Source: an uncultured Chloroflexia bacterium (GTDB lineage: Bacteria; Chloroflexota; Chloroflexia; QHBQ01; JADMIH01). From it: 64,000 nt of DNA. The notes under the pieces were generated by a model. It was given only the letters and a program-made list of their open reading frames with translations. It ran no database searches and was not told the DNA's origin. A program made the translations under genes and the position numbers. The stretch is from NCBI GenBank assembly GCA_963797095.1, contig CAWCNY010000006.1:928001-992000 (forward strand). Reading direction: 5' to 3'. Shown here in pieces: positions 1 through 64,000 of this stretch; positions within the stretch are counted from its first letter, which is position 1; the number at the start of each line of letters is the position of its first letter.

Positions 1-1
1 T

Positions 2-103
2 ATCTCGTTCGCCAATTCCGAGGCCAACCTTGCGGAAGCGTTGAAGCGCATCCGCAAAGTCAACGAGAAGCTGCCAGCCGTAGCCGCCGAAGCACACGCT
101 TAG
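2..103 (+). CDS. 3' end of a probable PLP-dependent class I/II aminotransferase (partial)
   Basis: Frame from nt 2 reads ISFANSEANLAEALKRIRKVNEKLPAVAAEAHA*, resembling the (R)LSYAxSxExLxEALxRI C-terminus of class I aminotransferases. Confidence 0.6.
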   Translation: MSFANSEANLAEALKRIRKVNEKLPAVAAEAHA

Positions 104-107
104 AGTA

Positions 108-196
108 GTGCGGAGTTTGAAGTGCGGAATGCGGAATCGTTGAAATGAGTGGCAATGGCTGATGCTCATTCCTCTCGTTATTCCGCATTCCGCACT
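108..196. repeat. Inverted pair of heptamer (TGCGGAA) arrays
   Basis: agtgcggaatgcggaat (121-137) and attccgcattccgcact (180-196) are perfect 17-bp reverse complements. Confidence 0.85.
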
Positions 197-1852
197 CCTT
201 ATGTCGCGCTTTTTGTTTTCGCTATAGTCTGCGCGCTGGCTGTGTGCGCTGCTTCATTGCGGCATACGGGTTCGCTGGCCTTCCCCATAGACGACGGCTA
301 TATCTACAGCAATTACGTCCTATCCGCCTCACAGGGCCAGCTATTCACCTACAATCCAGGCGAAACCAGCGGCGGTATCACGGGCTTTGGCTGGTATGCG
401 CTATGCGTTGTCGCCTACTGGTTATTATCGCCCCTACACGGCTTGCTGGGCGGTCTCGCGCCACTGCAGGTACAGAATGTCGGTCAGGACCTGGCGCAAC
501 AGGCGGGACACCTTTATCTGGCGGCTTATCTGCCTGGGGTGCTCTGTCTTGCTCTTTCGGCTGTGGGTGTGTACCGTCTTGCTCACCTTGCTTTGCCTCG
601 GTCTGATCGCAACAGCAAGGCGCGAGACCTTTTCTGCATTTTGCTTGGAGGTGTGGCCGCTGCCGATCTGGGGTTGGTGTGGGGTGCGCTTTCGGGTCTT
701 GAGGTAGCCCTCTCCTCGGCGCTGGCTGTGTGGGGGGTGGTGTTGCTCCTGGACGACTTGCGGCGCGGCTCGCTGCGCTGGTCGCTGCTCCTAGCTGCGC
801 TCCTACCCTGGGCCCGCCCCGACCTGCTCGCCTTTTCGGGTGCGTGTGCTGTCTGGCTGATTGTGCGAGCGATCGCGAGCGGGCGCGCCGAGCGTGCTCT
901 TGCCTGGCGAAATGCGTTGGCATTCTTCGGCGCAATCGTAGTTGGATTCGTTACCTGGAGCCTGATCTATCTTTTCGGATGGGGCAGGCCCTTTCCAAGC
1001 TCGTTTTATGCGAAGGTGGGCGGTCTGCGTCTCGGCTCCAAGATGCTGTCGGCGGTCGAGGAGATCGTCCTGGCGGGGCGCGTGCTGCCTTTCGTGGCAG
1101 CAGGTCTTGCAGTGCTGGGCGGCCTTGCAGGGATGTTGCCCTCGCGCAACTCGAAGATCGCAGATGAATCGGAAGCGTCGAAGCTTTCGACGCCACATGA
1201 GGAGCGTTGGGCGGCGCTCTTGTTGCTCATGGCTGTTGTGTTTTACGTGGTTGCGCTGCTCCTTACCATTCCCTGGTTCGGCCAGGAGGACCGCTATCTG
1301 CTGCCAATTCACCCCTTTGCGATTGTGCTCATTGGCCTGCCGGTGTGGCGCGTTGTGGCTCTGCTGCCATTGGATCGTGCGCTTGTTGCACCCATCGCCC
1401 GGCCCGCCGTGATACTGTTGGCGTTCCTTGTGCTGGCGGGGGGCGATTACCTGTGGGCGACGCGCGATTACGCGGTCGAGGTGCGGAACATCCGTGATGC
1501 CCATATTCTGCCTGCCCTCTGGATAGCAGCCAACACCCCGCCCAACAGTGTAATTGCGTCCGAGCCGATAGGCGCGGTCAGGCTCTTCTCAGGGCGGCGC
1601 ACGGTTGACCTGGTAGGCTTGACCACGCCGGTTACGCTTGGCACCTATCGTGATTGGCCCCACGCCTGGCCTGCGCTACGCTCGGCAGGCGCGACCTATT
1701 TATTCTTCTATCCCGATTGGTTTGCCGGAGGCGATGCGCCTCCCTGGGCTATCGAGCTTCAACGCTTCGATGTGCCTGACAACAGGATCGCAGGCTCAGA
1801 CGTTATTGCTGTATATGGACTCGACTGGTCGCGTTTTGCATCAGCAAGATGA
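149..1852 (+). CDS. Polytopic membrane protein, probable GT-C fold glycosyltransferase
   Basis: 567 aa, many TM segments, acidic IDDGYIY motif in the first external loop, ARPD and RYLLP motifs. Confidence 0.65.
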   Translation: MAMADAHSSRYSAFRTPYVALFVFAIVCALAVCAASLRHTGSLAFPIDDGYIYSNYVLSASQGQLFTYNPGETSGGITGFGWYALCVVAYWLLSPLHGLLGGLAPLQVQNVGQDLAQQAGHLYLAAYLPGVLCLALSAVGVYRLAHLALPRSDRNSKARDLFCILLGGVAAADLGLVWGALSGLEVALSSALAVWGVVLLLDDLRRGSLRWSLLLAALLPWARPDLLAFSGACAVWLIVRAIASGRAERALAWRNALAFFGAIVVGFVTWSLIYLFGWGRPFPSSFYAKVGGLRLGSKMLSAVEEIVLAGRVLPFVAAGLAVLGGLAGMLPSRNSKIADESEASKLSTPHEERWAALLLLMAVVFYVVALLLTIPWFGQEDRYLLPIHPFAIVLIGLPVWRVVALLPLDRALVAPIARPAVILLAFLVLAGGDYLWATRDYAVEVRNIRDAHILPALWIAANTPPNSVIASEPIGAVRLFSGRRTVDLVGLTTPVTLGTYRDWPHAWPALRSAGATYLFFYPDWFAGGDAPPWAIELQRFDVPDNRIAGSDVIAVYGLDWSRFASAR

Positions 1853-1987
1853 CAGCGGCCATTGTGCCCATCCATGACTTCTGTCAGGCCTCTAGGGCCA
1901 ATTTTCCCATTGATTATGCCTGCAACGTGGCTTATAGTCTTAAGGAATATCGTTTCTATCCTTAATTCTTGAACCGCGGAGTTGTAA

Positions 1988-2791
1988 TTGCAAGTTATTT
2001 ACGCAATGTTGGTCTTTCTGATCGGGTTGGTGGTCGGTTTTGTAGTGAACGTTGTGGCTACGCGCCTTGCTGCGCATCGTCCTTTAGTTGGGCCGCTCCA
2101 TTGCACGCGTGCGCCACACCCTATTACTCTGGTGCAGGCGCTGCCCGTGGTTGGGTATGCTTTGCAGGGTGGGCGCTGCTCGTCGTGCGGGAAGCGTATC
2201 AGCCTCTCTTATCCGCTGGTAGAGGCTGCAACCGGTATCCTGTTTGTGGTAGCTTATCTGTTTGATGGGTTTGGTCCTTCCTTCATCTTTCATGTCGTCT
2301 ACGTAGCGTTCTTGATGCTCGTGTTGATCGTGGACTGGAAACACCGCGATATATACCTCACGGTCATCGCGGGTGGAAGCCTGATTGCCGTAGCTGGGAG
2401 CTTCATCCTTCCGGAAGTGACCCCCTTTGGCGCGTTGATTGGTGCGGGTGTAGCCGGGTTGTTCTTCCTGCTGGCGTATGTCGCCGCCAGGCTGATCTTC
2501 CCCAGGATCGAGGAGCCGTTGGGAGTGGGCGATGTATTCCTTGCCCTGATGATGGGGTTGATGCTTGGTTGGCCCAACATAGTAGGTGCGCTCCTGATCG
2601 GCCCGCTTATCGCGGGGGCGGCGGCAATCCTCCTTCTGATTTCACAGCGTAGCAAGCTCGGTGATTTCATGCCTTACGGTGTTGCTTTATGTGTGGCCGC
2701 CATCTTGTTCCTGATCTATCCTACGCCTTTCGCGGATGCTCTGCACCTTCCTGCGCTTTCCTATATCGTCTCCAACCTTTTCAACCCATAA
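1988..2791 (+). CDS. Prepilin peptidase (family A24)
   Basis: GRCSSCGKRISLSYPLVE, catalytic Asp in VDWK and LGVGDV, C-terminal MPYGVAL; TTG start after GCGGAG. Confidence 0.9.
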   Translation: MQVIYAMLVFLIGLVVGFVVNVVATRLAAHRPLVGPLHCTRAPHPITLVQALPVVGYALQGGRCSSCGKRISLSYPLVEAATGILFVVAYLFDGFGPSFIFHVVYVAFLMLVLIVDWKHRDIYLTVIAGGSLIAVAGSFILPEVTPFGALIGAGVAGLFFLLAYVAARLIFPRIEEPLGVGDVFLALMMGLMLGWPNIVGALLIGPLIAGAAAILLLISQRSKLGDFMPYGVALCVAAILFLIYPTPFADALHLPALSYIVSNLFNP

Positions 2792-2971
2792 TAGGCACGC
2801 GAATACGCTATCGAAATGTTGCACTGGCCGATTCCTTGACGCTCATCAGCCGCTATCGTATACTCGTTTTAAGGGGTATGCGAATCATACCCCTTGCCTG
2901 AATTTGAGTTTGAACTCTGCGGCTGATCAGTCCCCGCGCCCCTCGATCTAAAAAGACTGGAAACGAAACTT

Positions 2972-4150
2972 ATGTCGTCACAAACATGCCCAACCTGTGG
3001 GTGGCTCAATCGTGCCAGCAACCGCTTTTGTTCCAATTGCGGCACTGCTCTGGTCCCCAGCACACCTGACGCCGGCGCTGCTGCGTTGGCTACGCAGGCT
3101 ACGCAGGCGCAGCCGGAAGGCGCAGCCACACAAGAGAATGCCGTTGGCACAGATGCCATGCCGGAAGCACCGGGCAATACTTCCGGTGATGCGGCTTCAA
3201 CCTTCGTCCTTCCTCTCTCCCCAGGCACATCAACGGCAGATACTCAGCCTGTTTCATATACGGTGAAGAGGTGGGAGGCAACCCCAACCGAGCCTGAGAC
3301 CCCACGTCCTTTCGTGCCTCCTGCTCCACAATCCGATTCTTCGGCTCCAACCATACCAATAGCCCCACCACCTGTCCCACCCGGCTCTTATCCCTATGGA
3401 TCGGGCGACAGCAACACTGTAGTTTTTGGGCCTGGTTCCGATTCCTCGTCCACCGCCATGCCGCACCGAGGTGAGGGCGGAACCTACGTGCCTTACACGC
3501 CCGACGCTGCTCGTCACCTGGAGGCGGACAAAGGCTCTCGCTCCTGGTTGATCCCGTCTATAGTGGTGGCAGTTCTGCTGTTACTGGTGGTAGGAAGTGT
3601 TGGCGGATTCCTTGTCTTCAACGGCCAACGACCTGCCAGTTCTGCCGGGAATACTCCTGGTGGGGCGCAATCCACTGAGCAAATTGCCTGCTCCGATCTG
3701 ATGTCCAAGCTCGACGCCAACGGGAACGCGGGCGACGATACGACCACATTGCGGGCTATCATCTGCAAGAGCAACGATGAGCAGATCAAAGCCTGGCGTG
3801 ATCTGGATACGGAGATACTCAAGGGCACCCGCACAGGTCAGGCTCTGGAAGAAAACATACAAGCCGTGCAGGACCTGAAAAACAAAGGTATGTACGCAGT
3901 GCCTAACAATAAGAGCATTGAATTCGGTGATGTGCAGGTAAACGGCGACTCAGCCACCGCCAAGACCGTCGAGGTATGGACTGTCACCTTCTACAGCAAG
4001 AGTGATAACAGAGTGGTATTACCGCCGCAAGCTCCCGACACGTTGCGCGAAACCTACCATTTCGTCAAGCAAGACGGTAAGTGGCTGATCACCTCGGTTG
4101 ATATCGTGTCGGACTCGCCGCCACCTACGCCCGGTACAAGCGACACATAG
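2972..4150 (+). CDS. Zinc-ribbon / Pro-rich / single-TM protein with C-terminal NTF2-like (ARC6/IMS-like) external domain
   Basis: CPTC...FCSNCG at N-terminus, Pro-rich linker, TM LIPSIVVAVLLLLVVG, C-terminal A.V.TVE.W...ETYHFVKQDGKWLI. Confidence 0.6.
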   Translation: MSSQTCPTCGWLNRASNRFCSNCGTALVPSTPDAGAAALATQATQAQPEGAATQENAVGTDAMPEAPGNTSGDAASTFVLPLSPGTSTADTQPVSYTVKRWEATPTEPETPRPFVPPAPQSDSSAPTIPIAPPPVPPGSYPYGSGDSNTVVFGPGSDSSSTAMPHRGEGGTYVPYTPDAARHLEADKGSRSWLIPSIVVAVLLLLVVGSVGGFLVFNGQRPASSAGNTPGGAQSTEQIACSDLMSKLDANGNAGDDTTTLRAIICKSNDEQIKAWRDLDTEILKGTRTGQALEENIQAVQDLKNKGMYAVPNNKSIEFGDVQVNGDSATAKTVEVWTVTFYSKSDNRVVLPPQAPDTLRETYHFVKQDGKWLITSVDIVSDSPPPTPGTSDT

Positions 4151-4159
4151 TTCACTGAA

Positions 4160-4210
4160 CACCAGGGATGAAAAATGGACGGCCTTGGCGTCCATTTTTC
4201 ATCCCTGGTG
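4160..4210. terminator. Bidirectional hairpin between convergent genes
   Basis: caccagggatgaaaaatggacg-gccttgg-cgtccatttttcatccctggtg, perfect 22-bp stem. Confidence 0.8.
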
Positions 4211-4222
4211 TAGTTTTACGCC

Positions 4223-6088
4223 TTACTTATCTTGAACCTGGGCTGCGGTTGCCGCCAATCCCGCGCGACGTAGCACCCATCCACCCAGTACCATCATGCC
4301 CGCAGCGAAGCCGAGCCACATTGGCAGGGAAGAAGGTCCAGCCCCCGTTGTCGGGCTTACCACAGGCGGTGCGCCCTGGCCGGTGGAGGGGTTGCCGCCG
4401 GCGGCCTCACTGCCGGTCGAGTCACCGCCTGAACTGGCATCAATTATGCCGTTGCCGTCATTGTCAGGGGGAGGCGCGGGAGTGGGCGCAGGGGTAGCTT
4501 GAGTCTCGACAGTTGGCTTTTGGTCGCCTGCCGAAGAATTGTCTCCGGTCCCTTTTTCAACGGTTGGGGACGGTGTCTCAGTAGGCACGGAGGTCGGGAT
4601 GGGCGCGATAGTTGCCACGTTCGTGATAACCGGCACAGGGACCGCGCCCGTAGCCTGAGCGGGTGGTACAGGCACTTCACTGGTGGTTCTAGGGTCGGGT
4701 GCGAGCGTGCTTGGTTCCGACGTGTCAACCGCCTGTGGCGCAAACGTGGTACCTACCGGATTGGGCGCTAACGATGTGCCGCCCGCGGGCGTGTTGGTAG
4801 CGCTTGGTGGCAGCGAGGGTCCTTGCACACTGGACTCGGATTGAATTGGGGCACCGCCCGCGGCCTCACCACCTTGCGATTCGGCGGTCACGTTGTTGGG
4901 CTGTAAGTCTTTCTGTTCGCCGGTCGGCGCGGGCGCGCTCTCGCTCACCTGCGCGTTTCCACGTTGCGACTCTTGCTTGGCTCCCTGGCTATCTTGCGTA
5001 TCACTTGACTGCGGGGTCTGCGAAGAAGGCATTGAGCGATGCGGCTGCTGGCCTTCGTCCTTCGATTCGCCCGAAGTGGCCCCCTTAGAAGATGTTACCT
5101 CGGTGGGGGCGGGAATGGGCGTATCCGTGTCCGGAACAGTCGTTGGGGAGGGCGGCGCGGTGGTGGCTGTAGCTGACGGAAGGGTTGTAGGCGTATCCGT
5201 CGGAGGGGGTTCAGGTGTATCTGTGGCTGCGGAGCTTGGCGTACCTTTGTGCTCAAAGCCGGGCGGCTCGGTGGTTGCGGTGGGCGGTGCGGGAGGCAGC
5301 CCTCCCCCCTTGCTACTCACAGGTGTGGCGGTGGGGATTACAGGCTGGGGGGTGTCGGTGGGCGGAGCCGGAATGGCCGTTGCCGTTGCCTGCGGCTCGC
5401 TTGTAGGTGTGGCGTCCGCGCCTGACCCATCTTGCCCGGTGGCCCATACCAGAGCTTGCCCCAACGGCCCACCGAAAACCGTGCCATAAGGCAGGTAAAC
5501 GGTAAGGTCGTTTACCGATCTGTTTGTCACCTGAAGCGCACCGCTGCCCAATGACGGGTTTTGCGTTGAGGGTGTAAGAGTGAGCGGTGCGACGCTTGCC
5601 TGCCCGGATTGAACCAGGTTCAGCAGATTTGTGCCTTCGGGTATCCAGCTTGGAATGCCTGGAGAGGTAACGGCGGCCTCACCAATTCGTTCGGCAGTTG
5701 CATGGTTGCTCGACTGCCAGTTGCTGTCCTGCACCCACCATATCGCCAGCGCCACCTGGTACGGTTCGCTCTCCGCATAGCCCCAGTCGATGCCGTAGTA
5801 GAGGGCTGTGCGTACCCTGTCCGCCGCCAGCGGTTGCGAAGCCAGGGGAAGAGACCCGGCGCTCAGATTGGTGCCGGGACTCAGAGAAATAGCCTGAACG
5901 GTGATTGTGCCGGTGCCGCCCGCCGGTATGGTTACCGAGTAGCCTGGCACCGAGTGGAGTGGGGCTGCCGATCCGGCACTTGCCGGTGAGCCAAGAACGA
6001 ACGCTATACAAATGACGCAAGCCACCAAAAACTGTAGCGGAATTGTGAGAAACCGGGGCTTTTGCAACGTTGGCCTACCTTTCAGCAA
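4223..6088 (-). CDS. Secreted Pro/Thr/Ser-rich surface protein with LPXTG-like C-terminal sorting signal
   Basis: N-terminal signal peptide, about 180 aa folded domain, long PT-rich stalk, C-terminal SPTTG + TM + RR. Confidence 0.65.
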   Translation of the reverse strand: MLKGRPTLQKPRFLTIPLQFLVACVICIAFVLGSPASAGSAAPLHSVPGYSVTIPAGGTGTITVQAISLSPGTNLSAGSLPLASQPLAADRVRTALYYGIDWGYAESEPYQVALAIWWVQDSNWQSSNHATAERIGEAAVTSPGIPSWIPEGTNLLNLVQSGQASVAPLTLTPSTQNPSLGSGALQVTNRSVNDLTVYLPYGTVFGGPLGQALVWATGQDGSGADATPTSEPQATATAIPAPPTDTPQPVIPTATPVSSKGGGLPPAPPTATTEPPGFEHKGTPSSAATDTPEPPPTDTPTTLPSATATTAPPSPTTVPDTDTPIPAPTEVTSSKGATSGESKDEGQQPHRSMPSSQTPQSSDTQDSQGAKQESQRGNAQVSESAPAPTGEQKDLQPNNVTAESQGGEAAGGAPIQSESSVQGPSLPPSATNTPAGGTSLAPNPVGTTFAPQAVDTSEPSTLAPDPRTTSEVPVPPAQATGAVPVPVITNVATIAPIPTSVPTETPSPTVEKGTGDNSSAGDQKPTVETQATPAPTPAPPPDNDGNGIIDASSGGDSTGSEAAGGNPSTGQGAPPVVSPTTGAGPSSLPMWLGFAAGMMVLGGWVLRRAGLAATAAQVQDK

Positions 6089-6200
6089 GAGAAATGCGCC
6101 ACTTGAGTATACACTCCGCCTGTCTCATTTGCAAGGAAAATGGACCATCGTCGCTGGCAGCCACGGCAAGAGCAGACACCCAAGAAATGGGGTCTGCGAT

Positions 6201-6229
6201 TTGATTCCGGGGCTGATTTGTGATATATT
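6201..6229 (+). promoter_or_regulatory. Sigma70-type promoter of the orphan rpoA
   Basis: TTGATT (6201-6206), 17-bp spacer, TGa-TATATT extended -10 (6221-6229). Confidence 0.7.
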
Positions 6230-6294
6230 ATAAGGTCGAAGGTGAATCTTCATGCCTTGCGATGTCTGTTTTGATTATCCCTGGGGGTGCTTCT

Positions 6295-7302
6295 TTGTTT
6301 GATGTAAATTTGCCTGAAATAACGCGCGACACCGGCGGTCACAACTACAGCCGCTACCGTATCGAACCTCTCCAACCCGGTTGGGGCACTACGCTTGGCG
6401 CGAGTTTGCGCCGTATCATGATTTCCTCCTTGCGAGGAGTTGCAGTTACCGGCCTTCGGTTGGCCGAATTGCCCGATGATCCCAGCGAGATCGCCGGGAT
6501 CGAAGAGAACCTGATAGACCTTGTCTTGAACGTCAAGCAGTTGCGCTTCCGCTACTCCGGCGATGGGAGCGCGGCCCAGGCGAACGATCAGTACCATATT
6601 GCTCTCAGCTACCCGAACGAAGAGGCTGGAGAGATAACAGGTGAGTACCTGGAACTGCCTGAGGACATTGAGCTTACCAACCCGGAGCTGGTGATTGCCA
6701 CGGGCACCGGTGGCGGCACGCCCTTTGAGCTTGAACTGCTGGTAGAGACCGGGATCGGGTATGAGACAGCCGAGAACCGTCTGAGCATCCCTGACGATAT
6801 GATCCCCGTGGATGCGATGTATACGCCCATCCCCCGCGTGAACTATGTCGTGGAGCACACCCGCGTGGGCCAGATGACCGACTATGATCGCCTGTTGCTC
6901 GAAGTGTGGACCGACGGCACGATCCAGCCCGACGATGCTGTGAGCCAGGCAGCGCGCATCCTTACGCAGTACGCAACCTCGGTGGCGACCTATGGCCGCG
7001 ATATGGCAGACCTCGGTATCGAGGAACCGCCCGCGCCCGTAGAGGACGACACCAACCGCTCTATCGAGGTGCTCAACCTGAGCATGAGAACCACCAACGC
7101 GCTAAAACGCGCCAACATCACCACCATTGCCCAGGTGCTATCACTGACCGATAACGATTTGCTCCACCTTCGCAACTTTGGTGCCAAGTCGCTTGACGAG
7201 TTGCGCGATGCCCTCACGGCCCACGGCTACGGTCCTAAACTCGATGCCGCCTCAGGCGAAGATGAAGGCGAAGAGGAAGACACAGACGTAGACGAAAGCT
7301 AG
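6295..7302 (+). CDS. rpoA: DNA-directed RNA polymerase subunit alpha, divergent stand-alone copy
   Basis: IEPLQPGWGTTLGASLRR, IPVDAMYTPIPRVNYVVEHTRVGQMTDYDRL, WTDGTI, CTD LSMRTTNALKRANI...RNFGAKSLDE; likely TTG start at 6295 after GGGGG (ORF track starts at 6220). Confidence 0.95.
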   Translation: MFDVNLPEITRDTGGHNYSRYRIEPLQPGWGTTLGASLRRIMISSLRGVAVTGLRLAELPDDPSEIAGIEENLIDLVLNVKQLRFRYSGDGSAAQANDQYHIALSYPNEEAGEITGEYLELPEDIELTNPELVIATGTGGGTPFELELLVETGIGYETAENRLSIPDDMIPVDAMYTPIPRVNYVVEHTRVGQMTDYDRLLLEVWTDGTIQPDDAVSQAARILTQYATSVATYGRDMADLGIEEPPAPVEDDTNRSIEVLNLSMRTTNALKRANITTIAQVLSLTDNDLLHLRNFGAKSLDELRDALTAHGYGPKLDAASGEDEGEEEDTDVDES

Positions 7303-7321
7303 CACGCGAATATGCAAAGAC

Positions 7322-7354
7322 AGACCCAGGCCACTACGGCCCGGGTCTTTTTTT
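7322..7354 (+). terminator. Rho-independent terminator after rpoA
   Basis: agacccaggcc-actac-ggcccgggtct followed by a T-run. Confidence 0.75.
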
Positions 7355-8672
7355 AGCGTCTGCGCCCACCCGGTATTCCGGCCATCGTGATAGAGGCCAG
7401 CACCATACATACCGCAGCTATGATAAACACCCCTCTGTAAGACTGTGTGGCATCGACCAGTATGCCTGCCAGCAACGCGCCTGCCGGTTGGGCAACCGAC
7501 CATACCATGTTGGCGTAACCCATAAAGGTTCCTGCCTGGTGCTTGGGAACCAGATCTGCCAGCAGCGAGAGGTATAGTGCCGTAGGGGCGGCATTGCCCA
7601 GCCCCACCAGCACCATGACAATTATAGCCATCGTCATGTCGTGTATCTGCGATCCAACCAGCGCAGCTATCGCAAAGAGAAAGAGCGCCGGCTGTAGCAC
7701 CTGCTTGCGCCCGATCTTATCGCCAAGCCAGCCGCAAAGCAATGCGCCCACAGAAGTGGCGATTATCAGCACAAGCAATAGTACGAAGGATGTGTCCTCG
7801 GAGATGCCAAGCTCATTGACCCCGAACCGTGTGATGAAGGGGGCTGCGGCTCCAGCGCCCAACCAGTAGATGCCCATCGCCACGATATATACCACCAGAG
7901 GTCGCTCTTGCAGGAGCGCTGATACCGAGGCCCGCACTCCGGTGTGTTCTGAGTGGGTAATTGCCTGCTGGCGAGATTCGCGTACACCAAACGCCACTAC
8001 TACCAGCGTCAGGGCAACCAGCAAGCCCGTGATCAGGAATACCCAGCCGCGGGCCGTGTCCCAAAGGGTGATCGACATGAGCACAAACGCGAGTGCTCCC
8101 ACTACTCCCGCGATGGCGATCAGGCCGCCGATCCTTCCTCGCTGAGCATATGGAGTGATATCAGCGAGGAGAGCCGAATAGGGGCCAAGCGCAACGAAGA
8201 GCGCCACACCCGCTAATGTGACGGTCGCGATCATCACCCAGAAGGGGGGTTGCAGCCCGAGAATGGCTACGCAAATGGCTGCGCCCACGCCGCCAGCCAG
8301 CAGATAAGGGCCCCGCTTGCCGATGCGGGTGCTTGTTCTGTCGCTCAGGTGCCCTACGAACGGCTGGATCAGCCCACCGAAAAGAGAGCGCTCATTGGTC
8401 AGCAGAGCCACTATAGTGGCCGGGATCGCGCCACCGGGGTTGAGGAAGGCGGGCAGGCCGGTAGGCATGGTGTATGCAAGGAGAAAAAGGGGCAGGGCAT
8501 TGTTCATCATGGTGAACACTAGCCCGCCCGCTATCCCGCCCATTGCGTACAGGAGTGATTGAGAAAGGCCCAGGGGTGTGATATGGTGTATATCAGCCGG
8601 GGCCGTGATTTCCAGTTCCATCTCTCTGGCCAGCTCTTCGCCGGCCAGCATTGACGTTTCTTCAGCTTGCAC
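7353..8672 (-). CDS. MFS transporter (GPH/sugar-type)
   Basis: About 12 TMs, GHLSDRTSTRIGKRGPY and GWLGDKIGRK motif-A copies. Confidence 0.9.
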   Translation of the reverse strand: MQAEETSMLAGEELAREMELEITAPADIHHITPLGLSQSLLYAMGGIAGGLVFTMMNNALPLFLLAYTMPTGLPAFLNPGGAIPATIVALLTNERSLFGGLIQPFVGHLSDRTSTRIGKRGPYLLAGGVGAAICVAILGLQPPFWVMIATVTLAGVALFVALGPYSALLADITPYAQRGRIGGLIAIAGVVGALAFVLMSITLWDTARGWVFLITGLLVALTLVVVAFGVRESRQQAITHSEHTGVRASVSALLQERPLVVYIVAMGIYWLGAGAAAPFITRFGVNELGISEDTSFVLLLVLIIATSVGALLCGWLGDKIGRKQVLQPALFLFAIAALVGSQIHDMTMAIIVMVLVGLGNAAPTALYLSLLADLVPKHQAGTFMGYANMVWSVAQPAGALLAGILVDATQSYRGVFIIAAVCMVLASITMAGIPGGRRR

Positions 8673-8678
8673 CTTGAA

Positions 8679-8687
8679 AGTATACCA
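8679..8687 (-). promoter_or_regulatory. Extended -10 promoter giving a probably leaderless MFS mRNA
   Basis: Minus strand TGG-TATACT-ttcaag-GTG(start), no Shine-Dalgarno. Confidence 0.55.
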
Positions 8688-8704
8688 GAGATGGCATTAC
8701 TTTC

Positions 8705-9451
8705 TTACCTGTACATACCGCGCATGCTGTTGAGCCTGATCTTCAGCAGGCCGAGGAAAGCGCGTGTGGCATCGCGTATCACGCGCACCTTGGTGCCGCG
8801 CTCGTCATGCCAGTGCACAGGCACTTCCTTGATGCGCAATCCGTGCTTCTGCGCGACAAACAACACCTCCGCGTCAAAGCTCCAATCGTCGATGATGGAG
8901 CGCGAGAAAAGCTCTTGCGCGGCGGCGTGGGTGAAACACTTGAACCCACATGTTATATCTGAAATGCCTCGCGTGGCGATCCTGTTGGTCAGCCATGTGA
9001 ACACCTTGCCCATACTCTCGCGCCAGAGGGGTTGATGGCGCTCCAGCACCGCGCCCTTCATTTTTCTGGAGCCGATCACAACATCGTAACCTTCGTCAAA
9101 CCAGTGCCAGAATTTGGCGATTTCGTCAGGCGGGGTGGACAGATCCGCATCGGTGAACAGCACAACCTCGCCCCTGGCTGCCAGCATACCCACCTTCAGC
9201 GCGTGCCCTTTGCCCCTGTTCGGGCTTTCCTCAAGCACACGCACATCCTCGCCGCTCCCCAGCAGTTCGCGCGATAGTTGTGCCGAGTCATCGGTCGAGC
9301 CATCGTCCACGACGACAAATTCAACACTGTACTTCTGACCCCGAAAATAATCGGCAAGCAGGGGCAGTGTGCGCCGCATTCGTCTAGCCTCGTTGTAGAT
9401 CGGCACCACTACCGATAATCTTGGACTGGTTGCGTCAAGCTTATTGCTCAC
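8705..9451 (-). CDS. GT2 polyprenol-phosphate glycosyltransferase (DPG/DPM synthase-like)
   Basis: SVVVPIYNE, VDDGSTD, NRGKG, FTDADLS, DITCGFK, WSFDAEVL. Confidence 0.9.
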   Translation of the reverse strand: MSNKLDATSPRLSVVVPIYNEARRMRRTLPLLADYFRGQKYSVEFVVVDDGSTDDSAQLSRELLGSGEDVRVLEESPNRGKGHALKVGMLAARGEVVLFTDADLSTPPDEIAKFWHWFDEGYDVVIGSRKMKGAVLERHQPLWRESMGKVFTWLTNRIATRGISDITCGFKCFTHAAAQELFSRSIIDDWSFDAEVLFVAQKHGLRIKEVPVHWHDERGTKVRVIRDATRAFLGLLKIRLNSMRGMYR

Positions 9452-9485
9452 AGTTTGTGAGTTCCTTTGTCACGGAATTAACCCC

Positions 9486-10724
9486 TTACCCTTGGATGAC
9501 CTCTGCAACCTTGTCAGCATCTGCGAGAGCTGTCTTCCTGGCGATGGCTGCCAACTCGGCAATCCGGCGGGACTCCTCTTCACGTGCAGCCCATAGTTCT
9601 CTCAACTTCGCTTTCATTTCTTCGGGGTCCGGTTGCTGCCGCTCAATTTCGATAACCCAGTGGTCGAGATCAAGCTCCTCCATGAAGCCTCGCACTTTGT
9701 GCGCGTAAGATAGAGCGATCATCGGCACGGCCTGCGCCGCCGCGAATATGAGGGCGTGCAGCCTCATGCTCACCAGCAGATCGGCCTTGCCCACATAGCC
9801 TGAGAACTTGCCCGGAGTATGCTCCAGCTTCGCGTAGATTATCATTTCCTGTGGCACTCCCATCGCCAGAGCCGCCTTCCCCACGACGGCCAGCATCTCT
9901 TCATCGCGGTCGGGCCAGAGGGGTAGCAGCACCGCTCGCGCCCCGAATTCCTCAACCGCTACCTTGATAGAGCCTGCCACCCCCTCCACCAACCTTTCGA
10001 GGCGGCCCGGCTCCTGTCTCCACTCGGTGCCCAGCCTGTGCCGCAGGCTTACCGGCAATAGATAGTGAAGCCCCAACCCCGGCCTGTTGGCAGGTAGATG
10101 CCGCACGCAGAAGATCACCACAGGTTTGCCATCGCCAGGCCAGTTGTCCTCCCCCAGTTCGGGTTTGAGCAAGATGGCGGGGTCTGCCGTTACCTTCACC
10201 CTGTGGGGAGGCACCCCGGCGCCCACCAGCAGCCGCTTCGAGGCCACATCGCGGACGCTGAAGTAATCCGCAGATCGGCAAATGAAGCGCGCCAGCAACC
10301 TGCCGAGCAGTGTCCAGAGCGGTTCCGCACCGAGGCCCCAACCGATCACCTTCAGGCCGAGCAACTTCGCCAGTGCTATATGCACCGCATAAATAGGGAG
10401 ATTGTACACACTCGTGCCGTCCTGAATAAGGCCTCCTCCCCCCAATATGAGAGCTTTGGCCCCGGCCAGGGCGCGGATCGTGCCTCGATTGAAGGGGTTG
10501 CGCGGCACGCTTGGAACTCCGAGCCGCCCGCCCGTCTTGCCGGGGTTGGTCGATATGGCTACCAGGTCATCGAAGCCGCGCTCTCTGAGGCTCTCGATGA
10601 TTACCTGCACAAGCGCCTCATCCCCCGTGTTGTTGCTCCCATACCACCCCAGGATCACTATTCGTTTGCGCTCGCTACTCGCTACTTTCTTTCCCCCCCA
10701 CTTGCTCGCCGCGTGCCTGGGCAA
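9486..10724 (-). CDS. Polysaccharide pyruvyltransferase, CsaB-like (start uncertain)
   Basis: GWYGSNNTGDEAL, GGGGLIQD, SVRDVAS, ADPA, SMRLHALIFA motifs. Confidence 0.85.
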   Translation of the reverse strand: MPRHAASKWGGKKVASSERKRIVILGWYGSNNTGDEALVQVIIESLRERGFDDLVAISTNPGKTGGRLGVPSVPRNPFNRGTIRALAGAKALILGGGGLIQDGTSVYNLPIYAVHIALAKLLGLKVIGWGLGAEPLWTLLGRLLARFICRSADYFSVRDVASKRLLVGAGVPPHRVKVTADPAILLKPELGEDNWPGDGKPVVIFCVRHLPANRPGLGLHYLLPVSLRHRLGTEWRQEPGRLERLVEGVAGSIKVAVEEFGARAVLLPLWPDRDEEMLAVVGKAALAMGVPQEMIIYAKLEHTPGKFSGYVGKADLLVSMRLHALIFAAAQAVPMIALSYAHKVRGFMEELDLDHWVIEIERQQPDPEEMKAKLRELWAAREEESRRIAELAAIARKTALADADKVAEVIQG

Positions 10725-11802
10725 TTCGCATGAACACTTGCAGGTAGCGGCGGGCGATTATGTCCCATGAGTACCGGCTGCGGACGAATTCGCGGGCCTG
10801 CTTGCCTAGCTCGGCGCGACGCTCGTCATCGGCAAGCAGGTCGAGTATCGTAGTTACGTATGTGTCGGTGTCCAGGGGGTCGATCAATATGCCGTTCTGG
10901 CCGGGCACTATGGCTTCCGGTATGCCATCCAGTTTGGAAGCCACCACATAGCGTCCCGCTGCCGCCGCTTCCAGGGCCACCAGGCCGAAGCCCTCTATAT
11001 CGTTTTGCACGGGAATATTAGGCATGATGAAAAGGTCGGCCACACTATAGGCTGCCCTCAGCGTATCGTCGTCCACTCTTCCCAGCAAGGCCACGTGGTT
11101 GCCCAGGTGCAGGGAGGCTATGCGTGTCTCGATCAGGTCGCGTTGCGGCCCTTCACCCACGATTAGGTAGGAAATATCATCGCGCTGCGCCAGCAGCCTC
11201 GGCATGATCTCGGTCAGGAAGTGCACTACACCCTTGCGCTCGATCAGCCTACCTACGGTGAGCAGCACTTTGCGGCCCCGGACCATCTTGCCCGCGTGGT
11301 TCTGAATATTGCGCATCCCAGCCGACGTGAACTGGTCGGCGAACTCCACCATATTGACCCCGTTTGGAATTACCTCGCACAGCGCCGCCGGAACGCCACG
11401 CCTGATGCACTGGGTGCGCGTGTAGCTGCTCACGCAGATGATTTTGTCAATGCGCCTGAGGCAGCGCGGGATCAGCCACTGGTAGAACCGGTTGTCGTAA
11501 GTAATATCGAGGCCATGCACGGTTACTACCACAGGCACGCGCAGGAGGGTGCGTAGGGCCAACCCAAGAGGGGCGAGCAATGCATCCGACAGGTGGATCA
11601 GTTTGATGTGATTCGACCGGGGCACGGTGAGCACCGCGCGCAGGAAGGCGTACACAACGAAGAACGGCACGAACAGCGTCGAGCCGCCCCAGTAGATCGT
11701 CGAGGTTGGTGTGAGACGCCCGGTCTCCTTGGTCAGGCTCTGGCTCAACTTCTGCATCCCGCCCACCGAAGGCGGGTGCTTTCGTGTAATGAAAAGTATC
11801 AT
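10675..11802 (-). CDS. GT4 (group 1) glycosyltransferase
   Basis: PPSVGGM, HGLD, GRLIERKG, EGFGLVALEAAAAG...GIPEAI. Confidence 0.92.
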   Translation of the reverse strand: MILFITRKHPPSVGGMQKLSQSLTKETGRLTPTSTIYWGGSTLFVPFFVVYAFLRAVLTVPRSNHIKLIHLSDALLAPLGLALRTLLRVPVVVTVHGLDITYDNRFYQWLIPRCLRRIDKIICVSSYTRTQCIRRGVPAALCEVIPNGVNMVEFADQFTSAGMRNIQNHAGKMVRGRKVLLTVGRLIERKGVVHFLTEIMPRLLAQRDDISYLIVGEGPQRDLIETRIASLHLGNHVALLGRVDDDTLRAAYSVADLFIMPNIPVQNDIEGFGLVALEAAAAGRYVVASKLDGIPEAIVPGQNGILIDPLDTDTYVTTILDLLADDERRAELGKQAREFVRSRYSWDIIARRYLQVFMRIAQARGEQVGGKESSE

Positions 11803-11877
11803 TCGTTCTCTGCGAGCAAGCTCATGCGGATTGCTCCGTTTATTTTACCTTATGAGCGCAAATCCACAGAGGCAACT

Positions 11878-11960
11878 GTATTGCGTATTGCGTACTTCGT
11901 ACTGCTTATTTTTGTTTGCTTGAACATTTACGCAATACGCAATACGAAGTACGCAGTATG
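11878..11960. repeat. Inverted pair of heptamer (TACGCAA/TACGCAG) arrays
   Basis: gtattgcgtattgcgtacttcgtactgc opposite tacgcaatacgcaatacgaagtacgcagtatg. Confidence 0.8.
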
Positions 11961-11962
11961 TA

Positions 11963-12988
11963 CTATAGCCTCGTGCTGATCGCCCCCCATATGCCGATGC
12001 CTATCAGCGACCAGAGCCTTGCCAGCAGGGCGGCGGCTGTCGCCGCGGGTGCGGGCACGCCGAGCACCGCCAGCAGCGTCACGATGATGAACTCCCTCAC
12101 GCCCAACCCCTGCGGCACGAAGATCGCCATGTAACCGCCCACCCACGCCACAGTAAATATGCCTGTGACCACCGGCAGGTAAAGAAGGGAAATATCGGGG
12201 TAGACGGCGGCCAGCAGCATGTAGAAGATCGCGCCGAAGGCCAGCCAGTTGAGCGCGAAAGGAATTGTTATTCGTACCACGTCTGCCGTCGACAGGCGCA
12301 CTCCCAGCGGCTTTCGCCCGAACCTGACCAGCAGCCAATCCACCAATCTGAAGAAGATGTCAGGTCGCCACACGGCGGCGATAATGCCTATGGCGGCTGG
12401 TATCACGGCCCACAAAGGCGGGTCGGGCCATGCCGCCAGGCTCAGACTTGCAACCGCTATCGCCCCTAGCAGGTTAAGAGCCGACTCGATCACCACGCTC
12501 ACCGCCGTCATTAGCTTGGGCACTCCTGCCTGCTCGGCCAGGTACACACGGCTGACCGCGTGCCACATAGAGCCTGGGAGGAACCCCGCCAGCGACGAAT
12601 AATAGACCATCCTCACGCTCTTGCGGAAGGGGAGAGGGTAGCCAAGCCACCTCATGATCTGCCACCACGACCACACCGGCAACGGCCCACGTGCCACCAG
12701 CAGCAGGAACGCCAGCACCAGCCAGCCCGGCTCCAGCCTCCACTCATATGATGCGAACTTGGGTCCCAGGTCATACAGCGCCAGCCCGAAGAAGATCAGC
12801 ACCAGCGCGGTGATCGCCACCTGCGCCCACCTGCGCACTCGCGCATCCGCGATCCAGCGCCTTACTCCATCTATACTCCTGGCTTTCAACTTCCACGTCC
12901 TGGCGTGGGTCTTGCTGTACAAATACGACGGCGCATGTACCAAGTATATCATCTTGCACACGTACATTCGCGCTTGTAGCCCTTTCAC
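11963..12988 (-). CDS. LPG-synthase-TM / flippase-like membrane protein (true start may be downstream)
   Basis: Polytopic membrane protein with LAGFLPG and PQGLGVRE motifs. Confidence 0.8.
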   Translation of the reverse strand: MKGLQARMYVCKMIYLVHAPSYLYSKTHARTWKLKARSIDGVRRWIADARVRRWAQVAITALVLIFFGLALYDLGPKFASYEWRLEPGWLVLAFLLLVARGPLPVWSWWQIMRWLGYPLPFRKSVRMVYYSSLAGFLPGSMWHAVSRVYLAEQAGVPKLMTAVSVVIESALNLLGAIAVASLSLAAWPDPPLWAVIPAAIGIIAAVWRPDIFFRLVDWLLVRFGRKPLGVRLSTADVVRITIPFALNWLAFGAIFYMLLAAVYPDISLLYLPVVTGIFTVAWVGGYMAIFVPQGLGVREFIIVTLLAVLGVPAPAATAAALLARLWSLIGIGIWGAISTRL

Positions 12989-13095
12989 CTCTGTGCTATA
13001 CTTCCCGTTGCCCCATTTTCCAATTCTATTTCACGGGCACCAATTGTTTCTTACGGAATAATTTCGTCTTGCCAATATTTTCCTGGGAGGCTCCA

Positions 13096-15570
13096 ATGAA
13101 ATCCAGGTCGTCGCGCCTGACGCGCAATCTTGTCATTACTCTGGCTCTGCCGGCGCTTTTGTCTCTACCTTTTGTCGCTAACGCTTCGATGCGAACCTCG
13201 CTGCCGTCCGCCGCGACCGGGGTTGATCGCAGCAGCGGCCTGATCGGGGCGGGCGACTGGCCCATGTATGGGCGCGACTTTCAGCGCACTAACTACAACC
13301 CCGACGAGACCACTATCAACGCGGGCAATGTGGCGCAGTTAGTGCAACGCTGGCAGGCGAATATCGGCTTTAGCGGCTCGGCAACTTCGGCAGCGCCCAG
13401 CATTGCTAACGGCGTGGTTTACGCAGGCAGCAGCGCGGCTTCTCCCGCTAACAACTTCTTCGCGTTCGACGCGATCACAGGGAGTTCGGTCTTTTCCGAG
13501 GCAATAGGCTACCGCAATCCCGGCTGCTTCAACGTCGGCATCGGCTCAACACCAGCCATATCGGGGACGCAGGTGGTGATCGGGGCGGACAACGCCAGCA
13601 GCAACCCGTCGTATTACGGTTTCAGCACCTCCAACGGATCTCAGGTCTGGGACAATCCTATGGGAGTTGGGGCCAGCGGCTTTCCCTGGGCGTCTGCCTT
13701 CCTGTACAACGGGCGCGCTTACATAGGTATAGCTTCGCGTTGCGATAATCCATCGGTGCGCGGTGAGCTACGCGCCATCGATATGACCGATGGCAGCACG
13801 GTTGGCAGCGCCTTCATCGTGGGTCCGGGTGAGCGCGGGGGGGGCATCTGGAACTCGCCGGCCCTGTCGGTTGATGGCACTATCATAGCTATCGGGACGG
13901 GCGAGGACTATAGCTGCACCGATTGCTCGCTGACGCGCAGCATGGTGACGGTTGATGCAGATACGCTGGCGGTATTGCAGCACCACCAGGAGCCATCGCC
14001 GAACCAGGACCTGGACTTCGGCACCACCCCGGTGATCTTCCACGATAACCTGGGCCGCGATCTGGTGGGCGCCGGCCACAAGAACAATACCTTCTATGTT
14101 TACGACCTGAGCGATGTGAACAGTGGAGCGATCTGGACGCGCAGCACAGGTGGTGTCGCTGTAGGGCTGATGCCTGCCTATGATCCCGACTACGGGAGCG
14201 GCGGCACGCTCTTCATCGTCAACAGTAGTATCACGGCGGTGGACCCTGCCAACGGAGGTGTCAGATGGGGCCCCGTGTCGATAGGTACCTCCCACGGCAA
14301 CATAGCAATCGCCAACGGCCTGATCTTTGTCAACCGGGGCAGCAGTGGCCTGGATATCAGAAGCGAAAGCGACGGCAGCTTGTTGCGTAACCTCCCACCA
14401 CCCAACGCGGGATCGGCCAATTCGGGCGTAGCGGTATCGCATGGCTTTATCTACTGGCTCTCAGGCTCATACCTGAACGCATGGAGCCTCCCTGCTGGCA
14501 CACCTTCAACCACACCCACAGCAGGCTCGCCCACCGCCACCAATACTCCAACCAATACGCCTACCCACACCTCAACTTCCACCAACACTCCGACCCCCCT
14601 GCCTCCAACCGGCACTTCCACGCCCAGCGCTACCAACACCACAGGCCCCACCTCGACCTCTACTGACACGCCCTTGCCCACCAACAGCCCGACAAATAGC
14701 CCAACGGCCACCAACACGGCCACCACTGCGCCCACTCAAACACCGGGTGGTCCAACCGCTACTCCTGTGCCTACCGATACCGCCACCAATACCCCTGCGC
14801 CACCTACAGATACTCCCGTGGGTGCGAGTGCCACGCCTACATCTCCGCCTGCCTCCACTGCTACTTCCACCAGGCCACCCACGGCCACAGCCCCACCACC
14901 CGCAACCGCCACGCCCACAACGTGCGTAATAGAGTTCACAGATGTACCTCCTGGCAGCACCTTCTACGCGTACATAGAGTGTCTCGCCTGCCGTGGGATT
15001 ATCAACGGTTACACGTCAGGGTGTGAGACAGGCAACCCATGTTTCCGCCCCGGTGATCTCGTGACAAGGGGCCAACTAGCCAAGATAGTGTCCAACTCGG
15101 CGGGCTTCAACGAGGATCCGGGCCCCCAGCGCTTCCAGGATGTGCCTCTAGGCTCAACCTTCTTTGATTTCATAGGGAGGCTTGCCAGCCGCGACATCAT
15201 CTCCGGATATCCATGCGGTGGTCCTGGCGAGCCATGCGTGGGTCCTTACAATCTGCCTTACTTCAGGCCCAACGCCAACGTCACAAGGGGGCAGATGTCC
15301 AAAATTGTGGCAGAGGCGGCAGGTTATAGCGAGATTGCAGGCCCACAGCAGTTCCAGGACGTAGTCCCAGGCTCAACATTCTACGATTACATCTGGCGGC
15401 TGACCGATAGAGGTATCATAAGCGGTTATCCGTGCGGCGGGGTAGGAGAGCCATGCGTAGACCCTGGCGACCTGCCATACTTCAGGCCCGGAGCCAACGC
15501 CACCAGGGGACAAGCATCGAAGATCGTGTCCAATACCTTCTTCCCTGAGTGCCTACCCACCATTCGCTAG
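13096..15570 (+). CDS. Secreted PQQ-like beta-propeller protein with Thr/Pro stalk and three C-terminal SLH domains
   Basis: ATG at 13096 after GGAGG; signal peptide; DWPMYGRD..RT, GGGIWNSPA, DLDFG; FTDV/FQDV...GIISGY...FRP...TRGQ repeated three times. Confidence 0.85.
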   Translation: MKSRSSRLTRNLVITLALPALLSLPFVANASMRTSLPSAATGVDRSSGLIGAGDWPMYGRDFQRTNYNPDETTINAGNVAQLVQRWQANIGFSGSATSAAPSIANGVVYAGSSAASPANNFFAFDAITGSSVFSEAIGYRNPGCFNVGIGSTPAISGTQVVIGADNASSNPSYYGFSTSNGSQVWDNPMGVGASGFPWASAFLYNGRAYIGIASRCDNPSVRGELRAIDMTDGSTVGSAFIVGPGERGGGIWNSPALSVDGTIIAIGTGEDYSCTDCSLTRSMVTVDADTLAVLQHHQEPSPNQDLDFGTTPVIFHDNLGRDLVGAGHKNNTFYVYDLSDVNSGAIWTRSTGGVAVGLMPAYDPDYGSGGTLFIVNSSITAVDPANGGVRWGPVSIGTSHGNIAIANGLIFVNRGSSGLDIRSESDGSLLRNLPPPNAGSANSGVAVSHGFIYWLSGSYLNAWSLPAGTPSTTPTAGSPTATNTPTNTPTHTSTSTNTPTPLPPTGTSTPSATNTTGPTSTSTDTPLPTNSPTNSPTATNTATTAPTQTPGGPTATPVPTDTATNTPAPPTDTPVGASATPTSPPASTATSTRPPTATAPPPATATPTTCVIEFTDVPPGSTFYAYIECLACRGIINGYTSGCETGNPCFRPGDLVTRGQLAKIVSNSAGFNEDPGPQRFQDVPLGSTFFDFIGRLASRDIISGYPCGGPGEPCVGPYNLPYFRPNANVTRGQMSKIVAEAAGYSEIAGPQQFQDVVPGSTFYDYIWRLTDRGIISGYPCGGVGEPCVDPGDLPYFRPGANATRGQASKIVSNTFFPECLPTIR

Positions 15571-15604
15571 GATATATACAATCAGATTAGGTTCCCAGCA
15601 GAAG

Positions 15605-15786
15605 ACATCCAGAGTTTTAGGTTCAGGTTCGCGTGCGTAAGATCCGTTTCTAAAAAGAGCAAAATTGGCGGCCTTGCCGCCAATTTTGCTCTTTTTAGAA
15701 GGCCCCTCCCCAAATTTTGGGGAGGGGTTGGGGTGGGGTCTTTGGTCGTTCCCGATCTGAATCTAAAATTCGGGATGATCCATGTT
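15605..15786. repeat. Dispersed palindromic repeat family A, copy 1 (MITE/REP-like; likely bidirectional terminator)
   Basis: 25-bp perfect stem 15648-15700, CCCCTCCCCAAATTTTGGGGAGGGG hairpin, G-tracts, imperfect terminal inverted repeats; homologous to 25787-25960. Confidence 0.75.
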
Positions 15787-15802
15787 ATATTCATGCTTAG
15801 AT

Positions 15803-18022
15803 TCAATAATACCCCAGATATGCCGCGAAGATGCTCCCCAGATCGGTCTTGGAGTGCTTCTGGAATATGGACGTAAGGCCAATGGGCGTGGCACGCTTGA
15901 ACTTGTACGTGATGTAGTAGTCCTGCAACGCCGCGTAAAACGCATCGTCCCCCATTGCTTTTCGCACTCGACCTAGTATTACCGTGCCACTATCGTATAC
16001 AGCCGCCGTGTATTGGTTCTCGCTGGCGAAGCCGCTATACACCCCTGCCGATACCGGCCTGCTGGTTGTTGCGCTATCGGTCATCGAAGCCCACGATCGA
16101 TCGTATACCAATGGGAAGTTCGCCCGGATATACTCCGTTGTTACATAGGTGGTCATCGCTTCGTCCAGCCAGGGGTCGGTCAACTGGTTGTTGCCTATGG
16201 TCGAATAGAACCACTGGTGCCCTACCTCATGCACAGGCGTATACCACGTCCATGTGCCTGGCGTGGTGCCCAGGCTCAGCCACGAGGTTGGTATGAAGTA
16301 TGCCATGGGGTACTCCTGGGCATAGTCGTCGGTTTTCTCAAGGGGCACACCCATCTCGGCTATGCTATACGTATCGAACGGGTAGGCCCCGATCTTGTCG
16401 CCGAACCACGCCAGCGCAGGCCCGCACAGCGCCAACTGTTTCTGACCTGCCGCCTTGTACCTCTGCAAGAAGAAAGCCAGCATCTTCACGTGCCCCTCCT
16501 GGCGGGTCATGCTGGCGTCCTCCCAGGGGTTGATGAAGCGCGGTGACACGACATACGCAACATCGCGCACGCTATCCGCCTGAAAACGCCAGAGCGTGCC
16601 GTCGGCGCTCCGCTCGGTAGATTTGCCTGTGCCGCCCACTACCAGCCTTTCGCCATCCGGCGATTGTACTGTGATCGAGTAATCGGCGGACGGGTTGTTG
16701 CCCAGGTCGCCCAGGTCAGAATACGGGTAATACTGCCAGCCGCCGTTCTCGAAAGGCACCACGGTAGGCAACATATCCCCCATGCTCAGAATATCGTTCG
16801 TTTTGTCGTAGCCGGTTCGCCCGCCCGCCGGTCTCGGCTTGAGGTCCGCCGATAGCTGAATGTTGACCTTATCTCCGGGCGCGGCTGCTTTCGGCAGGCG
16901 CACTTCAAGATTGATCCCGTAGCGCCAGCCTGTCTCGGCATCTTGCCCATCTACCTTCACGCTCTCAAGCGTAAACACACCCTTCCAGTAATTCCAGACG
17001 GAGCGCAGGATGGCCCGGTCTAGTGGCGCGCCGGTAGCGTTGGACAGGGTGACTGTCTCGTCAATATGCACGGCTCGCGTGGGCGCGCTACCTACCGTGA
17101 TCTGCGCGCTGTACTGCGCGTCCATTTGCGCCTCGTGGCGGTCGGCGTAACGCCACTGCCAGTAGTGCCTCCCCACGTTGCCCATCTCCACCTGGGTGGC
17201 GGTGGGGTTGGCCGGGTTATATGTGAGCGTGCGCCGCTCGAACAACTGCACAAGCACTGTGCTCATCTGCCCATTGATCGGCACGATGATCCAGTAGGGT
17301 TCGGTGATCGGGTATCCGAGCGTATAGAGCCAATCAAAGTTGCTCGGTCTGCCCTCTGAGTTGGCATAATCCCAGAACGGCGCTGCCCAGTTGTGCCCCG
17401 ATGCCTCCTCGAAGTGTGATAATGTCACCTGCGCGGGTGTATCCAGCCCGCCTACCTGCTCGATCTCGTCGCCGTTACGTCTCAGGTAGGAGTTGCCCGG
17501 CAACGGCTGGGCTGCCAGATTTGTGGCTCGGCCCGTGAGCCTGGAGAATTGCGCGTAAGTCGGCCCGCTATCGCCGCCGCCATCCCCTGCAATCTCCACG
17601 TTGGCTGGACCTATCGTGTACCAGTTGCCGCTCCCGGTCTCCACCGCGCCCGCCACCATTTCTTTGACCAGTAAGCCGCTTGTGACGTACCAGGGCGAGC
17701 TTTGGTCGCCTGCCGGGTCGTTGACCTCCAGCCTCCCTTTGTCGAAATACTGCACAAGGTGGTTGCCCTCGGGCGCGTCGGTGAGCGGCTCGTAATCGGT
17801 GTAGAACGGCCCAGGCCCCCACATCCATGCTCGTTCCACCTGGCCCGACGCGACCGGACCATCGTCGCGCTGCCACACGGCTCGTATCTGAGAATCGGCA
17901 AACCCCTCCGAAGGCGCTGCCAGCGCGCTCTGTGTGCTTGTGACTAATGCCTGGCATACAGCGCCCAGGCATATTAAGAGTGCGAGAATACGGGCGAGGT
18001 TTGTGGTTCGGCGCGCCGTCAC
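15803..18022 (-). CDS. Secreted M1-family metallopeptidase with N-terminal Chloroflexota-type surface module
   Basis: PVHEVGHQWF, WLDEAMTTY, catalytic Tyr in AVYDSG; GTG at 18022 overlaps upstream stop (GTGA). Confidence 0.85.
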   Translation of the reverse strand: MTARRTTNLARILALLICLGAVCQALVTSTQSALAAPSEGFADSQIRAVWQRDDGPVASGQVERAWMWGPGPFYTDYEPLTDAPEGNHLVQYFDKGRLEVNDPAGDQSSPWYVTSGLLVKEMVAGAVETGSGNWYTIGPANVEIAGDGGGDSGPTYAQFSRLTGRATNLAAQPLPGNSYLRRNGDEIEQVGGLDTPAQVTLSHFEEASGHNWAAPFWDYANSEGRPSNFDWLYTLGYPITEPYWIIVPINGQMSTVLVQLFERRTLTYNPANPTATQVEMGNVGRHYWQWRYADRHEAQMDAQYSAQITVGSAPTRAVHIDETVTLSNATGAPLDRAILRSVWNYWKGVFTLESVKVDGQDAETGWRYGINLEVRLPKAAAPGDKVNIQLSADLKPRPAGGRTGYDKTNDILSMGDMLPTVVPFENGGWQYYPYSDLGDLGNNPSADYSITVQSPDGERLVVGGTGKSTERSADGTLWRFQADSVRDVAYVVSPRFINPWEDASMTRQEGHVKMLAFFLQRYKAAGQKQLALCGPALAWFGDKIGAYPFDTYSIAEMGVPLEKTDDYAQEYPMAYFIPTSWLSLGTTPGTWTWYTPVHEVGHQWFYSTIGNNQLTDPWLDEAMTTYVTTEYIRANFPLVYDRSWASMTDSATTSRPVSAGVYSGFASENQYTAAVYDSGTVILGRVRKAMGDDAFYAALQDYYITYKFKRATPIGLTSIFQKHSKTDLGSIFAAYLGYY

Positions 18023-19281
18023 TTTGTTATAGCCACTTCCACCGGCAGCAGCCTCACCGTAGCGTTTTCGTAGGCCACCGCCAGTACCATGCCATCGGGC
18101 GACCATGCCACCCTGTTTACCTCTCCATCCGCATTATCGGCGCGGTAAAGCTCTTTGCCTTCCGCATCAAATATGCCTACGAGGCCGCTGTTGCTAATAC
18201 CCGATGCTCCTGCCGCTATCATCGTACCGTCGGGAGACCAATCCAGGCTGGTTACACTCGAGCGGAAGCCCCTGAGCGTGCCTAGCTGCAAACCACCGGG
18301 CCGCCAAAGCTCGTTAGCGGCGGCGATCAGCTTGCCATCCGGCGACCAGTCCATCACGTTTATGCTGGTCTGCGCGTGGAAATAAGTCACAAGATTTCCT
18401 GCTGTATCGTAGATTGCCGTGTAGCCGCTCTCGTCGCCTGTCGTCCACATTTTGCTGTCTGGCGACCATGCCATGCCCCAGGATGGCGTGCAATGGGAGC
18501 AACTGATGGCATTGGTGCGGGTAATCACAGTGCCCGTCGCATCCCACAGCGCGTAGTCAACCGCTCCTCCTGCCAGATACTTACCATCGGGCGACCATTC
18601 CAGGTTGTAGAACTTGGCTCCACTCCAATTTGTGTGCAATGTGTTTTCTAGCGTGCTCTCGCGCGTCCAGATTTGTGCGGTGTTCTCTGTGGTGCTCATC
18701 AAACCGCCTGCCGCGATCTTCTCACTATCGGGCGACCATGAAAGGGAGAAGATAGCGCCTACGTCAGTCCGGATGGTCTTATCGAGCGTTCCGTCTTTGT
18801 TCCACAACCTTACCGTGCTGTCTACCGAGCCGCTCGCCAGCGTCTCGCCATCGGGCGACCATGCCAGCGCCTGCACTCCCCCCGTGTGCCCTTGCAACTT
18901 GCCTAGAAGTTTGCCGTCAGCGCTCCAGAGCCATACGTCGTATGTGTTGCTTCCTTTGTCTATCCCGCCAAGACCGCCCATAGCCGTAGCAAGCAGCGTT
19001 CCATCAGGCGACCACGCCAGCGAAGTTACTCCGGATGGAAACCCTGATAGCACCGTTCCCTGCTCGTCACCGCCTGGCGTGGTAGCGGGGGTGGCGACGC
19101 CGATCTCTGTGCCTACCGCCGGTGGAGTGGCGGGGACGGCCGTATCGCTCAAAGGCGTGCTTGTTGCGATGGGTTGGGATGTGGGTTGTGCCATAGGGGT
19201 TGGGGTTGGTGTCTCGCTGTCGCACGCGGCCAGCATCAATAAGGAGAATAGTATCAGGAAGAATAAGAATGCTTGTTTCAT
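18019..19281 (-). CDS. WD40-repeat lipoprotein
   Basis: Lipobox LAAC, repeated WSPDG blades, GHTGGVQALAWSPDG. Confidence 0.9.
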   Translation of the reverse strand: MKQAFLFFLILFSLLMLAACDSETPTPTPMAQPTSQPIATSTPLSDTAVPATPPAVGTEIGVATPATTPGGDEQGTVLSGFPSGVTSLAWSPDGTLLATAMGGLGGIDKGSNTYDVWLWSADGKLLGKLQGHTGGVQALAWSPDGETLASGSVDSTVRLWNKDGTLDKTIRTDVGAIFSLSWSPDSEKIAAGGLMSTTENTAQIWTRESTLENTLHTNWSGAKFYNLEWSPDGKYLAGGAVDYALWDATGTVITRTNAISCSHCTPSWGMAWSPDSKMWTTGDESGYTAIYDTAGNLVTYFHAQTSINVMDWSPDGKLIAAANELWRPGGLQLGTLRGFRSSVTSLDWSPDGTMIAAGASGISNSGLVGIFDAEGKELYRADNADGEVNRVAWSPDGMVLAVAYENATVRLLPVEVAITK

Positions 19282-19300
19282 GGTTACAATTCCACGCCAG

Positions 19301-19891
19301 CTATTGCAAATCTATTCCCGCCAACTCTGTATACACCGAGCCGCCAGGCCTGAGTTCGCTTTTCATCAAACTGACATGGTAGGCTGTGAAGGGCTTCCTC
19401 TCTATTGGCTTGTTCTCTTGCTGCTTCAGGGTCCGCGAAACCTTGTCCAATTCGTCGCGCCTAGCGGTGTCGCGCATTCTGCCAAGAGTCACGTGGGGTT
19501 GGAATAATTTGTCGGGCCTGTAACCCAACTTCTGTAGATGTTCCGCGATGCGGGCCTGCAGAGTCACAAGCCGCCCCGTATCCCCCTCCAGGCCGATCCA
19601 GAGCACGCGGGGGCGGGTAATGCCGGGGAAGGCTCCTATCCTTCCGAGGGCCAGCCCTACCTCCTTTTGCCCTGCACACCCTTCGCGCATCCCGTCTGCT
19701 ATTCGTGGGATCAACTCCTCGGGCACATCCCCCAGGAATTGCAGTGTGAGATGCGTGCCTTCTGGCCTCGACCAACGCACGGCTTCCGCCGCCCTGCCCA
19801 TCGCCGCCCGCAACACGTCTTGCCGGGCCGCCAGCAGGTCCCGCATTTCTTCAGGCAATTCAACCGCTATAAATGCACGCAATAAAGCCAT
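19301..19891 (-). CDS. thpR: RNA 2',3'-cyclic phosphodiesterase (2H family)
   Basis: RAFIA, HLTLQFLG and PHVTLGR HxT motifs, LMKSEL..GSVY. Confidence 0.92.
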   Translation of the reverse strand: MALLRAFIAVELPEEMRDLLAARQDVLRAAMGRAAEAVRWSRPEGTHLTLQFLGDVPEELIPRIADGMREGCAGQKEVGLALGRIGAFPGITRPRVLWIGLEGDTGRLVTLQARIAEHLQKLGYRPDKLFQPHVTLGRMRDTARRDELDKVSRTLKQQENKPIERKPFTAYHVSLMKSELRPGGSVYTELAGIDLQ

Positions 19892-19898
19892 AAACTCA

Positions 19899-19990
19899 TT
19901 TCGGATTTTAGATTTTGGATCTTTGGTTGCGTGTACCCTCCGATGCTCACCAAACCATACTAAATCCGCAATCCAAAATCTAAAATCGAA
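19899..19990. repeat. Inverted pair of heptamer (GATTTTA/GATTTTG) arrays
   Basis: tttcggattttagattttggat opposite aatccgcaatccaaaatctaaaatcgaa; overlaps the surE stop. Confidence 0.75.
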
Positions 19991-20738
19991 GGTCCCATGA
20001 CCGCAAGGTTTCGAGCAGGCTGTGGTTGGTCATATCGAGGTGGATGGGCGTGATTGACACGTAGCCATCGGCCACCGCTACCACATCCGTGCCTTGCTCT
20101 CCTTCGCTCCTGATGATATTGCCGCCGATCCAGTAGTAGGTACGCCCTCGTGGGTCCACGCCCTTGACCAATTGGTCCTCATAGATGCGCTTGCCCAGCG
20201 TCGTGATCTGCACTCCCTTGATCTCGTCGTAGCTCAGATTCGGGATATTCACGTTCAGCAGTATATCCTTAGCCAGTCCTCTCTCGGTGATCTGCTGCAC
20301 CAACCGCGACACAAACTGCGCGCCAACATCTACGGGCCAGATCGGCTCGTTCGCCATCGACACCGCGATAGACGGCAATCCTGAGATCACTCCCTCCATG
20401 GCGGCTGCCACCGTGCCCGAATAAGTGATATCGTCGCCCAGGTTGTTGCCCATGTTGATGCCCGACACCACCAGTTCGGGCGGCTGCTCAAGGAAACCGA
20501 GCACAGCCAGCGCCACACAATCTGCCGGTGCGCCATCCGACGAATAGGCCTTATACCCCTCGCCCATCGCCACCTCGGTCACGCGCAGGGGCCGGTCCAT
20601 GGTGCGGTTGTGCCCCGAAATCGACCAGTTTCGGTCGGGCGCGAGCACTGTCACTTCGTGCGCCGGCGCCAGCGCATCTGCGACTGCCTTCAGGCCGGGC
20701 GATTGGACGCCATCGTCGTTTGTAATGAGTATCCTCAA
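19980..20738 (-). CDS. surE: 5'/3'-nucleotidase SurE
   Basis: ILITNDDG, SGINMGNNLG..YSGTVAAA, DPRGRTYYW; likely TTG start at 20738. Confidence 0.95.
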   Translation of the reverse strand: MRILITNDDGVQSPGLKAVADALAPAHEVTVLAPDRNWSISGHNRTMDRPLRVTEVAMGEGYKAYSSDGAPADCVALAVLGFLEQPPELVVSGINMGNNLGDDITYSGTVAAAMEGVISGLPSIAVSMANEPIWPVDVGAQFVSRLVQQITERGLAKDILLNVNIPNLSYDEIKGVQITTLGKRIYEDQLVKGVDPRGRTYYWIGGNIIRSEGEQGTDVVAVADGYVSITPIHLDMTNHSLLETLRSWDLRF

Positions 20739-20742
20739 CTGG

Positions 20743-22275
20743 TCACAATCGCTTCCAACGCACACCCTGCGGGGTATCCTCGATCTCTATGCCTGCCTCG
20801 CGCAGTTGCGCCCGCAACTCATCGGCGCGCTTCCACTCTTTGTTCTTGCGGGCTTCCTGCCTCGCGTCCACAAGCTCCTGCAACTCGGGCGGCAACTTGT
20901 CCTCAAGCCTCTGGCGGGCGGTCTCCTCAAGCCTCAATCCAAGCACGCGGTCCCAATCGAACAGCGTAGGCAAGACTGCTCTCTGCTCGCCGCGCCTGTT
21001 AGCCTCCTTGATCAAGTCGTGTACCGCCGCCAGCGCACCCGGCATGTTCAGGTCGTCGTCAATCGACGATAGGAAGCGCTCCTTGTAAGCCTCTTGCCAG
21101 CTTTGATCTCCCGTTCCGAGAGCATCGTCGCCCAATTGCATAGCGTTGGTCACGAAATCGTACAGCCCTTCCAACGCATTTGCGGCGGCGTCCATCGATT
21201 CGTCGGTGTAGTTCAGTTGAGCGCGATACTTGGCCGTGAAGCAGAAATACCTGTAGGCGAGCGGGTTGTATCCCTTATCAACCAGGCTCTGGAGCGTCAG
21301 GAACCCTCCGCCGCCCCTGTTGAGCGGCGTTATCCCCTCACCCATATCGCGATTACCGCTTTCGCTCGCCGCGCCTTTGCTCTTGCTCATCTTGCCCGCG
21401 TTGATCAGCAGGAACTCCGAGTGCATCCAGTAGCGCACGAACAACTTGCCTGTGCACCCTTCCGACTGCGCGATCTCGTTCTCGTGGTGGATTGGTATGT
21501 GGTCTACCCCGCCGGTGTGTATATCTAACGTCTCGCCCAGGTACTTCATCGACATAGCCGAGCACTCTATATGCCAGCCCGGATACCCCTCGCCCCACGG
21601 CGAAGGCCATCGCATGGCGTGGGTCGCATCGGCCCGCTTCCAGAGCGCGAAGTCGGCGGGGTTGCGCTTCTCGGTGTTCACCTCCACGCGTGCCCCGGCC
21701 TCCTGCTCCTCCAGGCTCTGCCTCGAAAGCTCACCGTACTTGGGAAAGGTCGAAACGTCGTAATAGACCCCGTCCTTGATTACATAGGCGTGCCCGTTCT
21801 CGACCAGGCATCGTATCAATGCAATCATGTCCTGAATGTGGTCGGTAGCGGGCGTCAGGATGTCGGGTCTCTTGATGTTGAGGCGCTCCATGTCCAGCAA
21901 GAATGCATCGGTGTAGAACTTGGCGATCTCCCACACCGACTTCCCCTCGCGCCTCATCGCCTTGATCATCTTGTCCTCGCCCTCGTCCGCGTCCGAGGTG
22001 AGGTGCCCCACGTCCGTGATATTCATCACCTGGGTGACATCGTAGCCATTGTACCGGAGGGTGCGCACCAGCACATCCTCGAAAATGAACGTCTTGAAGT
22101 TGCCGATATGCTGGAAGTTGTACACCGTCGGCCCGCAGGTATAAAGCCCAACCTTGCCAGGTGTCAACGGCACGAACACATCTTTTTCGTGTGTCAGCGT
22201 GTTATATAAAAGAATCTTATTTGCAGGATCTTGCAACGCGTCCCTCCATGCCCCTGATTGGTATGATTCTCCCAT
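20743..22275 (-). CDS. cysS: Cysteine--tRNA ligase
   Basis: YTCGPTVY..HIGN, PGWHIECSAMS, HHENEIAQ, KMSKS; likely start MGESYQ. Confidence 0.97.
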   Translation of the reverse strand: MGESYQSGAWRDALQDPANKILLYNTLTHEKDVFVPLTPGKVGLYTCGPTVYNFQHIGNFKTFIFEDVLVRTLRYNGYDVTQVMNITDVGHLTSDADEGEDKMIKAMRREGKSVWEIAKFYTDAFLLDMERLNIKRPDILTPATDHIQDMIALIRCLVENGHAYVIKDGVYYDVSTFPKYGELSRQSLEEQEAGARVEVNTEKRNPADFALWKRADATHAMRWPSPWGEGYPGWHIECSAMSMKYLGETLDIHTGGVDHIPIHHENEIAQSEGCTGKLFVRYWMHSEFLLINAGKMSKSKGAASESGNRDMGEGITPLNRGGGGFLTLQSLVDKGYNPLAYRYFCFTAKYRAQLNYTDESMDAAANALEGLYDFVTNAMQLGDDALGTGDQSWQEAYKERFLSSIDDDLNMPGALAAVHDLIKEANRRGEQRAVLPTLFDWDRVLGLRLEETARQRLEDKLPPELQELVDARQEARKNKEWKRADELRAQLREAGIEIEDTPQGVRWKRL

Positions 22276-22340
22276 GTTATATGATAACATTCATTATACC
22301 GTATGCGCTGAGAAGCTGAGAAGCTGAGTAGCCGCCCAGC

Positions 22341-22817
22341 GTGGAGGACCCCGTGCCAGACAGCCCGAACCGACAGCCGCCCAAGCCCGCGAGCAGGCCC
22401 GTTCCTGCTTCACGGCCACGGCCTCTTATAGTGCCTCCCCCGCCCGTACAGCGCCCCCTCGGCATCACGATCCTCGCCATACTAAACTTCGTGCTGGCGA
22501 CCCTTTTCCTGGCGCTGATCGCGCTCACCCTCGCCAACTCTGCCGACGGCAGCTACACCCTCGCCTGCCTTGCTATCCTGCCTGTGGCGATCAGTACAGG
22601 CCTTGGCGTGGCCCTCTGGCGCATGCTCCCCTGGGCGCGTAACACCGCCATCGTGCTCTATGTGGTCTACGCCTTCTCAGCCCTCCTCAACATCTTCTCG
22701 CGCCCCGTCACCATCAGCGATATAGCAGGCATCCTGATCCCGGCAGTAATAGTGGCATACCTGTTGCAACCCTCCGTCCGAGAAGCCTTTGAGCGCAACG
22801 CCAATGTGCCGACGTGA
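22341..22817 (+). CDS. Small 4-TM membrane protein
   Basis: Pro-rich N-terminus, RPLGITILA, LWRMLPWAR, YLLQPSVREAF. Confidence 0.6.
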   Translation: MEDPVPDSPNRQPPKPASRPVPASRPRPLIVPPPPVQRPLGITILAILNFVLATLFLALIALTLANSADGSYTLACLAILPVAISTGLGVALWRMLPWARNTAIVLYVVYAFSALLNIFSRPVTISDIAGILIPAVIVAYLLQPSVREAFERNANVPT

Positions 22818-22825
22818 TCCAATCA

Positions 22826-22925
22826 GGTAGCCGGTAGCCGGTAGTCAGAGAACTATGGACAATATACGCAACCAGGAACCAGGAACTTCTGACTACCGGC
22901 TACCGGCTACCGGCTACCGGCTACC
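22826..22925. repeat. Inverted pair of heptamer (CTACCGG) arrays
   Basis: ggtagccggtagccggtagtcaga (22826-22849) is the perfect reverse complement of tctgactaccggctaccggctacc (from 22888); AACCAGG repeats lie in the loop. Confidence 0.9.
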
Positions 22926-22936
22926 AACCCAACAAA

Positions 22937-25115
22937 ATGACCGCCCGCAAACGTACCGACGCCGAACCACCCATCGAGATCACCCCACCCGAGGACGAAG
23001 CAGAGTCCTCGGGGCAAGCGCGCTATGACTATGGCGGCCTCGGCACCGTGATCGCACGCGAGGTGGCGATCCAGGCCCGTCGCGACCGCGCTCGCCGCGA
23101 GTTCTTCCGCATTGAGCACACCTCGCCAGAAACCCCCGGTAATCCCGAAAGCAAGTTCCTCGGCCTCTACAGGATCACAGGCGAGAGCAGCATCCCCTAT
23201 GACGTGCTGATCCGCGACCCCAACCCTGAGCACTTCGTCAATCGCTGCTCCTGCCCCGACTACGAGCAAAACAACCTTGGCACCTGCAAGCACGTCGAGG
23301 CGGTGATGGCCCACATCCGCCGCAAGCACGCGCCCCAGATCCGCGCCGCCAAACCGCGTCTGCTCGAAGTCAACCGCCTCACCGTCTACATCACGCTCCG
23401 CTACGTCGGCGACGGCTCATGGACCGCCGCCCCGGTGTACGACCACGCCCTGGATCCCGGCCTCCTGCGCCTTGTCAACCACTACCTGATGCCCTACCTC
23501 CACCTCCTTGAGGACGACCCACCCCGCTTCCTCGACCGTCTGAATCGCTTCCTGGAGGAAGTGCAGGACTTCGGCGGCACCGCCATAGTGGAGCCGGAGG
23601 TGTACGACTACACGGAGACCGCCCGCGGTCGCTCCGAGCGCGACGCCCGCCGCCGCGAGCTTATGTCGGCTGTAGAGGCAGGGCAAGCTCGTCTCGACCT
23701 CCTCAACCTCCCCCTCTACCCCTATCAGGCCGTGGGCACTCTCTTCCTTGCCTTTACCGAGCGCGCTCTCCTCGCCGACGACATGGGACTTGGGAAAACC
23801 GTCGAGGCGTTGGCGGCGGCTCATCTCCTGAAAGAATGGCACGACATCAAGAAGGTGCTGGTGGTCACGCCCGCCTCCGTCAAGTTCCAGTGGGGCCGCG
23901 AGATTCGAGCGATTCACAGGCGATAGCTACGTGGTGGTCGGTGGTACCAAGCAGAAGCGCGCCAAACAATACGAGCAAGACTCCTTCTTCACCGTCATCA
24001 ACTACGAATTGGTGCTGCGCGACCTCGAACACCTGCACGCCCTCAAACCCGACCTCGTGATCCTCGATGAAGCGCAGCGCATCAAGAACTGGCGCGCCAA
24101 GACCAGCCAGGCCCTCAAAGACCTCCCCCGTCCCTTCGCCTTCGTCCTTACGGGCACTCCCCTCGAAAACCGCCTGGAAGAGCTCTACTCCATCGTCGAA
24201 TTCCTCGACGACCGCCTGCTTGGCCCGCCCTGGCAGTTTATGGCACGCCATATTATCAAGGACGAGTGGGGCGGCATCATCGGCTACCGCGACCTCGAAG
24301 GCGTGCGCCGCGCCATCGCCCCCATTCTCCTGCGACGTCGCAAGGCCGATGTGCTCCAGCAACTCCCTGAGCGCATCGACAACGATTTCTGGCTCGACAT
24401 GGAGACCGAGCAGGAGCGCCTCTATCGCCCCCTCGAAAAAGACCTCAATGAGCTACTCCGCATGCCCGAATGGAACGCTCAGCACAGCGCCCTAGCTCTC
24501 TCCCTCCTTACCAAGCTGCGCGAGTGCGCCACCGCCGCCCAGCTTGCCGACCCCTCTGTGCGCTCCTCCGGCAAGCTCCGCGAGTTGCCCGCCCTCGTAA
24601 CCGAGATAGCCGCTGAGGGCCACAAGATGCTCATCTTCTCGCAATGGGAGCGCATGACCCGCTATGCCCAGGCCGCTATCGAGGGTACAGGCATCAAGAG
24701 CGTGCGCCTGCACGGTGGCCTCCCCATGCGCGAGCGCGCCCGCATCATCGAGCAGTTTATGACCGATCCCTCCGTTCAAGCCTTCATCTCGACCGATGCG
24801 GGCGGCCTCGGCCTCAACCTGCAGGCCGCCTCCTTCGTGATCAACCTCGACCTCCCCTGGAACCCGGCCAGAGTAGAGCAGCGCATAGGCCGCGCCCACC
24901 GCATCGGCCAGACCCAGCCCGTGAACGTGATCAACATGATCGCCATCAAGACGGTCGAACAGCGCGTGCTTGAGATCCTCTACCGCAAACAGGAGCTATT
25001 CGAGGAGATACTCGATGTAGAGCTAGACCCCGAAACAGGCACCCTCAAAACCGACGTCGACTTGCCCGCCGACCGCCTCAGGCGTATAGTGGAGATGTTG
25101 CTAGAGAAAGGATAG
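22937..25115 (+). pseudogene. SWIM zinc finger + SNF2-family helicase with a +1 frameshift near 23905 (possibly sequencing error)
   Basis: CSCPD...CKH, LADDMGLGKT, DEAQ, LTGTPLEN, GLGLNL, WNPARVEQRIGRAHRIGQ; removing one base from gagattcgagcga restores EIERFTG and joins the two ORFs. Confidence 0.85.
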
Positions 25116-25121
25116 ATAACT

Positions 25122-25712
25122 ATGCCTAAGTGGTCCCTCAAGGGGATATTTTCCCGATCTGATACAAACTCGCAGGCCCAGGACAACTCCGATGGCGAAC
25201 TAATCGAAGACGATACCGAAACCCCCGGTGATCTGAGCATGCCCGGCATGGCGGTCAGCCCCCTCGCCATGATGGACGAGCGCAGGCCCGAGGCGTGGCT
25301 AGGCAACTTTCTGGCGATCACCGGCGCGCCTCCCGCCCTCAACTATTCAACGATCGCCGCCGCCCAGCAAGACCAACAATTACGAGCACACCTGCAAGAG
25401 ATCTGGGAGCAGGCGATGGAGCATTCCCCCGCCAGCATGCTTGATTCCAAATATGCCGACGCCCTCAAAGCGAAGGATTGGGCGGCCTGGTGGCGCGGTC
25501 AGGAAGCGTTAGGCAGATATGCTTATTCCATACTCGCCCTCGCCCTTCTTGGTGACCGCTCCCACAACGCCGAGCTTGCCGACCTCTACAGGCAGGATGG
25601 CAACTCACGCATCAAAAAGGACGCTCACTACACCCTGACCTACATCCTAGGCAAAAGCTGGCCCGCCTACACCCCCACCGAAGCCGACCTGTCCCGCCTG
25701 ACATCTTCATAA
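25122..25712 (+). CDS. Hypothetical protein, probably co-transcribed with the SNF2 gene
   Basis: ATG 6 nt after the helicase stop with AAGGA upstream; 196 aa, helical HEAT-like C-terminus. Confidence 0.65.
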   Translation: MPKWSLKGIFSRSDTNSQAQDNSDGELIEDDTETPGDLSMPGMAVSPLAMMDERRPEAWLGNFLAITGAPPALNYSTIAAAQQDQQLRAHLQEIWEQAMEHSPASMLDSKYADALKAKDWAAWWRGQEALGRYAYSILALALLGDRSHNAELADLYRQDGNSRIKKDAHYTLTYILGKSWPAYTPTEADLSRLTSS

Positions 25713-25786
25713 TCTTTCACAAAGATCTTGAAACATTCCTCCCTGGAGTGTCACATGTAGGTTCGCAAGTACGCAATCAATTTCAA

Positions 25787-25960
25787 AACATGAAATATCC
25801 CGAACTTTAGATTCAGCTTTGCAGGCATACAATCTGGTTCTAAAATAGCCAAAATGGCGGCGAAGCCGCCATTTTGGCTATTTTAGAAGGCCCCTCCCCA
25901 ATTTGGAGTGGGGTTGGGGTGGGGTCGTCGATCGTACTCGCGCTAGTTTGCGGATGCTCT
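25787..25960. repeat. Dispersed palindromic repeat family A, copy 2
   Basis: 24-bp perfect stem 25838-25888 followed by ggcccctccccaatttggagtggggttggggtggggtc. Confidence 0.75.
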
Positions 25961-25977
25961 CATCGAAAAACCGTACC

Positions 25978-26091
25978 AAAGTACACCCCAAGACCTGTCC
26001 CGTTTTGTCCCACCAATGCCCTACAGTTAATGAGGGCAAGAATAGTTACCCTTTCAAACAAGGATCTCAAAACCCGCAAAAAAGGATCAAA
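25978..26091 (+). repeat. Dispersed repeat family B, copy 1
   Basis: aaagtacaccccaagacctgtcccgttttgtcccaccaatgccctacagttaatgagggcaag; matches 53401-53490 and the reverse complement of 36623-36772. Confidence 0.85.
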
Positions 26092-26110
26092 AGAGGATGT
26101 AATGGTGCCT

Positions 26111-26452
26111 CTATGTCTGCTCGCCGCCCTCCGGCCCGTAGAACACCACCCAGCACACAAAATCGGAGGTGAATTGCATAAACCTGTGCTCAACGCCCGC
26201 AGCCACGAACAGCACATCGCCCGGCCCAAAATCGTAGGGCGTGCCGTCCGACACGAACTCCCCGCTGCCGCTCACCACGATATAAAGCTCGTCCTGCGTA
26301 TGCGGCGTCTGGGAATCGGTCTCCTTCGGCGCGAAGATCTCCACCGACATCGTGCCATGCGACAGCACCTCCGCATCCCAAACGCCAAGCTTCCACTTCT
26401 CGTTAGCGGGCAAAGGCAGCTTAGCAAGCGCTTCAGCGACAGTAGCCCTCAT
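26111..26452 (-). CDS. Cupin domain protein
   Basis: QTPHTQDELYIVVSGSG and GDVLFVAAGVEHRF motifs; GGAGG upstream. Confidence 0.9.
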   Translation of the reverse strand: MRATVAEALAKLPLPANEKWKLGVWDAEVLSHGTMSVEIFAPKETDSQTPHTQDELYIVVSGSGEFVSDGTPYDFGPGDVLFVAAGVEHRFMQFTSDFVCWVVFYGPEGGEQT

Positions 26453-26495
26453 AACTATCCTCCAGGGAGGTCGATAACTGATGTTGAGATCCTAT

Positions 26496-26527
26496 TACTC
26501 GCTACTCACTACTCGCTACTCGTCACT
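26496..26527. repeat. Heptamer (TACTCGC) array
   Basis: tactcgctactcactactcgctactcgtcact across the peptidase stop. Confidence 0.75.
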
Positions 26528-28519
26528 AATCGTAACCGTGTAATTTGCTATCTCCGTAGTCTTCGGTGCAAGCGGGGCAATCACCAGGATCGCCTCTCTC
26601 GTGTTCGTGCCGCTTCCTATACCCGAAACATCGAGCGATCCGGTGCCATCCTGAGACACATCCATCACGCGCACGCGGTTCACCCCGCCCGCACCCTTCT
26701 CTATCAGAGCCACAAACCACTTCTCAGGCACGCGGCTGCCGATCCTGAGCCACCCCTCCGCTTCCCAGTCGCGGCTAACCTCGGCGTCGTCGCTCCAACC
26801 GATCTCCGGGATGCTCAGATCATCGATTGCCAGGCCCGGCCTGTTATACCCTTCGTCCGTGATATACTCGAACCTCACAAGCACGCGCTTGCCCCCGAAG
26901 TTGCTCAGGTCAACCGATTCTTGCACCCAGGTGGGCGTTCCCTTGCCGCTGCCGTTAGTGGCCGCTCCGCTCACCCCCGTCCAGCCAGGTCCGTAGCTTG
27001 CGCCGTTGGGGTTGTCAGTCGTGGTGTACTTACCCTGCAACGGCGTCCACGTAGCGCCGCCATCCGTGGAGGCCTCTATGTACCCGTAGTCGAACATCAA
27101 CTCGATATCGTACCATGTCCAGAACTTGAGAGTGGCCCTCCGCGTGGTGGTCAGGTCGAACTCTCTGGTGAGGGTGGCATCGCCCAAATCACGCCTGTTC
27201 GAGTACCAGAACGCCGACCCGCTGTGAGGCTCGGCCCCGATCACCCGCACCGTATCATCTCCCTTGAACGAAATGGTCGCATCCTGCGTCGTCCCAGAAA
27301 GGCGGATGTAATCGGCGGCGTACTGGTGTACGGTATCGTTCCTGGTAGCCGGGTAGCTGCTGATCGTCCTGCCCGGTGACACCCTCCCGCCTGCCGAGTA
27401 TGAGTATCGTCCATCCGCCGGCCTATTGTCGTTCAGCACGTTGGCGATGGTCCAGTCTTTGAAAGCATCATCAAATCCGACCGGATACCCCGATGCAGCA
27501 AGCGCCTCATCGAATCCCGCCGGGCCTAGTCTATCGCTAGCCAGCAGTTTGCCGAGGAACCTTTCACCCCCAAAGTGGTCCATCGTGTATCTCAGGAACA
27601 AATAGCTCGCGCCGTAGTGCTGTATCGCTTTCGATGTATCGTCCCAGGCGTTCAACTGCGTATCAGGCGTTATAGCAAAGGAAACATCTGCCCCGCCCGG
27701 ATCGTACCCGTTGAGGAACATCGCGACCTCCGAGCTACCCTCATCGAGCCATACCTCGCGGTCGCGCTGTACGTTCCAGTGGATCATGTGCTGGAACTCG
27801 TGCGCCAGAGTCGCCATGAAGTAGTTATCGGGGTCTGCCGGGTCGCCCTTCGGCACGCTCGCCAGGTAGATCATATCTCGCTCGTTGCTGAACGGGTTCA
27901 CGATCTTCGGGTAGGCATCGGCGTTGGAAAAATAGCCGCCAACCCCCGGCACAGGCGCGATCAGCACCGTTAGGTGCTTGTCGTTGTCGACGCCTGGATC
28001 GGCTTCCGGCCCGAACACCTGCCTGTCCTTGATGTAAATATGGCTCTCGAAGTAGTTCGCCGCGCTTTGCAACGCCGGCCCGTTGACGTTGTACCCATCC
28101 TTCACATACCAGTAAGCATGCGGCGTCACAAACCAGATAGTAGCCGTGGCCGTGAAATACGACCGCTTCGTAATGTCCGCGATGTTAAACGTATGCTTTG
28201 TGCCTACATCGTAATTTGGCGGCGTGGCGTTTACTACGCTTGGGATTGGGGTGTCATCCTTTAGCCGCAACCGTTGCGTAAGTGTAATCAGGTCTCGTCC
28301 CGGCGCATCGGTGTCAGCGAGCAGGCTCGCGGTCTGTGTCAGGCTGAACGTTGGGCTTGCAGGAGTATCCAATGACGAACTGAGTGGCGCGGTCACTCCC
28401 GTGATGCGCGTACCGGTTTGATCCAGCAACCGCTCTTGCTCGTGCAGCATTTCGTTGTGTTGCGCAAACAAAACCCCTGCCAGGATCAGCAGGGCCGCCA
28501 GAAAGTTCGATCTGTGCAT
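26516..28519 (-). CDS. Secreted metallopeptidase (M30/M6 immune inhibitor A-like)
   Basis: TLAHEFQHMIH, WLDEGSSE, InhA-like beta domain WYDIE..DYGYIEASTDGG...RFEYITD; start 28519 follows TATAAT-catctc (leaderless). Confidence 0.8.
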   Translation of the reverse strand: MHRSNFLAALLILAGVLFAQHNEMLHEQERLLDQTGTRITGVTAPLSSSLDTPASPTFSLTQTASLLADTDAPGRDLITLTQRLRLKDDTPIPSVVNATPPNYDVGTKHTFNIADITKRSYFTATATIWFVTPHAYWYVKDGYNVNGPALQSAANYFESHIYIKDRQVFGPEADPGVDNDKHLTVLIAPVPGVGGYFSNADAYPKIVNPFSNERDMIYLASVPKGDPADPDNYFMATLAHEFQHMIHWNVQRDREVWLDEGSSEVAMFLNGYDPGGADVSFAITPDTQLNAWDDTSKAIQHYGASYLFLRYTMDHFGGERFLGKLLASDRLGPAGFDEALAASGYPVGFDDAFKDWTIANVLNDNRPADGRYSYSAGGRVSPGRTISSYPATRNDTVHQYAADYIRLSGTTQDATISFKGDDTVRVIGAEPHSGSAFWYSNRRDLGDATLTREFDLTTTRRATLKFWTWYDIELMFDYGYIEASTDGGATWTPLQGKYTTTDNPNGASYGPGWTGVSGAATNGSGKGTPTWVQESVDLSNFGGKRVLVRFEYITDEGYNRPGLAIDDLSIPEIGWSDDAEVSRDWEAEGWLRIGSRVPEKWFVALIEKGAGGVNRVRVMDVSQDGTGSLDVSGIGSGTNTREAILVIAPLAPKTTEIANYTVTISDE

Positions 28520-28647
28520 GAGATGATTATACTTCATCCCCAACCTTCTGATCGCTATGCTATAATGGCATAGCTTGAGGCTCCGCACCGCCTCAATGTG
28601 CTTCTCTGACCTACTCTAAACTCCTCTTTGATGTGGAGGGTAACTAA

Positions 28648-30003
28648 GTGATAACAGGCACCTTATCAACAGACATATTGATCATCTACATTCCGGCGGT
28701 CCTGGCCGTCCTGATGGGAGTGTTGGGCATCCTTCGTGGTGCGCGCCGGGAAGCCGTGGTTTCCGGCTCGATAGTGCTGGCGGCCCTCATCATTATCGTA
28801 TGGGGCGTCCCGTGGGCCACCGACCTCAGCAACATGTTCCCCAACTTCTCCATATCTGATAGCCGCAATACGCTTGCTTACATCGTAATGGGCCTGTCGG
28901 TGCTGGTCGTCGGCTATATGTTGGGCAGTGCGCTCGTTCCGCGCACTCCGATCGGTGGTTTGTCACGCGTGTGCGGCTTCTTCCTGGGGGTCGCTAACGG
29001 TCTGGCGATTGGAGGTTACTTCATCCGGGGCCAGTACGACTCGGCAACTCTTGACCCATCAGGGGCCAATATCGATCTGATCAACACTCTCACTACCAAC
29101 ACCATCGCCCGCTACCTCTGGATATGGGCAAACTGGTTCCCCCTGGCGGTTGCTATTGTCGCGGCCATAGTTGCCTTGATAGGACCGTTCAGGCGCGCAC
29201 AGACTGTGGTCGCCACCCCTGCCGCTCAGACCGACTGGGGGCCGTCGGCTGCTCCCGCTATGGGTACACCGATGGGCGTGCCTCCTATGGCAGCGCCCGG
29301 CCCCGCCGCCTACACCACGGGCTACGGTCAGGGCTTCACCGGCCAGTACCCGCAGCAACAGCCCCAATACGGCCAGCAGCCCCAGTATGGGCAGCAGCCT
29401 CAGTACCCACAAGCGCCCACTCAGCCCAACCAGTACGCACCTACAAACCAACCATATTCGCAATATCCTCAGTTCGGCCAGCAGCCTGCTGCTCCTCCCG
29501 CCACGCCAGTGCCCTATCCCAGTTCTCCCTATTCACCTGCGCCCACCACGCAGGGTCGCCTTGAGGACGCGCCGCCCACCACGCTTATGCCAACCTCGGA
29601 TCAAACGCGCTCAACGCCGCCCAGTGGGCAGGACACCCGTTATTTTGGGGGCGCGCCTGCCGCCCAGCCGAAAGATACCGGCCCGCAGTCGAAGGCTCCC
29701 GATTGGTCGGGGCCAAGTGAGCCTTCCTGGCTAAGCTCTACCCCCGCTACGTCGAATATGGCCCCACAAGGCTCAAGCGCCCCTTCTTCACCTCAGCTTG
29801 ATAGCTCGCTGGTGTCGCGTTCGGAAGCGCCCACTATGGCCCAACCCATTGTTACATCCGCCCCCGATAATGAGATCGTTCAGAACTCGTCTCAGCCAAC
29901 CGGCGATTCGACTACTTCCTCGTTCGTCAACTGCCCGCGTTGCGGTACCCTTGTCCCATCTGATGCGGCTTTCTGTACTGAGTGCGGCAATAAAATAAGT
30001 TGA
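28648..30003 (+). CDS. CvpA-like membrane protein with Q/P/Y-rich low-complexity tail and C-terminal zinc ribbon
   Basis: GILRGARRE and SRVCGFFLGVANG resemble CvpA; YGQQPQ repeats; CPRC...FCTECG; GGAGG RBS. Confidence 0.6.
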   Translation: MITGTLSTDILIIYIPAVLAVLMGVLGILRGARREAVVSGSIVLAALIIIVWGVPWATDLSNMFPNFSISDSRNTLAYIVMGLSVLVVGYMLGSALVPRTPIGGLSRVCGFFLGVANGLAIGGYFIRGQYDSATLDPSGANIDLINTLTTNTIARYLWIWANWFPLAVAIVAAIVALIGPFRRAQTVVATPAAQTDWGPSAAPAMGTPMGVPPMAAPGPAAYTTGYGQGFTGQYPQQQPQYGQQPQYGQQPQYPQAPTQPNQYAPTNQPYSQYPQFGQQPAAPPATPVPYPSSPYSPAPTTQGRLEDAPPTTLMPTSDQTRSTPPSGQDTRYFGGAPAAQPKDTGPQSKAPDWSGPSEPSWLSSTPATSNMAPQGSSAPSSPQLDSSLVSRSEAPTMAQPIVTSAPDNEIVQNSSQPTGDSTTSSFVNCPRCGTLVPSDAAFCTECGNKIS

Positions 30004-30067
30004 AAGCCTGAAGGTAGCCGGTTGTCAGCTGGCAATGATTGGCCCCTGAGACCAAAGAGAGGTCACC

Positions 30068-31531
30068 ATGCAGAACAATAGATGGTTGCAAGCGTTGATC
30101 ATCTTGCTGGTGATCATCGCCTCCGCGTGGCTAGCGGGGCAGGTGTGGGGCTTCATCATCCAGTTCTCGAATATCCTGCTCCTCTTCTTCCTCTCCTGGC
30201 TACTTTCTTTCATACTACGTCCCATCGCACGGTGGCTGACCAATCGCGGTTTCCCCTATGGCATATCGGTGGGCATCGTATATCTTAGCCTGGCGTTGGT
30301 CATCGTTGTAGGTGGCTTCTTGCTGGTGCCTGTTATTACCCAGCAGATCACACAGCTAATCAATAGCAGCGATGAATGGGCGAAAGACCTGCAACAGCTT
30401 GCTCAGGATATCCAAAATACGCTGACCAGTTGGGGTGTGAAATCGACCGACCTCGATAATATCATCAGCGAGCTTATCGGCCAGGTGCAGACTGCTATTC
30501 TGGCGGTGCTACAAAATACCCTCCCCGTCATCCAGAGCATCGCCACCCTGGTGCTACAACTGATCTTCCTGGTGCTGGTGTCGTTCTACTTCATGAAGGA
30601 CGGCGACCGCCTTGCCGCAGGTCTGCTTCGCCTCTTGCCGCCCAGGTGGCAGGACGAGGCCAGGCTTGCCGCTCTCAGCATCGAGCGCAGCTTTGGCGGC
30701 TTCCTGCGCGGGCAGGTGGTGTTTGCCCTCCTTTACGGTGTGGTGACGGCAGTCATCATGATGATCCCGCCGTTCCAGCTTGACTACGTGGTAATTGCCT
30801 CGATTGCTGCCGGACTATGCATGATCATTCCGCTGGTTGGGGGCTTCATCGCGTACATACCTCCTGTGCTTGTGGCTCTTATCACGCCGGATAAGCCCTG
30901 GTGGTTGTTGTTTATCGTCCTGTTTGTCGTGCAATCGATCATGATCAACGTGCTTAGCCCGAGGATCATGTCTAGCGCGATTGGGTTGCATCCTATCTAT
31001 GTGGTGGCGGCGTTGCTCGTTGGGGGCCAGATCGCTGGCATCTGGGGCGCGCTTTTCGGTATCCCCATCGCTGGTGCGATCAACCTGATTGGCCGCCCTC
31101 TAATGCGCCGCGTACGCTCTCAGACCACGCTCTACCAGGAATCGACATCACATGTCCTTCCTACGAGTGCCTTTATTACGGGGCCGCTTGCCGCCTCGAT
31201 GGCACAGTACAACAAAACGCAAACGCTTCCGCAGACAGAGGTTGCAGCACCCACAGTAGAAACGCCGGGTGTAATGCCACCCAACATCCCTGTGACCGCA
31301 GACGCCGCGTCCGCAACTTCCGCTACTACCGCCCGAGCACCTGAGCCGCCTGTGCCTGCCCCGATTAGCCCTGCTGTCTATTTCGCCGAAGTCGAGCGCG
31401 ATGCCGAGGAGATGGCCCGGCATACGCCCACCCTTTCCGCAAGAGCGTGGAGCCTCGTCGTAGTGGTGGGATCACGCGCCGCCAGTTGGGCCTGGTCCAA
31501 AGCTCGCAGGAATGCCAGAAACCGCGCCTGA
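30068..31531 (+). CDS. AI-2E family transporter
   Basis: FYFMKDG, GGFLRGQ, IIPLVG, LSPRIMSSAIGLHP, GIWGALFGIP. Confidence 0.92.
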   Translation: MQNNRWLQALIILLVIIASAWLAGQVWGFIIQFSNILLLFFLSWLLSFILRPIARWLTNRGFPYGISVGIVYLSLALVIVVGGFLLVPVITQQITQLINSSDEWAKDLQQLAQDIQNTLTSWGVKSTDLDNIISELIGQVQTAILAVLQNTLPVIQSIATLVLQLIFLVLVSFYFMKDGDRLAAGLLRLLPPRWQDEARLAALSIERSFGGFLRGQVVFALLYGVVTAVIMMIPPFQLDYVVIASIAAGLCMIIPLVGGFIAYIPPVLVALITPDKPWWLLFIVLFVVQSIMINVLSPRIMSSAIGLHPIYVVAALLVGGQIAGIWGALFGIPIAGAINLIGRPLMRRVRSQTTLYQESTSHVLPTSAFITGPLAASMAQYNKTQTLPQTEVAAPTVETPGVMPPNIPVTADAASATSATTARAPEPPVPAPISPAVYFAEVERDAEEMARHTPTLSARAWSLVVVVGSRAASWAWSKARRNARNRA

Positions 31532-33425
31532 GCATCGATCCTGGGTCCAGCGTCTAAGCTCCCTGTGGGTTGTCCTGGGCTATACTGTTCTCACCGTCAT
31601 ACTGACGTGGCCTATTTCCGGCAACCTCGCGACGCAGGTGCCTGGTGGAGGAGATGCCTGGCAGCATATCTGGAACCTGTGGTGGGTGAAGGATGCTCTT
31701 CTGAATCTGCATACCAATCCCTACCACACGGACCTGTTGTACTATCCCGATGGCGTCAATCTATACTTCCATACTCTGGTGCTCTCCGCAGGGCTGATCG
31801 GAATACCTCTGCAACTCCTTGGCCTCAATCTCCTCGCTACGTATAACCTGATCCTCCTCTCTACTTATGTGCTTGCGGGTTATGGCACTTTTCTTTTGTG
31901 CTGCCACCTGACAGGGAAAACCTGGGCATCTTTCGTTGGGGGGCTGGTATTTGCCTTCGCGCCTTATCACTCGGCGCATCTGTTTGGGCACATGAACCTG
32001 GCGTCGCTCCAATGGATACCCTTTTATGTGCTGTTTCTCTTGAAGACCCTGGATGGGCGAGAAGCCGAGAGCGATGATCAACAAGGAGCTAGACCTAATC
32101 GGGTATTCGCTATACGAATACCTTCGGGACGGCTGAAGTATGCGATTGTTGCGGGCGCTTTGCTGGCGCTCAACGCTTACACTGAATGGACCTATGCCAT
32201 CTTCATGGTGCTGCTCACCGGGTTATTAGTCGCTTGGAAGGTACTCGTGCCGTCGGAGCGTAGAGGTCTTTATGAACGCGGGACGAACCTGGCAGACGCG
32301 GCAACCCTGGTTGCCGTGATAGGCGTGGTATTTCTCATCATAACCGCGCCTATTTTCTTCCCGACACTCGCTGAGGCAAGCCAGGGGTACGCCCAGCAGC
32401 CTCCTGAGGAGACCCTTTTCTATTCCGCAGACCTGGTCAATGCCTTTCTCCCCTCGGAGTTGCACCCCTGGTGGGGTCCGGCCATCGCACAAGAGGTGCA
32501 GAAGATTCCGCCCTACCTTCCCTTGAAGAACCCATCTGAGCGCGTGCTCTTTCTTGGCTACAGTGTGCTTGCGCTTGCGGCCTGGGGACTCTGGAGATTG
32601 AGGCGAGACAGGAGGGTGCTTTTCTGGTCGATGACGGCCTTTATGGCTTGGGTTCTGAGTCTCGGTCCGGTGTTGCAGGTGCTGGGGAAGCGGCAGTTTA
32701 CCGCCTTCGGTGTGGAAGTGCCGTTGCCTTATCTCTTGCTCTATAAACTGCCGCTGTTCAGCATCATGCGCACCCCTGCACGGCTCACGGTGCTGGTGAT
32801 GCTGGCTCTTGCTATCCTGGTGGCTTTTTCCCTGGCGCCACTCCTGGCGAGCCGAAAGACAAGTGACAGAGATGACACCGCATCTGCCGAGGTTTTGACC
32901 GCGCAATCTACGAAGTGGTGGCCTGTGGGAAGGCAAGCCGTGATCGCCCTGGCGGTGCCGGTCCTGATCCTCTTTGAGTTTATGCCCGTGTTTCCTATGG
33001 TACCTCCGGGCTGGAATGTGCCGATTTACACGAAGATAGCCTCCGAGCCGGGGAATTTCGCGCTTCTTGAGCTTCCTATAAGGCCGTTCAGCGATTATAT
33101 GGCCTACCAGACTGTACATGGCAAGCCTATCATCGGCGGGTACCTGTCGCGCCAGCCACCTTACCCGCTGCTTGACGAGAATGCGGCAGTCCACTATCTG
33201 CTCGATACCACGCCGCTTGACGACCCTGTGGCGTCGCAGGTGGTTGATGGCAAGGGCGTGCAGTCGTTACGTGAGCTTGGCGTCAAGTATGTGATAGTGC
33301 GGTGGTGGGCGTTCACGCCTGAGCAGAAGACGCTCATGCAAACCAAGCTCGATACCCTGATGGGGCGATCTCCTGATTCCTCCTATCCGGGGGATCAGGT
33401 GGATGCCTGGCAACTGTCGCCTTAG
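31512..33425 (+). CDS. Polytopic membrane protein, probable GT-C glycosyltransferase
   Basis: GGDAWQHIWNLWW, YYPDG, FAFAPYH, RTPAR, HGKPIIGGY. Confidence 0.65.
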   Translation: MPETAPEHRSWVQRLSSLWVVLGYTVLTVILTWPISGNLATQVPGGGDAWQHIWNLWWVKDALLNLHTNPYHTDLLYYPDGVNLYFHTLVLSAGLIGIPLQLLGLNLLATYNLILLSTYVLAGYGTFLLCCHLTGKTWASFVGGLVFAFAPYHSAHLFGHMNLASLQWIPFYVLFLLKTLDGREAESDDQQGARPNRVFAIRIPSGRLKYAIVAGALLALNAYTEWTYAIFMVLLTGLLVAWKVLVPSERRGLYERGTNLADAATLVAVIGVVFLIITAPIFFPTLAEASQGYAQQPPEETLFYSADLVNAFLPSELHPWWGPAIAQEVQKIPPYLPLKNPSERVLFLGYSVLALAAWGLWRLRRDRRVLFWSMTAFMAWVLSLGPVLQVLGKRQFTAFGVEVPLPYLLLYKLPLFSIMRTPARLTVLVMLALAILVAFSLAPLLASRKTSDRDDTASAEVLTAQSTKWWPVGRQAVIALAVPVLILFEFMPVFPMVPPGWNVPIYTKIASEPGNFALLELPIRPFSDYMAYQTVHGKPIIGGYLSRQPPYPLLDENAAVHYLLDTTPLDDPVASQVVDGKGVQSLRELGVKYVIVRWWAFTPEQKTLMQTKLDTLMGRSPDSSYPGDQVDAWQLSP

Positions 33426-33486
33426 GAAAAGACCAGAGTGCACACACGGCACGCTCTGTATGGTCTAGCAGGTGCAGCCGGAAAAG

Positions 33487-36480
33487 TTATGGCACCACTG
33501 TTGGCATGGCTGAGGGATCGTCAGTTGCCGCAGGGGCCTCCTGCTGAGGCTGCGCAGGCTGGGACGTCGGTAGTTGTGGCTCGTTTTCAGCGGCGGGTGG
33601 CGGCGCGATTCTAGCGCCTGAGCCGGGAAGGTTGGCCTGGTACACTTTGCGGCCGATGGATAGGTAAACCTTGCTGTGCCCTTCATCCACTGCCAGCGCT
33701 GAGAAGTCTGTTAGTCCCGAGTCGGTAGGCGCTTTGTATATTGCGAGGGTCTGCCCTTCCTTATCGAGACGGGTTATGCTGTCGTCTGCGGACCTCAATA
33801 TGTAGATATTCTGTATATCGGTGTTGGTGACAATCTCAGTAGGTGGTCCTCCATCCGCCACATTCTTCGGGGTGAAGGTGCCGGTCATTTTGCCGCCTTG
33901 CATCACCAGAATATGGCCATCGCTGAGAGCCACATAGATCGCACCGTCGATAGCCATGGCGGTAGGCTCCTTCATCGCATCGGAGGTAGGTCCATCGGTT
34001 ATCCAGTCGATGGGAGGCTCGCTGTACTGCCCGGAAATGTATTTGGATATTTGACCTGGCTTGGACCCCAGCAGGTAGAGGTTGCCATCGTAGCTCCCCA
34101 TGCTGATCGACTTCTGTAGGCCATCCGCCCCGCCAAGCGGTTCCGCCAGCCAGGCCCCGGTGTCGGCGCTGAACACATAGGATACCAGGCTTTCATCGAG
34201 CACTACCGGGCTGCCCACTCGCGAAGTGATGGCCGCCGGTACTCCTACCTTCTGGCCTCCAATTGTGTCGCCCTCGCTGAGAACCACGGAGCATGATTTG
34301 GCGGCAACCTGGCACCTGTAGACCCAACTCTTTGCGCGATCCAGTATGTAAACGTTGTTGCCCTGTACGATAAGGTCGTCGCGATAGGTAGGGGCTGGAG
34401 ATTCGCCGGGATCGGTCGAAGTTGAATCCTGGGTTGCGGGTGCGCCGATCTCGGTAGTTGCCGGGACATCCAAGTTGTCTATGGCATCGAGATCGAACAG
34501 CAGCTTGAGCGAGGAGAGGCGGGTGACGCCCTGGGCGGTATCGAGGTCTGTACTCAATTGGCCCACCAGCCGCGTGGCTTCATCCGACTCAGGGTTGGCC
34601 GCGGCTGCTTCTTTGGCCTTGTCGAGCGCCAGTTGCAGCTTCTGTACGCGCTCGGTGTCGGTGAGGCCCTGCTGGTTGGCAGCGGTCTGTAGCTGCTGGG
34701 CTTGGGCAAGGAGGTTATTGGTGGCGGCCTGCTCGGCGCTGCCCCTCATGCTCAGTAGGGATACTACCAGTATGATGCCGACCAGTGCGAGAGCACCGAG
34801 GATCACCAGGCGCAGTGGAAGTAGCATCCTTTGGCCCGTGCGTTGGCGAGTGGCTCTGGGGGTGGTGCCCGCTCGTTGTGGGATGACCGCCGCCAGGGCC
34901 TGGCTGCCCCAGGCTGCTAGCTGCCGCCCCACCGCCGCGAAGTTGATGCCCTGCGCTTTTGTTCTGGCAGGTTGGATGGTGGGTGTCGGTTGTACGCTCT
35001 GATCGTCAAACGGCTCATCGTAGATGCCGGGGGAGTGCCCTTTGTAAGAGGGTGCGGAGAAGTCTTCCTGGTCTGGATCGTCCTGAACCTTCGGCTTGAA
35101 GATCACGCGATGGGTAGCGGCGTACCTGGGGACGTCAAGCGCGGGTGGCGAGTCCTCCCAGCCGTCGAATTGAAGCTCCTCATCCCCGGGTTCGGGCATG
35201 TTTTCGGGGGCGGATTCGGCACGGGCATGGAATGGCGGTATCTCCGGGGATTGTTGGATGAAAAGCTGGGTGGGCTGCCTGGACCACATTTCACCTTCAT
35301 CTTCGGGTTCCAGCAGCGGCTCAGGCTCTTCCCCGGCATCGTCCAGACCCTCCCATGAGGGCTTATGCGGCTCCGGTTGTGGCTGTGGCTGTGGCTCCCA
35401 CTCGGCAGGGGCGGCCTGCCGGGAGTCGGCTGCTTCGCCGGTCGGCTCGCTGTCGGGTTTGCGGCGGGCGAGCCAATCGCGTGGGCCGCGCAGGGCCTCG
35501 ATCAGGCCCGCACCGGGGGCGGGCTTCTCAGGTTCGTGGGGAGCCGCGCTTACGCCGCCCGCCTGGGCTACCTGCAAGCCTGCCTTGGGCGCTATGGATG
35601 TGATATAGTCGGTGTCAACTCCGGAGGATGTGGGAACACCCAGTGCGAGCACGCAGGCGTGGGCCTCGGCCAGCCCCTTTTCCTGCGCCAGGTCTACCAG
35701 GGTGGCTATGACGCTATCGGCATCGTAGGCGAAGGCTTGTTCGGCCCATTGGCGCTCTATGTGCCGGGCTAAGCCTGACGAAACTAGTACGATCCTGTCG
35801 CCCGGCTCGATGCGCCTATATATTAGGTCGGCTTCGACGCCGGGCCCGCTGCCGAGGGCGGGCGCGGGAACTACCACGTTGGAAAGGTCGGGCAGTTGGA
35901 GTTCTTCTTCTTCCTGGTCTTCCTCTTCCTCTGTTAGCACGCGTTTGAGGGTGACGACGGTGCGGCCTGGCGAGGGGAACCAACCCTCAGGCTCAGGGAG
36001 GGCGGATAGGAGGCCGTTGTGCAGGATGTACGCCTGAGTGGGGGCCATCTGGGATAGATAGACGCCTGTGCCGTCTGGCCTTATCAAGAGGGCGGTCATG
36101 CCGACCCTTACGCGCTTGGTTTTGGTGTTGGTTTGGACGGCTACATTTCCGCCCGGTGCGTTGTCGTCCGAGTCCGTTCCTGTCCAGCCGGAGCCGTACT
36201 GGAGGAGAGCGTTGTTGGCAGCGTCGAGGGCGTTGAGGAGGCTGCTTGTCAGGCCGAGCGAATGGTCGGAGAAGTAGCCTTCGACCACGGTGTGCTGGGC
36301 CAGCCTGCACGCATCGGCTCCCAGCGCGACGCTGCCCACAGGCTCGCTGATGAGGGCGAGCGTGCCGCGCTTTTGTAATACCTGGGCAATAGGGTGTACG
36401 CAGACCGAGTATGGGCTTGTGTCGATCTGCATTCCGCCGAAGACGGCGAACCGCCTGCAACTTAGTTCCATCCGGGTCAT
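33487..36480 (-). CDS. Large bitopic protein: PP2C-like N-terminal domain, acidic/Pro linker, TM, helical segment and beta-propeller
   Basis: ALDAANNAL, VGMTAL, PALGSGPGVEADL..RRIEPGDRIVLVSSGL; YDGNLYLL, AIDGAIYV blades. Confidence 0.6.
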   Translation of the reverse strand: MTRMELSCRRFAVFGGMQIDTSPYSVCVHPIAQVLQKRGTLALISEPVGSVALGADACRLAQHTVVEGYFSDHSLGLTSSLLNALDAANNALLQYGSGWTGTDSDDNAPGGNVAVQTNTKTKRVRVGMTALLIRPDGTGVYLSQMAPTQAYILHNGLLSALPEPEGWFPSPGRTVVTLKRVLTEEEEDQEEEELQLPDLSNVVVPAPALGSGPGVEADLIYRRIEPGDRIVLVSSGLARHIERQWAEQAFAYDADSVIATLVDLAQEKGLAEAHACVLALGVPTSSGVDTDYITSIAPKAGLQVAQAGGVSAAPHEPEKPAPGAGLIEALRGPRDWLARRKPDSEPTGEAADSRQAAPAEWEPQPQPQPEPHKPSWEGLDDAGEEPEPLLEPEDEGEMWSRQPTQLFIQQSPEIPPFHARAESAPENMPEPGDEELQFDGWEDSPPALDVPRYAATHRVIFKPKVQDDPDQEDFSAPSYKGHSPGIYDEPFDDQSVQPTPTIQPARTKAQGINFAAVGRQLAAWGSQALAAVIPQRAGTTPRATRQRTGQRMLLPLRLVILGALALVGIILVVSLLSMRGSAEQAATNNLLAQAQQLQTAANQQGLTDTERVQKLQLALDKAKEAAAANPESDEATRLVGQLSTDLDTAQGVTRLSSLKLLFDLDAIDNLDVPATTEIGAPATQDSTSTDPGESPAPTYRDDLIVQGNNVYILDRAKSWVYRCQVAAKSCSVVLSEGDTIGGQKVGVPAAITSRVGSPVVLDESLVSYVFSADTGAWLAEPLGGADGLQKSISMGSYDGNLYLLGSKPGQISKYISGQYSEPPIDWITDGPTSDAMKEPTAMAIDGAIYVALSDGHILVMQGGKMTGTFTPKNVADGGPPTEIVTNTDIQNIYILRSADDSITRLDKEGQTLAIYKAPTDSGLTDFSALAVDEGHSKVYLSIGRKVYQANLPGSGARIAPPPAAENEPQLPTSQPAQPQQEAPAATDDPSAMPTVVP

Positions 36481-36521
36481 AGTGGTATCCCCCGCAAGAA
36501 TATCCGAAAAAACGTGCGAAA

Positions 36522-36530
36522 ATTATAGCA
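36522..36530 (-). promoter_or_regulatory. Extended -10 promoter of the PP2C-like gene
   Basis: Minus strand TGC-TATAAT about 45 nt upstream of the start. Confidence 0.5.
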
Positions 36531-36622
36531 GTCAGTGTGGGCTGATTTGTGGGTTATCCACAAGGCGCAGCCGGTAGCCCGTAGGCGGTGGTTTCTGGTT
36601 GTTATTGGCCTGGTTGGTGTTT

Positions 36623-36772
36623 GGGTGTGTACTTTGGTACTTGCTTTGATCCTTTTTGTGCGTTTTGTTGGTCATCTTGTTATTAGTAGATGGATTTGCC
36701 CTCAATAACTAAATGACATTGGTTGGACAAAACGGGACAGGTTTTGGGGTGTACTTAAGGGTGATTTTTTGC
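36623..36772 (-). repeat. Dispersed repeat family B, copy 2
   Basis: Reverse complement reads gcaaaaaatcacccttaagtacaccccaaaacctgtcccgttttgtccaaccaatg...aaaaaggatcaaag. Confidence 0.85.
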
Positions 36773-36836
36773 TGTGGACTTGGCTCTGTCGGATGAGTTA
36801 CACTATCTCAACACATTATGGGGAGGCTAGGCTTTT

Positions 36837-38210
36837 ATGTCTGCTGTAAACGACTACATCGATGCGCACCTGGATGAAACTTATGAGAGGCTGAAGCGCT
36901 GGTGCTCGCAGCCCAGCATCTCGACCGAGAATGTTGGGATCGAGGAGATGGCGAAACTGGCCGCTGAGGACCTGCGTCGGAGCGGCTTCGAGGTTGAGGT
37001 TTACCCTACCGAGGGGTATCCGGTGGTGCTTGCGCGCACGGGATCTTCGGGAGAGGGAGTGCCTACATTGCTCGTGTACAACCACTACGATGTGCAGCCT
37101 ACAGGCGAGCGGGCGGACTGGCAATCGGACCCTTTCAAGCCTGAGATACGCGACGGCAAGATGTATGGGAGGGGAGTTGCCGATACCAAGAGCAATGTGG
37201 TGTCACGGGTGGCCGCGCTGGACGCGATACGAGCCGTGCGCGGAGAACTGCCTGTACAGGTGGTGTGGGTGCTGGAGGGGGAGGAGGAGATCGGCAGTCC
37301 GCACCTTGATAAGTTTATCCTGGCGCACCGCGACGAATTGAAGGCTGATGGGTGTATCTGGGAATTCGGGGGGTACACATGGGATGGTGTGCCGAACGTC
37401 ACGTTGGGGTTAAAGGGTATGCTGTCAGTTGAACTGGTGGCGAGGGGGGCGAACCGCGATATACATTCGGGAAACGCGGCGTATGTGCCAAACCCGGTGT
37501 GGCGATTGGTGTGGGCATTGAATGCCATCAAGACGCCCGATGGAAAGATACATATCCCTGGTTTCTACGACCGGGTGAGCGTGCCTACCCCTGCACAAGA
37601 AGCACTCTTAGACCAGTTGCCTGACGAGTTGGATCGGGACCGGGTAAACTGGGGCCTGGACTCGTTCATCAATGGAATGACAGGCAAGGATTTGCTGCGT
37701 GCATCCAGTTTCGAGCCTACCGCCAACATATTGGGTATGGAGGCGGGCTATAACGGGCCGGGGACCAAGACGATATTGCCGCATGTGGCGCAGGCCAAGA
37801 TGGATATCAGGTTGGTACCGGACCAGGACCCGGAGGAGCTTTTCGAATCGCTGTGCGCTTTTCTGCGCGATAACGGTTTCACAGATATAGAGGTGCGGCA
37901 TATCAGCAATGAAGGCGATCTGCTGCCTGGGATCAGCGACCCAGAGTCACCGTTTGTGCAGACGGTGCTTCAGGCATTGCGCGAGGCTAACGGCAAAGAG
38001 CCGGTAATCACGCCGTCGTCGGGTGGATCTGGCCCAGTGGGTGTGTTCGTGCTGCCCCCGCCCCGTGGGCTTGGGTTGCAGATCGCGGCTATCGGTACGG
38101 GATACCCTGATACGCGCGCTCATGGCCCGAATGAGAATATTCGTCTTGAGGATTTTCGCGCGCACGTCCATACGTTTGCTCGGTTGGTGGAGTTGATGGG
38201 TGACGAGTGA
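36837..38210 (+). CDS. M20/M25/M40 family metallo-hydrolase (dipeptidase-like)
   Basis: YNHYDVQP, GRGVADTK, EGEEEIGS, AHGPNE; GGAGG RBS. Confidence 0.92.
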   Translation: MSAVNDYIDAHLDETYERLKRWCSQPSISTENVGIEEMAKLAAEDLRRSGFEVEVYPTEGYPVVLARTGSSGEGVPTLLVYNHYDVQPTGERADWQSDPFKPEIRDGKMYGRGVADTKSNVVSRVAALDAIRAVRGELPVQVVWVLEGEEEIGSPHLDKFILAHRDELKADGCIWEFGGYTWDGVPNVTLGLKGMLSVELVARGANRDIHSGNAAYVPNPVWRLVWALNAIKTPDGKIHIPGFYDRVSVPTPAQEALLDQLPDELDRDRVNWGLDSFINGMTGKDLLRASSFEPTANILGMEAGYNGPGTKTILPHVAQAKMDIRLVPDQDPEELFESLCAFLRDNGFTDIEVRHISNEGDLLPGISDPESPFVQTVLQALREANGKEPVITPSSGGSGPVGVFVLPPPRGLGLQIAAIGTGYPDTRAHGPNENIRLEDFRAHVHTFARLVELMGDE

Positions 38211-38303
38211 CGAGTGACGAGTGACGAGTAGAACATGCAATAAGCAGTACGCAGTACGCAGTATGCAATAGTCACGTATCACATATCACCTATCACTCGT
38301 CAC
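38200..38303. repeat. Composite heptamer array (GTGACGA x4, GCAGTAC, TATCACx)
   Basis: Same order of three unit types recurs at 59057-59119. Confidence 0.85.
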
Positions 38304-38324
38304 GTTGGTTTTGACGGTTTTGCA

Positions 38325-39368
38325 ATGACCCCTGAAACTACTGTTGTTATTTTGAATTGGAACGGGGCACGGCTACTACCTGCGTGTCTTTCTGCTTTGG
38401 CGTTGCAGAGTTACAGGGATTTCCAGCTTGTGCTGGTGGATAACGGGTCTATCGATGGGTCGGAGCGGCTGCTGAGCGACCTTGAAGGGAGTAATCAACC
38501 TGAGTGGCTGGCGGGACCTTTGCCTTACCCGCCCCGTGTCATTCGTAACTCCGAGAATCTTGGGTTCGCGCAAGGGAACAACGTGGCTTTGCGTGAGGCG
38601 CGCACGCCTTATGTGGCATTGTTGAACAATGATGCTATCGCAGACGCCGGTTGGCTGTCGGAACTGGTGAGTGCCATTTGTGATTCGCCCCGTTGTGTGG
38701 GGATGGTTGCTTCGACCATGGTCTTCTCGCAACGGCCTGATGTGGTGGCGTCGGCGGGCATACGGATACACAGGGATGGAGTGGCTCTGGACCGGGCGAT
38801 GGGGATGGCGGTTGCCGATATAGAGGGGTGGGGTGTGCGTCCTGTGTTCGGGCCTAGTGCGGGCGCGGCTCTTTACCGCCGGAAATTGCTGGGGGATGCG
38901 GGCTTGTTTGACCCTCGATTCTTTAGCTACCTGGAAGATGCAGACCTTGCGTGGAGGGCGCGCAGCCGGGGTTGGCGGGCTGTGCACGCACCGAGGGCAC
39001 GCGTTTTGCACGAGTATTCGGCGACGGGCGGGCACAACTCGCCTTTCAAGACCAGCCTCATATCGCGCAACAGAGTGTGGCTTGTCTACAAGAATATGCC
39101 TGAGGTACTACTGAGCCGCTACTGGCGCTATATTCTCCGCTATGATTTGATGGCGGTGGCGGGTGGGTTGCTGAGTTGCAACCGGCACATCCTGCGCGGG
39201 AGGTTGAAGGCGCTCAGCCTGTTGCCTTCCCTGCGGAGCGACCGCTGGAAGAATATTACTTCGGCGCGTCTACATCCTGATGAGATTGATGCCCTGCTTT
39301 CCCCGCCTCTCAGCCCACGCGGGCACCTCCGGTACCGGCGACGGTTGGATGCTTTGGTAAGCTCCTAG
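38325..39368 (+). CDS. GT2 family glycosyltransferase (WbbL/rhamnosyltransferase-like)
   Basis: VVILNWNG, VDNGSID, NLGFAQGNN, LLNNDA, YLEDADL. Confidence 0.9.
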   Translation: MTPETTVVILNWNGARLLPACLSALALQSYRDFQLVLVDNGSIDGSERLLSDLEGSNQPEWLAGPLPYPPRVIRNSENLGFAQGNNVALREARTPYVALLNNDAIADAGWLSELVSAICDSPRCVGMVASTMVFSQRPDVVASAGIRIHRDGVALDRAMGMAVADIEGWGVRPVFGPSAGAALYRRKLLGDAGLFDPRFFSYLEDADLAWRARSRGWRAVHAPRARVLHEYSATGGHNSPFKTSLISRNRVWLVYKNMPEVLLSRYWRYILRYDLMAVAGGLLSCNRHILRGRLKALSLLPSLRSDRWKNITSARLHPDEIDALLSPPLSPRGHLRYRRRLDALVSS

Positions 39369-40709
39369 TACAGCTTGGCTCAAATGAAGATACAGTTATG
39401 CCACCAAAGCCTTGCCACGATACGAGCAGGCAAACGGCTTGGCCATCGTCCTGTTGTAGTACTCTATGAACTCCATCACTTTGCTTTCCAATTCCTCCAC
39501 TGAGGTGAAGCTCCCTCGCTTCAGCAGTTTACGCACCAATATGCTCAGCCATATCTCTATCTGGTTCAGCCATGAACTGTGCTTGGGGTGTAGTGAAATA
39601 CGATCTTGTGGGTGGGATCACTCAAGAACGCTGCTCGCGACAAGCAATTGTGCAGGATCCCGCTCTTGCCTTTCTCCCCCAGGTCGCTTTCCTCCAGCCC
39701 ACTTACCCTGGCTACCAGCCGTACCAGCGTCTCGGAGCGATGGGTGTCCAGGTTGTCCACCACAAAGTGCCATTTCCTAACATCAGGCTCCCTCTCCACA
39801 CTGCGCTGCACATGAGAGGCGAAGTCGGCTTCGGTACGTGTGGGTGCACAAGACGTGTGGGTCCACAAGACGTGTGGCCAATCCCCCCACTTGCCACGTC
39901 CAGGTTGATGATGAAAGAACGTGTGCCATGACGAATGTACTCGAACTCTCGCCTCTCCACTTTGCCAGGCACCATCGGCAGGGTGGGGTGCTTACGCTCC
40001 AGGGCTTGTACCCCAGTCATCTCGTCGCTACTCAATACCCGCTCTCCTCTCCTGCCCTGGTCAACTCCTGTGCCACACGGTAAAGCTCACACACCTCCTG
40101 TACCTTCTCGTCGAAGTTCTCCTCTCGCTCATAAGAGGGTGGGGTCAGCCAATAACGGCTCAGGTGTGGTTTGAGGTCCCCCTTTTGAGCAGGCGGGCTG
40201 CGTGGCGAGGTGATATCTGCTCTACAATGCCGCGCCTCTCTATCTCATCAGCGATCTCACGACTGCTCCATTGGCTGATAGGACGCCCACTCTGTGCAGG
40301 AGCTTCACATGCCAACGGCCAACGCCACGATTTGGCACACAGCCTCAGCACTGATGCGGGCAGGCGCACCAGGTCGGGGCACGTCAGTCAGGCGCTCTGG
40401 GGCGCTCAAGTCATCGGCTGAGACGGTTTGCAAGCCGAGCCAACGTTCCCGCCAAAGGCGGACCATCTTACGACTAATCCCTAGCTCTCGCACAATCTGG
40501 CCGTTGTTGAGGCCATCGGCAGCCAAAAGCACGATGTGGGCACGCAAGGCTAGCTGCTGTGGTGTAGAATGGCGGCGGAGCAGGCTAGCCACTTCCTCGC
40601 GTTCAATGTTGGTGAGTTCGATCATCGGTGGTTTTGGACCGCGCACTGGCTGTTACCTCCCTTGGTGTTGCACCTATTATACTGCATCTTCATTTGAGCC
40701 AAGCTGTAC
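39368..40709 (-). mobile_element. IS630-family insertion sequence
   Basis: 29-bp terminal inverted repeats with 1 mismatch (gtacagcttggctcaaatgaagatacagt / actgcatcttcatttgagccaagctgtac), TA duplicated at 39366-39367 and 40710-40711. Confidence 0.93.
39396..40646 (-). pseudogene. IS630 transposase, multiply frameshifted
   Basis: HTH fragment (RAHIVLLAADG...PRPGAP), [30 protein letters not shown]; AAAAGGGGG slip site at 40178-40186 plus extra indels. Confidence 0.9.
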
Positions 40710-40711
40710 TA

Positions 40712-40776
40712 GTTCCTGGTTCCAAGTTCCCGGCTCCTGGTTCCAAGTTCCTGGCTCCTGGCTCCTGGCTCCTGGC
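40712..40776. repeat. Heptamer (TTCCTGG/CTCCTGG) array of about 9 units
   Basis: gttcctggttccaagttcccggctcctggttccaagttcctggctcctggctcctggctcctgg. Confidence 0.85.
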
Positions 40777-41150
40777 CTGCAGGAGAGTGGTGTTTGGGAA
40801 TTGATCTGCCAGGCGGAGCATGCTTATCTCATGCAAGGGTTCGTGGGACAATTGTATGCTTCTCATATGGTTAATTGGTGAGTCTGGAATTGAAGATGCA
40901 AATGCCGGGTCTGAGGTTCCGACCTGGCATTTTGCGTTTAATGGGCTGCCTTTAATGGCTAGAGAATGGTGGTGGGACAATCGGGCTAGTGCAGTCACCC
41001 CCTATGGGCTATAGAGCCTGCGCCTGGTGTCCGTTATAGTTGAATTGAAGCCGCCTGATGGCACGATGGTCGCGCCATTGGGGCCTTCACTTGCAATCGT
41101 AGTTTTGTAATTCAGTTCAAATTCTCTAAACAGATCGGAGGCACTGAGCC

Positions 41151-42110
41151 ATGAAATCACGCGGAGGTAAATTTCTGCTTTTGCTGGGAGCTGTGCTCGC
41201 CGCAATGGCATTCGTGGTTGTGTATGTAGTGATGTCGGGTAGGCTGTCGCTGGGCGCTAGCACTGATAACACCGCATCGGTTCCCACAGCCGTTCCCATG
41301 GTCACGTTGGCGGTGGTCAACCGAGATCTTCCGGCGTACACCATGCTGGATTCTACCAATGTAGCCACTATTGATGTGGAAGCCTCGACGGCCCCTTCGG
41401 GCACGACAACATCGCCCGCTACCGTGTACGGCAAAATGACGCTGATGCCACTTACAAAAGGCCAGCCCATACGCACCGACCAACTTACCGAAACCGGTTT
41501 CTCCAACATTCTGGAGAAGGGCGAACGGGCATTCTCACTGGCTGTGCCTGAGAAGAGCACTTTCGGCAATGCGGTTACGGAGAATGACCGTGTTGACCTG
41601 CTGTGGACCACGGTGATTGAGTACGACCAGGTGCAGCCGCCGGACGCTGATGGCAAGATCACCTACGAGAAGGCTTATTACACATCTACAAAGACCCTTC
41701 TGCAGAACATGCACGTTTTGCGTGTAATCACGCTGGCGCAGGATACCCTTGCCGGACAGACACAGCGCAGCACTTCCAGCTCCACAAGCGCCGATAATGC
41801 AGATGTGACAACAGGACCGGCTCCAAGCGCCGCGTCGATGTACGACGAGGATGCCCCGTATAAGAGCGTGCTGGTGCTGGGTGTAACCGACCAGCAAGCT
41901 GAAGTAATTGCTTACGCTCGTGAGAATGGCCTGATCGATCTAACACTGCGCTCGTCCGCACTTCAGAAAGACGAAACAGGCCAGGTGGTCAAAGACGAGC
42001 TTGGCAACGATGTACGCGGTGATAGCGAGGCGGAGAAGACTACCGGTGTCACACTCGATACGCTGATACAGCAGTATGGTGTGGTTCCGCCTGTAGTGCA
42101 GAACCCCTAA
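41151..42110 (+). CDS. cpaB: Flp pilus assembly protein CpaB/RcpC
   Basis: N-terminal TM, SAF-like domain, GERAFSLAV...DRVDLL...LLQNMHVL...LTLRS; GGAGG RBS. Confidence 0.85.
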   Translation: MKSRGGKFLLLLGAVLAAMAFVVVYVVMSGRLSLGASTDNTASVPTAVPMVTLAVVNRDLPAYTMLDSTNVATIDVEASTAPSGTTTSPATVYGKMTLMPLTKGQPIRTDQLTETGFSNILEKGERAFSLAVPEKSTFGNAVTENDRVDLLWTTVIEYDQVQPPDADGKITYEKAYYTSTKTLLQNMHVLRVITLAQDTLAGQTQRSTSSSTSADNADVTTGPAPSAASMYDEDAPYKSVLVLGVTDQQAEVIAYARENGLIDLTLRSSALQKDETGQVVKDELGNDVRGDSEAEKTTGVTLDTLIQQYGVVPPVVQNP

Positions 42111-42171
42111 AGAAAAAGAGTAGTTCAGAAGCAACACTAATTTAGCAGCAAAGTCGAGTCAGGAGAGGAAA

Positions 42172-43491
42172 ATGGACACCTCAGGAGCCAACAGCTCTAT
42201 GCCAAAGATCGGGGTCATGATAGTTGACGACATCGCCGATACACGAGAAAACCTGAGCAAGCTATTGATGTTCGAGCGGGACATCGAAGTGATCGGGACC
42301 GCAGGAAGCGGACCGGAAGCTATCGAGCTTTCGCGGAAACTTAACCCCGATGTCGTTCTCATGGACATAAACATGCCTGAGATGGATGGCATCAAGGCTG
42401 CCGAACTGCTGAGCACCGAAATGCCCGGCGTCGGGATCATCATGATGTCGGTGCAAGGCGAGCAGGACTATCTGCGCCGGGCTATGCTTGCAGGAGCGCG
42501 TGAGTTCCTTATCAAGCCTTTCTCCGGGGATGACCTGGTGCGCTCAATCAGGCACGTGTACAGGCTGGAGTCGAGCAAGAGGGCGATGGCCCACGCGGCA
42601 GCAGTGCCGATGATGGGTATGGGGTCGTCGAGCGGCAAAGGCGGGCCAGAAGAAGAGCACCAGGGCCGCATTATGGCGATAGTAAGCCCGAAGGGTGGCG
42701 TTGGCCGCACGACTCTGGCAGCGAACCTGGCTGTGGCTCTCAAGCTGTCAACCCAGAAGAAAGTGGCGCTGGTGGATGGCTCGCTGTACTTCGGTGATGT
42801 TGGGGTGTTGCTCAACCTCCTGTCCAATAAGACCATAGTTGATGCAGTCGAACATATTGACGAACTGGATGCCGACCTGCTGAACGATCTGATGGTAACG
42901 CACTCCTCCGGTGTGAAGGTGCTGCTCGCGCCTCCGCAGCCTGAGATGGCTGAACTGATTACTGCAGAACACATTCGACGCGTGCTGGTCGAGCTATCGA
43001 CACAGTACGATTACGTCGTGGTAGACACGTGGCCCTCCTTCGCGGACACAGTGCTGACGGCGATGGACCTGGCAGACGACATCCTGCTGGTGATGACGCT
43101 TGAAATGACAGCCATCAAGGATGTGAAGCTGTATCTGGAAGTGGTAGAGAAGCTCAACTACCCCTCTGAGAAGGTCAAACTGGTGTTGAATAGGGCGGGT
43201 AGCGCTGGTGGCATCAAGGTGGAGGCCGTGGAAGAGACGCTGCGGCAGAAGGTGCTGGTTGGTCTCAACAATGATGGTGTGGCGATGCTGATGGCGGTGA
43301 ACCAGGGCGTACCGCTGGTCATTTCAGCGCGCGAGCACCCGTTCTCCCGCGATATTTATCGCCTTGCGCGCCTGCTGACCGCTACTTCGGCGGAAGATGC
43401 CCAACTGGCGCAGGTAACGGCCAATGTACAGGCCCAGGAAGGCGCGATGCAGGGCAATCTACTCTCGAAATTGAAGGCGGCGTTCAGGTAA
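42172..43491 (+). CDS. cpaE: Response-regulator receiver fused to CpaE/TadZ MinD-like ATPase
   Basis: VDD...MDINMP...KPF receiver; PKGGVGRTT, DYVVVDT, LVLNR. Confidence 0.85.
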   Translation: MDTSGANSSMPKIGVMIVDDIADTRENLSKLLMFERDIEVIGTAGSGPEAIELSRKLNPDVVLMDINMPEMDGIKAAELLSTEMPGVGIIMMSVQGEQDYLRRAMLAGAREFLIKPFSGDDLVRSIRHVYRLESSKRAMAHAAAVPMMGMGSSSGKGGPEEEHQGRIMAIVSPKGGVGRTTLAANLAVALKLSTQKKVALVDGSLYFGDVGVLLNLLSNKTIVDAVEHIDELDADLLNDLMVTHSSGVKVLLAPPQPEMAELITAEHIRRVLVELSTQYDYVVVDTWPSFADTVLTAMDLADDILLVMTLEMTAIKDVKLYLEVVEKLNYPSEKVKLVLNRAGSAGGIKVEAVEETLRQKVLVGLNNDGVAMLMAVNQGVPLVISAREHPFSRDIYRLARLLTATSAEDAQLAQVTANVQAQEGAMQGNLLSKLKAAFR

Positions 43492-43555
43492 TTTTGGGCT
43501 TGTGGGCGGCCATCGCAAGCCGTCCGGGGCCCAGGATATAGGATGAGGTAATACG

Positions 43556-45031
43556 ATGTCTTTACTCAAGCAAATCGGTTCGACCGATCCACTGCCAAAC
43601 AACGGCAACATGGGGCAGGGTGGCACAGGCCAGAATGCCAATTCCAGGCAGGGCGGGACCGGGGCAGCCCCCGGCACTTCGTCACCTTCGAGTGTGCTCC
43701 CTCGCGGCACAGGCCGTCTTGGTGGGCCGAATGAAGCTATGCGTCCAGGGATGGCTACCTCAGGCGAAAGCTTCCTGGAGCTTAAGAACCGGGTTCAGCA
43801 CAAACTGATCGCTGAACTTGATCCCAAGCTCGACCTGACGCGTACCGATGAAGTGCGCCGGCAGGTGGAAGAGATCTTCGGCGAGATACTCAACTCCGAA
43901 AATATCGTGCTGACACGTGTTGACCGCGCCAGGCTGTTCGAGGCGGTAGCGGCGGAAATCCTGGGCTTTGGGCCTATCGAGCCGCTGCTGAAAGACAACT
44001 CGATAAACGAGGTGATGGTAAACGGGCCGAAGCTGGTGTATATCGAGCGTCATGGCCGCCTTGAAAAGACAAACGTGATCTTCCAGAACGATGAGCATGT
44101 GATGCGCGTTATCGACAGGATCGTCGCTCCCCTTGGAAGGCGTATAGATGAAAGCTCGCCCTATGTAGATGCTCGTCTACCCGATGGCTCTCGCGTGAAC
44201 GCTATTATTCCTCCTCTGGCGATCAACGGGCCTACGATTACGATCCGCAAATTCTCCAAAGACCCGTTTACCTCTGAAGACCTTATTCGGTTCGGAACTT
44301 TTACGCCTGAGATGTCGACATTCTTGAAAGCCTGCGTGGAAGCCCGGTTGAATATTGTTGTGTCAGGTGGTACAGGCTCCGGTAAGACGACAACCCTCAA
44401 CGTGTTGTCGGCGTGGATACCGAATGACGAACGTATTATCACAGTGGAGAACGCAGCGGAGCTTCAGCTTCGGCAGGAGCACGTGATCACCCTTGAGTCG
44501 AGACCGGCGAACATAGAAGGGCGCGGCGAGGTAACGATCCGCGACCTGGTGATCAACTGCCTCCGAATGCGCCCCGACAGGATCGTAGTAGGCGAGTGCC
44601 GAGGCGGCGAAGCGCTGGATATGCTCCAGGCCATGAACACTGGACATGATGGATCTCTAACCACATTGCACGCCAATACCCCGCGTGATGCTTTGTCTCG
44701 TCTTGAGACGATGGTGCTAATGGCGGGTATGGAATTGCCTGTGAAGGCCATACGCGAGCAGATTGCCGCAGCAGTGGACTTGATAGTGCAGCAGTCGCGC
44801 TTCAAAGACGGGTCGCGTAAGATTTCAAACATAGCCGAAGTGCAAGGTATGGAAGGCGACGTTATCGTGATGCAGGATGTGTTCGTGTTTGAGCAGACCG
44901 GTATCGAAGGCGGGAAGATCGTAGGCCGCATGAAGCCTACGGGTATACGTCCCAAGTTCATCGAGAAGTTCGAGGCAGCGAATATCTACTTGCCGCCTAA
45001 CCTGTTTGGCTATAATGAGAGGTTCTTCTAG
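43556..45031 (+). CDS. cpaF: Tad pilus secretion ATPase CpaF/TadA
   Basis: GGTGSGKTT, LRMRPDRIVVGECRG, MNTGHDGSLTTLHAN. Confidence 0.96.
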   Translation: MSLLKQIGSTDPLPNNGNMGQGGTGQNANSRQGGTGAAPGTSSPSSVLPRGTGRLGGPNEAMRPGMATSGESFLELKNRVQHKLIAELDPKLDLTRTDEVRRQVEEIFGEILNSENIVLTRVDRARLFEAVAAEILGFGPIEPLLKDNSINEVMVNGPKLVYIERHGRLEKTNVIFQNDEHVMRVIDRIVAPLGRRIDESSPYVDARLPDGSRVNAIIPPLAINGPTITIRKFSKDPFTSEDLIRFGTFTPEMSTFLKACVEARLNIVVSGGTGSGKTTTLNVLSAWIPNDERIITVENAAELQLRQEHVITLESRPANIEGRGEVTIRDLVINCLRMRPDRIVVGECRGGEALDMLQAMNTGHDGSLTTLHANTPRDALSRLETMVLMAGMELPVKAIREQIAAAVDLIVQQSRFKDGSRKISNIAEVQGMEGDVIVMQDVFVFEQTGIEGGKIVGRMKPTGIRPKFIEKFEAANIYLPPNLFGYNERFF

Positions 45032-45037
45032 TATCTG

Positions 45038-45120
45038 CGACAAAGGACGAAGGACGAAAGTGGACGAAAGTGGACTACAGGCGATGGACGACAGACGATT
45101 GTTGGATACTCGTCTTTTGT
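45038..45120. repeat. GACGAA(G/A)-type short tandem array
   Basis: gacaaaggacgaaggacgaaagtggacgaaagtggac...ctcgtcttttgt. Confidence 0.65.
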
Positions 45121-45150
45121 GCTGCATCGTGACACAGTTGGGAGTTTAGC

Positions 45151-46158
45151 ATGGATCAGCTACTTTTACCGACCATAGTTGCCCTGGTTGTGCTAGGGGT
45201 GTTCTTCGGGATTGCACGCTTCAGCGGCGGCAACCCTAACATGAAGGGACGCCTGGAACGCTTTGCGGGTGACGGCCAGGCGGAAGAGAAAGAGAGAGAA
45301 AGAGAGAAAGAGGAAAAGAAGGACGAGAAGAAGCAGTTCAGCCTCGGTCTCGGCGAGACGCAACTTGCCGCAGTCGTGGACAAGGCTGTTTCGCAGCGCA
45401 CTTTCGGTAAGACCGTTCAGCGGCGACTGGCCCAGGCCGATCTAAAGCTGACCCTGTTTGAGTTCATGCTCACGAAGATCTTCTCGACGATCACAGGCAC
45501 GGCACTTGGCCTCTTTCTTGGGCGTGGCGGCGCAATATCGACGGTCGTCTTCGGCCTCGTAGGTATAAGTGTGGGTTTCTTCGCTCCTGATTGGTTTGTG
45601 AAGTTTCGCATATCGACGCGTCTCAAGGCGTTCAACAGTCAGCTAGGCGATACGCTCGGCCTCCTTGCCAATTCGCTTCGCTCAGGCTATTCGATGCTGC
45701 AATCGATGGAGCTGGTAGCTCGCGAGTCGCCCGACCCAATCGGGACTGAATTCAAGCGTGTGGTACGCGAGGTGGGGCTCGGACTCAGCCCGCAGGAGGC
45801 GTTGAATAATCTGTATCGCCGTCTTCCATCCGACGACCTTGATCTGATGATCACCGCCATCAACATCCAATACGAGGTGGGCGGTAACCTCGCGCAGATC
45901 CTTGATACCATATCGCATACGATCAGGGAGCGGGTGCGTATCAAAGGTGAAATCCAGGTGCTGACCGCCCAGGGACGCGTATCGGGCTACATTATCTCGG
46001 CTCTTCCCCCAGGAATCGCCATCATAGTGACGCTGATCAATCCCACGTACATGAACACGATGTGGGAATTCCCGTGGATAATAATGCCTATCTGTGGCGG
46101 CATACTCGTATTTGTCGGCTTTATGATAATCAGAAAGATAGTGAATATCGAGGTGTAA
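45151..46158 (+). CDS. tadB: Tad pilus platform protein TadB
   Basis: LANSLRSGYS, IQYEVGGNLAQIL, LTAQGR.SG. Confidence 0.92.
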   Translation: MDQLLLPTIVALVVLGVFFGIARFSGGNPNMKGRLERFAGDGQAEEKEREREKEEKKDEKKQFSLGLGETQLAAVVDKAVSQRTFGKTVQRRLAQADLKLTLFEFMLTKIFSTITGTALGLFLGRGGAISTVVFGLVGISVGFFAPDWFVKFRISTRLKAFNSQLGDTLGLLANSLRSGYSMLQSMELVARESPDPIGTEFKRVVREVGLGLSPQEALNNLYRRLPSDDLDLMITAINIQYEVGGNLAQILDTISHTIRERVRIKGEIQVLTAQGRVSGYIISALPPGIAIIVTLINPTYMNTMWEFPWIIMPICGGILVFVGFMIIRKIVNIEV

Positions 46159-46161
46159 TGT

Positions 46162-47088
46162 ATGGACCAGGTTTTCCTCTATCTCGTACCGGCCGTGTTT
46201 GCCATGGCGATCCTCGGAGGCGTGTTGTGGATTACGCTGCCGAAGCGCAACACGGTGTCGATTGAAGCACGCCTTGCCAACTTCGCAGAGCGACCACGCA
46301 CACTTGAAGAACTCGAATTGGAGCAGCCGTTCACCGACCGGGTGATCAAGCCGATGGTCGCTGCGATTACACGCGCTCTGGGGAAGCTAACTCCGTCGCA
46401 GGGCATGGAGAAGGTGCGACAGCAACTGGTGCTGGCGGGCAACCCCTTTAACATGGGTACGTCAGAGTTCATGGGCGCACGCATAATGGCGCTGGTTATG
46501 CTTGGTGGAGCTACGTTTGCTCTCACTCTGATACTGGGCGCAACGCCGATGAATATGCTTCTCTTTGTAGGTGTTATGTCGCTGGTCGGATATCTGCTGC
46601 CGGTTTTCTGGCTCAGGGGACGGGTCAAGAAGCGCCAGAAGGTTATTCTCAAGACTTTGCCGGACGCTATCGATATGATGACGATCAGCGTGGAAGCAGG
46701 TCTCGCCTTCGACGGGGCTATGCAAAGGGTAGCAGAGAAGTGGGATAACGACCTTTCCCATGAGTTCCATAAGGCGCTGTCTGAGATGCGAGTGGGCAAG
46801 ACTAAGAGGGAGGCCCTGCACGAATTGGTACAGCGCACCGGTGTAGCCGACCTGAGCACCTTCGTAGCGTCGATTGTGCAGGCAGACCAACTGGGTGTGT
46901 CGATCTCGAAAGTGCTTCGCATCCAGAGCGAGCAGATGCGTATTCGCCGCCGCCAACGCGCCGAGGAGCAGGCCCACAAGGCCCCAATCCTGATGATGAT
47001 CCCTATGGTGTTCCTGATCTTCCCTGCGACCTACATCGTTATTCTCGGCCCGGCTGTTCCCAAGATTATGCTGGCTTTTGGGTCGTGA
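46162..47088 (+). CDS. tadC: Tad pilus platform protein TadC
   Basis: LPDAIDM...VEAGL, QADQLG, RQRAEEQA.KAP. Confidence 0.92.
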   Translation: MDQVFLYLVPAVFAMAILGGVLWITLPKRNTVSIEARLANFAERPRTLEELELEQPFTDRVIKPMVAAITRALGKLTPSQGMEKVRQQLVLAGNPFNMGTSEFMGARIMALVMLGGATFALTLILGATPMNMLLFVGVMSLVGYLLPVFWLRGRVKKRQKVILKTLPDAIDMMTISVEAGLAFDGAMQRVAEKWDNDLSHEFHKALSEMRVGKTKREALHELVQRTGVADLSTFVASIVQADQLGVSISKVLRIQSEQMRIRRRQRAEEQAHKAPILMMIPMVFLIFPATYIVILGPAVPKIMLAFGS

Positions 47089-47143
47089 CGATTGATGAGT
47101 GACGCGTAGCTGGTTGCTGGTTCCTGTGGGTAAATGCGGTTAG

Positions 47144-47176
47144 TTGTAAGGGCGGGTTTTGAACCCGCCCTTACAA
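47144..47176. repeat. REP-like perfect palindrome
   Basis: ttgtaagggcgggtt-ttg-aacccgcccttacaa, 15-bp arms, similar to GTAG-type REP sequences. Confidence 0.65.
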
Positions 47177-47224
47177 GAATCAGCCGAGCCAGGTCGGAAA
47201 ATAGTAGATAGAGGCTTTTCGGTA

Positions 47225-47566
47225 ATGACGATCTTAAATACGACTAGAGGTACTACACTTGCTACGGGCGCAAAGCGTGCCGCGAATTTCCTGGCACGTG
47301 GACGTGGCTTGATGATGGCTCCCCCATTGCCTGAGGGGGGCGGGCTTGTGATCGACCCTTGCAATTCGATCCATATGTTCTTTATGCGATATGCGCTCGA
47401 TGTGCTGTTTGTTGACAAGGATGGGGTGGTAGTGTTCATGTACGCGGGCATAAAGCCCTGGCGCGTGGGCCGTATCGTCAAGGGCGCAAAGCTGGCAGTT
47501 GAACTGCCTGTGGGTACCATCGCTTCCAGCCTGACCCAGGTAGGTGATAAGGTGAAAATGCAGTGA
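47225..47566 (+). CDS. DUF192 domain protein
   Basis: RGRGLM, CNSIHMFFMRYALDVLFVD, AVELPVG; ATG at 47225. Confidence 0.85.
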   Translation: MTILNTTRGTTLATGAKRAANFLARGRGLMMAPPLPEGGGLVIDPCNSIHMFFMRYALDVLFVDKDGVVVFMYAGIKPWRVGRIVKGAKLAVELPVGTIASSLTQVGDKVKMQ

Positions 47567-47588
47567 GTTGGGCATGACGCTGGCTTGA

Positions 47589-47617
47589 TGAGTAACGAGT
47601 AACGAGTAACGAGTGAC
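47589..47617. repeat. Heptamer (GAGTAAC) array
   Basis: tgagtaacgagtaacgagtaacgagtgac. Confidence 0.8.
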
Positions 47618-47698
47618 CTTAAAGTGCAAGTTGAATATTCGGGTTCCTATGTCACGCAGTTGGCGACGTAACCTCCCCTCGTAGAGATACCAAAGGCT

Positions 47699-50572
47699 AT
47701 GGCACCCCTTAAGCGCGCACTCCGCTTCAGGCCCAATCTATTAACCACATTTTCAGTTGTCAGTTTTGTACTGATACTGGCCCTTGGCGTATTTCTCGCC
47801 GTAGGCATACAGCAGAAGGTTGAGGATAGCGCGATACACCAGCAGGCCCAGCACGCCGCAGACCTGATCAATCTCTATATTTCTCCTAAAGTGCAGCCTT
47901 ATGAGCTGACGCAGCCGTGGGATGTCGATTCTCCTGCGTTTAAGGAGCTGGACGACCTTATCCTGACGACAATGCTGCGCGACCATGTTGTGCGCGTAAA
48001 TTTGCTGAGCACAGAAGGGGTGGTTATTTATTCCGACCAGCCTCAACTCATAGGCGAAAAGGTCACACTGAATGAAGAGCAGTTGGAAGCCCTCGTAGGG
48101 GATCTCTTCGTGCATGTGATCAACCCGGATGCCAACGAGAGCGAGTTCGAAAAGGAACAAGCGGACCGTCTGCTCAAAATATACGTGCCATTCCGGGCGG
48201 CGGGCGAAACCGATCCTGAGGCTGTGTTTGAAGTTTATCTCGACCTTGACGCGGTAGATGCTCTGAATGAAGAAGTGAGCGCCTTCACATGGATGGCGAT
48301 GGGCGTTGGATTTGTCGTTCTCTATGCCTCGCTCTTTGCCCTGGTCTATCGAGCCTCGCGCACGTTGGCGCGCCAGAGCAGCGAGAACGCCCACCTATAT
48401 AAAGAAGCATCCCAGCGGCTGGCCGAGCGTATCGAAGTCGAACGCGATCTGAGGGATCGTGTGGAATTCGAACGATTGGTGATGGCGATCTCCACCAACT
48501 TCATTAACCTGGATACACATGAGCTTGATAACGGGGTGCGCCAGGCGCTACGCGCCGTGGGCACATACGTCGGTGCCGACCGTTGCTATGTGATGCGATT
48601 GGACACGGCAGAGTGGGCGACAATCACGCATGAATGGTGCGCACGCGGGGTAGTGCCGATGATAGGCACAACGCAAAAGTTGCTTGTGAGCGCGCTACCG
48701 TGGTCGAGTGCTCTTTTGAACGAAGGTGAGGCTGTGCATGTTCCTCAGGTTGCTCAGCTACCAGCAGAGGCACAGGCCGAGCGTGAGTTCTTCACCGCCA
48801 TGTCGAGCAAATCGGTGCTGCTGTTGCCGCTGGTATACAACAAGACACTTGTGGGCGCGCTAGGCATGGACAGGGTGCACCGGGCGGAAGCGTGGCCGGA
48901 GGAGAGCATCAGCCTGCTGAAGATTGTGGGCGAGATGCTGGTCAATGCGTTGGAAAGGCGGCGCGCTGAAGATGCAATTCGGGAGAGCGAGCAGCGCTTC
49001 CGGGCTGTGTTCGAGGGGGCGGCTTTCGCCATCGCCATAATGGATAGCACAGGGCGCATTGTGGAGAGCAACGAGCCTGTACAGGAACTGCTTGGATATT
49101 CGGGCGATGAACTGAAGAGGATGACCTTTGCGGATCTAACCCACCACGATGACATCGGGTTAAACATCAACGGTCGCCAGGAGCTATTCGAAGGCAAGCG
49201 CACCATGTACAGTATGGAGAAGCGCTATATTCGGAAGAACGGCGATATCGTATGGGTCAATTGCCTGGTGTCAGCTTTGAGAGATGCCAGGGGTGTGCCG
49301 CAACTGGCAATCGTCATGTTGCAGGATGTGACTGAGCGCAAACGCTCGCAGGCGGAGATCAAGAGGCAGATAGAGAGGCTTAACGCATTACGGACGATTG
49401 ACAACGCTATTACTTCCAGCTTCGACCTCACCCAGACACTGGATGTGGTGCTTGGGGAGGTAACTCGCCAGCTAAAGGTGGACGCGGCAAGCGTGTTGGT
49501 ATTGAACCAGCGTACCGGAAGCCTGGAATATACGGCAGGGCGCGGTTTTGGGGAGAGTACGGAGGCCGCCCGGACTTCCTGGCATTTGGGGCCTGGGGCG
49601 CGATATTTCATGGAGCTTGCCCGGCGAGCCGCAGTGGAGCGGAGGATGGTGCAGGTGCCCGACCTGAGTGATGCATCGCTGGTGGGTGGTCCGCTGTCGA
49701 TCAGGAGGGAGCCTGTGCTGTCGATTGAGGGCCAGGCAGGGATTGAGGACGATCTCGCGGATGCATATCTGGCCTATTTCGCGCTGCCACTTACGGCTAA
49801 GGGAAAGGTAGTGGGCGTGCTCGAAATTTACCACAGGGTGGCTCTCAAACCCACACCTGAGTGGCTGCATTTCCTGGAAACGCTGGCCGGTCAGACGGCT
49901 ATTGCCGTGGATAATGCGTTGTTGTTCCAGGACCTTCAGCGGTACAACCTCGAACTGTCGCTGGCGTATGATACGACGTTGGAGGGGTGGTCGCGGGCGT
50001 TGGACCTGCGCGATAAAGAGACCGAAGGGCACACCCAACGGGTGACCGAGATGACCATCAGATTGGCGCGCACGATGGGCATCGATGAAACAGGGTTGGT
50101 GCACATCCGCAGGGGAGCCCTCCTGCATGACATTGGCAAGATGGGTATACCTGATGCGATTCTGCTGAAGCCTGGCCCGCTGACCAAGGACGAATGGGAG
50201 ATCATGCGGTTGCACCCGAGCTATGCATATGAACTCCTCTCGCCAATTGCTTTTCTACACCCGGCCCTCGATATACCTTATGCGCACCACGAGAAGTGGG
50301 ATGGGTCGGGGTATCCACGCCGGTTACATGGGGAAGAGATACCGCTGGCAGCCCGAATATTTGCTATAGTGGACGTGTACGATGCCCTCAGATCGGATAG
50401 GCCCTATCGCTCTGCATGGCCTGAGGAGAAGGTGATCCAGCACCTCCGGTCGTTGGCGGGTACGCATTTTGACCCGTATGTAGTTGATGCTTTCCTCAAG
50501 ATGGACCGTTCATGGTACTGTCGCACTTCCACTTCACCGGAACTGGTGGCCGAGTATTTCGGCGTCAAGTAG
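47699..50572 (+). CDS. Membrane sensor GAF-PAS-GAF HD-GYP cyclic-dinucleotide phosphodiesterase
   Basis: Two TMs, GAF, PAS (LGYS..EL, EKRYIRKNG...DVTERK), GAF, LHDIGK, HHEKWDGSGYP, DRPYR. Confidence 0.92.
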   Translation: MAPLKRALRFRPNLLTTFSVVSFVLILALGVFLAVGIQQKVEDSAIHQQAQHAADLINLYISPKVQPYELTQPWDVDSPAFKELDDLILTTMLRDHVVRVNLLSTEGVVIYSDQPQLIGEKVTLNEEQLEALVGDLFVHVINPDANESEFEKEQADRLLKIYVPFRAAGETDPEAVFEVYLDLDAVDALNEEVSAFTWMAMGVGFVVLYASLFALVYRASRTLARQSSENAHLYKEASQRLAERIEVERDLRDRVEFERLVMAISTNFINLDTHELDNGVRQALRAVGTYVGADRCYVMRLDTAEWATITHEWCARGVVPMIGTTQKLLVSALPWSSALLNEGEAVHVPQVAQLPAEAQAEREFFTAMSSKSVLLLPLVYNKTLVGALGMDRVHRAEAWPEESISLLKIVGEMLVNALERRRAEDAIRESEQRFRAVFEGAAFAIAIMDSTGRIVESNEPVQELLGYSGDELKRMTFADLTHHDDIGLNINGRQELFEGKRTMYSMEKRYIRKNGDIVWVNCLVSALRDARGVPQLAIVMLQDVTERKRSQAEIKRQIERLNALRTIDNAITSSFDLTQTLDVVLGEVTRQLKVDAASVLVLNQRTGSLEYTAGRGFGESTEAARTSWHLGPGARYFMELARRAAVERRMVQVPDLSDASLVGGPLSIRREPVLSIEGQAGIEDDLADAYLAYFALPLTAKGKVVGVLEIYHRVALKPTPEWLHFLETLAGQTAIAVDNALLFQDLQRYNLELSLAYDTTLEGWSRALDLRDKETEGHTQRVTEMTIRLARTMGIDETGLVHIRRGALLHDIGKMGIPDAILLKPGPLTKDEWEIMRLHPSYAYELLSPIAFLHPALDIPYAHHEKWDGSGYPRRLHGEEIPLAARIFAIVDVYDALRSDRPYRSAWPEEKVIQHLRSLAGTHFDPYVVDAFLKMDRSWYCRTSTSPELVAEYFGVK

Positions 50573-50723
50573 CCGGTTGCAGGTTTGCCACTGAGATACA
50601 TTTCAAGCTTGAATAACGAGTCCGCGAGGGCGCAGCATGTCGCGCTTCAGGGGCCGTTTGTGGCTATCTGATCGACGCCTGAAATTATGATTATTGAGTG
50701 GCGAAGATGGCTGTTTTCCACAG

Positions 50724-50752
50724 TTGACAAACGGGTTGATTTGCTGTAGAAT
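50724..50752 (+). promoter_or_regulatory. Sigma70-type promoter of recA
   Basis: TTGACA (50724-50729), 17-bp spacer, TAGAAT (50747-50752). Confidence 0.8.
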
Positions 50753-50894
50753 TGAGCGGTAAAGTAGAACAAATGAGCGATATACATACGCGTTCAGCGT
50801 TTTGTGAGCGGCCTTGTTCTACGCACTTGTGACCCAGGTGATAGCGCTGAATTTGTGATATTATTGTGCATGAGAACTTCAGAGGAGAAATGAG

Positions 50895-51990
50895 ATGGTT
50901 CAAGACAAAGAACGCGACAAGGCCCTCGAAAACGCCATCGCTCAGATAGACCGCCAGTTCGGCAAAGGCTCCATCATGAGAATGGTGGAATATGGCAACA
51001 GGATGCAGGTGGAGTCGATCCCCACAGGCTCTATTGCTCTGGACATGGCGCTGGGCGGCGGGGGCGTGCCGCGTGGGCGCGTGGTCGAAATCTACGGGCC
51101 GGAGTCGTCGGGCAAGACCACCCTTTCCTATCATATTATGGCCGAGGCGCAAAAGATGGGCGGTGTGTCGGCTTATATAGATGCCGAGCACGCCTTCGAC
51201 CCTGAGTATGCGGCCAGGTGCGGGCTTAACCTCGACCAGTTGCTGATCTCGCAGCCTGACAACAGCGAGCAGGCGCTTGAGATCACGGAGACATTGGTGC
51301 GATCCGGGGCCATTGATGTGATCGTGATCGAACTCGGTGGCCGCCCTGGTGCCTCGCGCTGAGATCGAGGGCGAGATGGGCGACAGCCACGTCGGCTTGA
51401 TGGCCCGTTTGATGTCGCAGGCCCTACGCAAGCTTGTGGGCGCTGTCGCGAAATCGCGCTGCTGTCTGGTCTTTACCAACCAGATCCGCATGAAGATCGG
51501 CGTGATGTTCGGCAACCCTGAGACCACCACCGGCGGGCAGGCTCTGAAGTTCTACTCTTCGGTGCGTATGGAGATCCGCAGGGTGGAGTCGATCAAGCAG
51601 GGGCAGGAGGTGTCGGGGAACAGGGTGCGCGTGAAGGTAGTCAAGAACAAGGTCGCGCCGCCTTTCCGCAACGCCGAGTTCGACATCATGTTCAACGAGG
51701 GGATCAGCCGCATCGGGTCTATCGTCGACCTGGGCACCGAGATGGGCGTGCTCCGCAAGTCTGGCGCGTTCTATTCGTTCGGCGACCAGAGGCTGGGCCA
51801 GGGGCGCGAGAATGTGAAAGAGTTCCTCAAAGGGCACCCTGAGTTGACCGACGAGATCGAGTCGCAGATCAGGACCATCATGGCCGAGAAAGGCGCTGCC
51901 ACCATTTCGATGGGGGTCGTTGCTCCCGCTAAGAACGGCAAGAGCGCTCCCGCCGCCTCGGACGAGGATGAGGACGAAGAAGAGTTTTAG
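50895..51990 (+). pseudogene. recA: Recombinase RecA with a single +1 frameshift at 51331-51332 (probably sequencing error)
   Basis: [41 protein letters not shown]; atcgaactcg should read atcgactcg (IDSVAAL). Confidence 0.95.
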
Positions 51991-51994
51991 TTAG

Positions 51995-52061
51995 GGACGA
52001 AAGACGAAGGGCGGAAGACGGAGGCGGTAATGGCCCGGTCTTCCGCCCTTCGTCTTTCGTC
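51995..52061. repeat. Inverted heptamer arrays forming a hairpin between recA and recX
   Basis: gacgaaagacgaagggcggaagac pairs with gtcttccgcccttcgtctttcgtc. Confidence 0.85.
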
Positions 52062-52070
52062 GGTTAAGTC

Positions 52071-52802
52071 ATGAATGATGTGATTACGGCGCTTCAGGCC
52101 GACCCGATGGACACGGACAAGATACACGTGTTCATCGATGGACAGCACATGCTGGTGGTCTCGCTGGATGTGGCAGCGGGCGAGCGTCTGGCGGTGGGGC
52201 AGTCTTGCCCACCGGAGCGTTTGGAGAAGTTGCATGCGGCTGAAGAGGAGCAGCGTGTGTACGAGGCGGCCCTCAATTTCCTGTCGTACAGGCCGCGCTC
52301 GGGGCGCGAGGTAGAGATGCGCCTGCGCAAGAAGGGTTATACACCTGCGCAGATCGATAGTGCGCTGGTGCGACTTCGCAAGCAAGGGCTTGTGGACGAC
52401 CGTGAATTCAGCCGCTTCTGGATCAACAACCGTCAGACCTTTTCACCAAGGGGGCCGCGATTGTTGAGGTCGGAACTGCGGCAGAAGGGCGTACCTCAAG
52501 ACATAGTGGACGAGATGATGGCGGAATACCAGGGGGAGCAGGCCGAACGCGCCGAGGAAGCCGCCGAAGTGGCCGCCGAGTACGGGATAGCGGACGAGGA
52601 GCCTGCTCCTGGGTCGAACGTGGCGACCGCTCTCGCACTGGCCCGCAAGAGGATGCGATTGGTGTCCAACCTGGATCCCCTCACCCAAAAGCGCAGGCTG
52701 TCAGCGTTCCTGGCAAGGCGTGGGTACGGCTATGATACTATTGATGCGGTGTTGCGTCGGGTGCTAAATAATGATACTGGTGAGCCAGACGACGAATTGT
52801 AA
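52071..52802 (+). CDS. recX: Regulatory protein RecX
   Basis: Directly after recA; LSYRPRS..EV..RL, DDREF, RGPRLLRSELRQKG, FLARRGY. Confidence 0.92.
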   Translation: MNDVITALQADPMDTDKIHVFIDGQHMLVVSLDVAAGERLAVGQSCPPERLEKLHAAEEEQRVYEAALNFLSYRPRSGREVEMRLRKKGYTPAQIDSALVRLRKQGLVDDREFSRFWINNRQTFSPRGPRLLRSELRQKGVPQDIVDEMMAEYQGEQAERAEEAAEVAAEYGIADEEPAPGSNVATALALARKRMRLVSNLDPLTQKRRLSAFLARRGYGYDTIDAVLRRVLNNDTGEPDDEL

Positions 52803-52861
52803 TTACGAAGCTTGAGGACAGTTCATTCGCCTGGGCGTCCTATGCTAGAATAGTCGCTAGA

Positions 52862-53401
52862 ATGGAAGAGGCCAACACCGACGAACTTGATCTCGGCCAC
52901 ATCGCAGGGCTGCAATTGACTGCATCCAACTCGGCGTTGGTCGGGTCGGGCATCCTGTGGATCGCGGTTGGCGCGTTCGCAGTGATAGTTTTGAGATTGT
53001 CGGTTATAGACGGCGTGGCGCTGGGGTTGTTTGCTGTCTTGCTACATTGGATAAGCGACATACTTCATCAGCTTGGGCATGCGCGTGCGGCCCGCCGCAC
53101 AGGCTACCCTATGGTGGGTGTGAGATTATGGTGGGTGCTGAGTAGCTCGATTTATCCTGCTGGTGAACCGCCACTGCCCGCGAATGTGCATATCAGGCGG
53201 GCGCTTGGCGGGCCGATCTTGAGCCTTGTGCTAACTATCATAAGCGCGATTTTGCTGGTGCTCTTCCCGAACAATTCAATATTCTGGTGGTTGGCGCTCT
53301 TTTTCACGCTCGACAACTTGCTTGTGTTCACTCTTGGCTCGCTCCTTCCGCTGAACTTTACAGATGGGGGCACTTTGCTTTATTGGCTCCGCAAGACATA
53401 G
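52862..53401 (+). CDS. Site-2 protease (M50)-like membrane protein with HQxxH motif
   Basis: ILHQLGH, ALGGP, LLPLNFTDGG. Confidence 0.65.
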   Translation: MEEANTDELDLGHIAGLQLTASNSALVGSGILWIAVGAFAVIVLRLSVIDGVALGLFAVLLHWISDILHQLGHARAARRTGYPMVGVRLWWVLSSSIYPAGEPPLPANVHIRRALGGPILSLVLTIISAILLVLFPNNSIFWWLALFFTLDNLLVFTLGSLLPLNFTDGGTLLYWLRKT

Positions 53402-53490
53402 CAAAATCACCCGAAAGTACACCCCAAAACCTGTCCCGTTTTGCCTCACCAATGCCCTATAGTTAATGAGGGCAAGAATAACCATCTATT
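53401..53490 (+). repeat. Dispersed repeat family B, copy 3
   Basis: gcaaaatcacccgaaagtacaccccaaaacctgtcccgttttgcctcaccaatgccctatagttaatgagggcaag. Confidence 0.85.
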
Positions 53491-53642
53491 CATAGACCTA
53501 CCGGAATCGGGACCACTGCCTATACTAAAGTACGCACTCTTACGCAGTCTTACCGCCACGTATCAGTCACCCACAGTACAATACAATGGCCGCACTCATG
53601 CTCTTGCGACTTTGGTCGTTTTGCGGTGGAACCTATAGCTGA

Positions 53643-53669
53643 TGTAGCACGTTCTACAGGGTGTATAAT
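53643..53669 (+). promoter_or_regulatory. -10 box with adjacent palindromic operator candidate
   Basis: TGTAGCACGTTCTACA (53643-53658) near-perfect palindrome, TATAAT at 53664-53669. Confidence 0.5.
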
Positions 53670-53716
53670 AATAGGTGGTGTGGCTTTTCCCCACACCTAA
53701 AAGGAGCTGATGACCT

Positions 53717-56668
53717 ATGTCTAGCAAACGTAAAATCGTGTTCGCAGCGGCGTCGCTGCTGACGCTTTTGCCCGCGGTGTCGGCGTTTGGTCCGAAGCAG
53801 GCCTCGGCGGCGGATTTCGCGGACGCAGCTTTCAAGCAGGTTTGGACTCGAACAGACAAACTGGTGGCCGACGGTACACTCAAGAGGAGTTTCTACTGGG
53901 GCCCAACGCCCGGCGAGTCGCTCATGGAGCCATACGCGCAGGGTGAGGGGGGTATGCGGCGCGTGCAGTATTTCGACAAGAGCCGCATGGAGATCAACGA
54001 CCCGAGCGCGGACCCCAATAACGCGTTCTATGTGACCAACGGTTTGCTTACGGTCGAATTGATCTCAGGCAAGATGCAGGTTGGTGATTCGGAGTACCAG
54101 GACCGTGAGCCTGCCGACATCCCGCTTGCCTCGGATAACGACGATACGAACGCGCCCACATATGCCTCGTTCACCAATCTCGCAAACTCGCCTCTAGGCG
54201 ACCACCCGGCAGAGGACCAGACCGGGAAGGTGGTCAATCAGTCGGTGAATAAGGCGGGCCAGGTGAAGACCAACTCGGCGTTTGAGAAGTACGCGGTCAA
54301 GTATGGGTTCTACAACGAGGAGACCCAGCACAACATCGCCGATAAGATATGGGATTTCCTGAACCTGAGCGGGCCGGTGATCGGGCCGGATGGCAAGCAG
54401 AGCACTGCGCGGCTGTCGGACCCCTGGTTCTACACCACTGGATACGCGATTTCGGAACCATATTGGGCCAATGTGAAGGTAGCGGGCAAGCAGACCGACG
54501 TGCTTATCCAGCTTTTCCAGCGCAGGGTTGTCACCTACCAGCCCGATGCGCCCGAAGGGTTCAAGGTGCAGATGGGCAACATCGGCGCTCACTATTACGA
54601 CTGGCGCTACAAGTCGGGCGGGCTTTCGATCCAGAGTTTTGCGCCCTATAACCTTGAGCCTTCCACCGTCATACCTGCGGTCCAGTCATACCAGACGGCT
54701 GCCGGGCTGAGCAACGTCACCAACGCGGGCGACTTCAACCTGACGGCAAGCGAGAAGGCGCTGATCGCGAAGAACAACTTCGCTGCTGCCTTCTCCACCG
54801 ACCAGGAGTACAAGCAGTTCTACCAGCTTTACGAAGATGGGAGATACAGTGAAAAACCTATTTTCGTAACGACCGACTCGATATTGCACGTGTACCACCT
54901 GATCTTCGATAAGCTCCTGAGAAGCACCGAGACCACCTATCTGATCCCCGACCTGAAGGAAATGACAGGTGGGCTGCTTGCGGCCACCCAGGCCCAATAC
55001 GACCAGTTGAAAGGGACGAAATCAGAGACTGCGGCCAAGCGCAACCTGGGTTTCCTATCCGTTGCGGCCAAGCTCCTCGATCCCAACTTTAGCGTGCCTG
55101 CGTCGGTAGCCGATATAGTCAACTCTGATGTGTCGAAGATCATGGCGCACGGCGGGATCGCACAATCCGATGTGATGGGCGTGGATGGCTCGGAGTATAT
55201 GGAAGACTTCAGCCAGTATGTGCCTCGCGGGCACTACACCCGCTCAGAGGACCTGATGCGCTACTTCCGCACCATGATGTGGTACGGGCGTATGACCTTC
55301 CGCCTGAAGAGCGCGGACGAGACGCGGTCGGCCCTGCTGATGACACAGGCCCTCCAGACCGCGAAGGCCGACGATACATCGGTAGCTGGGCTGTGGTCCG
55401 ATATCTACGAGCCTACCAGCTTCTTTGTTGGCGGCTCGGACGACTTAACCTACCAGGACTACGCGCCCGTGATGGCGCAGGTGTTCGGAGCTAGCGCCAA
55501 TGCCCAATCTCTGAACGATAATGCCAGGATTGCCCAGTTCCAGGAGCTAGGCAAGAACTTCGCGGCTCCCAAGATCAACTCGATGTTCGTGTACATCTAT
55601 GAGGACAAGGAGCAGGTGACGAAGGGCTTGCGCCTTATGGGCCAGCGCTTCACGCTCGATGAGTATGTGTTCGGGCAACTTATCTGGCGCGAGGTAGGCA
55701 CCATAGACGACCCAAGATGGCTCCCCAAGGGCCTCGATGTGCCCGCGGCCTTCGGGTCGGAGGAAGCCTACAACATCCTCGATGACATGGGCGAGACCAA
55801 GTACATGAGCTACACGTTGCAGCTTGATAAGGTGCAGAACCAGATAGCGTCTCTCTCCGACTCGCAGTGGACCGAGAACCTCTACTGGTCGTGGCTCTAT
55901 TCGTTCCGGCCTCTGTTGGAACCGAAGGCCACCGACAGTGGATACCCCAGCTTCATGACCAACAGCGCCTGGACCCGCAAGGATCTCAACACGATGCTGG
56001 GTAGCTGGACCGAGTTGAAGCACGACACGATCCTCTATGCCAAGCAGGTGATGGCGGAGATGGGCGGTGGGCCTCCCGAAGTCATCAAGGGCTACGTGGA
56101 GCCTGAGCCTAACTTCTATGCTAGGGTGGCTGCCCTGATCGGGATGACCCGTGATGGCCTCCTGTCACGCGGCCTGCTGGAAAAGACCGAGGACCAGTTT
56201 GCCGTGTCGGACTACAACACGCTCACCGAGTTGTACGACCTGGCGCTCGACCTGAAGCACATAAGCGAGAAGGAATTGAGCAACCAGCCGTTGACCAACG
56301 ACGAATACGACCTGATCCAGTACTACGGCGGCAAGCTTGAGCAGATCACGATCAACGCTTCCGACCCTGAGAACAGCGAGCCGGGCAACACCGACCTGAA
56401 TGACCAGGACGCGGCGGTAGTGGCCGACGTGGCGACAGGCGGCGAGGCTGGCGACCAGGCCCTTGAAGAAGGCACCGGGCGGATCATGGAGATCTACGTG
56501 GTAGTGCCGATCGAAGGGAAACTGGTGCTTACTCGCGGCGGCATCTACAGCCAGTATGAGTTCATCCAGCCGACCAGCAACCGCCTGACCGACGAGCAGT
56601 GGCGAGACAAACTGGACAGCGGGGATATTCCCTCGCTGGGCGACTGGAAGACCTACATCGCCAGATAG
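53717..56668 (+). CDS. Secreted DUF3160-domain protein with N-terminal Chloroflexota-type surface module
   Basis: Signal peptide; PIFVTTDSILH, DFSQYVPRGHYT, MGQRFTLD, SWTELKHDTILYAKQ, GYVEP, RLTDEQW; AAGGAG RBS. Confidence 0.85.
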   Translation: MSSKRKIVFAAASLLTLLPAVSAFGPKQASAADFADAAFKQVWTRTDKLVADGTLKRSFYWGPTPGESLMEPYAQGEGGMRRVQYFDKSRMEINDPSADPNNAFYVTNGLLTVELISGKMQVGDSEYQDREPADIPLASDNDDTNAPTYASFTNLANSPLGDHPAEDQTGKVVNQSVNKAGQVKTNSAFEKYAVKYGFYNEETQHNIADKIWDFLNLSGPVIGPDGKQSTARLSDPWFYTTGYAISEPYWANVKVAGKQTDVLIQLFQRRVVTYQPDAPEGFKVQMGNIGAHYYDWRYKSGGLSIQSFAPYNLEPSTVIPAVQSYQTAAGLSNVTNAGDFNLTASEKALIAKNNFAAAFSTDQEYKQFYQLYEDGRYSEKPIFVTTDSILHVYHLIFDKLLRSTETTYLIPDLKEMTGGLLAATQAQYDQLKGTKSETAAKRNLGFLSVAAKLLDPNFSVPASVADIVNSDVSKIMAHGGIAQSDVMGVDGSEYMEDFSQYVPRGHYTRSEDLMRYFRTMMWYGRMTFRLKSADETRSALLMTQALQTAKADDTSVAGLWSDIYEPTSFFVGGSDDLTYQDYAPVMAQVFGASANAQSLNDNARIAQFQELGKNFAAPKINSMFVYIYEDKEQVTKGLRLMGQRFTLDEYVFGQLIWREVGTIDDPRWLPKGLDVPAAFGSEEAYNILDDMGETKYMSYTLQLDKVQNQIASLSDSQWTENLYWSWLYSFRPLLEPKATDSGYPSFMTNSAWTRKDLNTMLGSWTELKHDTILYAKQVMAEMGGGPPEVIKGYVEPEPNFYARVAALIGMTRDGLLSRGLLEKTEDQFAVSDYNTLTELYDLALDLKHISEKELSNQPLTNDEYDLIQYYGGKLEQITINASDPENSEPGNTDLNDQDAAVVADVATGGEAGDQALEEGTGRIMEIYVVVPIEGKLVLTRGGIYSQYEFIQPTSNRLTDEQWRDKLDSGDIPSLGDWKTYIAR

Positions 56669-56702
56669 ACTGTGGGCTTGAGACAATAGTCGAAAAATAT
56701 CA

Positions 56703-57350
56703 ATGCTGGAAGGGACACACTTACGTGTCCCTTCCAGCCCCACTCTGGAGTTAGCCGGTATGCAAGCCCAGCCTGAGCGCAGCGTAGAGAACAACCTGCT
56801 TGTTTCGAGCGCGATGCCCGCCATCAAGGTCAAGATCGCAGGGGAGTTTAACCTCCTGGGCCGCCTTGACTTCATCCTGTACGGTGTGGCCGGTGTGGAG
56901 CTTTTCGTCTTTGTGGCGGCGTCCGATCATGCGGCCAACCGCTTCCTGATCGTGCAGTTCGAGAGATACCTCGACACTAACAGCCACACATACAGCTATC
57001 CTGTCACCCACCTGGTCACCATCGGCAGCAAGCAGTATGTGCACGATACCTTCGTCGTACCTACATCAGACGACCTGTCCAACCCTGAATCTGATGGCGC
57101 CCGCACGCTGAAGTTCATACGGGAGCAGGGCTACACCCTGTCGCAGGAAGTCGTTACCTCGCGCTTCGTGCATTTGTTGGACGAATCGCGCCGGAGCGAG
57201 CTACTCTTCTCCTACAATGAAAACCTCGGGAACCTGGGCTATAAGGCAGCCGACATCGCCGAAGATTTCCGGCCCAGGCCCGAATACTCGTCGCTGGCAG
57301 ATGATCAATTGCATAAGGCTTTGAGGGCGTTCGAGGTGATCGAAGATTGA
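56703..57350 (+). CDS. Hypothetical protein (start may be 56760)
   Basis: 215-aa ORF with host-like codon usage, no recognisable motif. Confidence 0.6.
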   Translation: MLEGTHLRVPSSPTLELAGMQAQPERSVENNLLVSSAMPAIKVKIAGEFNLLGRLDFILYGVAGVELFVFVAASDHAANRFLIVQFERYLDTNSHTYSYPVTHLVTIGSKQYVHDTFVVPTSDDLSNPESDGARTLKFIREQGYTLSQEVVTSRFVHLLDESRRSELLFSYNENLGNLGYKAADIAEDFRPRPEYSSLADDQLHKALRAFEVIED

Positions 57351-57456
57351 AATGACGCTAACGGATTGATGCACTTCTCTTTACCGGTTGTTTACCTGCT
57401 ACTACCTTCAGGTTTACCCAACATGAGTAAAATCCGAGTAGAGCCTGACTTGGTGA

Positions 57457-57582
57457 CAAGGCTGATGCAAGATCGGTATCGGACGCACCAGGTTTGGATG
57501 TGTCATTCTTCACTTCGTTCAGGATGACAAGGCGTAGATGGGCCGCGTTTTCTCGGCTTTATTTAACTTTGCATCCGCCCTG
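57457..57582. mobile_element. 126-bp MITE with 14-bp imperfect TIRs and 12-bp target-site duplication
   Basis: ctgacttggtga at 57445-57456 and 57583-57594; ends caaggctgatgcaa / ttgcatccgccctg (12 of 14 match). Confidence 0.75.
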
Positions 57583-57602
57583 CTGACTTGGTGAAGTGGT
57601 GA

Positions 57603-57631
57603 TTGACTGGTAGAGTGGTGAATGCTATAAT
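57603..57631 (+). promoter_or_regulatory. Sigma70-type promoter of the gcv operon
   Basis: TTGACT, 17-bp spacer, TGc-TATAAT. Confidence 0.85.
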
Positions 57632-57634
57632 CAC

Positions 57635-57809
57635 TATGCACGTGGGAGAGCCTCTCGTTTCAAAGCTGGAGCGCCGAAGGGGCAAGGCAGGATTGCCGAA
57701 ACTCTCAGGTAAATCGGACCGCGTGCATACAACCCTCTGGAGAGTTCCCTATGGAACGCCCACGGAGCAAAGCCGGAAACGGCTAATCTCACAGGCCTAA
57801 GGACAGAGG
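57635..57809 (+). ncRNA. Tandem glycine riboswitch
   Basis: Aptamer 1: GGAGAG...CGCCGAAGGGGCAA...ACTCTCAGGT...GGAC with P1 tatgcacgtg/cgcgtgcata; aptamer 2: CCTCTGGAGAG...GGAGCAA...CAGGC...GGACAGAGG; upstream of gcvT. Confidence 0.93.
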
Positions 57810-57838
57810 AAGCTAAATGCTTCCAACTGTCTTTTTTT
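57802..57838 (+). terminator. Riboswitch expression-platform terminator (ON switch)
   Basis: gacag-a-ggaagc-taaat-gcttcc-aa-ctgtc + T7; overlaps the 3' strand of aptamer-2 P1. Confidence 0.8.
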
Positions 57839-57960
57839 GTTATGCGATCCAATCCACGAAGGCGTGGAGAAAGGTGGGCAGAGTGGACACAGATGCTACG
57901 AGGGCAAGTATGGTTGATATGAAAGCGCACGCCGATGAGCGGGCTGAACGGGAGCAGGTC

Positions 57961-59058
57961 ATGGAGCCGTTGCGTACGCCTCTATACGAGGAGCATGTCG
58001 CGCTTGGCGCGCGGATGGTGGAATTCGGGGGGTGGGTGATGCCCGTACAGTACACGAAAGGGATCATCGAAGAGCACAAGGCTGTGCGCTCGCACGTGGG
58101 CATTTTCGATACGTGCCACATGGGCGAGTTTGTGCTGGTAGGGCCGGACGCGGCTAGGCTGGCCAATATCGCGACGGTGAACAATGTAGCAGCTTTGGGC
58201 TTGGTGCAGGCGCAATACTCGTTCATGTGCAACAACGAAGGCGGTGTGATCGACGACTGCATCGTGTACAACTTTGGCGATCACACCTTCATATGCGTGA
58301 ACGCCGCACCCTTGCTGTCCGACTTCGCGTGGCTGGAGCAGTTGCGAGACGAACGCGGGTTGGACGTGGAACTTACTAACGAGTTGGATGAAACGGGCAA
58401 ATTGGACGTGCAGGGTCCGGGAGCTGCGGCGTTAGTCCAGAACTTCTGCGATGTGGACCTGTCGGGGCTTAAGTTCTTCTGGGCAACCAAAGGAACTGTG
58501 GCGGGTGTGCCCTGTCGCATATCACGAACGGGATACACAGGTGAAGATGGCTTCGAGCTTTTCTTCCCTATAGAAGAGACTGTGAAGCTGTGGCGGCTGT
58601 TCGTGGAGAACGGGACAGCGCCGTCCGGCCTGGGATGCCGCGATACGCTCAGGTTGGAAGCATCGCTGCCGCTTTCGGGGAGCGATGTCGCGCCTCCGGG
58701 CAATCGCAACCCCATCTGGGCGGGATTTGGCAAATTCGTCAAGCTCGACAAGGGTGTCGATTTCGTCGGGCGCGATGCTTTGCAGAAGGCAAAGGACGAT
58801 CCCGGAGGCGAGAGGTTGATCAACTTCCATGTTACCGGAAGGGGCGTGCCCCGCACCCATTGTGCCATCTCAAAGGATGGCGAAACGGTTGGCGAGGTAA
58901 GCAGCGGGTCGTATGGGCCCACCCTGGACAAGTTCATTGGCATGGGTTGGGTGCGGGCTGGATTGCACACGGCGGGCACAGAACTCGATGTGATTATCAG
59001 AGACAAGCCGGTCCCGATTGTAGCAGTAACGAGGCCAATGTATAAGAAGCCTTATTGA
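57961..59058 (+). CDS. gcvT: Glycine cleavage system aminomethyltransferase T
   Basis: RTPLY..H, FGGWVMPVQY, FDTCHMG, SRTGYTGEDGFE, RDTLRLEA; start placed at MEPLRTP. Confidence 0.95.
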   Translation: MEPLRTPLYEEHVALGARMVEFGGWVMPVQYTKGIIEEHKAVRSHVGIFDTCHMGEFVLVGPDAARLANIATVNNVAALGLVQAQYSFMCNNEGGVIDDCIVYNFGDHTFICVNAAPLLSDFAWLEQLRDERGLDVELTNELDETGKLDVQGPGAAALVQNFCDVDLSGLKFFWATKGTVAGVPCRISRTGYTGEDGFELFFPIEETVKLWRLFVENGTAPSGLGCRDTLRLEASLPLSGSDVAPPGNRNPIWAGFGKFVKLDKGVDFVGRDALQKAKDDPGGERLINFHVTGRGVPRTHCAISKDGETVGEVSSGSYGPTLDKFIGMGWVRAGLHTAGTELDVIIRDKPVPIVAVTRPMYKKPY

Positions 59059-59119
59059 CGAGTAACGAGTAACTGACTAAGCAGTACGCAGTACGCAGTA
59101 TCACGTATCACCTATCACC
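59057..59119. repeat. Composite heptamer array (GAGTAAC, GCAGTAC, TATCACx)
   Basis: gacgagtaacgagtaactgactaagcagtacgcagtacgcagtatcacgtatcacctatcacc. Confidence 0.8.
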
Positions 59120-59134
59120 AACAAGGAGATGTAG

Positions 59135-59521
59135 ATGGAAAACCCTCGCGATTATATGTATACAAACGAACACGAATGGGTGCAGATGGAGGGCAATATC
59201 GCTGTGGTGGGCATTACCAACTATGCGGCCACACAACTGGGTGACATGGTCTATATTGATATGCCCTCTGAGGGGGCTATGGTAAAGCAGGGCGAGTCGA
59301 TTGGGGCGCTAGAGAGTGTGAAGGCTGCCGCCGACTTCTACAGCCCCTTATCGGGTGAGGTGGTGGCGCGCAACGACCGGTTGCTGGACGAGCCGGGGCT
59401 GATGAACTCGGACACGTTTACAGAAGGTTGGTTCGTGCGGATCAAGCCCTCGGATATATCTGAACTTGATAACCTGATGGACGCCGATGCTTATGATGAG
59501 TTCGAAAAGTCGCAGGGCTAG
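59135..59521 (+). CDS. gcvH: Glycine cleavage system H protein
   Basis: HEWV, GIT.YA..QLGD, lipoyl-Lys motif ESVKAA. Confidence 0.96.
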   Translation: MENPRDYMYTNEHEWVQMEGNIAVVGITNYAATQLGDMVYIDMPSEGAMVKQGESIGALESVKAAADFYSPLSGEVVARNDRLLDEPGLMNSDTFTEGWFVRIKPSDISELDNLMDADAYDEFEKSQG

Positions 59522-59535
59522 AAGAGGTACAAAAC

Positions 59536-60864
59536 ATGGTTTACACACCGAATACGGAGGCCCAGCGGCAGGAGATGCTGGCAGCCATCGGGCTGAAAAG
59601 CATTTCTGACCTATATAGCGAGGTGCCCGCCTCCGTAATTGATCCTGAGATAAGATTGCCTGCCCCGCTGAGCGAGCCGGAGCTGATGGCTGAGATGCGG
59701 CGGTTGTCGGAGCGGAACGCCGATGCGCTTCATCACCCCAACTTCCTGGGAGCAGGCTCTTACAACCACTTTTCCCCGAGTGCGGTATACCGTATCATGT
59801 CGCGTTCGGAGTTTTATACAGCCTACACGCCCTACCAGCCTGAGCTTAGCCAGGGCACATTGCAACAGATATATGAGTTCCAGACGTTGATATGCCAGTT
59901 GACCGGCATGGATGTGGCTAACGCGTCCATGTACGATGCCGGGTCAGCGTTGGGGGAAGCGGCGGTGATGGCGTGCACAATCACGCGGCGCAATAAGGTA
60001 TGGGTGTCGCCGCGGCTCAATCCGGAGCACAAGGCGGTGCTGCGTACCTTTGCTGATGGGCACAACATCGAGTTCATCGAGCAGGACGCGAATGTCACCG
60101 ACGCCTCGCAGATCGGGCGGGATGTGGCCTGCATTATCGTGCAGCAGCCGAACTTTATCGGTGAGGTCCGTGATTTTAGAGGATTGGCAGAGAAGGTGCA
60201 CCTGGCCGATGCGATCTTGATCGAGGTGTACGATCCAATCTCGTTGGGGTTGTTGAAAAGCCCCGGAGAGCTAGATGTGGACATAGCGATTGGCGAGGGG
60301 CAGGGCCTGGGCATCCCGATGTCGTTCGGTGGGCCGTATTGCGGGCTATTCGCCACCAAAGAGAAGTACGTGCGGCAGATGCCGGGCAGGCTGGCCGGTA
60401 TGACCAGGGATAAGGACGGCAAGCGTGGGTTTGTGCTGACGCTGCAAACGCGCGAGCAGCACATCAGGCGCGAGAAGGCCACGTCCAATATCTGCACGAA
60501 CGAGGCGCTGATGGCGGTTGCCGCTACGGCGTATCTTACGTGCATGGGGCCGCAAGGGTTGAAAAGGGTGGCGGAGATTTGCTACCAGAGGAGCCACTAC
60601 CTGGCGAACAAGCTCAAGCAATTGCCGGGATATAAGATGCTGAGTCGCGAGCCGTTTTTCAATGAGTTCGCGATACAGACGCCCATATCGCCAACCGAGA
60701 CCAACAAGCGGCTGGTGGAGCACGGGATCGTCGGCGGGCTCGATATAAGCGGATTTGTAGAAGTAGATGGCGCGCCCAACGCCTGGCTGCTGTGCGTGAC
60801 TGAGATGACTGCGCGCGAAGATATGGATAAGCTGGTGAGCGTGCTTGCAGAGATGAATGGTTAG
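59536..60864 (+). CDS. gcvPA: Glycine dehydrogenase subunit 1
   Basis: FLGAG, YTPYQPELSQG, NASMYD, REQHIRREKATSNICTN. Confidence 0.96.
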   Translation: MVYTPNTEAQRQEMLAAIGLKSISDLYSEVPASVIDPEIRLPAPLSEPELMAEMRRLSERNADALHHPNFLGAGSYNHFSPSAVYRIMSRSEFYTAYTPYQPELSQGTLQQIYEFQTLICQLTGMDVANASMYDAGSALGEAAVMACTITRRNKVWVSPRLNPEHKAVLRTFADGHNIEFIEQDANVTDASQIGRDVACIIVQQPNFIGEVRDFRGLAEKVHLADAILIEVYDPISLGLLKSPGELDVDIAIGEGQGLGIPMSFGGPYCGLFATKEKYVRQMPGRLAGMTRDKDGKRGFVLTLQTREQHIRREKATSNICTNEALMAVAATAYLTCMGPQGLKRVAEICYQRSHYLANKLKQLPGYKMLSREPFFNEFAIQTPISPTETNKRLVEHGIVGGLDISGFVEVDGAPNAWLLCVTEMTAREDMDKLVSVLAEMNG

Positions 60865-60941
60865 TTCGTACCGCGTATTGCATACCGCGAGTGAATGATG
60901 TCTATCCGGTACGAAATACGGAGTAAGCAGTAGGAGATATT

Positions 60942-62435
60942 ATGGCTACCGAACCACTAATATTTGAAATGAGCAGCCCTGGGCGGATTGGGTTTTCGCT
61001 GCCGGAGGTGGATATGGACGAGGCCCCGGCGCTCGACCCTTGGTTGTTGAGGGAGAATCTGGACCTGCCTGAGGTGTCGGAGGTGGATATGACACGGCAC
61101 TTCGTGCGGCTGAGCCAGAAGAACTATTCGATTGATACGGGGTTTTACCCACTTGGGTCGTGCACAATGAAGTACAACCCGAAGGTGCACGAGGACGTGG
61201 CGATCATGCCAGGCTTCGCGTACATACACCCTTACCAGCCGGTAGAGACGGTGCAAGGGGCGTTGCAGGTGCAGTACGAGTTGCAGGAGATGTTGCTTCA
61301 GATATCGGGTATGGACGCTATATCGTTGCAGCCTGCTGCCGGTGCGCAAGGTGAGTTCACGGGCATCCTGATGATCAGAGCTTATCACAGGTCGCGCGGA
61401 GATGATAACCGCGATCTTATCCTGGTGCCCGACTCGGCGCATGGCACTAACCCGGCCACTGCCGCGGCCGCGGGGTTCAAGATGGTATCGCTGAAGTCGG
61501 GGGCCGATGGGAATGTGGACCTAGATACGCTGGAGGCGAACCTCTCAGACCGGGTGGCCGGGATGATGCTGACGGTGCCGAGCACGCTGGGGTTGTTCGA
61601 GCCGAACATCCTGAAGATCAGCGAAATGGTGCACAAGGCTGGTGGGTTAACGTACGGCGACGGGGCGAATCTGAATGCGCTCGTGGGCCATATCCGCACC
61701 GGCGACCTGGGTTTCGATGTGATGCATATCAACCTGCACAAGACCTTCACTACACCACATGGCGGTGGTGGCCCTGGGAGCGGGCCGGTGGCGTGCAAAG
61801 AGTTGCTCGCGCCGTTCTTGCCGGGGCCTGTGGTTGTGAAGGAAGGAGACACGTTCACCTTCAAGCAGCCTGAGAAGTCGATTGGGCGAGTGAAGAATTT
61901 CTGGGGCAACTTCGGGATGCATGTGCGTGCCTACACTTACATCCGGCACCTGGGTTTGCGCGGGTTGAAGCGGGTGAGCGAGGATGCGATCCTGAATGCG
62001 AATTACATCAGGGCAAACCTGAAGGATGTTTATCACTTGCAGTATGACCGGGTGTGTATGCACGAGGTTGTACTGTCCAGCAAGAATATCAAGGCAGAGA
62101 CGGGATGCGCGACGATGGACGTGGCGAAGCGGCTGATCGACTATGGGATGCACCCGCCCACGGTCTATTTCCCGCTGATCGTGCCTGAAGCATTGATGAT
62201 CGAGCCTACCGAAACCGAATCGAAGGAGACGCTGGATCAGTTCATTGCTGCGATGAAGGCGATCGCGCAGGAGGCGCGAGAGGATCCGGAGATCTTGCAC
62301 AGTGCGCCGCACATCACCGAGGTGTCACGATTGGACGAAGTTGGGGCCGCGCGGGAGCCTAATCTCAGGTGGAAGCGGCCCGCTGAGGCTGCTCCACAGG
62401 CTGAACCTGAGGCAGTGGGAGCGGGGGCCAGCTAG
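60942..62435 (+). CDS. gcvPB: Glycine dehydrogenase subunit 2
   Basis: YPLGSCTMKYN, SAHGTNPA, HINLHKTFTTPHGGGGPG, IEPTETE. Confidence 0.96.
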   Translation: MATEPLIFEMSSPGRIGFSLPEVDMDEAPALDPWLLRENLDLPEVSEVDMTRHFVRLSQKNYSIDTGFYPLGSCTMKYNPKVHEDVAIMPGFAYIHPYQPVETVQGALQVQYELQEMLLQISGMDAISLQPAAGAQGEFTGILMIRAYHRSRGDDNRDLILVPDSAHGTNPATAAAAGFKMVSLKSGADGNVDLDTLEANLSDRVAGMMLTVPSTLGLFEPNILKISEMVHKAGGLTYGDGANLNALVGHIRTGDLGFDVMHINLHKTFTTPHGGGGPGSGPVACKELLAPFLPGPVVVKEGDTFTFKQPEKSIGRVKNFWGNFGMHVRAYTYIRHLGLRGLKRVSEDAILNANYIRANLKDVYHLQYDRVCMHEVVLSSKNIKAETGCATMDVAKRLIDYGMHPPTVYFPLIVPEALMIEPTETESKETLDQFIAAMKAIAQEAREDPEILHSAPHITEVSRLDEVGAAREPNLRWKRPAEAAPQAEPEAVGAGAS

Positions 62436-62449
62436 AATATGAAATAGAA

Positions 62450-62500
62450 AACTAAAAGTCAAGGTTGTGCGCTTTGGACACACAACCTTGACTTTTAGTT
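62450..62500. terminator. Bidirectional terminator between gcvPB and prs
   Basis: aactaaaagtcaaggttgtg...cacaaccttgacttttagtt, 20-bp stem. Confidence 0.85.
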
Positions 62501-63472
62501 GTTGTCCAGCACACCCTGCTTACTGGCTTCGAAGAGAGCACCAACGGACGTGCCGGAATGTATGCGCCACATTGTCTCGGCGATCATCGGGGCCACGCTG
62601 AGGACGGTAAGGTTGGGGAGCATCTTTTCGGGTGGTAGGGGGATTGTGTCGGTGGTGACCAGTTCCACTATAGGAGCCTTACTCAGGCGCTCGATGGCGG
62701 AGCCGGAAAAGACCGGGTGAACGCAGGAGGCGTAGACAGCTTTCGCGCCGTGCTCAACTACCACCTTGATAGCCTGGGCCATCGAGCCTCCGGTATCTAT
62801 TTCGTCGTCCACCAGGATAACGGTCTTGCCCTGAACATCGCCTATGAGGTTGAGAACCTCGGTGCGGTCGGCGTTGCCCGTGCGGCGCTTTTCAACAATA
62901 GCAAGTGGAGCATCGATTAGCTCGGCGAAGTTGCGGGCGCGCTTGGCGTTGCCTATGTCGGTAGAGACGACCACGCGGTCTTCCAGGCGCTTGTTGCGGA
63001 AGTGCTCGGCCAAGAGGAACATGGCGGTTAGCTCATCGACAGGGATGTTAAAGAAGCCCTGTATTTGCCCGGCGTGCAGGTCGATGGTGAGGAGGCGGTC
63101 GGCCCCGGCGACGGTGATCATGTCGGCGACGAGACGGGCGGTGATAGGAACCCTGGGTTGGTCCTTTTTGTCGGTGCGACCGTAGGCGTAGTAAGGCACC
63201 ACGGCGGTGATGCGCCCGGCGGAGGCGCGCTTGGCGGCGTCGATGATGATCAGTAGCTCCATGATCGAGCGGTGGACCGGAGACGAGAAGGGCTGGATTA
63301 TGAAAACATCGTTTTCACGTACGCTTTCATCGATCTTGACGAAAATGTTCTCGTTGGAGAACTCGAACACCTGGATATTGCCCAGGCTCATCCTCAGGCG
63401 GCTGGCAACGGCCTCGGCCAACGTCGGATTGGCGTTGCCGCTGAATATGGTCATGTCCTCGAATTGTGGCAT
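62495..63472 (-). CDS. prs: Ribose-phosphate pyrophosphokinase
   Basis: PYYAYGRTDKK..RVPITA, DLHAGQIQGFF, VDDEIDTGG; likely start MPQFED. Confidence 0.96.
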   Translation of the reverse strand: MPQFEDMTIFSGNANPTLAEAVASRLRMSLGNIQVFEFSNENIFVKIDESVRENDVFIIQPFSSPVHRSIMELLIIIDAAKRASAGRITAVVPYYAYGRTDKKDQPRVPITARLVADMITVAGADRLLTIDLHAGQIQGFFNIPVDELTAMFLLAEHFRNKRLEDRVVVSTDIGNAKRARNFAELIDAPLAIVEKRRTGNADRTEVLNLIGDVQGKTVILVDDEIDTGGSMAQAIKVVVEHGAKAVYASCVHPVFSGSAIERLSKAPIVELVTTDTIPLPPEKMLPNLTVLSVAPMIAETMWRIHSGTSVGALFEASKQGVLDNN

Positions 63473-63525
63473 AGGTTTTTGCTGTAGACGAAAGACGGAC
63501 AACGATGGACGAAAGTAAACAGGGT

Positions 63526-64000
63526 CTATTCGTCGTTCTTTCTTTGTCCTTCGTCCTCTTCTGCTTTTTCGTTGATTAGCAGGGCTAGAGCGGTTTCGGC
63601 TGCTGCTTGTTCGGCCATTTGTTTGTTGGTGCCGGTGCCGTCGGCCAGGATACGGTCACCTGCCAGAACTTCTACTCTAAATTGTTTGGCGTGATCGGGG
63701 CCGGACGTTTCGACCATCCTGTACATAGGCGTTTGCTTAAGGTGGGCTTGGGCGAACTGCTGCAATTGCGTTTTGAAGTCGGCGCGCAACACCTCCTCAA
63801 TAAGTGCGACGGCATCATCGGATTCACCCAGAATAGTGTGCCAGACGGTGCGAGCTGCCTCCAGTCCACCATCCAGATAGACTGCGCCAAGGAGGGCTTC
63901 AATGGCGCGACCGAGGTTGGTGCCTCTCGTGCGACCTCCCGCCGCTTCTTCGCCCCGGCTCATATACAGATATTCGCCAAGTTCCAGAGGTTCTGCGATC
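63526..64000 (-). CDS. rnc: Ribonuclease III, C-terminal part (partial)
   Basis: SRGEEAAGGR, EALLGAVYLDGG, dsRBD DFKTQLQ...GPDHAKQF...AEQAAA; runs off the window end. Confidence 0.93.
   Translation of the reverse strand, partial: IAEPLELGEYLYMSRGEEAAGGRTRGTNLGRAIEALLGAVYLDGGLEAARTVWHTILGESDDAVALIEEVLRADFKTQLQQFAQAHLKQTPMYRMVETSGPDHAKQFRVEVLAGDRILADGTGTNKQMAEQAAAETALALLINEKAEEDEGQRKNDE

What the first reader, a model, noticed from the sequence alone, without database searches (positions are those of the whole stretch)
6201..7354. Stand-alone, divergent RNA polymerase alpha gene that may be a specialised second alpha subunit
Seen: rpoA lies between a surface-protein gene and an MFS gene, with its own promoter (6201-6229) and terminator (7322-7354), and with no rpsM/rpsK/rpsD/rplQ neighbours. 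The highly conserved (V/L)HE(F/Y)S...ED motif reads LPDDPS...EN and LGNALRR reads LGASLRR. LN.K, TRVGQ.TD.D and the CTD DNA-binding residues (R..N, NFG.KS) are retained. Established: rpoA normally sits in the ribosomal alpha operon, RNAP usually uses an alpha homodimer, and Francisella uses two different alphas. From memory of RNAP structures, the lost positions (E. coli N41, H66-Y68, D77) face beta in alpha-I, while K86 and R191 serve the beta' side. Inference: this is a second copy specialised for the beta'-side position of a heterodimer, or an independently regulated alternative alpha that changes UP-element or activator contacts.
Basis: partly seen in the sequence, partly recalled or inferred. 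Interest (0 to 1): 0.82.

Follow-up and report, generated by a model that had tools for sequence, protein, structure and literature searches.

The report
Second RNA polymerase alpha, heterodimer partner
This soil Chloroflexia bacterium carries two different RNA polymerase alpha genes that have each lost a different conserved contact motif, so its polymerase most likely uses one of each, as Francisella's polymerase does.

Summary
Window 6262/6295-7302 (+) encodes a full-length RpoA ("S") with a conserved promoter and terminator, outside any ribosomal operon. The same genome has a second rpoA ("O", about 43% identical) in the canonical rpsM-rpsK-rpsD-rpoA-rplQ operon, and one rpoB and one rpoC.

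Both copies occur in every sufficiently complete genome of this uncultured Chloroflexia order. Both are under purifying selection (median dN/dS 0.13 and 0.12).

The losses are reciprocal. S has lost the invariant HEF motif (E. coli 66-68) and G169 but keeps the TRVGQ-TD loop (E. coli 190-199). O keeps HEF but has replaced that loop, in this genus with a 9-27 residue acidic insertion.

A three-chain model puts the beta fragment on O, through the residues S has lost.

An independent duplication in Chloroflexaceae, including Chloroflexus-like genomes, shows the same split with the genomic locations swapped.

Best reading (about 0.7): an obligate, oriented alpha heterodimer, with O on the beta side and S on the beta' side, convergent with Francisella alpha1/alpha2. 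The beta' half of this and the physical pairing are inferred, not shown.

The only paper found on the Chloroflexus duplicates (2011) judged them possibly equivalent.

The parts
6201..6229 (+). Promoter-like site: -35 TTGATT (6201-6206), 17-nt spacer, extended -10 TG-n-TATATT (-10 hexamer at 6224-6229)
   Evidence: The consensus scan scored it 9 of 12 with TG. The -35/-10 pair is conserved in 13 of 14 aligned upstream regions of genus orthologues. No transcript data were available.
6282..6289 (+). Conserved G-rich Shine-Dalgarno-like element TGGGGGTG
   Evidence: It is conserved at the nucleotide level in 13 of 14 orthologues, with TTGGGGTT in the fourteenth. It lies 5 nt before TTG 6295. Its function is inferred.
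6295..7302 (+). Stand-alone rpoA paralogue 'S'. The likely CDS runs from TTG 6295. The longest ATG frame starts at 6262 and gives P0001 (346 aa). The stop codon is at 7300-7302.
   Evidence: Evidence comes from Pfam and NCBIfam matches and an AF2 model with pLDDT 77.1. Foldseek matches RNAP alpha chains, with TM 0.79-0.87 normalised to the target for NTD-only chains. dN/dS is 0.13. The start site is inferred.
6469..6510 (+). Degenerate HEF...ED segment (P0001 residues 70-83, LPDDPSEIAGIEEN; E. coli 64-77)
   Evidence: H66, E67 and F/Y68 are kept in 0 of 31 S rows, 30 of 30 O rows and 26 of 26 single-copy rows. The same residues of O touch beta in the model.
6853..6894 (+). Retained EHTRVGQMTDYDRL loop (P0001 residues 198-211; E. 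coli 188-201)
   Evidence: R191 and G193 are kept in 31 of 31 S rows. R191 is kept in 0 of 30 O rows.
7042..7218 (+). Alpha C-terminal domain, with the R265, N268, G296 and S299 equivalents kept
   Evidence: Pfam PF03118 matches residues 261-319.
7322..7354 (+). Intrinsic-terminator-like hairpin with a U7 run, shared tail-to-tail with the convergent MFS gene
   Evidence: The RNA fold gives -29.5 kcal/mol, z -5.66, and 0 of 200 shuffles fold as well. The consensus terminator scan did not list it.

Best explanation
The stand-alone gene encodes one half of an obligate, oriented RNA polymerase alpha heterodimer. An old duplication of rpoA, at or before the base of this uncultured Chloroflexia order, was followed by complementary degeneration. 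The operon copy (O) kept the surface that docks on beta: R44/R45, L48, HEF 66-68, E80 and I168/G169 in E. coli numbering. O lost the 190-199 loop of domain 1. The stand-alone copy (S, this finding) kept that loop and the dimerisation helices, but lost the beta-docking residues of its insert domain. With a single beta and a single beta', the core would therefore assemble as O(alphaI)-beta plus S(alphaII)-beta'. Each polymerase would carry two different alpha C-terminal domains. Shown here: two genes, their conservation and selection, the reciprocal motif loss, and its convergent recurrence. Supported by a model only: beta docks on O through the residues S lost. Inferred: S contacts beta' through the 190-199 loop, S and O dimerise, and homodimers are non-functional.
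For: (1) There are two full rpoA genes, with O in the ribosomal operon. There is one rpoB and one rpoC in the 93%-complete genome.
(2) In the table, all 21 genomes of the order that are at least 85% complete, G000 included, show 2 or 3 matches, which is S plus O (O is sometimes split in two by its insertion). Three of the 21 are unpublished (G021, G022, G032). Copy types were verified by motif and neighbours in 31 S rows and 30 O rows, all from published genomes.
(3) The S and O clades are each monophyletic (SH-aLRT 99 and 97). Both mirror the same family order, f2,(f3,f1). S plus O as one clade is not rejected (p-AU 0.58).
(4) The loss is reciprocal. H66, E67 and F68 are kept in 0 of 31 S rows and 30 of 30 O rows. 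R191 is kept in 31 of 31 S rows and 0 of 30 O rows. All 26 single-copy alphas compared keep both.
(5) Both copies are under purifying selection. Median dN/dS is 0.133 for S (50 pairs) and 0.123 for O (89 pairs). Codon adaptation is nearly equal, 0.644 against 0.642.
(6) Of the 15 S-lost positions, 13 lie in the insert domain, against 26 of the 63 kept ones (p=0.003).
(7) In the three-chain model (O NTD, S NTD, beta C-terminal 520 aa), beta sits on O. The contacts are O residues 38-39, 42-43, 46-47, 63-75, 77-78, 132-133 and 161-162, among others. S contributes only 5 residues. The score is 0.79 against a best control of 0.56. That mark was reached by 58 of 80 solved complexes and 2 of 110 mismatched pairs. 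The runs agree in at least 96% of contacts and the partner pLDDT is at least 80. Nine of the 15 S-lost positions fall in this interface, against 13 of 63 kept ones (p=0.004).
(8) E. coli biochemistry, read as passages of PMC3294249: beta protects alpha 30-55 and 65-75, and beta' protects 175-185 and 195-210. R45A and L48A block alpha2-beta formation. K86A, V173A and 2-residue insertions at 180 and 200 block only beta' binding.
(9) The pattern recurs. In six two-copy Chloroflexaceae genomes, the operon copy has a degenerate HEF (YQETD, YEEFT, FHDFA, FQEFA) or R45Q and keeps TRIGQ. The stand-alone copy there keeps IHEFS/IHEFT and has lost most or all of the loop. Putting all loop-lost copies in one clade is rejected (p-AU 0.0015).
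(10) Francisella precedent: alpha1/alpha2 form a heterodimer, and alpha2 has Q at the R45 position (passages of PMC3294249). The PDB holds 6WMP chains named alpha 1 and alpha 2, and S scores 119.5 bits to alpha 2 against 73.3 bits to alpha 1.
Against: No protein-level or expression data exist for this organism.

S keeps R44/R45 in 28 of 31 rows, so the one determinant proven in E. coli and changed in Francisella alpha2 is intact here.

Enrichment of the lost positions in the coarse footprint segments is weak. S-lost positions fall in beta segments at 5 of 15 against 15 of 63 (p=0.52). O-lost positions fall in beta' segments at 4 of 8 against 12 of 70 (p=0.051).

The complex model resembles many solved RNAP structures, so its pass may come from memory. 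Its choice of O may simply reflect O's consensus residues. One unrelated-protein control reached 0.56, and beta with O replaced still scored 0.47.

The beta' side was not modelled. The AF2 model of O was poor (pLDDT 49.1).

Synonymous divergence of S exceeds that of O for most genome pairs, which could mean lower expression of S.

In genome G243 (another class), only the extra copy is degenerate and the operon copy keeps both motifs. One-sided specialisation therefore also occurs.

The groups for the AU tests were named after a first tree had been seen.
Confidence: 0.7

Rival explanations
1. S is an alternative, separately regulated alpha. The housekeeping polymerase uses an O homodimer. Under some conditions S replaces one or both protomers and changes UP-element or activator contacts through its different C-terminal domain and linker.
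For: S has its own conserved promoter and terminator, separate from the ribosomal operon. The S and O C-terminal domains are only 51% identical, and O in this genus carries a roughly 100-residue acidic tail that S lacks. dS of S is higher than dS of O in most pairs. In G243 the operon copy keeps both motifs.
Against: O lacks, in 30 of 30 rows, a loop that is invariant at R191 in all 26 single-copy alphas compared. An O homodimer would therefore have to bind beta' without it. S is present in all 21 genomes of the order that are at least 85% complete. An accessory subunit would be expected to be lost in some. S lost residues at the modelled beta interface, not C-terminal-domain determinants. Codon adaptation of S equals that of O. 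In Chloroflexaceae the roles are swapped between the operon and stand-alone loci. That fits symmetric subfunctionalisation rather than 'operon = housekeeping'.
Confidence: 0.17
2. S no longer works in core RNA polymerase. It is a moonlighting or decaying paralogue, for example a DNA-binding protein that uses its alpha C-terminal domain, or a free beta'-binding factor.
For: S has lost universally conserved insert-domain residues. Alpha-CTD-like domains do occur in other proteins of related genomes.
Against: dN/dS is 0.13 over the whole core region. The predicted NTD and CTD folds are intact. The dimerisation helices, K86, the 190-199 loop and the CTD DNA-binding residues are kept in essentially all 31 rows. 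The gene has been retained across three families.
Confidence: 0.05
3. S was acquired by horizontal transfer from another lineage and simply coexists with O, or is replacing it.
For: In the free tree S does not resolve as sister of O. It has a long stem (0.53-0.59 against 0.15-0.17). P0001 scores higher to single-copy outgroup alphas (245-260 bits) than to its own genome's O (209 bits).
Against: The tree with S plus O held together is slightly better than the free tree (lnL +0.95, p-AU 0.58). S phylogeny mirrors O phylogeny across f1-f3, so any transfer predates the order. Origin does not change the functional reading.
Confidence: 0.08

Closest known systems
Francisella RNAP alpha1/alpha2 heterodimer (Charity 2007, PMC1891329, abstract seen; Mukhamedyarov 2011, PMC3294249, passages read; PDB 6WMP chains 'alpha 1' and 'alpha 2')
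   Same: One genome holds two non-identical rpoA genes, one in the ribosomal operon and one elsewhere. There is a single beta and a single beta'. Substitutions sit in subunit-contact determinants, and the proposed origin is lineage-specific duplication followed by subfunctionalisation. S is more similar to alpha2 (119.5 bits) than to alpha1 (73.3 bits).
   Different: The duplication is independent and lies inside Chloroflexia. S keeps R45, whereas Francisella alpha2 has Q. The asymmetry here rests on loss of HEF 66-68, E80 and G169 in one copy, and on replacement of the 190-199 loop, with an insertion, in the other. There is no biochemical proof here.
Chloroflexus rpoA1/rpoA2, listed in Mukhamedyarov 2011 (PMC3294249)
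   Same: This is an ancient rpoA duplication in the same class. I find the same reciprocal motif pattern in Chloroflexus-like genomes G118 and G124 and in four related genera.
   Different: It is a separate duplication event (98 SH-aLRT clade excluding S and O; AU p=0.0015). The genomic roles are swapped: the operon copy is HEF-degenerate and the stand-alone copy has lost the loop. The paper stated that 'no drastic substitutions' had accumulated and that the two 'may still be functionally equivalent'. My alignment disagrees. That G118 is C. aurantiacus J-10-fl rests only on my recall of its genome size.
Archaeal RpoD/RpoL and eukaryotic Rpb3/Rpb11 (AC40/AC19) alpha-like heterodimers
   Same: An ancestral alpha homodimer is partitioned into a beta-side subunit that keeps the insert domain and a beta'-side subunit. 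PMC3294249 equates the small subunit with Francisella alpha2. In S the divergence is concentrated in the insert domain (13 of 15 lost positions).
   Different: S still has a full, confidently folded insert domain and a bacterial C-terminal domain. That Rpb11/RpoL lack domain 2 comes from my recall and from the review PMC13374769 (passages). It was not tested here.
Engineered oriented alpha heterodimers of E. coli (R45A with wild type)
   Same: They show that an alpha unable to bind beta can still fill the beta'-side position (passage of PMC3294249).
   Different: They are artificial and rely on a single substitution. Here R45 is kept and other interface residues are lost.

Membership tests
Bacterial RNA polymerase alpha subunit (RpoA; TIGR02027 / NF003519) | N-terminal dimerisation domain with an inserted domain (PF01193 + PF01000) | tested here: met
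   PF01193 scores 4.9e-22 over residues 35-236. PF01000 scores 1.8e-14 over residues 76-188. The AF2 NTD has pLDDT of about 84-92, and Foldseek TM normalised to the target is 0.79-0.87 against alpha NTD chains.
Bacterial RNA polymerase alpha subunit (RpoA; TIGR02027 / NF003519) | C-terminal domain with DNA-binding residues (E. coli R265, N268, G296, S299) | tested here: met
   PF03118 scores 1.7e-19. R265, N268 and G296 are kept in 31 of 31 S rows and S299 in 84%.
Bacterial RNA polymerase alpha subunit (RpoA; TIGR02027 / NF003519) | Score above the curated equivalog cut-off | tested here: met
   TIGR02027 gives 250.4 bits against 227.8. NF003519 gives 288.1 bits against 277. Six other rpoA equivalog models score below their cut-offs.
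Bacterial RNA polymerase alpha subunit (RpoA; TIGR02027 / NF003519) | Invariant HEF motif (E. coli 66-68) and G169 of the insert domain | tested here: not met
   These residues are kept in 0 of 31 S rows, against 26 of 26 single-copy rows.
Bacterial RNA polymerase alpha subunit (RpoA; TIGR02027 / NF003519) | Incorporation into core RNAP | not testable with these tools
   No proteomic or RNA data were available. No sequencing run was listed.
Oriented alpha heterodimer of the Francisella alpha1/alpha2 type (functional class) | Two diverged rpoA paralogues kept together under purifying selection, with one rpoB and one rpoC | tested here: met
   
Oriented alpha heterodimer of the Francisella alpha1/alpha2 type (functional class) | One paralogue has lost beta-side determinants | tested here: met
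   S lost E. coli positions 41, 66-68, 79-80, 134 and 168-169, all in the modelled O-beta interface. This rests on a model, not a structure.
Oriented alpha heterodimer of the Francisella alpha1/alpha2 type (functional class) | The other paralogue has lost beta'-side determinants | tested here: inconclusive
   O lost E. coli positions 191, 193, 196, 197 and 199 and carries an insertion there. The link to beta' rests on E. coli footprint and insertion data quoted in PMC3294249. Enrichment gave p=0.051. No alpha-beta' model was run.
Oriented alpha heterodimer of the Francisella alpha1/alpha2 type (functional class) | Substitution of R45 in the beta'-side paralogue (Q42 in Francisella alpha2) | tested here: not met
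   P0001 has RR. Of 31 S rows, 28 keep RR and 3, from family f2, have KK. The analogous copy of G122 in Chloroflexaceae has R45Q.
Oriented alpha heterodimer of the Francisella alpha1/alpha2 type (functional class) | Preferential heterodimerisation and both alphas present in purified RNAP | not testable with these tools
   The only hints are paralogue-fixed changes in helices H1 and H3: E. coli position 35 is W in 31 of 31 S rows and I or Y in O; position 225 is T in 31 of 31 S rows and A in 20 of 30 O rows.
Oriented alpha heterodimer of the Francisella alpha1/alpha2 type (functional class) | Common descent with the Francisella pair | tested here: not met
   S and O group with Chloroflexota alphas, apart from the E. 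coli and Bacteroidota outgroup rows (SH-aLRT 95). The resemblance is therefore convergent. Francisella sequences themselves were not in the tree.

The most novel reading that the evidence does not exclude
Bacterial RNA polymerase has turned its alpha homodimer into an obligate, oriented heterodimer at least twice within Chloroflexia, besides Francisella. Each time, one copy lost beta-side insert-domain contacts (HEF 66-68 or R45) and the other lost the 190-199 loop. Which genomic copy took which role was a matter of chance. On this reading the two motifs are each needed in only one protomer of every bacterial RNAP. The beta'-side copy is on the path that led to Rpb11/RpoL in archaea and eukaryotes. 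These organisms would also place two different alpha C-terminal domains at fixed positions on promoters.
Probability: 0.55. Interest if true: 0.78.

Novelty: new member of a known kind. Interest (0 to 1): 0.64.

Why it matters
Textbooks, and a 2026 review of alpha-like subunits (PMC13374769; passages read, with zero occurrences of 'Francisella' or 'Chloroflex'), describe the bacterial alpha scaffold as a homodimer. Francisella is the single studied exception.

A whole order of soil Chloroflexia, and the cultivable Chloroflexus group, appear to have made the same transition independently. Their complementary losses act as a natural mutagenesis map of which conserved alpha residues serve the beta side and which serve the beta' side.

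This gives a directly testable system in a non-pathogen. It offers a bacterial model for how Rpb3/Rpb11-type asymmetry arises. It also has a practical consequence: rpoA is not single-copy in these lineages, which matters when it is used as a phylogenetic or completeness marker.

Tried and rejected
Coarse footprint test: the lost positions are not significantly enriched in the E. coli hydroxyl-radical footprint segments. I therefore dropped that as primary evidence for orientation.

AF2 model of O: it was poor (pLDDT 49.1), probably because of the shallow alignment, the insertion and the tail. It was not used.

Expression: the look-up of sequencing runs listed no run and no RNA holder.

Papers not held: PMC7959165 (Francisella cryo-EM), PMC6095464 (E. 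coli core review) and PMC38354 (footprinting). The footprint and mutant data are therefore second-hand, from passages of PMC3294249. The Francisella alpha1/alpha2 orientation in 6WMP rests on chain names only. Additional file 1 of PMC3294249, the alignment that includes Chloroflexus, could not be seen and may bear on its 'no drastic substitutions' statement.

PMC4834550 (plastid rpoA) held nothing on contact residues.

Literature searches for other reports of bacterial rpoA paralogues found only PMC3294249 and Francisella papers. This covers only the held library.

Second 'matches' to rpoA in families f5, f8, f12 and f16 turned out to be alpha-CTD-like pieces of other proteins, not second rpoA genes.

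I considered a simple S+O two-chain complex job. I rejected it because a pass was expected from likeness to solved alpha dimers and could not separate hetero- from homodimers.

Rows left out: 27 of 91 rows were dropped before the tree. For the trees and AU tests, 28 of 102 rows were dropped. The dropped rows were mostly close relatives of rows that were kept, plus one truncated row (L117). dN/dS used only genus pairs with 0.05<dS<1.5.
Full report
WHAT IS THERE

The ORF at window 6220-7302 (+) translates, from ATG 6262, to a 346-residue protein, P0001. It has the three alpha-subunit Pfam domains. It scores above the curated cut-offs of two NCBIfam rpoA equivalogs: TIGR02027 at 250.4 bits against 227.8, and NF003519 at 288.1 against 277. 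It scores below the cut-offs of six other rpoA models.

An AF2 model built on 29 orthologues is confident over the NTD and CTD (mean pLDDT 77.1). Foldseek returns RNAP alpha chains. NTD-only chains match with TM 0.79-0.87, normalised to the target, at about 3 A rmsd.

The gene is monocistronic. It lies divergent from a Pro/Thr-rich 621-aa ORF that has no Pfam hit, and convergent with an MFS transporter gene.

The promoter-like site at 6201-6229 is conserved in 13 of 14 genus orthologues whose upstream regions otherwise do not align. The same alignment shows a conserved TGGGGGTG followed by TTG, which makes TTG 6295 the likely start codon.

The terminator hairpin at 7322-7347 plus a U7 run is strong (-29.5 kcal/mol, z -5.66), although the consensus scan did not list it.

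THE SECOND COPY

The window is G000:C6:928001-992000. The same contig holds a second rpoA at C6:674467-675831 (P0002, 454 aa, 42-44% identical over two pieces). It sits within secY-adk-map-infA-rpmJ-rpsM-rpsK-rpsD-rpoA-rplQ-truA. In that list, adk, map and rpmJ are inferred from ORF order and size only.

The genome is 93% complete. It has one rpoB and one rpoC. Record titles of close relatives read 'MAG: Chloroflexia bacterium'.

DISTRIBUTION

A search of 41 relatives found rpoA in 39. Nearly all members of the three families of the order (f1-f3) have one operon-type and one stand-alone-type copy.

In the class-level table, all 21 genomes of the order that are at least 85% complete show both. 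Three of these are unpublished (G021, G022, G032).

Genomes with only one type or none are 57-81% complete. They are G002, G003, G011, G013, G016, G023, G024 and G034.

Elsewhere in the class, a second full-length copy occurs only in part of family f10: genera g21, g26, g42, g48 and g50. Genera g12, g40 and g49 have one. Second hits in f5, f8, f12 and f16 are alpha-CTD-like pieces of other proteins.

Of 353 genomes of other Chloroflexota classes, two (G243 and G491) gave two strong matches.

RECIPROCAL LOSS

I aligned 31 stand-alone (S) rows, 30 operon (O) rows and 26 single-copy rows. The single-copy rows are 24 Chloroflexota, one Bacteroidota and E. coli K-12.

Of 78 NTD positions conserved in at least 85% of single-copy alphas, S has lost 15. 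In E. coli numbering these are 35, 41, 61, 64, 66, 67, 68, 79, 80, 110, 134, 138, 168, 169 and 177. O has lost 8: positions 29, 155, 178, 191, 193, 196, 197 and 199. The two sets do not overlap.

H66, E67 and F68 are kept in 0 of 31 S rows and 30 of 30 O rows. R191 is kept in 31 of 31 S rows and 0 of 30 O rows.

In genus g1, O carries a 9-27 residue acidic insertion in place of the loop. In f2 and f3 the loop is replaced by short acidic sequence.

Thirteen of the 15 S-lost positions are in the insert domain (p=0.003). Compared with single-copy outgroups, S is 31-35% identical in that domain, against 58-62% for O. Over E. coli 180-235, S is 61-73% identical, against 50-54% for O.

The C-terminal-domain DNA-binding residues are kept in both copies.

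SELECTION AND EXPRESSION PROXIES

Within the genus, median dN/dS (NG86, pairs with 0.05<dS<1.5) is 0.133 for S (50 pairs) and 0.123 for O (89 pairs). dN of S is somewhat higher than dN of O in most of the 29 shared genome pairs, and dS of S is usually higher too.

A crude codon adaptation index, against eight ribosomal and translation genes, is 0.644 for S and 0.642 for O. Both sit near the 81st percentile of 214 long ORFs.

PHYLOGENY

The trees used 272 columns, with the two motif regions removed. In them S (SH-aLRT 99) and O (97) are each monophyletic. Each reproduces the order f2,(f3,f1), so the duplication predates the order.

The S stem is longer (0.53-0.59 against 0.15-0.17). S plus O as one clade is not rejected; the constrained tree is 0.95 lnL units better (p-AU 0.58).

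Both f10 paralogue groups lie inside a separate clade of Chloroflexales-like sequences (98). Forcing all loop-lost copies together is rejected (p-AU 0.0015). These were quick trees, and the groups were named after the first tree had been seen.

CONVERGENCE WITH SWAPPED LOCATIONS

In six two-copy f10 genomes, the copy flanked by rpsK, rpsD, rplQ and truA has a degenerate HEF (YQETD twice, YEEFT, FHDFA, FQEFA), or an intact HEF with R45Q (G122). This copy keeps TRIGQ-TD.

The stand-alone copy keeps IHEFS or IHEFT, or LHEFS in G122. It has lost most or all of the loop: R191 is kept in 1 of 6 rows and D197 in 0 of 6.

G118 has 5,258,541 bases. I recall this as the size of Chloroflexus aurantiacus J-10-fl; that identification is recall only.

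In G243 the extra copy has lost HEF while the operon copy keeps both motifs. In G491 the extra frame is a 215-residue NTD-only piece with HEF deleted and R44Q.

WHICH SIDE IS WHICH

Passages of PMC3294249 report the following for E. coli alpha:
- beta protects 30-55 and 65-75;
- beta' protects 175-185 and 195-210;
- R45A and L48A block alpha2-beta formation;
- K86A, V173A and two-residue insertions at 180 and 200 block only beta' binding.

Against these coarse segments the enrichment of my lost positions is weak (p=0.52 and p=0.051).

I therefore spent the one complex job on O NTD (residues 8-255), S NTD (residues 17-245) and the C-terminal 520 residues of beta, each with an alignment.

The verdict was 'supports binding'. 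The score was 0.79 against a best control of 0.56. That mark was reached by 58 of 80 solved complexes and 2 of 110 mismatched pairs. The runs agreed in at least 96% of contacts, and the partner pLDDT was at least 80.

In the model, beta sits on O. The contacts are O residues 35, 38-39, 42-43 (E. coli R44/R45), 46-47 (L48), 63-75 (E. coli 65-77, including HEF), 77-78 (E. coli 79-80), 132-133 and 161-162 (I168/G169), among others. S contributes only five residues next to helix H1.

Nine of the 15 S-lost positions are in this interface, against 13 of 63 kept ones (p=0.004). Only 1 of the 8 O-lost positions is.

This pass may come from the model's memory of solved RNAPs. The choice of O may simply reflect O's consensus residues. 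What it adds is the mapping of the residues S lost onto the alphaI-beta surface.

The beta' side was not modelled.

OTHER HINTS

Fixed paralogue-specific residues occur in the dimerisation helices:
- E. coli position 35 is W in 31 of 31 S rows and I or Y in O.
- Position 219 is Q in 31 of 31 S rows and L in 20 of 30 O rows.
- Position 223 is Y in 17 of 30 O rows.
- Position 225 is T in 31 of 31 S rows and A in 20 of 30 O rows.

These are compatible with a re-tuned interface but prove nothing.

S scores 119.5 bits to the PDB chain named Francisella 'alpha 2' and 73.3 bits to 'alpha 1'.

COMPARISON WITH WHAT IS KNOWN

Francisella is the studied case of a bacterial alpha heterodimer (PMC1891329, abstract; PMC3294249, passages).

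PMC3294249 also lists two rpoA genes in three Chloroflexus genomes. It states that no drastic substitutions accumulated and that the two 'may still be functionally equivalent'. My alignment contradicts that assessment. I could not see that paper's Additional file 1.

A 2026 review of alpha-like subunits describes bacterial alpha as a homodimer and mentions neither Francisella nor Chloroflexi.

Six literature searches found no other report in the held library.

VERDICT

It is a new member of a known kind: a heterodimeric alpha scaffold, arisen independently of Francisella. The added observation is that the split is reciprocal, order-wide and convergent within the class.

What remains unproven is physical pairing, the beta' contact of the 190-199 loop, and the inactivity of homodimers.

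Noticed in passing
L004:6467-7831 (G000:C6:674467-675831), P0002 residues about 340-454: In this genus the operon alpha carries a roughly 100-130 residue acidic C-terminal tail after the CTD. The tail holds a conserved short motif (consensus V...G.SEGS....AGI..D..P in alignment A2) and, in G000, a basic end. Families f2 and f3 have shorter tails, and S has only a short acidic tail.
   Followed up: no
G026:C3:398021-399562 (not fetched): One relative in family f3 has a second rpoB-like frame (1194 aa, 77% identical over the C-terminal 520 residues) besides the rpoB next to rpoC, but only one rpoC. G035 and G037 also show extra partial rpoB hits; G037 has 7% contamination.
   Followed up: partly
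L064, L065, L066 (S orthologues of G027, G033, G031, family f2): In these three S copies the invariant RR (E. coli R44/R45) reads KK. In the Chloroflexaceae genome G122 the operon copy reads RQ, the same change as Francisella alpha2.
   Followed up: partly
L089-L092 (G043, G201, G099, G113): Alpha-CTD-like segments (about 50-60 residues, E 1e-4 to 1e-7 against TIGR02027) occur inside unrelated open frames of 178-820 aa in other Chloroflexia families.
   Followed up: no
L117 (G491:C298:5911-6453) and L113 (G243:C20:8307-9179): Two genomes of other Chloroflexota classes carry an extra stand-alone alpha-like gene with the HEF motif lost. In G491 it is a 215-residue frame without a CTD. Both genomes have 4% estimated contamination, so these need checking.
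   Followed up: partly
window 2972-4150 (+) and 4223-6088 (-): The upstream neighbours are a zinc-ribbon protein with an ARC6-like IMS domain (PF13355, 4e-05) and a 621-aa Pro/Thr-rich protein with hydrophobic N- and C-terminal segments and no Pfam hit. The order ZnRib/ARC6 - PT-rich - rpoA(S) - MFS - GT2 is kept in full or in part in most of the 19 fetched genus loci, but not in f2 or f3.
   Followed up: partly
window 8705-11802 (-): A run of glycosyltransferase-like ORFs (248, 412 and 375 aa) lies downstream of the MFS gene and is conserved next to S in several genus members. The names rest on my reading of the translations, not on a family search.
   Followed up: no
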